A stretch of DNA of 20,000 nt, from IMG/VR virus record IMGVR_UViG_3300035505_000652; one strand, given 5' to 3'. This document shows, one piece after another, positions 1 through 20,000 of the stretch. The stretch's first letter is position 1; the number at the start of each line of letters is the position of its first letter. This DNA comes from an uncultured virus (IMG/VR IMGVR_UViG_3300035505_000652) (lineage: Duplodnaviria > Heunggongvirae > Uroviricota > Caudoviricetes). A program made the position numbers and the translations under genes. Below the pieces are notes generated by a model. That model was given only the letters and a program-made list of their open reading frames with translations, was not told the origin of the DNA and ran no database searches.

Positions 1-533
1 TTGTTGTTGATGTAATTGTAAAAATTGTTTAATGAAATGTCTGGTATCCTATGGAAGTCATTTGAGAACACCCATGCCTCCATTACACCGTTATCATCAA
101 ATTGCATTGCGACAGGAAGAAGCCTTTCAATTACCTGTTGTACTTTGCCGCTTGCATAGAGTCCAGACATGGAACCGCTTATATCCATAACCATGCATAC
201 CCTTGAAATAAGCCCGTTCAACTCTTTCTTTTCCAAGCAAAGGCTTTGGATTGACTGCTTGCTTAAATTCAATTGTTGGATTCTCTGCTCCTTATCAAGG
301 TTTAATGATTGGATGTTGCTTTGATTAAGGGTATTGTTATACCCGTTTTGGTTTGGATAATTGTTATACCCATTTTGGTTTGGATAGTTATTGTATCCAT
401 TATTGTAGTTATTTTGGTTTGGATAATTGTTATATCCATTTTGGTTTGGATAGCCATTATAGTTGTTTCCCATATTGTTGGGATATTGCTGTTGACCAGT
501 CAAGCCATTTAAAAGTTTATCAAGAAATCCCAT
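1..533 (-). CDS. vWA domain protein (vWA-TerF-like) with N-terminal Asn/Tyr/Gln repeats; runs off the left edge
   Basis: Not in the ORF track; translated by hand from ATG at 533 with GGAGGT RBS at 542-547: MGFLDKLLNGLTGQQQYPNN...(YPNQNGYNN)n...RVCMVMDISGSMSGLYASGKVQQVIERLLPVAMQFDDNG. DxSGSM MIDAS motif plus FDDNG is typical of Ter-associated vWA proteins. Confidence 0.85.
   Translation of the reverse strand, partial: MGFLDKLLNGLTGQQQYPNNMGNNYNGYPNQNGYNNYPNQNNYNNGYNNYPNQNGYNNYPNQNGYNNTLNQSNIQSLNLDKEQRIQQLNLSKQSIQSLCLEKKELNGLISRVCMVMDISGSMSGLYASGKVQQVIERLLPVAMQFDDNGVMEAWVFSNDFHRIPDISLNNFYNYINN
334..453 (-). repeat. 27-bp coding tandem repeat (YPNQNGYNN units, about 4 copies)
   Basis: ttgttatacccgttttggtttggataa (334-360) and ttgttatacccattttggtttggatag (361-387), followed by two more degenerate units. 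Confidence 0.85.
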
Positions 534-534
534 A

Positions 535-1470
535 TTATTGTACCTCCAAACTTTCTTCTTCAACTATTGCTTCACTTAAAATCTCGCTTTCAACTTCTTG
601 TGTTGAACTTTCTTCAACGCTTGTTTCTACTTCTTTTGTTTCATTGGTTTCATAAGACGTGGATTTGCTGGTAGAATTTGGTTTTACTACCTCTATGCTT
701 TCAATCTCAAAATCATAGCCAAGCTGGTCAAGCAATTCCTCATTTTCAACAGCCCTTCCAAGAACAATGCATCTTTGATAGAGTGCCATGTTCCCGCCAT
801 ACTTTGCAAGGTATTCAAGATATGAAGTATCCACATCACTTTGAAGGTCTGTATCTGTTACTTCAATCTCATCAAGGCATATGTAGAAATTATTGCTGCT
901 GTACAATGTCTGGTATATGCAATACTTCATAGGATAGACTTCATCAACTTGTTCCTCTCTATTGTATACCCTGTCTGTTGTGACGAAATACCATCTTGCT
1001 CTGTCAGCATTCCTTCTTGTATCAGTCTTTTCATAACTGTACTTGTATGCTATCTTTGTGCCATCCTCAACCAATTGATAAAACCAAGCTGTTGCCTTTG
1101 GTGCGGTATCATCATACATTTTAAATGTTACAGTTCCAAGACCTTTGAATTTTATCTTAACCAAGGTATCCCCATCTTCTACGGTTGTCTGATATTTTTC
1201 ATTGACCATAAAAGCAGAAAAGGCTTCATCAATTTCATCCATCTCATCATCTGTAAATGATACAACTCCGCTGTATACGGTCTCTGGCACGTCAGCAACC
1301 TCTATATCGCTTGAAGATGTTTCAATCTCTGTGCTGGTTTCAGTCTCATCATCAATGACATCATTATTTGTATTGGTTTCATCTTTTCTTAAAACCATAG
1401 CTAATATAACCACTCCAGCCAAAAGGATTGTGGCAAAAAAGGTTATTAGTTTATTTTCTTTTTTGGACAT
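535..1470 (-). CDS. Membrane-anchored, divergent cyclophilin-like (PPIase-fold) protein
   Basis: N-terminal TM helix and acidic linker. GTVTFKMYDDTAPKATAWFYQLVEDG and YGGNMALYQRCIVLGRAVENEELLDQL match the N- and C-terminal cyclophilin signatures, but the FHRxIxxFMIQGG catalytic segment is absent. Confidence 0.65.
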   Translation of the reverse strand: MSKKENKLITFFATILLAGVVILAMVLRKDETNTNNDVIDDETETSTEIETSSSDIEVADVPETVYSGVVSFTDDEMDEIDEAFSAFMVNEKYQTTVEDGDTLVKIKFKGLGTVTFKMYDDTAPKATAWFYQLVEDGTKIAYKYSYEKTDTRRNADRARWYFVTTDRVYNREEQVDEVYPMKYCIYQTLYSSNNFYICLDEIEVTDTDLQSDVDTSYLEYLAKYGGNMALYQRCIVLGRAVENEELLDQLGYDFEIESIEVVKPNSTSKSTSYETNETKEVETSVEESSTQEVESEILSEAIVEEESLEVQ

Positions 1471-1580
1471 TATCTATTTTTCCCTCCAATCTTGGTTTAA
1501 TTATAACAAAAATTTAAAAATTTAAAAAGTCCATATTTGTATTATATGCAAATATTATTTTTAATAGTTATTATTTTTGG

Positions 1581-1608
1581 TTGAAAAATATTTTTAAAAT
1601 GATATAAT
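1581..1608 (+). promoter_or_regulatory. sigmaA-type promoter of the YceG-like gene
   Basis: TTGAAA-N16-TATAAT with TGn extended -10. Confidence 0.55.
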
Positions 1609-1631
1609 AAATTATAATGGAGGAATTAGGT

Positions 1632-3131
1632 ATGGATATCAAGGAAAGTATTAAGGAAAATGTAAAGATTATAGGCTTTTCCAATGAAGATGAATACAAT
1701 TATATGTTGAAGCAGATATATACAGAAACCCAGTCAAGAAATCCTGTTATTGTTGATGGCGGATTTGATATACCAAGCAATGCACAGGTCATTTTAAGCG
1801 TTCAAAGCAGCCTTCACACAATGAACTTGAATGCCTTGCAAAAAGATGACATTATTTTGACGAACAATATTTTATTAAACATGAGGATACAGTCAGCCAT
1901 ATTGGAAATATTGCAGCCGTTATTGTTGAGGGATTATAAAAGCCAGATAATAAAGGAGAATTTCTTTGTGAAACATATTGTCTGGATATATGAAAGGATT
2001 AATGAAGTTGATTGGGAGAAGTTTGAACATCCAACTTTGATATATTTTGGGGACTCAAATGAAGATGATGAAATCCATTTAAAGATATTAAACAAGATTG
2101 GCTTCCATATCATATACATCAATCCAAGAATGAACAAAGATAATCCATTTTACAAGGAATTTGACATTAAAAATGAAATCATCCTTCCCAATTATGCAAA
2201 TCCAGACAAATTCATGGTAAGGGTGGCAAGGGCTAAAGAAATCCCCAAGCAGCAGAATGAGGTTATTCAGACAGTTGCAAAGAAAGCAAAGGATGAATTT
2301 TCAAATACGATATATAAGAATGGAATGGTATTCAAGCCTTGGCAGTTCAGAAAGGGCTATACCAAGCCTATATATATAGATGCGGTTGTTGAGGATATCA
2401 AGACTTATTGGGACCAAGATGCCCGTTTCAGGGAGGGTTTCAAGGTTGAGGATAATGGAGGTTATGAAACGCTATATATCCCTAATTTTTTTACCAAGAT
2501 AAATGGAAGCTTGTTCAACAAGGCGGAATTCCATGAATTGGTTGATTTTACAAAGGGGACGCAGCTTACAAATTTCGCCATGACAACCTATTTAATATCT
2601 TCAAACTTTTCAAAGGAGGATATGTTTAGCTTGATGTTCGTCATGGATTATGACAAGGTTGACTTTGAAAAGGTAAGGCAGCACAAATTATACCAATTGG
2701 GAAGGGTTAACATGGACACCCAAAGATTTATTATAAATAAATATAATGAGTTTGCTATGAAATTTAAAAATTCAATCCAACAAATAGACTTAATACATTT
2801 GCTTGCATCCCTTATAAGCGACACTTCATATATAAAGCTTGTAGAGAATTTTGATTTCCCATTCAGAATACCCAAGCTTGTAATATATTTGAAGGGCAGG
2901 GAGGCATTTGACTTAAACAATAGTCTGTTTATACACTTCCTTAACCTTATAGGATTGGATATATTGATTTACAACCCTACAGGCGCGGAATCCATTGAAG
3001 ATAATTTGTTTGGAAATTATTTGAATATCATCAACTTGGATGAAATGAATTTTGATTTAAGTTATGAGGAATTGCAGACATATATCCCAGCAGGGAAAAA
3101 GGTAGGCTTCTTTAAAAAATTATTTGGATAA
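1632..3131 (+). CDS. YceG-like Ter-operon protein (putative biosynthetic-module component)
   Basis: About 500 aa with duplicated 'P.LIYFG...L..IGF.II.INP' / 'IPKLVIY...FLNLIGLDILIYNPTG..SIE' halves, W.QDARFREGF and IPNFF.KING motifs, and a C-terminal GFFKKLFG. Start moved from 1617 to 1632 because GGAGG lies at 1619-1623. Confidence 0.8.
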   Translation: MDIKESIKENVKIIGFSNEDEYNYMLKQIYTETQSRNPVIVDGGFDIPSNAQVILSVQSSLHTMNLNALQKDDIILTNNILLNMRIQSAILEILQPLLLRDYKSQIIKENFFVKHIVWIYERINEVDWEKFEHPTLIYFGDSNEDDEIHLKILNKIGFHIIYINPRMNKDNPFYKEFDIKNEIILPNYANPDKFMVRVARAKEIPKQQNEVIQTVAKKAKDEFSNTIYKNGMVFKPWQFRKGYTKPIYIDAVVEDIKTYWDQDARFREGFKVEDNGGYETLYIPNFFTKINGSLFNKAEFHELVDFTKGTQLTNFAMTTYLISSNFSKEDMFSLMFVMDYDKVDFEKVRQHKLYQLGRVNMDTQRFIINKYNEFAMKFKNSIQQIDLIHLLASLISDTSYIKLVENFDFPFRIPKLVIYLKGREAFDLNNSLFIHFLNLIGLDILIYNPTGAESIEDNLFGNYLNIINLDEMNFDLSYEELQTYIPAGKKVGFFKKLFG

Positions 3132-3138
3132 GAAAAAC

Positions 3139-3170
3139 AGCCGTCACTTTCACAGTGATGGCTATTTTTT
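3139..3170 (+). terminator. Intrinsic terminator
   Basis: agccgtcact-ttcac-agtgatggct followed by a T-run, between convergent genes. Confidence 0.8.
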
Positions 3171-3197
3171 AATGGATTAAATTATTTTTTAATATGT

Positions 3198-3740
3198 TTA
3201 ATAATCCTCCATGTCTTCCATTAATTCAGACAGGGCTTGGTAGGAACACATTTCAATATTCAAACTCCATCCAGAATACTCATCATGGGTTAATGAATAT
3301 GGGACAAGGAATTGATGGGTTTTGTTCACATTGCTTATTTCCAAGTATTTGTTTAAAAGGAAGCTGTGCAAATTGATTTGCTTGTTGTTTTCCCAAGACG
3401 TAGCATCAAAGAATTGTTCGCCAAAGCTGCTTAGATTGTAATTATTAATCGCCCCTATTATAAAATAAAGCTTGTCAATGTTTGGGTTTTCCTGCTTAAA
3501 TTCCTTTAAATTGAATGATAAGGTTTTTGTGTCCATGTCGCAATATTTAATCACGCTTTCATTATCCACGCCGATTGCCATTAATTTAACATATTGTGAC
3601 GAGCCTCTTATTTCAAAGGTTATATTGTCCAAATTTTTCCCAAAAGTATTCATCGCCCCTTCAATCCCATCAGACACTTCACTAAGGGAATCCTCATCAT
3701 CAACATAATCCCTGATTATCTGTAAAAGCAAATTCCTCAT
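3198..3740 (-). CDS. Hypothetical protein, probably a highly divergent TerD-fold protein
   Basis: AAGGAGG RBS and own promoter. C-terminal half (TLSFNL...PNIDKLYFII...FLVPYSLTHDEYSGWSL...ALSELMEDM) parallels the TerD C-terminal pattern, and the gene is next to yceG-like. Confidence 0.5.
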   Translation of the reverse strand: MRNLLLQIIRDYVDDEDSLSEVSDGIEGAMNTFGKNLDNITFEIRGSSQYVKLMAIGVDNESVIKYCDMDTKTLSFNLKEFKQENPNIDKLYFIIGAINNYNLSSFGEQFFDATSWENNKQINLHSFLLNKYLEISNVNKTHQFLVPYSLTHDEYSGWSLNIEMCSYQALSELMEDMEDY

Positions 3741-3768
3741 TTTAAAAATCCTCCTTATAGTTTTCTTA

Positions 3769-3797
3769 ATTATAATCTAAAAAAAATTATTTGTCAA
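3769..3797 (-). promoter_or_regulatory. Consensus sigmaA promoter
   Basis: Minus strand TTGACA-N17-TATAAT (plus strand attata 3769-3774, tgtcaa 3792-3797). Confidence 0.8.
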
Positions 3798-3977
3798 CAC
3801 AAATTCTTTTGTTTAATAGCAAGAAAGCCAAATTAGGTTGGGAGTTGTAAGATTTGTTTCAAAATAAAAATTTTCTTTTTAGTCTTAGATGCTTTTTTCT
3901 TTTTATTTCTCAACTTATTCTCACCTTTTAATCTTTGGGGGATATTATAATAAAGCTTTAAAAATTTTAATTAATGG

Positions 3978-4003
3978 ATAAATCCACATAAATGTGGATT
4001 TAT
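3978..4003. repeat. Dispersed palindrome copy 1
   Basis: ATAAATCCACAT-AA-ATGTGGATTTAT, preceded by TTAATTAATGG. Confidence 0.9.
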
Positions 4004-4101
4004 GAAAGAATAGAAACAATGGAAGTAGACACGTTGCTGAAATGCAGACAAGCATTTTTAGTTAAGCAATAAAGGGAATGATTAAAGTTTATAATACAAA
4101 A

Positions 4102-4127
4102 GAAAGGGTTGAAAAAACAACCCTTTC
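4102..4127 (-). terminator. Terminator hairpin downstream of the pncA-like gene
   Basis: gaaagggttg-aaaaaa-caaccctttc, with a T-rich tail on the minus strand. Confidence 0.7.
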
Positions 4128-4152
4128 CTTCTTGTTTTAAACCAATCCTGTC

Positions 4153-4677
4153 TTATAAGACATTAATCTGGCATAACTTCATTGCTTCCAAGGCTGTCTT
4201 ATGGCTTTCCTTGGATACGCATGCACAAAGGTCTCCAATCACGTTAACCTTTGTCTCCGGCATATATGCCTTTGCAAGCATTGCGTTTGAAATTACGCAT
4301 ATTCCCGTACAAACCCCGACAAATGTAACCTCATCAAAACCTTCATTCTTTAGATATGAAGCAAGTTCCACGCTGCCGAATGTTGGCTTGTTGAAAATCT
4401 TTGTTTCCTCACCGATAAACTGCTGTAACTCATCAATTATCTCCCAGCCATCGCTTCCTTCAATGCAATGGGGCACTGGCAAATTCTTGCCTTCCTGTGT
4501 CTCCATATAATTTTCCTGATGCGTATCCCTTGTGAATAGGATTTCAACATCTGTCTTTGCTGCCTCATCTTTAATGGCTTCGACCATTGGATTGACAATA
4601 GCCTGTGCTTCCTTGCTTCCAAGACAACCGCCAACAAAATCCTTCTGCATGTCAATTATTACAAAAGCTCTCTTCAT
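4153..4677 (-). CDS. pncA: Nicotinamidase/isochorismatase-family cysteine hydrolase
   Basis: IIDMQKDF, TRDTH, PHC, K.TFGS and GVCTGICV motifs (Asp-Lys-Cys triad and metal ligands). Start at 4677 with a GGAGG RBS. Confidence 0.85.
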   Translation of the reverse strand: MKRAFVIIDMQKDFVGGCLGSKEAQAIVNPMVEAIKDEAAKTDVEILFTRDTHQENYMETQEGKNLPVPHCIEGSDGWEIIDELQQFIGEETKIFNKPTFGSVELASYLKNEGFDEVTFVGVCTGICVISNAMLAKAYMPETKVNVIGDLCACVSKESHKTALEAMKLCQINVL

Positions 4678-4847
4678 AAAATTTTTCCTCCAAATCTTTC
4701 TTATTAATATTGAGGCTTTAACCTCTTCTTTTATATTATATATCTTATTACAAAAAATATAATAAGTCAAGTGCATTATCTAAAAAAAATTATTTTTTTG
4801 TATAAAATTTAAATAAAAAAGCTATTTTAACAACGAATCTTATATTT

Positions 4848-4911
4848 AACAATGAAGAAAACTTAAAGAAAACTAATAAATATAAGGCTTTGAGGAGTTT
4901 TCTTCATTGTT
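4848..4911. repeat. 16-bp perfect inverted repeat with 32-bp spacer
   Basis: aacaatgaagaaaact (4848-4863) and agttttcttcattgtt (4896-4911). Confidence 0.8.
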
Positions 4912-4967
4912 TTGAGCTTTCTTCTTTTTATTCTTCATTTCTTTGTTCACTAATGGAGACACGAATA

Positions 4968-5036
4968 CACATATACACATAAACCTAGCACATAAACAAG
5001 ATTTATGTGTATATGTGCTAGGTTATGTGCTTGTTT
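4968..5036. repeat. CACATA x3 / TATGTG x3 interleaved inverted repeat cluster
   Basis: cacatatacacataaa (4968-4983) pairs with 5002-5017; aacctagcacata (4982-4994) pairs with 5012-5024; aaacaag (4994-5000) pairs with 5030-5036. Confidence 0.8.
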
Positions 5037-5074
5037 TTGTAAAAAGAAAACTAAGAATACCATTAATTTAAGGG

Positions 5075-5100
5075 ATAAATTCACATGGATGTGAATTTAT
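5075..5100. repeat. Dispersed palindrome copy 2
   Basis: ATAAATTCACAT-GG-ATGTGAATTTAT, preceded by TTAATTTAAGGG. Confidence 0.9.
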
Positions 5101-5264
5101 AATACAGTATGAAACCATAGAAATCTTATACGTTTAAATAAACTTTTCTATTGATAAGATGCACCAAACATAAAATAGCCTTTTTGTTGTCAAGCATTTT
5201 TGCTTTAGATATAAATTTACCCTGCTATACCAAGATATCCAAAATATTTTATTCTATATTTTTC

Positions 5265-5289
5265 CAAATCCACATTCTTTGTGGATTTG
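5265..5289. repeat. Dispersed palindrome copy 3 (variant, opposite polarity)
   Basis: CAAATCCACA-TTCTT-TGTGGATTTG, followed by aCCATTAATTAA (reverse complement of the TTAATTAATGG flank). Confidence 0.8.
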
Positions 5290-5495
5290 ACCATTAATTA
5301 ATATACTTAAGTTCCTTATCACTCTCCCATCAAGCTAAAACCTCTTTTATTATTTCAATTTTCCTTAAAAGCAAACAACAAACAAGCTACCATTAAATAA
5401 AGGAATTGTCTTTTGTGTGGGAGAAATTATATTGAGGAAAAAGAATAAAAAGACAAAAGCTTTAATGAAAGGAACTTTAAATCATTGAATTGCCC

Positions 5496-5524
5496 TTGAT
5501 AAAATTGCCATTTTGTGTTATAAT
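5496..5524 (+). promoter_or_regulatory. sigmaA promoter
   Basis: TTGATA-N17-TATAAT with TGn extended -10. Confidence 0.7.
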
Positions 5525-5559
5525 ATAGTTATAAAACAATAAAGGAGTTAGAAATTTTT

Positions 5560-5898
5560 ATGAAGATTTTTTTAGATGATATACGCTCAATTCCAAACGG
5601 CTTTGAAGGTGCCAGAGGGTATGATGATTTTGTCAGGATATATTCACAAAACAAAGGCAAGGTTGAAGAGATTTCTTTAGACCATGACTTGGGGGAATTA
5701 AAGACTGGATACAGTGTTTGCCTTTGGCTTGTGGAGAATAATGCATTTGAAGGATTAAAGAAAATAACCATACACACGGCAAACCCTGTCGGTTCAAAAA
5801 ATATGGCTCAACTTTTAGATAGATACACTCCAAAGGAAGTTGAGATTTATATACTTAACCTTAACAAGGAGCTTGAAAGATATTATAGGCAATTTTAA
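5560..5898 (+). CDS. Cyclic-phosphate processing receiver-like (cREC) domain protein
   Basis: MKIFLDD.R..P, ISLDHDLG, GY....WL and IHTANPVG motifs; AAGGAG RBS. The family is common in phages. Confidence 0.85.
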   Translation: MKIFLDDIRSIPNGFEGARGYDDFVRIYSQNKGKVEEISLDHDLGELKTGYSVCLWLVENNAFEGLKKITIHTANPVGSKNMAQLLDRYTPKEVEIYILNLNKELERYYRQF

Positions 5899-5916
5899 AA
5901 TAGGGGGAAATATTTT

Positions 5917-6339
5917 ATGAAGATGAGGGATTTTGACATCAATACAAAAATATACAGCATTATGGAAATCTTAAAAAAGGTCAAGGATGGCAGCATTATC
6001 CTTGACAATGAGGAAAGCTTAGACATCAACAAGGCTTCTTTTATCATAATCCAAATATTCAGCCATATGCCGTTACCCAATATATATAGTGAAAATGCAG
6101 GAAATAATGAAATCCATGTCTTGAATTCAAAAGTATTGGATGCAATAAACAGGTATGTGAATAATGAATTTGCCTTGGATTCGATAGTTGAGGATTTTAA
6201 TGGATTAAAATATGAAGATTTAACCCCCCAATACAAAAGACGTATCATGGAGGCGAAAATCACATCATATGAAATACTTAATTATAAGCATACTTGTGAT
6301 GATTGTATTAAAATGATAAGGTTATGTTACAACATATAA
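5917..6339 (+). CDS. Degenerate DUF262 (GmrS/ParB-like) domain protein
   Basis: KASFIIIQIFSHMPLPNIY...EIHVLNSKVLDAINRYVNNEFAL...FNGLKYEDLT...KRRI follows the DUF262 layout, but VIDGQQRL is replaced by VLNSKVL. Confidence 0.55.
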   Translation: MKMRDFDINTKIYSIMEILKKVKDGSIILDNEESLDINKASFIIIQIFSHMPLPNIYSENAGNNEIHVLNSKVLDAINRYVNNEFALDSIVEDFNGLKYEDLTPQYKRRIMEAKITSYEILNYKHTCDDCIKMIRLCYNI

Positions 6340-6392
6340 TTGATGAGTGTGGTATCTTTCTTTATTTTTCTTAATCAAAATTAAAAACACAA

Positions 6393-6419
6393 CAAAAAAA
6401 CTCCCATGAGGAGTTTTTC
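6393..6419 (-). terminator. Intrinsic terminator (possibly bidirectional)
   Basis: Minus strand aaaaactcc-tcatg-ggagttttttt. Confidence 0.75.
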
Positions 6420-6720
6420 AGTGTGCGGGGCGAGCCTGCCATAAAGGTCCAATAGAATCGGCTAGTATAACACCAGCCTACATAGAGCCCACCTTGCGGT
6501 GGGAAAACCCCCTGCCTTCTCATTGCCCTTACTGGGCTACCCTCAAAAAGATACATTTTCGATATATACATATTCCCAAGGGAATATCTATATATGGGAA
6601 AATTCGCTATAAAGCTACCTATATTATTTCAAGAGTGGAGTGTTTCCCACTTAGAGAACCATGAAGTTCGCCTGATAATAATATACTTTTCCAAGTATCT
6701 AATATATTATATCCCTCAAA
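6420..6720 (-). ncRNA. Putative structured non-coding RNA, family not recognised
   Basis: GC-rich intergenic island. Minus-strand TATAAT at 6727-6732 and terminator at 6393-6419. GNRA-capped hairpins (atactt-GGAA-aagtat, cccacc-GCAA-ggtggg), G-U pairs that favour the minus strand, and a long closing helix between ~6655-6672 and ~6429-6450. Confidence 0.6.
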
Positions 6721-6886
6721 AATTTTATTATAACCAAAAAAATAAAAATTTTTAAAAAATTTTTTATTTTTTTATGTCTTAAAATACCTATCCCCTTGCC
6801 TTCTTTAACTCAATCATTAAAATTTAATATTTCCCATAAAATTCAAGTATAATAGAAATGAAGAAAAAAGAAAGGAGTAAATCTTT

Positions 6887-7759
6887 ATGGTAGGTTCAGA
6901 TAGCGGATATTTTTTAACTTATGACCTAAAAATCCTATATTGCCCAAGCATGCAGATAGCGAATGTATGCAAGGAATTAAATGTTGACACCAAGGCATTC
7001 ACCCCATTTGATGGCAATATGGCTATATTGGCAGATTCATATAAGTTGAATAAGGAAGATGTGGAGAACATTGTGGACAATGTGTTGACTGGAAAGATTG
7101 GAGAGGAACTTCCAACAGAAAACATGAATTGGCTTATAACCTTTGAAAACTTGTTGAAGGATGACCCATCACTTATAACAAACAGAGAGTTAGCTTTCAA
7201 TTACTTTATTTTAAAATTTGTATTAATGGGATTTTCTGCCGACATGGCGAAGGATATAGTGGTTACTTATTATGAACACATTATAAGGGAAGATGATGTC
7301 CCACACCCACAAATCTTATTAAATCAAATCAACAAATTCTTGACATACAAGAAGTTCTGGATTAAATACAATCTTAAGGATGAGAAGTTGAAGGAGTTCA
7401 AGATGATGAAGAAAATCATCAAGACAAAACAAGAGCTTGAAAATAAAATCAATAGAAACTTCAATTTTGACCAGATGTTTAAGAAAGAGTATCTTGAAGT
7501 TATTGGATATTCATTCGTGCCTGTATTGATAAAATTCAACCAGACAGAGGGATATCTTGTAAAAGAGAAATCTGATTTGAATACATTGATTCCATATGTA
7601 ACCCAAGTTTATCAGGAAATAATCTTAGGCATTATATATAAGATTTGCGATATAGATGAGATTGCTTATGATGAAGTATTCTTCAGCAACCTTATAAAAG
7701 AAATGACAAGCGTTGTAAAACTTTACTTAACTCTCCATTCAAATGAGTTTATAGTATAA
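6887..7759 (+). CDS. Hypothetical protein (290 aa, helical)
   Basis: Long ORF, AAGGAG RBS, TATAAT upstream; no recognised motif. Confidence 0.8.
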   Translation: MVGSDSGYFLTYDLKILYCPSMQIANVCKELNVDTKAFTPFDGNMAILADSYKLNKEDVENIVDNVLTGKIGEELPTENMNWLITFENLLKDDPSLITNRELAFNYFILKFVLMGFSADMAKDIVVTYYEHIIREDDVPHPQILLNQINKFLTYKKFWIKYNLKDEKLKEFKMMKKIIKTKQELENKINRNFNFDQMFKKEYLEVIGYSFVPVLIKFNQTEGYLVKEKSDLNTLIPYVTQVYQEIILGIIYKICDIDEIAYDEVFFSNLIKEMTSVVKLYLTLHSNEFIV

Positions 7760-7795
7760 TAGATGTTTAAGTTTTTTGGAAAAGGAGGTAGGAAG

Positions 7796-8077
7796 ATGGG
7801 AGTTTCTGGAATTTTGAGACCAAATGGGGTTTTTGTGCCATGCAGTTATAAAAACCATGGAGAGGCTGCTTCAAAAATCCCACCAGAAGAAGGTGAGTAT
7901 TGCATTTATTTGAGTAGCGGTATGGAAACCTTAAACAGTCAGGAAGCTTCCATCATCTACTTCAATGATGTGATATACAAGCAACAGGTCCAATGGTTTA
8001 GAAAACATTTCTTGGAATTGGACAATGTTCAAAAGAAACAATTCATGGAATACATGATTTCAAAGAAAAATGCCTAA
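7796..8077 (+). CDS. Hypothetical phage-type protein
   Basis: AAGGAGGT RBS supports the 7796 start. G.L.P.G.F..C....H pattern resembles small phage proteins. Confidence 0.7.
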   Translation: MGVSGILRPNGVFVPCSYKNHGEAASKIPPEEGEYCIYLSSGMETLNSQEASIIYFNDVIYKQQVQWFRKHFLELDNVQKKQFMEYMISKKNA

Positions 8078-8105
8078 AGCTTTAAGCTTTGGGCATTTCC
8101 CTTTT
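8068..8105. terminator. Bidirectional terminator
   Basis: aaatgcctaaagc-tttaa-gctttgggcattt between convergent genes. Confidence 0.75.
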
Positions 8106-8125
8106 TGTAAGTTGAATTTATTTTT

Positions 8126-8989
8126 TTAAAATGGAGCTTTGTCCTTGTCAATAAATGGGTCTGCAAACTCCATGGAATTAGTATCACTAAAAGGGTCTAT
8201 CTCTTCAATTACCGGCTCTGGTCTGTAATCCACTTTTAAAACAGGCTTTCCAATGGCAATGCTGTCCAAAGCAGCTTTTGAAGGTTCGGGTTCAGGGGCT
8301 TCCTCTTTGATTTCAGGGAAGTCTTTTACCAACTTAGGTTCTTCATCAAAAATATCCACAATCTTAGGTTCTTCACTATAATCCTTGGTTAAGACAGGGC
8401 TTCCTATTGCAATGCTGTCCAAGAAAGCTTGTGGGATTTCATCAATTTGTTCCTCAACTTTAACCTCAACCTTTGGGATTTCCAAAATACTTGGGGTTGT
8501 ATGGGGAAGCTCGGTCTTTATGGCGGTCGGCGTGTCCTTTTTGATTATGGTGTTTATTTCTTTTTGGTTCTTCCTGTTTAATGCCTTATTGTAATTGAAA
8601 GAATTATCCATGTCATCATCTGGAAAGCTTCTTCCATCAGTCATCTTTAACTCTTCAAGGTTGTTGTATCTGACGGTAATCATCCTGCTCAATGTCTGGT
8701 ATTGCTGTTTGGTCGCCTTTCCAATCTCGTCAACAAGGTTCTGCTTGTCTATAATATCTTCCTTTAAGACTTTGTTTCCCTGCCTTCCAGCCTCCCTTGA
8801 CAATATTTTCAATTGGCCCTGCAGCTCGCATAGATAGAAATATTTATTTGAAGACATCGCCAATAATTCTCCAACCATGTTGGCATCATCAATTGTATGT
8901 ATGGATGTTGGTATTTCCATATGGAACTCCTCTATAGCCCATTTTGTAAAATCCATGGGTGTCATTGCGACCAATTGCTCTAATGTCAT
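8126..8989 (-). CDS. Hypothetical protein: helical N-terminus, acidic Pro-rich C-terminus with an internal duplication, ending in PF
   Basis: GGAGGT RBS. LDSIAIG.PVL..DY..EP occurs twice; the protein ends FADPFIDKDKAPF. Confidence 0.8.
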   Translation of the reverse strand: MTLEQLVAMTPMDFTKWAIEEFHMEIPTSIHTIDDANMVGELLAMSSNKYFYLCELQGQLKILSREAGRQGNKVLKEDIIDKQNLVDEIGKATKQQYQTLSRMITVRYNNLEELKMTDGRSFPDDDMDNSFNYNKALNRKNQKEINTIIKKDTPTAIKTELPHTTPSILEIPKVEVKVEEQIDEIPQAFLDSIAIGSPVLTKDYSEEPKIVDIFDEEPKLVKDFPEIKEEAPEPEPSKAALDSIAIGKPVLKVDYRPEPVIEEIDPFSDTNSMEFADPFIDKDKAPF

Positions 8990-9253
8990 AAAATTACCTC
9001 CAAAATATTTTTAAAAGTTATATTTTCCCTTTACTTGTTTTTATTATACCACAACAAAATCCCTTTGTAAAGAAAAATTTTTATCTTAACAAAAATTTTT
9101 TAATAGGGTTATTTTACAAATTTTGCACAGTATTGTGCATTTTTTTTATGACAAGCAGTTTTTATCCTCATATAATATGGGTAACAGGTAAAAATATTTT
9201 TAACAAAAATTATCAAGATATTTTTTGATGATTTTTCATAAGGAGTTTTAAAA

Positions 9254-10579
9254 ATGAGTAGGAAGAAAAAAATAATTTTAATAATCGCCATAGTGCTTGT
9301 AATAATAGGTGCTTTGGTTGGAGGGGCTTTTATATTTGCTAACAATTATCTTAACAAGATTACATATACAACATGGGAGGATACAGAAGTTATTACAGAT
9401 GATGAGCTTGAACTAGAATCAGAGGATGAAGAGGAATTGGAAACCTTGGAAGTCGTTGAAGAGGAGGATGTTGAATTTGCCTTTGATGAAAACGATATTT
9501 TGGAAAAAGTCCCCCATGTATCGAATATCCTTTTAATTGGGGAGGAAAACGTCTATAAGGATGAGAGGGGCAGGACAGACAGCATGATGATTTTAAGCAT
9601 CAATACTGTCGAGAAGACAATAAAGCTTACATCCTTGATGAGGGATTCCTATGTAAAGATACCAGACCACAAGGATAACAGATTGAATGCGGCTTACACA
9701 TTGGGAGGCGTTCCCTTATTGGTAAGCACGATTGAAACAAACTTTGGCATTCTAATAGATAACACTGTTCTTGTAAACTTCAAGGCGTTCCAAAACATAA
9801 TAGACATCCTTGGAGGCGTTGACATTGAGCTTACACAGGCAGAGGCAGATTATCTTAACACTACAAATTATATCTCAAAGCATGATGATTCGACAGAGTG
9901 TTTTGCAGGCATGAACCACTTTAACGGCATGCAGGCTTTGGGTTATTGCAGGGTCAGGTATGTCAAGGGCATAGATGGAGAGTCTAATGACTTTGGAAGG
10001 ACAAACAGACAAAGAACAGTCCTCTCGCAATTATACCAAAACTATAAGGATGCAAGCTTGACAACATTATTGGAACTTGTAAATGAAATCCTTCCATATG
10101 TGACAACTGATATGACCAAGGATGAGATTATTGATTATGTCATGGTTGCATTGACATTGAAGAGCGATGAATTGGAGACATTCAGACTTCCTATGGATAA
10201 CGCATATCAAAATGTTTCAATCAGGGGGATGTCTGTATTGAATCTTGATTGGGAAAAGAACAGAGCAGCCTTAAAGGAATTTATTTATGGAGAGCTTCCA
10301 ATAGATGAGGATGAGACAGAGACAGCTACTGAAATAGAAGCAGAAACAACCAGCAAGAGCGAGGTTGAAAGCACAAGCGAAACCATTCCAAGCATTGAAG
10401 TCCCACAAGAGGTTGAAAGCATTGTTGAGGTTATTGAACCACAAGTCGAGGAAGTTGTTCCAAACACCATTGAAACTGTCCCTTCCTTGGAGGAAACCCC
10501 GGCAATCATTGACACTGATGTTGCAATAGACCCGACAATAATTGATGCGGCACAGCCGATAGTGGAAAACATCCAATAA
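9254..10579 (+). CDS. LCP (LytR-CpsA-Psr) family cell-wall glycopolymer transferase
   Basis: N-terminal TM; RTDSMM, SLMRDS, RLNAAY, ALGYCRVR and DFGRTNRQR motifs; acidic low-complexity tail. Confidence 0.95.
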   Translation: MSRKKKIILIIAIVLVIIGALVGGAFIFANNYLNKITYTTWEDTEVITDDELELESEDEEELETLEVVEEEDVEFAFDENDILEKVPHVSNILLIGEENVYKDERGRTDSMMILSINTVEKTIKLTSLMRDSYVKIPDHKDNRLNAAYTLGGVPLLVSTIETNFGILIDNTVLVNFKAFQNIIDILGGVDIELTQAEADYLNTTNYISKHDDSTECFAGMNHFNGMQALGYCRVRYVKGIDGESNDFGRTNRQRTVLSQLYQNYKDASLTTLLELVNEILPYVTTDMTKDEIIDYVMVALTLKSDELETFRLPMDNAYQNVSIRGMSVLNLDWEKNRAALKEFIYGELPIDEDETETATEIEAETTSKSEVESTSETIPSIEVPQEVESIVEVIEPQVEEVVPNTIETVPSLEETPAIIDTDVAIDPTIIDAAQPIVENIQ

Positions 10580-10593
10580 GGAAAGATAAATCT

Positions 10594-11295
10594 ATGACAG
10601 TATTTATACTAAAAATAATAGCCTTGATATGCATGGTCATTGACCATGTAGGCTATTTTTTTATAAAAGATGATACATATTTAACATATAGGATTATAGG
10701 AAGGATTGCAGCCCCAGTATTTTTATTTATATTTGTCGAAGGGTTTTTAAAAACCAAGGATAGGCGTAAATATCAAAAAAGGCTTCTCATTTCAAGCTTG
10801 GCTATGTTTGTCGGCAACTTTATATTAAACCTTTTTATAGACAATATGTATCCGCTTAACACGAATATATTTTTCACAATGTTCTTATGCTCGTGCATAC
10901 TAACCTTGTTTGAGGATTGGAAATGGCGTAAAGTCTTGGACTTAGCAGTGCTTTTATTGTTCCTGCACTTTGCGGAGTATTCCTATATAGCCTTGTTTTG
11001 CGTCTTGGTATTTTATATATATTTGAAATTAATAGAGAATAAAAGCTTGGTTGGGGATAAGATAATGAAATTCAGCATCAAATCTGCATTTGTAGCAGTT
11101 TATTTTATTGGAAGCATTATTGTATGTTGGTTTATGGATAATATACTGCAGGTCTCCATGGTGCTTGCCATCCTTCCAATATTGCTTTATAATGGAAAGC
11201 TTGGCCTACGAAACAAATTTATCAAATATTTTTATTATATCTTTTATATGGCTCACCTTTGGCTTTTTGCCATATTGCGACAGTTTTTTGCATAA
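10594..11295 (+). CDS. TraX-family membrane acyltransferase
   Basis: LKIIALICMVIDH, IGRIAAP.F....VEGF..T, NIFFT, EY, LLYNG.LG and FYYIFY.AHL motifs. Confidence 0.9.
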   Translation: MTVFILKIIALICMVIDHVGYFFIKDDTYLTYRIIGRIAAPVFLFIFVEGFLKTKDRRKYQKRLLISSLAMFVGNFILNLFIDNMYPLNTNIFFTMFLCSCILTLFEDWKWRKVLDLAVLLLFLHFAEYSYIALFCVLVFYIYLKLIENKSLVGDKIMKFSIKSAFVAVYFIGSIIVCWFMDNILQVSMVLAILPILLYNGKLGLRNKFIKYFYYIFYMAHLWLFAILRQFFA

Positions 11296-11320
11296 AAATT
11301 AAAATTTTTGTAAAATAATG

Positions 11321-11349
11321 TTGACATAAGGTGTGCAAAATGTTATTAT
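11321..11349 (+). promoter_or_regulatory. sigmaA promoter
   Basis: TTGACA-N17-TATTAT with TGn. Confidence 0.65.
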
Positions 11350-11419
11350 AAAAATGAGCTTGGCATTATTTAATGCTTGGCTTGAAAATCTAATGTTTTA
11401 TGGAGGCAAAAGAAAGCTT

Positions 11420-11671
11420 ATGGAGAGTGACAACAAAGTACTGCAGGTAAAAGTGAAGGTTGAAATGGATGAGATATCCGATATGTGCAAATTGTTAAAC
11501 GACTGCCAAAATGCAGAGTTTGATGTGCAATCAAGGAATGTATGCATTGATGGAAAGGATATCAATAGTTGGAAAGTCTTAAATTTAAAAAATCCATTGA
11601 CTGTAAGGTGTATTGTGGCAAGTGATGGATTCATGGAAATCAAAAACAAATTAAGAAAATATTTAATTTAA
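11420..11671 (+). CDS. HPr-fold (PTS phosphocarrier-like) protein without His15 and with Asp at the Ser46 position
   Basis: 83 aa. FDVQSRNVCIDGKDINSWKVLNLKNPLTV aligns with the clostridial HPr-like pattern FDL.SGRY.IDAKSIMGIFSLDLS.P; C-terminal L.KYLI; GGAGG at 11402-11406. Confidence 0.7.
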   Translation: MESDNKVLQVKVKVEMDEISDMCKLLNDCQNAEFDVQSRNVCIDGKDINSWKVLNLKNPLTVRCIVASDGFMEIKNKLRKYLI

Positions 11672-11682
11672 ATATATTACAA

Positions 11683-11709
11683 AACCCTCTTTGAACACAA
11701 AGAGGGTTT
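11683..11709. terminator. Bidirectional terminator
   Basis: aaaccctctttg-aaca-caaagagggttt between convergent genes. Confidence 0.8.
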
Positions 11710-11742
11710 GTTTTATAATAAGGTTATTTAAAGTTTTATCAA

Positions 11743-12516
11743 TCATTGGTTAAAATAAGAATATAAATCATTAAAAATTACATTCATATCCTCATGCATA
11801 ACCACATCTGCATACTTGTCATAATTTGTCGGGTCTCGATTTATAATAACCATGTTAAGTCCTTCAAAATACCCAATCATTGATGCAGCCGGTTCAACTT
11901 GCAATGAAGACCCGCATATGATAATGCAGTCTGAACTCATAAGGCACTCCATGGCACCCTTGACTGCATTATTGGGAAGGTTTTCCCCATAAAGGACTAC
12001 ATCAGGCTTCACATAGTTGTTTGACTTGCCGCAATCACATCTAGGGATATCCTCCTTGGAATCAAAAATGTAATCAATTCCAAACTCCTTGCCGCACTTT
12101 ATGCAATGGTTTGTCCCTATTGTTCCATGGATTTTAAAAATCTTTTGGCTTCCTGCCTTTTCATGAAGCATATCGATATTTTGGGTTACTATCCCTGATA
12201 CCTTGCCCTTCTCCTCCAATAAAGCCATTGTCTTGTGTACCATGTTTGGCTTATAAGGACGGGCATCCATTTTCTTTTTATAGAAGGAATAAAAGATTTT
12301 AGGATTATAGTTGAAGCATTCCTTGCTTAAAAGGTATTCTGGCTTATATTTCTTAAACTCCTCATCAACTTTGTTGTATAATCCATCAGGGCTTCTAAAG
12401 TCAGGGATGCCGCTTCCGGTAGATACGCCAGCTCCGCCAAAAAAGCAAATCCTATTGCTTTGTTCAATTATCTTTTTTAATTTTTCCAAATTTTGATTAT
12501 AGTTTTTATCTTCCAT
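11743..12516 (-). CDS. cobB: Sir2-family NAD-dependent protein deacylase
   Basis: GAGVSTGSGIPDFR, TQNIDMLH, IHG, CxxC/CxC zinc site, KPDVVLYGE, GSSLQVEPAA and INRDPT motifs, all intact. Confidence 0.95.
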   Translation of the reverse strand: MEDKNYNQNLEKLKKIIEQSNRICFFGGAGVSTGSGIPDFRSPDGLYNKVDEEFKKYKPEYLLSKECFNYNPKIFYSFYKKKMDARPYKPNMVHKTMALLEEKGKVSGIVTQNIDMLHEKAGSQKIFKIHGTIGTNHCIKCGKEFGIDYIFDSKEDIPRCDCGKSNNYVKPDVVLYGENLPNNAVKGAMECLMSSDCIIICGSSLQVEPAASMIGYFEGLNMVIINRDPTNYDKYADVVMHEDMNVIFNDLYSYFNQ

Positions 12517-12566
12517 AACTTAACCTCAAATTAATTTAATCATTAAGCAAAGAAAAGCCTTTCAAG

Positions 12567-12872
12567 TTAAAAAGGCTTTTGGGTTGTCTGTGGCGCTGTC
12601 ATAGTGTCTGCAAAGTTGTAATTCTTGTATGAATTGATTACATCTATGGGAATCATTGATGCAAGCTTCTGCAATCCATCATTATACTCTTTTTCCTTCT
12701 GCTGGATGTCAGTCATTGCTGTTTGTGGATTAATCCCCAACTTTATCAATTCCTCTGCAACCTGCTTGTATTGGTTTTCAAGATTGCTTAACTTATCTGA
12801 AATCCTAACCTGAAGCACTTCGCCATTTTTGATATATTCTTCCAATTGTTCCAATGATAAATTGTTATCCAT
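12567..12872 (-). CDS. Hypothetical coiled-coil protein
   Basis: Heptad-like helices; LGINP turn; own promoter; ends QKPF. Confidence 0.75.
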   Translation of the reverse strand: MDNNLSLEQLEEYIKNGEVLQVRISDKLSNLENQYKQVAEELIKLGINPQTAMTDIQQKEKEYNDGLQKLASMIPIDVINSYKNYNFADTMTAPQTTQKPF

Positions 12873-12928
12873 AAAATTTTCCCTTTCTTTTCAAACCTTT
12901 AAACAATTCAAAGGTATTATTTTCTTCT

Positions 12929-12957
12929 ATTATAAAACATTCACCCTTAAAAGTCAA
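12929..12957 (-). promoter_or_regulatory. sigmaA promoter
   Basis: Minus strand TTGACT-N17-TATAAT. Confidence 0.7.
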
Positions 12958-13164
12958 GATATTAAAGAAATATTTATGTCTTAATTTTTTTATTAAATAA
13001 AATACTTTTCTTAATAAACAACCTTCCTTGATACCTTGACAAATTCAAGAGATTTTTCTAATTCTTTTTATTCCTTAATAAAAACTTTAACAATATTCCT
13101 TTGGAATCTTATTACCTTCAAAGTTCTTTTAAATATGTAAGATTACCTTTCCTTTATATAACCT

Positions 13165-13190
13165 ATAAATTCTCATCCATGAGAATTTAT
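13165..13190. repeat. Dispersed palindrome copy 4 (opposite polarity)
   Basis: ATAAATTCTCAT-CC-ATGAGAATTTAT, followed by CTATTAATTAA. Confidence 0.9.
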
Positions 13191-13615
13191 CTATTAATTA
13201 AAGTATCTTGGTTATTATTATCCTCCATTAAGTGAATAAAAATGAAAGGTAAAAAGAAGAAAGTTCAAAATGAATAAAGAAATATGGATGGATAAAATAA
13301 ATGGAAGAAAAATAAAGTTTATTAAAAATCTTATATGGAAGTTTTGAAAGCCTTATACCTTCAAATTTCTTTTACATCCTCCCTATTAATAAAATCAAAC
13401 ATAAGATTTTGGTTGCTAGATATTAGATGTATGATATAAGATTTTATTTTAGAGATGCAAAAACTCTTTCAATAAATTACTCCTTATACATCTTCCTTAT
13501 AATTGAATTTTCTTTCTTTTATATTTCAAAATTTCATTCCTTTGATGTGAATTTATATGAATTGCAGCTTGAAATATTTTGAGAAATAAAGTGTTAGAAG
13601 TTTTTTATTTAATGA

Positions 13616-13641
13616 ATAAATTCCCATGGATGGGAATTTAT
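13616..13641. repeat. Dispersed palindrome copy 5
   Basis: ATAAATTCCCAT-GG-ATGGGAATTTAT, preceded by TTATTTAATGA. Confidence 0.9.
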
Positions 13642-13733
13642 AAAAATTTTATATAGGTGGATAATCTTTGCTATTGCAAGAAAACAAAAAAAATAGTAGA
13701 CTTAATTTGACAAAATTTAAAGGAGATTTTAAC

Positions 13734-14759
13734 ATGAGGATTTGGTTTAACCATTGGTTCAGCACTGCATACCATTTTATAAACATGGCAAGGAATGCCT
13801 TTAAGATGGAAGGTAAGGATATATCCATTATTGGAACAAATGAAAGGGAAACTTGTGTTTATAAGGAAAATGTTGATGAGTTTTATGTTGAACCAGTATT
13901 TAGGAATTTAGAGGATTATGGGGATTGGTGCTTGGAGTTTTGTAAGGAACACAAAATAGATATCTTCTTTGTCAAAAGAAACATGGCTTACATCACTCAA
14001 ATTAAAAAGGAATTTGATGCTATCAATGTCAAGGTGGTGTGTGAAGGCGACTTGGATAAGTTCCAAACTTTGAATGATAAGTTCAAGACAATGAAGCTTT
14101 TTGAAGGATTGGATATTGTAAACATCCCAGACATGGAGCTGGTAAATACAAGAAAGGAATTTGAAGATGCCTATGATAATATGTCCAAGAAGCATCCAAG
14201 GCTTTGCATTAAATACAATGTTGATGAGGGAGGGCAAAGCTACAAATTAATAAGCGAAAGGAAACCCAATATTGGAAGAATATCTGAAAATAATGGGTTG
14301 GTTTATACTTATGACTATGTATGCCAATGCTTGGATTGTGTGGAAAGATTTCAAGATTTAATAGTGATGCCTTATTTAAACGGGGTTGAAATAAGCATTG
14401 ATTGTTTGGGATTAGGGGATGAATTGTTGACAATCCCAAGATACAAATTAAACAACAGGGTGACAAGGCTTGACTTGGATGAAAGCTTAATAGGGATTGC
14501 AAAGAAGATTTATAACATTGTCAAATTGGATATGCCTTTCAATATTCAATTAAGGTATAATAATGATAAATTGTATTTATTGGAAATCAATACAAGATTG
14601 TCTGGAGGGGCTTGGAAGGATAACTATATTGGAATTAACTTCCCATACTTGGCAGCTAAGAAGCTTTTGGGTGAATTGGATGCATTGCCAACCCCCACGC
14701 AAAACAAGCTTGATTTAAGCAATATTGAAGGGTGCCAGATATTGCATGGACTAAATTGA
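13734..14759 (+). CDS. ATP-grasp protein of the Ter-associated type
   Basis: MRIWFNHWFSTAY N-terminus, CLEFCKEHKIDIF, NDKF, EISIDCL, FNIQ and LLEINTRLSGG motifs; AAGGAG RBS supports the 13734 start. Confidence 0.88.
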   Translation: MRIWFNHWFSTAYHFINMARNAFKMEGKDISIIGTNERETCVYKENVDEFYVEPVFRNLEDYGDWCLEFCKEHKIDIFFVKRNMAYITQIKKEFDAINVKVVCEGDLDKFQTLNDKFKTMKLFEGLDIVNIPDMELVNTRKEFEDAYDNMSKKHPRLCIKYNVDEGGQSYKLISERKPNIGRISENNGLVYTYDYVCQCLDCVERFQDLIVMPYLNGVEISIDCLGLGDELLTIPRYKLNNRVTRLDLDESLIGIAKKIYNIVKLDMPFNIQLRYNNDKLYLLEINTRLSGGAWKDNYIGINFPYLAAKKLLGELDALPTPTQNKLDLSNIEGCQILHGLN

Positions 14760-14782
14760 TTATTGGAATTTTATTTAATATT

Positions 14783-14807
14783 AAAAAGAGGCTTTCAAGC
14801 CTCTTTT
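14783..14807. terminator. Bidirectional terminator
   Basis: aaaagaggct-ttca-agcctctttt. Confidence 0.8.
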
Positions 14808-14837
14808 ATTGTTTATGGTATTGTTGTCTTATTGTTT

Positions 14838-15470
14838 TTAATTAGATTTGTTGTTAGCCTCATCTTTTCCAATTGTCTGCATATCTTTAAAAAGCTCATT
14901 GTTGTTAGTTATGCTGGGGTTTTCATAAAAATTGTCAAGGGCTTGCTTTCTTTTATTAGAAATTGATGGCTGGCAATAAAATATAAACATTACAATTTTT
15001 ATAGCTAATGTAACCAATAAAAATAAGACTATCATCACCCCGCCCATGCTTTCCATGGATTTTATGCCTTGGGTGCTTAATTCAAGAAGGTTTGGTCCGC
15101 CTTCAAGAGACATTTCCCCTAGAAAAACAAGAACAACCCCAATGGTGACTATAATTTCAGAAACAACTTCCCCGACAAACCCTACAATGTATGTAATGCA
15201 AGTCCTTCCTATGTCATGAAGCCTTCTTATTGATATTGACATGGATGGGATAAAGGTAAGAAGTTCAAAAACCTTATATAAAAGGTTCGTAACAGTCAAT
15301 ATAATGCTTGATATGCCCAACAATGTTCCACCTAATGTAAAAAGGTAAACTACAAGGCATATTATGGCATTGATAATCATTGGAATCCAAAATTCCCTTC
15401 TTGTTGATTTCCCTTTAAAATCAAAAACTTTTTTAAAATATAATAAATAAGCGTCTTTAATGCCTATCAT
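14838..15470 (-). CDS. DUF805 (YhaH-like) membrane protein
   Basis: FDFKGKSTRREFW and IPSMSISIRRLHDIGR motifs, TM helices, C-terminal CQPS. Confidence 0.9.
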   Translation of the reverse strand: MIGIKDAYLLYFKKVFDFKGKSTRREFWIPMIINAIICLVVYLFTLGGTLLGISSIILTVTNLLYKVFELLTFIPSMSISIRRLHDIGRTCITYIVGFVGEVVSEIIVTIGVVLVFLGEMSLEGGPNLLELSTQGIKSMESMGGVMIVLFLLVTLAIKIVMFIFYCQPSISNKRKQALDNFYENPSITNNNELFKDMQTIGKDEANNKSN

Positions 15471-15548
15471 TGAATCATCTCCTTTTTCTTTATAATATGT
15501 TTTTTTAAAGTTATTTATAATAAAATAAAATCCAAGCTTGAAAATAAA

Positions 15549-15577
15549 AAACCCTTCATTAATTCAACGAAGGGTTT
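15549..15577 (-). terminator. Terminator between the DUF805 genes
   Basis: aaacccttc...gaagggttt with a T-run on the minus strand. Confidence 0.6.
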
Positions 15578-15584
15578 GTTTTTC

Positions 15585-16133
15585 TTAATAAGGACCATTT
15601 TGGTTATTTTGGTTTGGGTCGTAATAATTTTGGTTCTGGTTGTTTCCATATTGATTGTTGTTATATGGATTGTTGTAAGGGTTTTGGTTTGGCTGTCCGC
15701 CATAAGGGTTTCCCATGTTGTAAGGATTTTGTCCCATAAAATAGCCTTTAGGGTTTGGACCCCATTGGTTGTCTGGAACACTGTCCAAGCACATGAACAC
15801 TATTAAAATAATGCTGCCAATTCCACAAACAAAACTTAGAGCCATGCATATTAAAAGCCACCATCCACTCTTGCCGATATCATGCAATCTTCTTATTTGA
15901 AGGGCAATTGATGGAATTATAATAGCCAACATGTAAAGCACGTATGGGATATAGGTTACAATTGTAAAGAAACCAGTTCTTCCTCTGTCAAGAGCTTGGC
16001 CGATACCCATAATAATTCCCAAAATAATACCTATAATAAAATTATCAAGAACAAACCACCAATACTCGCTTCTTGTACTTCTGCCACTAAAGTTAAAATA
16101 ATTGTGCCAAAAAGATGACCATGCTTGTTTCAT
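15585..16133 (-). CDS. DUF805 membrane protein with Asn/Gln/Tyr/Pro-rich tail
   Basis: FNFSGRSTRSEYWW, IRRLHDIGKSGWW and DS.PDNQWGPNPK motifs; AAAGGAG RBS. Confidence 0.95.
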   Translation of the reverse strand: MKQAWSSFWHNYFNFSGRSTRSEYWWFVLDNFIIGIILGIIMGIGQALDRGRTGFFTIVTYIPYVLYMLAIIIPSIALQIRRLHDIGKSGWWLLICMALSFVCGIGSIILIVFMCLDSVPDNQWGPNPKGYFMGQNPYNMGNPYGGQPNQNPYNNPYNNNQYGNNQNQNYYDPNQNNQNGPY

Positions 16134-16296
16134 AAAATTTTCTCCTTTCCAAAAGATAATTTAAGTTGGACCATCATTAATATGACAGTTTCCCTTTATT
16201 ATATGACTTCTCGATTTGAAATATTATTAAAATTTGATTGTTTGGATAATTAATGGCATTAATGGAAATTTTTTGCTTCCAAACAACCATTTTCAA

Positions 16297-16704
16297 TCAC
16301 CAATCATGTTCAAACAATACGACTTCATCATCCTGTAATCCATCCAACAATTTCTTTATGGATTTCAATGCATTGAGGATGCCTTCAACCTCCAAATACT
16401 CATAAGTCTCTTCCATTTGCTTTAATTTTTCCCTAAACTTAATATCAAGCCAATTCACAAGGTATTCCAAATTTTTCTTGGACAATTCAATGCATTCATT
16501 GTTGTCGCATTTGATGTTATACTCTTCAAAAAATTCTATAAAGATATCATCATTGCTCCAAATATCTTCATCAATACTGGATATAGAATTGTAATTTATC
16601 CAATCATATGACCACATATCAGACAATGTGATATTGGGCATGGCCTTTTTCAACTCTTCCAATCTGCCTCTTTTCATCTTCAACATATTCATATCATAGC
16701 CCAT
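16297..16704 (-). CDS. Hypothetical acidic phage-type protein
   Basis: AAGGAGG RBS supports the start MGYDMNML; ends FEHDW. Confidence 0.75.
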   Translation of the reverse strand: MGYDMNMLKMKRGRLEELKKAMPNITLSDMWSYDWINYNSISSIDEDIWSNDDIFIEFFEEYNIKCDNNECIELSKKNLEYLVNWLDIKFREKLKQMEETYEYLEVEGILNALKSIKKLLDGLQDDEVVLFEHDW

Positions 16705-17204
16705 ATTCAATCCCTCCTTATTTTTTAATAATAGCATTAATGATGAGAATTATCAAGAGGGTTTTAAAATTAGGTAATTCTTTTTTAATAAATTAAAAAT
16801 TTTACCAGTTTGATTTAAGCAATATTTTTAATACAAGCATATATGGCTTGGATTGTTTTAAAAATTACCACCTTGGCCATTATTCCAATTAAGTTATATT
16901 TTGAATACAAAAAAACCATGACATGGATTGCATAAAATCCCAAATTACCATTTTGGTTTGAATTGAGCTTGAAAGAACCGCATCATTCCCCAAATTAAAT
17001 CTTCAATATTCTCAAAGAGAATATTCCATTAAATAAATTATAATCCTTAAAATCATATATCTCCATGGAGGGTTTTAAAAAGAGGAAAAATGAATATTAA
17101 AGGAGATTAAAAGACCAAATTAAAATATCTTGTTTTTAGATAAAGCTGTCTTTTTTTTATTAAGTAATACTTGCCTTGGCTTTTATCATTTAAAGGAAAA
17201 TAAA

Positions 17205-17230
17205 AGAACACATTAGATGCAATGTGTTCT
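17205..17230 (-). terminator. Terminator hairpin
   Basis: agaacacatt-agatgc-aatgtgttct with a T-rich tail on the minus strand. Confidence 0.65.
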
Positions 17231-17244
17231 CTTTAATAAAGTAA

Positions 17245-17826
17245 TTATATGGCATAATAATTCTTAAGCCAATCATCCTTCATCAAAAGATTGGTTTCTT
17301 TTTCTTGATGGAGTGTATATTCAATTTTATTGAATTTCTTTTTTAAATAAGATACAAAAAGGTCTCCATCATCAAAATACTTTTCCTCCATATTAGACGT
17401 AAGGTGATACATATAGAAGAATAATTCATTGTCATTTGTAATCCCCCTTGCATCCACATAATAGACCTCCCTTTCAATATTGATAGTGCAATATGCATGG
17501 ATTAGGTTAAAGCCTTTTTTATTGTCTATGACTATCGCATGTATTGGATAGCCAAACCTTTTATTTAGCATCAAGGCAAACTCATCACAATATCCATCCA
17601 AGTATTTTTCAAGGTTTATTGGGCAAAGTTCTTCTTGGCTGAAAGATTCATCAATGTTATTTAAAAAGCCAAAATACTTTATCTCCTCCAATTCATCCTC
17701 AAATGTTTCTTCATCTAACTCATAACATTCCTTGTATGAAAAATAATCCTCATAAAATCCTTTGTAAAACATACAATGCTTTTTCTTGCATGAAAGATAA
17801 TCATCATAAAATCCTTTGAAAAACAT
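17245..17826 (-). CDS. Hypothetical protein with a possible papain/transglutaminase-like Cys-His-Asp triad
   Basis: YLDGYCDEFALML...IHAYC...YYVDARG; AAGGAGG RBS. Confidence 0.65.
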   Translation of the reverse strand: MFFKGFYDDYLSCKKKHCMFYKGFYEDYFSYKECYELDEETFEDELEEIKYFGFLNNIDESFSQEELCPINLEKYLDGYCDEFALMLNKRFGYPIHAIVIDNKKGFNLIHAYCTINIEREVYYVDARGITNDNELFFYMYHLTSNMEEKYFDDGDLFVSYLKKKFNKIEYTLHQEKETNLLMKDDWLKNYYAI

Positions 17827-17834
17827 ACAACGCC
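17728..17834. repeat. 54-bp tandem duplication spanning the start codon
   Basis: cttgtatgaaaaataatcctcataaaatcctttgtaaaacatacaa (from 17731) versus cttgcatgaaagataatcatcataaaatcctttgaaaaacatacaa (from 17785). Confidence 0.85.
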
Positions 17835-17840
17835 TCCTTT

Positions 17841-18491
17841 TTAAAAATAATCCATTCCAACAGCAAGCATAAACTCATCATAGTCAATATATTGCTTTGC
17901 TTTTAATAAAAGCTCATTTTTGTTCTTTTGAACCTCTTGAATATTTTCAAGTGAAACAAAATCCAAAGCTTTATTTTCAATATCGCTATTTGAACTAAGC
18001 TTGTTTGTATATAAAAGGTCTCTTTCATTATAAAACTCCACATAGACTCTTTTTATAATGAAGTTTGGAGTTTCCTCCATCCAATCAAAACCATATGCAT
18101 TAAAATCATCAACATCATAGATTACATCCAAATCCTTGATTTTTAAGTATCTTATCCTTGATGGTTTTAATGTTTGATTTTTTACCCATACCTCGCCAGT
18201 TTCAAAAGCATCTGGAACAAGTTCAAATTCATCCAATGTTTCAGAATCTACAAGGTTTTCATCTTCAATATCCCATTCATCAAATTCATAAAGACGGTAT
18301 ATCTCATGCAAACCCCTGTTATTCATTATGAGCTTATGCCCCCAAGGTGCGGCCATCAAACATCCTTCTATTGTTTCACAAAGACAAATTCTTGGTATCT
18401 TTCTATCTTCGCAAAGCATTTTATGGCTTGGAATGTGCGGGGTAAACAAATCAACTAATGGTTCAAACCCCCTGTCTAAATAATAGAACAT
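17841..18491 (-). CDS. Hypothetical phage-type protein (possible ADP-ribosyltransferase-like fold)
   Basis: ED..IPRICLC.TIEGCL.A and VPDA.ETGEVW motifs; AAAGGAG RBS. The fold assignment is tentative. Confidence 0.6.
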   Translation of the reverse strand: MFYYLDRGFEPLVDLFTPHIPSHKMLCEDRKIPRICLCETIEGCLMAAPWGHKLIMNNRGLHEIYRLYEFDEWDIEDENLVDSETLDEFELVPDAFETGEVWVKNQTLKPSRIRYLKIKDLDVIYDVDDFNAYGFDWMEETPNFIIKRVYVEFYNERDLLYTNKLSSNSDIENKALDFVSLENIQEVQKNKNELLLKAKQYIDYDEFMLAVGMDYF

Positions 18492-18571
18492 TGTTCCATC
18501 TCCTTTCTTTATTCTTTACATTATTATATGTTTCATTTTAAAAAAAATAGAAAATTAAGCAAAATTCCCTA

Positions 18572-18600
18572 TTGACAATGAAAGGTTTAGGCTTTATAAT
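18572..18600 (+). promoter_or_regulatory. Perfect sigmaA promoter for the rep leader mRNA
   Basis: TTGACA-N17-TATAAT. Confidence 0.9.
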
Positions 18601-18641
18601 TTAACTATATAAAATTTTTGTTTCAACAAAATTTTATGGAT

Positions 18642-18747
18642 AAAAAAAATAGGCCTTTAAGACCTAACAAATTGTCCAAATGATACATATCTTCACTGAT
18701 ATCATTTGTCGGACGAACTTTATAGAAATGAAACTTCTATAAGTTCA
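18642..18747 (-). ncRNA. Putative antisense (countertranscript) copy-control RNA, ~105 nt
   Basis: Perfect minus-strand promoter at 18754-18782; hairpins at 18715-18746 and 18672-18714; terminator taggtc-ttaaa-ggccta followed by T8 at 18642-18666. Confidence 0.75.
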
Positions 18748-18753
18748 AAAAAT

Positions 18754-18782
18754 ATTATATAATAAATCCATTAGGTTGTCAA
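18754..18782 (-). promoter_or_regulatory. Perfect sigmaA promoter, antisense to the rep leader
   Basis: Minus strand TTGACA-N17-TATAAT (plus strand tgtcaa 18777-18782, attata 18754-18759). Confidence 0.88.
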
Positions 18783-18839
18783 GACCTAACAAAAATTTTT
18801 ATATAAACAAAATTTTTTGAAACTTATAGAATTAAGGAA

Positions 18840-18880
18840 GCTTCTATCATTGTTCATCCAAACTATGATGGAAGTTTTTT
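18840..18880 (+). terminator. Attenuator-type terminator in the rep leader
   Basis: gcttctatcat (18840-18850) pairs with atgatggaagt (18865-18875), followed by TTTTT, 60 nt before the rep ATG. Confidence 0.7.
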
Positions 18881-18940
18881 ATTTGGACAAAAGGGTTTGT
18901 TTTAAAAAGGAAAGTTACATTAAAAGAAAGGAGAGGTATA

Positions 18941-20000
18941 ATGCCAAAGAAACGCTGGAGCAGGAGGGACCTTGCGAATATGTCGGCGACAATGGTTGTT
19001 AAGGAAGAAAAACGTGTCCCTTTAAAGGAAAAATTGACAGACTATGAAATATCCGTCATCCAAAACTACATAAAGATGATGTTCCCAGAAAAGATGTACG
19101 TAGGCCAGGAAAATGAAAAGGAAAATGACGCCTACATTGTCTTCAGGGACAGGAGGGATATTTATTTAAGGGCTATACGAGTATGCGACGCCTATGACAT
19201 CCACTTATTGGAGAAGGACTTAAATAAGATGTCCAGCCTTGACTTGGAGATGACGTTCAACACCTTCAGGGATTTCAAGACAACCCAATCCCATATGTAC
19301 AGCATCAACTGCATGGTAATCGATATTGACTTCAAAAAGGTTGAAGGCTACACTTCATGGGAACAGGTATTGTATTGGCTTGAACAGGACTATTTTGACA
19401 AGGTAATCCCAAAGCCAACCATTATCGAGCATGGCAACTGTATGAGGTTAATCTATATATTGGAGGAACCCATCTATATCGCCAAGAAAGCCAAGTTTAG
19501 GGGATTTATAAGCACAATCCAAGGAAGGCTTACACGCAAGTTGAGTGAGTTCGGCGGGGACTGCCAGCTTATCAATTCATACGTAAGATTGCCAGGCTCA
19601 ATCAATACAAAGACAAATGACAAGGTTGAATGGCTTCAATATTCAAATGAAAGGCTTTCCCTTCAAGACATAGTGGATGAATACGTGGAAAAGCCTTCTT
19701 GGTACAAGACAAGACAGGAGCTTAAAGAGCAGAACCTCCACCATCATGCTATTAATTGGCAATTGCACAATGCAAAGCTTTTGGAGGATGTTGTAAAGCT
19801 CCAAGCCAAGTATAACGCAATCGAGGATTTTGGACATAGGGAGAACCTTTGCTTTTTATACAAGAACTATTGTGTGCTTAACGGGTATGACTGCAAGGTT
19901 GCAGACCAAATGACCAAGGAGTTCAATAAAAACTTTAACGTCCCTTTAAATGAAAGGAAGATGCTTTCAAGCATAAGGAACGTGGGCAGGACCGACAAGA
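18941..20000 (+). CDS. Plasmid replication initiator, AEP-like/PriCT (pAMbeta1 RepE / pIP404-like); runs off the right edge
   Basis: Not in the ORF track; translated by hand from ATG 18941 (RBS AAGGAGAGGT): ...MVIDIDFK...IPKPTIIEHGNCMRLIYILEEP...VRLPGSINTKT...GHRENLCFLY...EFNKNFNVPLNE. No stop codon before 20000. Confidence 0.8.
   Translation, partial: MPKKRWSRRDLANMSATMVVKEEKRVPLKEKLTDYEISVIQNYIKMMFPEKMYVGQENEKENDAYIVFRDRRDIYLRAIRVCDAYDIHLLEKDLNKMSSLDLEMTFNTFRDFKTTQSHMYSINCMVIDIDFKKVEGYTSWEQVLYWLEQDYFDKVIPKPTIIEHGNCMRLIYILEEPIYIAKKAKFRGFISTIQGRLTRKLSEFGGDCQLINSYVRLPGSINTKTNDKVEWLQYSNERLSLQDIVDEYVEKPSWYKTRQELKEQNLHHHAINWQLHNAKLLEDVVKLQAKYNAIEDFGHRENLCFLYKNYCVLNGYDCKVADQMTKEFNKNFNVPLNERKMLSSIRNVGRTDK

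Follow-up and report, generated by a model that had tools for sequence, protein, structure and literature searches.

To our knowledge, the structured bacterial RNAs whose function is unknown are few. Those studied so far, among them 6S, ModT/raiA and OLE, are linked with growth control or with ribonucleoprotein complexes, and a typical 6S RNA is about 180-200 nt long. ModT of C. difficile is described as an abundant, highly stable and trans-acting molecule with a complex fold that contains pseudoknots, and it occurs both as a short form and as a longer one that extends into an intrinsic terminator located downstream (PMC11706538). The abstract of that paper describes raiA as conserved in more than 2,500 species. 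The raiA motif comprises P1-P8 and two pseudoknots, and its typical neighbours are comFC or raiA; the synteny is variable (PMC11706538), so the neighbouring genes are a weak criterion for recognising a raiA RNA.

The locus described here lies in a stretch of DNA of 20 kb, referred to as the window, and its minus strand very probably carries a genuine non-coding RNA gene. The reading that we prefer, with a rough probability of 0.45, is that of a stand-alone minus-strand gene whose product, a structured non-coding RNA some 260-330 bases long, falls outside the described families, the proposed mechanism of protein binding in trans included. The RNA would act in trans as a stable, tertiary-folded, protein-binding molecule, working within a ribonucleoprotein or serving as a decoy, a mode that would liken it to 6S or ModT/raiA and set it apart from an antisense regulator or a cis-acting leader. 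Taken by itself, the protein-binding role in trans is tentative, and we would give it somewhat less than even odds. We infer it because no gene follows on the RNA's own strand and the RNA forms a G+C-rich island in AT-rich DNA, and also because stable hairpins of the GNRA type (GCAA and GGAA) are combined with two mutually exclusive long-range pairings. The duplicated UUUUUGAGGG, both copies of which could pair with one and the same segment, is a further reason. The elements of the locus and the two genes convergent with it are collected in Table 1.

Table 1. Elements of the RNA locus and of the convergent neighbouring genes, in window coordinates
Feature	Position	Strand	Basis
Candidate promoter P1, -10-like TATAAT	6727..6732	-	Promoter scan, 10/12 matches
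10-mer TTTTTGAGGG, first copy, at the predicted start of the P1 transcript	6713..6722	-	
Candidate promoter P2, second perfect TATAAT	6706..6711	-	Read by eye
5' leader hairpin ATACTT-GGAA-AAGTAT	6683..6698	-	Sequence and fold; outside every RNA contig compared
RNA core, about 256 nt, G+C-rich, strongly folding	6426..6681	-	Contigs of RNA libraries
5' strand of the proposed closing helix, GGCGAACTTCATGGTTC	6672-6656	-	Sequence reading
GTGGGAAACACTCC	6650-6637	-	Sequence reading
AU-rich hairpin TATATA-G-ATATTCCC-TT-GGGAATAT-G-TATATA	6563..6594	-	All folds
10-mer, second copy	6540-6549	-	
Hairpin GCCC-AGTAA-GGGC	6525..6537	-	Sequence and fold
GGGGGTTTTCCCAC	6512-6499	-	Sequence reading
Segment with two alternative pairings, GGGGGTTTTCCCACC-GCAA-GGTGGG	6488..6512	-	Folds
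GNRA hairpin CCCACC-GCAA-GGTGGG	6503-6488	-	Sequence and fold
Hairpin GGCTGGTG-TTA-TACTAGCC	6460..6478	-	Hairpin scan and folds
3' strand of the proposed closing helix, GGACC..ATG..AGGCTCGCC	6450-6429	-	Sequence reading
Intrinsic-terminator-like hairpin, 11 pairs then T run	6395..6419	-	Terminator scan
66-aa ORF, ATG start	6571-6371	-	ORF list
cREC_REC gene, convergent with the RNA	5560-5898	+	Pfam E 2.3e-26; phrog_1479 E 1.2e-26
Truncated NsnA-like 140-aa ORF, convergent with the RNA, after cREC	5917-6339	+	PADLOC, PHROGs

A sequence-only reading of this DNA had proposed an RNA gene of about 300 nt with its own promoter and terminator. The promoter-like and terminator-like sites are in place, and the scans recovered both the TATAAT of P1 and the minus-strand terminator hairpin with its T run, but the part of the RNA that is seen in the contigs described below is about 225-256 nt (6426-6681) and not the full 340 nt. 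The -35 candidates that pair with P1 (TTTAAA/TTAAAA) are weak, and P1 is itself weak on its own because the scan found 14 promoter-like sites in 1.5 kb versus 7.9 expected. The scan needs a -35 partner, and the TATAAT of P2 is missing from its output; a transcript from P2 would start near 6699, directly ahead of the leader hairpin. Promoter-like hexamers are frequent in this AT-rich DNA. The terminator could also serve the convergent 140-aa gene, since a short T run is present on the plus strand too. Most likely, transcription starts at one of the two TATAAT boxes (6732-6727 or 6711-6706) and stops at the terminator (6419-6395). All the hairpins listed in the earlier reading were found at their places on the minus strand. 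The repeat that it had noticed is present as well: there are exactly two copies of CCCTCAAAAA in the whole 20 kb (6540 and 6713), both of them within the RNA unit, while 0.20 matches are expected in 20 kb and at least two matches were found in 3 of 200 shuffles.

The description of the locus as a GC-rich island in AT-rich DNA was borne out by the composition. With a G+C content of 0.434 (43%), compared with an average of 0.330 (33%) over the window, the core (6426-6681) stands at the 98.7th percentile of the 256-nt windows, and its flanks have a G+C content of 20-26%. All 618 strand-specific sliding windows of 256 nt were folded, and the energy was regressed on G+C. After this correction, the overlapping minus-strand windows at 6337 and 6401 rank first and third of the 618, and the fold of the core lies below the regression line by 3.1 sd on the minus strand and by 1.9 sd on the plus strand. 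When compared with dinucleotide shuffles, 328 nt of the minus strand reach a z value of -3.76, the plus strand reaches -3.32 and the 258-nt core -2.73, and in none of the three cases did any shuffle fold as well as the real sequence. The minus strand is the better candidate because its fold is 16 kcal/mol more stable (-103.1 versus -87.3 kcal/mol) and because the two G-U pairs of the hairpin at 6478-6460, which exist on this strand only, become A-C mismatches on the plus strand. The plus strand, too, folds better than its shuffles.

The stretch is listed for nine public runs from nine studies, eight of which are metatranscriptomic RNA libraries, and the habitats named in the run records are gut, freshwater and soil. 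In all four RNA runs compared (X1-X4; region 5400-8200), which were chosen for containing the stretch, contigs with 0 differences to the window were found, and although such contigs give no strand, true ends or level, they show that the sequence is present in RNA preparations of several independent studies. Most computational RNA candidates do not have their exact sequence in the RNA libraries of several studies. The contigs cover 6426-6678, 6447-6681, 6448-6672 and 5415-6678, and the first three (253, 235 and 225 nt) contain nothing beyond the RNA core. On the 5' side of the RNA, all four stop at 6672-6681, within 10 nt of one another and without loose ends; this shared stop, in a comparison among RNA runs only, is a weak hint of an end. 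Within 5400-8200, X2 and X4 have contigs over the core only, X3 has just one further covered stretch (5909-6185), and in X1 the flanks appear in separate short contigs, with uncovered parts and contig depth being no evidence on ends or relative level. Neither the 5' hairpin nor the terminator is included in the contigs confined to the core. Coverage is usually too low over the first and last 20-30 nt of an RNA, and the core-only recovery has two possible explanations: either the ends are under-covered, or the RNA is trimmed at both ends.

All of the structures are single-sequence predictions, and the results depend on the transcript ends that are chosen. Two hairpins are predicted robustly, namely the AU-rich hairpin (6594-6563), with a pair probability of 0.99-1.0 across folds, and the hairpin at 6478-6460, with 0.67-1.0 in every fold. 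The GCCC-AGTAA-GGGC hairpin has a probability of 0.93 in the core fold and of 0.08-0.19 in longer transcripts. Both strands of the long closing helix that had been proposed are present, and they can pair on paper, but the ensemble probability of these pairs is at most 0.05, and forcing the helix gives -81.4 versus -84.2 kcal/mol for the minimum free energy fold, a cost of 2.8 kcal/mol. The suggestion that an alternative pairing excludes the GCAA hairpin held up better. The hairpin and the long-range helix GUGGGAAA/UUUCCCAC have CCCAC in common and are mutually exclusive, the long-range partner of the segment 6488..6512 being GTGGGAAAC (6650-6642), and the predicted winner flips with the transcript ends. 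In the 258-nt core, the long-range helix wins (0.75-0.89) and the GCAA hairpin has a probability of about 0.1, whereas with the leader and terminator included the GCAA hairpin wins (0.73-0.93) and the long-range helix has 0.07-0.19. This flip fits the idea of two conformations, and it would equally be expected of any single-sequence prediction at such a length. The predicted single-sequence folds are multi-branched and nearly fully paired, and the global fold is ambiguous, as three architectures lie within about 3 kcal/mol or arise by the choice of ends.

Both copies of UUUUUGAGGG appear, by eye, to be able to pair with one CUCUUGAAA segment (about 6634-6626), and a refolding that depends on the leader is therefore conceivable. 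The 5' leader of such a precursor would consist of the hairpin and the first copy of UUUUUGAGGG, and its removal could re-set the fold via the duplicated UUUUUGAGGG and CUCUUGAAA. In a more elaborate picture, the RNA would be the first known representative of its own class of stable, tertiary-folded RNAs, from a Clostridia lineage that is still uncultured and little sequenced. The 5' leader would be removed from a precursor, the mature core would toggle between the hairpin and the helix, and the product would function in trans, within a ribonucleoprotein or as a decoy, on a level with 6S or ModT. We consider this more elaborate picture to be on the unlikely side.

As regards the source of the DNA, copies of the window's proteins with 99% identity were found in Logan assemblies only, and among the named relatives the best hits are to a Lachnospiraceae MAG (58%, Sir2) and to Clostridioides (37%, the 290-aa protein). 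The 290-aa protein also has closer relatives, with 61-74% identity and encoded on contigs of up to 48.7 kb, and closer relatives of Sir2 were likewise obtained. As the named relatives are just 37-58% identical, the lineage is placed among uncultured Clostridia, and the source is, judging from these protein similarities, most likely an uncultured gut-type Clostridia bacterium. The genes of the window, which include YceG, LytR-CpsA-Psr, TraX, Sir2, isochorismatase, DUF805 and Ter-linked domains (Pfam), are chromosomal in flavour.

The 140-aa ORF matches only the N-terminal third of its relatives, i.e., positions 43-167 of 385 in NsnA (PADLOC E 1.5e-14) and positions 22-148 of 352 in phrog_2598. 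The RNA is divergent from the gene of the 290-aa protein, whose family has 31 members and which gave no match in Pfam, NCBIfam, PADLOC or PHROGs. The AlphaFold model of this protein is confident (pLDDT 92.4) and has no Foldseek match at E<=0.001; VIA-align returned generic helical-bundle matches for residues 162-290, with a best Z of 8.0 over 79 residues, and the structural comparisons offered no clue to RNA binding.

With such neighbours, the RNA could belong to a phage-derived or defence-island module together with the cyclic-phosphate-processing protein cREC, with the truncated NsnA-like protein or with the protein of 290 aa; in conflicts over RNA damage and repair it might, for example, act as substrate, guide, antitoxin or decoy. 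The cREC_REC gene lies just downstream on the other strand and is followed by the N-terminal NsnA-like ORF, and a review (PMC9503650) places cREC mostly in phages and prophages and in RNA-repair contexts. RNA genes beside cREC do recur, since five of the eight viral loci with cREC homologues have tRNA genes within 2.5 kb, and two of those five (L013 and L014, which are the same sequence) also have a tmRNA match; Ter-linked genes, Sir2 and isochorismatase in the same window also speak for a module. However, the tRNA clusters near cREC may just mark where large phages keep such genes, and neither a sequence like the present RNA nor an NsnA-like ORF beside cREC was present in any of the ten other cREC loci (two genomic, eight viral). 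The RNA was also absent from the six metagenome loci with homologues of the 290-aa protein (31-50% identity), about three of which have enough upstream DNA to judge. The sequence-only reading had regarded the RNA as encoded by an element; the two phage-type neighbour genes agree with this, but the window yielded neither an integrase, transposase or att site nor a reverse transcriptase or nuclease partner. Membership in such a module is improbable in our view, and no functional link between the RNA and its neighbour genes was found. A conserved module of cREC, NsnA-like gene and RNA was rejected, as neither partner co-occurs with cREC in these ten loci.

The search for relatives of the RNA itself gave no similar sequence in the phage and plasmid collections (blastn, distant setting) and no match in a pattern scan of viral contigs. 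In 16 loci of distant relatives or cREC neighbourhoods, nhmmer and blastn returned only AT-rich matches of at most 25 nt or with E=1.4, and in two plasmid-collection records searched whole, among them a 2.6-Mb Acetoanaerobium (Peptostreptococcales) chromosome that is catalogued as a plasmid, two matches of 22 nt (E=0.17) were all that appeared. The search for a second copy within the window returned the RNA itself only, and nothing was obtained when the translated RNA frames were used as bait for mis-called ORFs of relatives. The RNA is an orphan in the sense that it is without a relative in the material searched, which comprised the phage and plasmid collections, viral contigs and the loci of distant relatives or cREC neighbourhoods.

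That no homologue was seen in any collection or locus searched would also suit an expressed but functionless or decaying stretch, whether a stable by-product, what is left of a fragment once acquired, or a transcript that is specific to the lineage and whose structure is not under selection. The folding of the plus strand, better than that of shuffles, is in line with this explanation, and a rearranged locus is suggested by the position of the RNA, which occupies the place expected for the absent two-thirds of the NsnA-like gene. Such a functionless stretch is nevertheless improbable, because the G+C island holds the most stable fold of the window and has its own terminator and TATAAT boxes, short exact contigs were recovered from the RNA libraries of four studies, and no frame contains a protein remnant.

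Stand-alone units that run from promoter to terminator are, in Firmicutes, often regulatory sRNAs, and the present locus is laid out as such a unit without a gene on its own strand. A base-pairing sRNA that controls mRNAs in trans by way of an exposed seed is still quite improbable here, as the RNA is about 256-330 nt long, G+C-rich and nearly fully paired in every predicted fold, and one sequence allows no conserved single-stranded seed to be named. The terminator, which many base-pairing sRNAs keep, lies outside the RNA contigs, an argument against an sRNA that is weak because contig ends are not RNA ends. A CsrB-like sponge was also considered and rejected, since five GGA motifs were counted by eye versus about four expected by estimate, i.e., there is no enrichment.

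The comparison with the known RNA families was performed with the 4227 models of Rfam 15, and there were no matches at gathering score across the whole window. At E<=10 with permissive filters, 14 matches were obtained for 651 bases and 7 for 276 bases, all of them at 9.7-20.3 bits versus cut-offs of 41-100; these sub-threshold rows are miRNA and snoRNA models on the AU hairpin, and leader and sRNA models on the terminator, and none of them represents a large bacterial RNA. The novelty proposed from the sequence thus survived the search, and so did the statement that the RNA is not a tRNA, tmRNA, SRP RNA or RNase P RNA. Even at E<=10, Rfam 15 gave no row for 6S (RF00013), raiA/ModT (RF03072), SRP, RNase P or tmRNA, nor for OLE, ROOL, GOLLD, HEARO or Y RNA. 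Neither tRNA nor tmRNA (RF00005/RF00023) was found by Rfam, and ARAGORN reported 0 genes at default and relaxed thresholds. The signature sequences of RNase P, of SRP helix 8 and of the tmRNA ends were not spotted by eye. A word search of the literature, which cannot match sequence, found no description of such an RNA.

The size of the RNA, its presence in RNA libraries and its possibly paired ends do resemble 6S, SRP, RNase P, tmRNA, raiA/ModT, OLE or Y RNA, and a very divergent member of one of these classes might be missed by Rfam; ModT, for its part, has a short form and a long form that bears the terminator (PMC11706538). Such a divergent member is, however, very improbable, given that no model of these classes gave a row at E<=10 with either 276 or 651 bases, that ARAGORN returned nothing and that no such signature was seen by eye. 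A cis-regulatory leader (riboswitch, T-box or attenuator) was rejected too, as there is no same-strand gene downstream and no cis-regulatory match in Rfam. Below the terminator, the sole minus-strand ORF is at 5895-6263 and overlaps a plus-strand gene with family hits of its own, the NsnA-like one.

Protein coding was assessed for open frames over the RNA, which had been said to hold no credible ORF, and the frames tested were indeed without protein conservation. The 66-aa ORF, whose conservation would have spoken against an RNA gene, was searched as part of the 85-aa minus-strand frame that encloses it, and no real homologue was found among 1.84 billion representatives. This frame had two hits at E<=0.001, each to a short segment of a very large protein (4599 and 1089 aa), and the 80-aa open frame on the plus strand had 0 candidates among the protein representatives. 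The frames gave no NCBIfam match, and at E<=10 no Pfam or PADLOC match except one Pfam row (E=0.24, 11.9 bits versus a cut-off of 27). The ATG-started frame of 66 codons does exist, but a reading of the transcript as the mRNA of this protein is close to refuted, as the ORF reads through the terminator hairpin and has neither a real homologue nor a match in NCBIfam, PADLOC or Pfam.

The preferred reading remains that of a stand-alone structured RNA gene, and its significance would depend on its relatives. If these show covariation, the locus would contribute a new RNA, about 250 nt long and amenable to experiment, from a lineage of Clostridia without a cultured or named close relative; if relatives are absent altogether, it would be a lineage-specific curiosity.

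Compared with the known systems, the locus resembles the tRNA and tmRNA genes at phage cREC loci in being a structured RNA gene within 0.5 kb of a cREC gene; unlike them, it is neither a tRNA nor a tmRNA by ARAGORN or Rfam, and nothing similar is present in those loci. It is smaller than the 'ornate' RNAs of the OLE/ROOL/GOLLD type and has no Rfam match to OLE, ROOL, GOLLD or HEARO. With 6S (RF00013) it may share a promoter of its own, accumulation as a discrete species and paired 5' and 3' ends, and a decoy of RNA polymerase had been put forward in the sequence-only reading, next to a scaffold or a switch. Unlike 6S, the RNA has no covariance-model match, it is longer than typical 6S, and its predicted single-sequence folds are multi-branched, not a rod with a central bubble, the closing helix having a probability of at most 0.05. 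In contrast to ModT/raiA, it gives no RF03072 row even at E<=10, and its neighbours are cREC_REC, an NsnA-like fragment and the 290-aa protein, not comFC or raiA. Like ModT/raiA (RF03072), however, it appears to be a Clostridia gene that stands alone and measures about 200-260 nt, and, in a parallel to ModT, its RNA contigs end ahead of a downstream terminator.

The stand-alone gene for the cREC_REC protein, a cyclic-phosphate processing receiver, is preceded by a gap of 785 nt without an ORF, which carries nested palindromes and folds unusually well on both strands, with 256-nt segments from position 4801 deviating by about -2.7 to -2.8 sd from the G+C regression; Rfam gave no match in this gap. 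Two other segments were unusually stable after G+C correction. One of them (-3.3 sd) covers a terminator that looks bidirectional, together with the 3' end of the isochorismatase gene; the other (-2.3 to -2.6 sd) falls within the gap 18491-18941.

The isochorismatase gene is also flanked by copies of a dispersed hairpin, AAATYCACA-(4-5 nt)-TGTGRATTT, present three times in the window vs 0 expected (200 shuffles). All three copies adjoin a CCATTAATT, a motif with a total of six copies vs 1.17 expected. The hairpin may act as an operator to which some unknown DNA-binding protein binds, or it may represent a REP-like repeat. A perfect sigma-70-type promoter (12/12; TTGACA, 17-nt spacer, TATAAT) precedes a 180-aa gene with no family match.

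Coordinates of the features in the window
Feature	Position	Strand	Match or family
180-aa gene	3740-3198		
Sigma-70-type promoter	3769-3797	-	
CCATTAATT beside hairpins	3969-3977, 5060-5068, 5291-5299		
Hairpin copies	3980-4001, 5077-5098, 5266-5288		
Stable segment	4033-4288	-	
Terminator	4102-4127		
ORF-free gap	4777-5559		
Nested palindromes	4960-5037		
cREC_REC gene	5560-5898	+	
NsnA-like 140-aa ORF	5917-6339	+	PADLOC NsnA, phrog_2598
290-aa protein	6887-7759	+	31 members in Clostridia
287-aa protein	8126-8989	-	
Stable segment	18625-18880		

The 290-aa protein, which had no match in Pfam, NCBIfam, PADLOC or PHROGs, belongs to a family whose carriers include Clostridioides (37% identity). 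AlphaFold models it with confidence (pLDDT 92.4), predicting that the N-terminal part is small and rich in beta structure and that the C-terminal half is helical; comparison of the model with the PDB gave no informative match. The 287-aa protein, acidic and proline-rich, contains the internal repeat LDSIAIGxPVL.. twice and likewise had no family match.

Among the eight viral contigs with a cREC homologue, of which L013 and L014 are identical in sequence, five carry tRNA genes at most 2.5 kb from it; L013 and L014 also show a borderline tmRNA match (48.5 bits vs a cut-off of 47).

The candidate RNA gene occupies the place where the remainder of the NsnA-like ORF would be. The similarity of this ORF is confined to the N-terminal third of both references, namely positions 43-167 of 385 in NsnA and 22-148 of 352 in phrog_2598, and the ORF has the appearance of a defence or phage gene that has been truncated.
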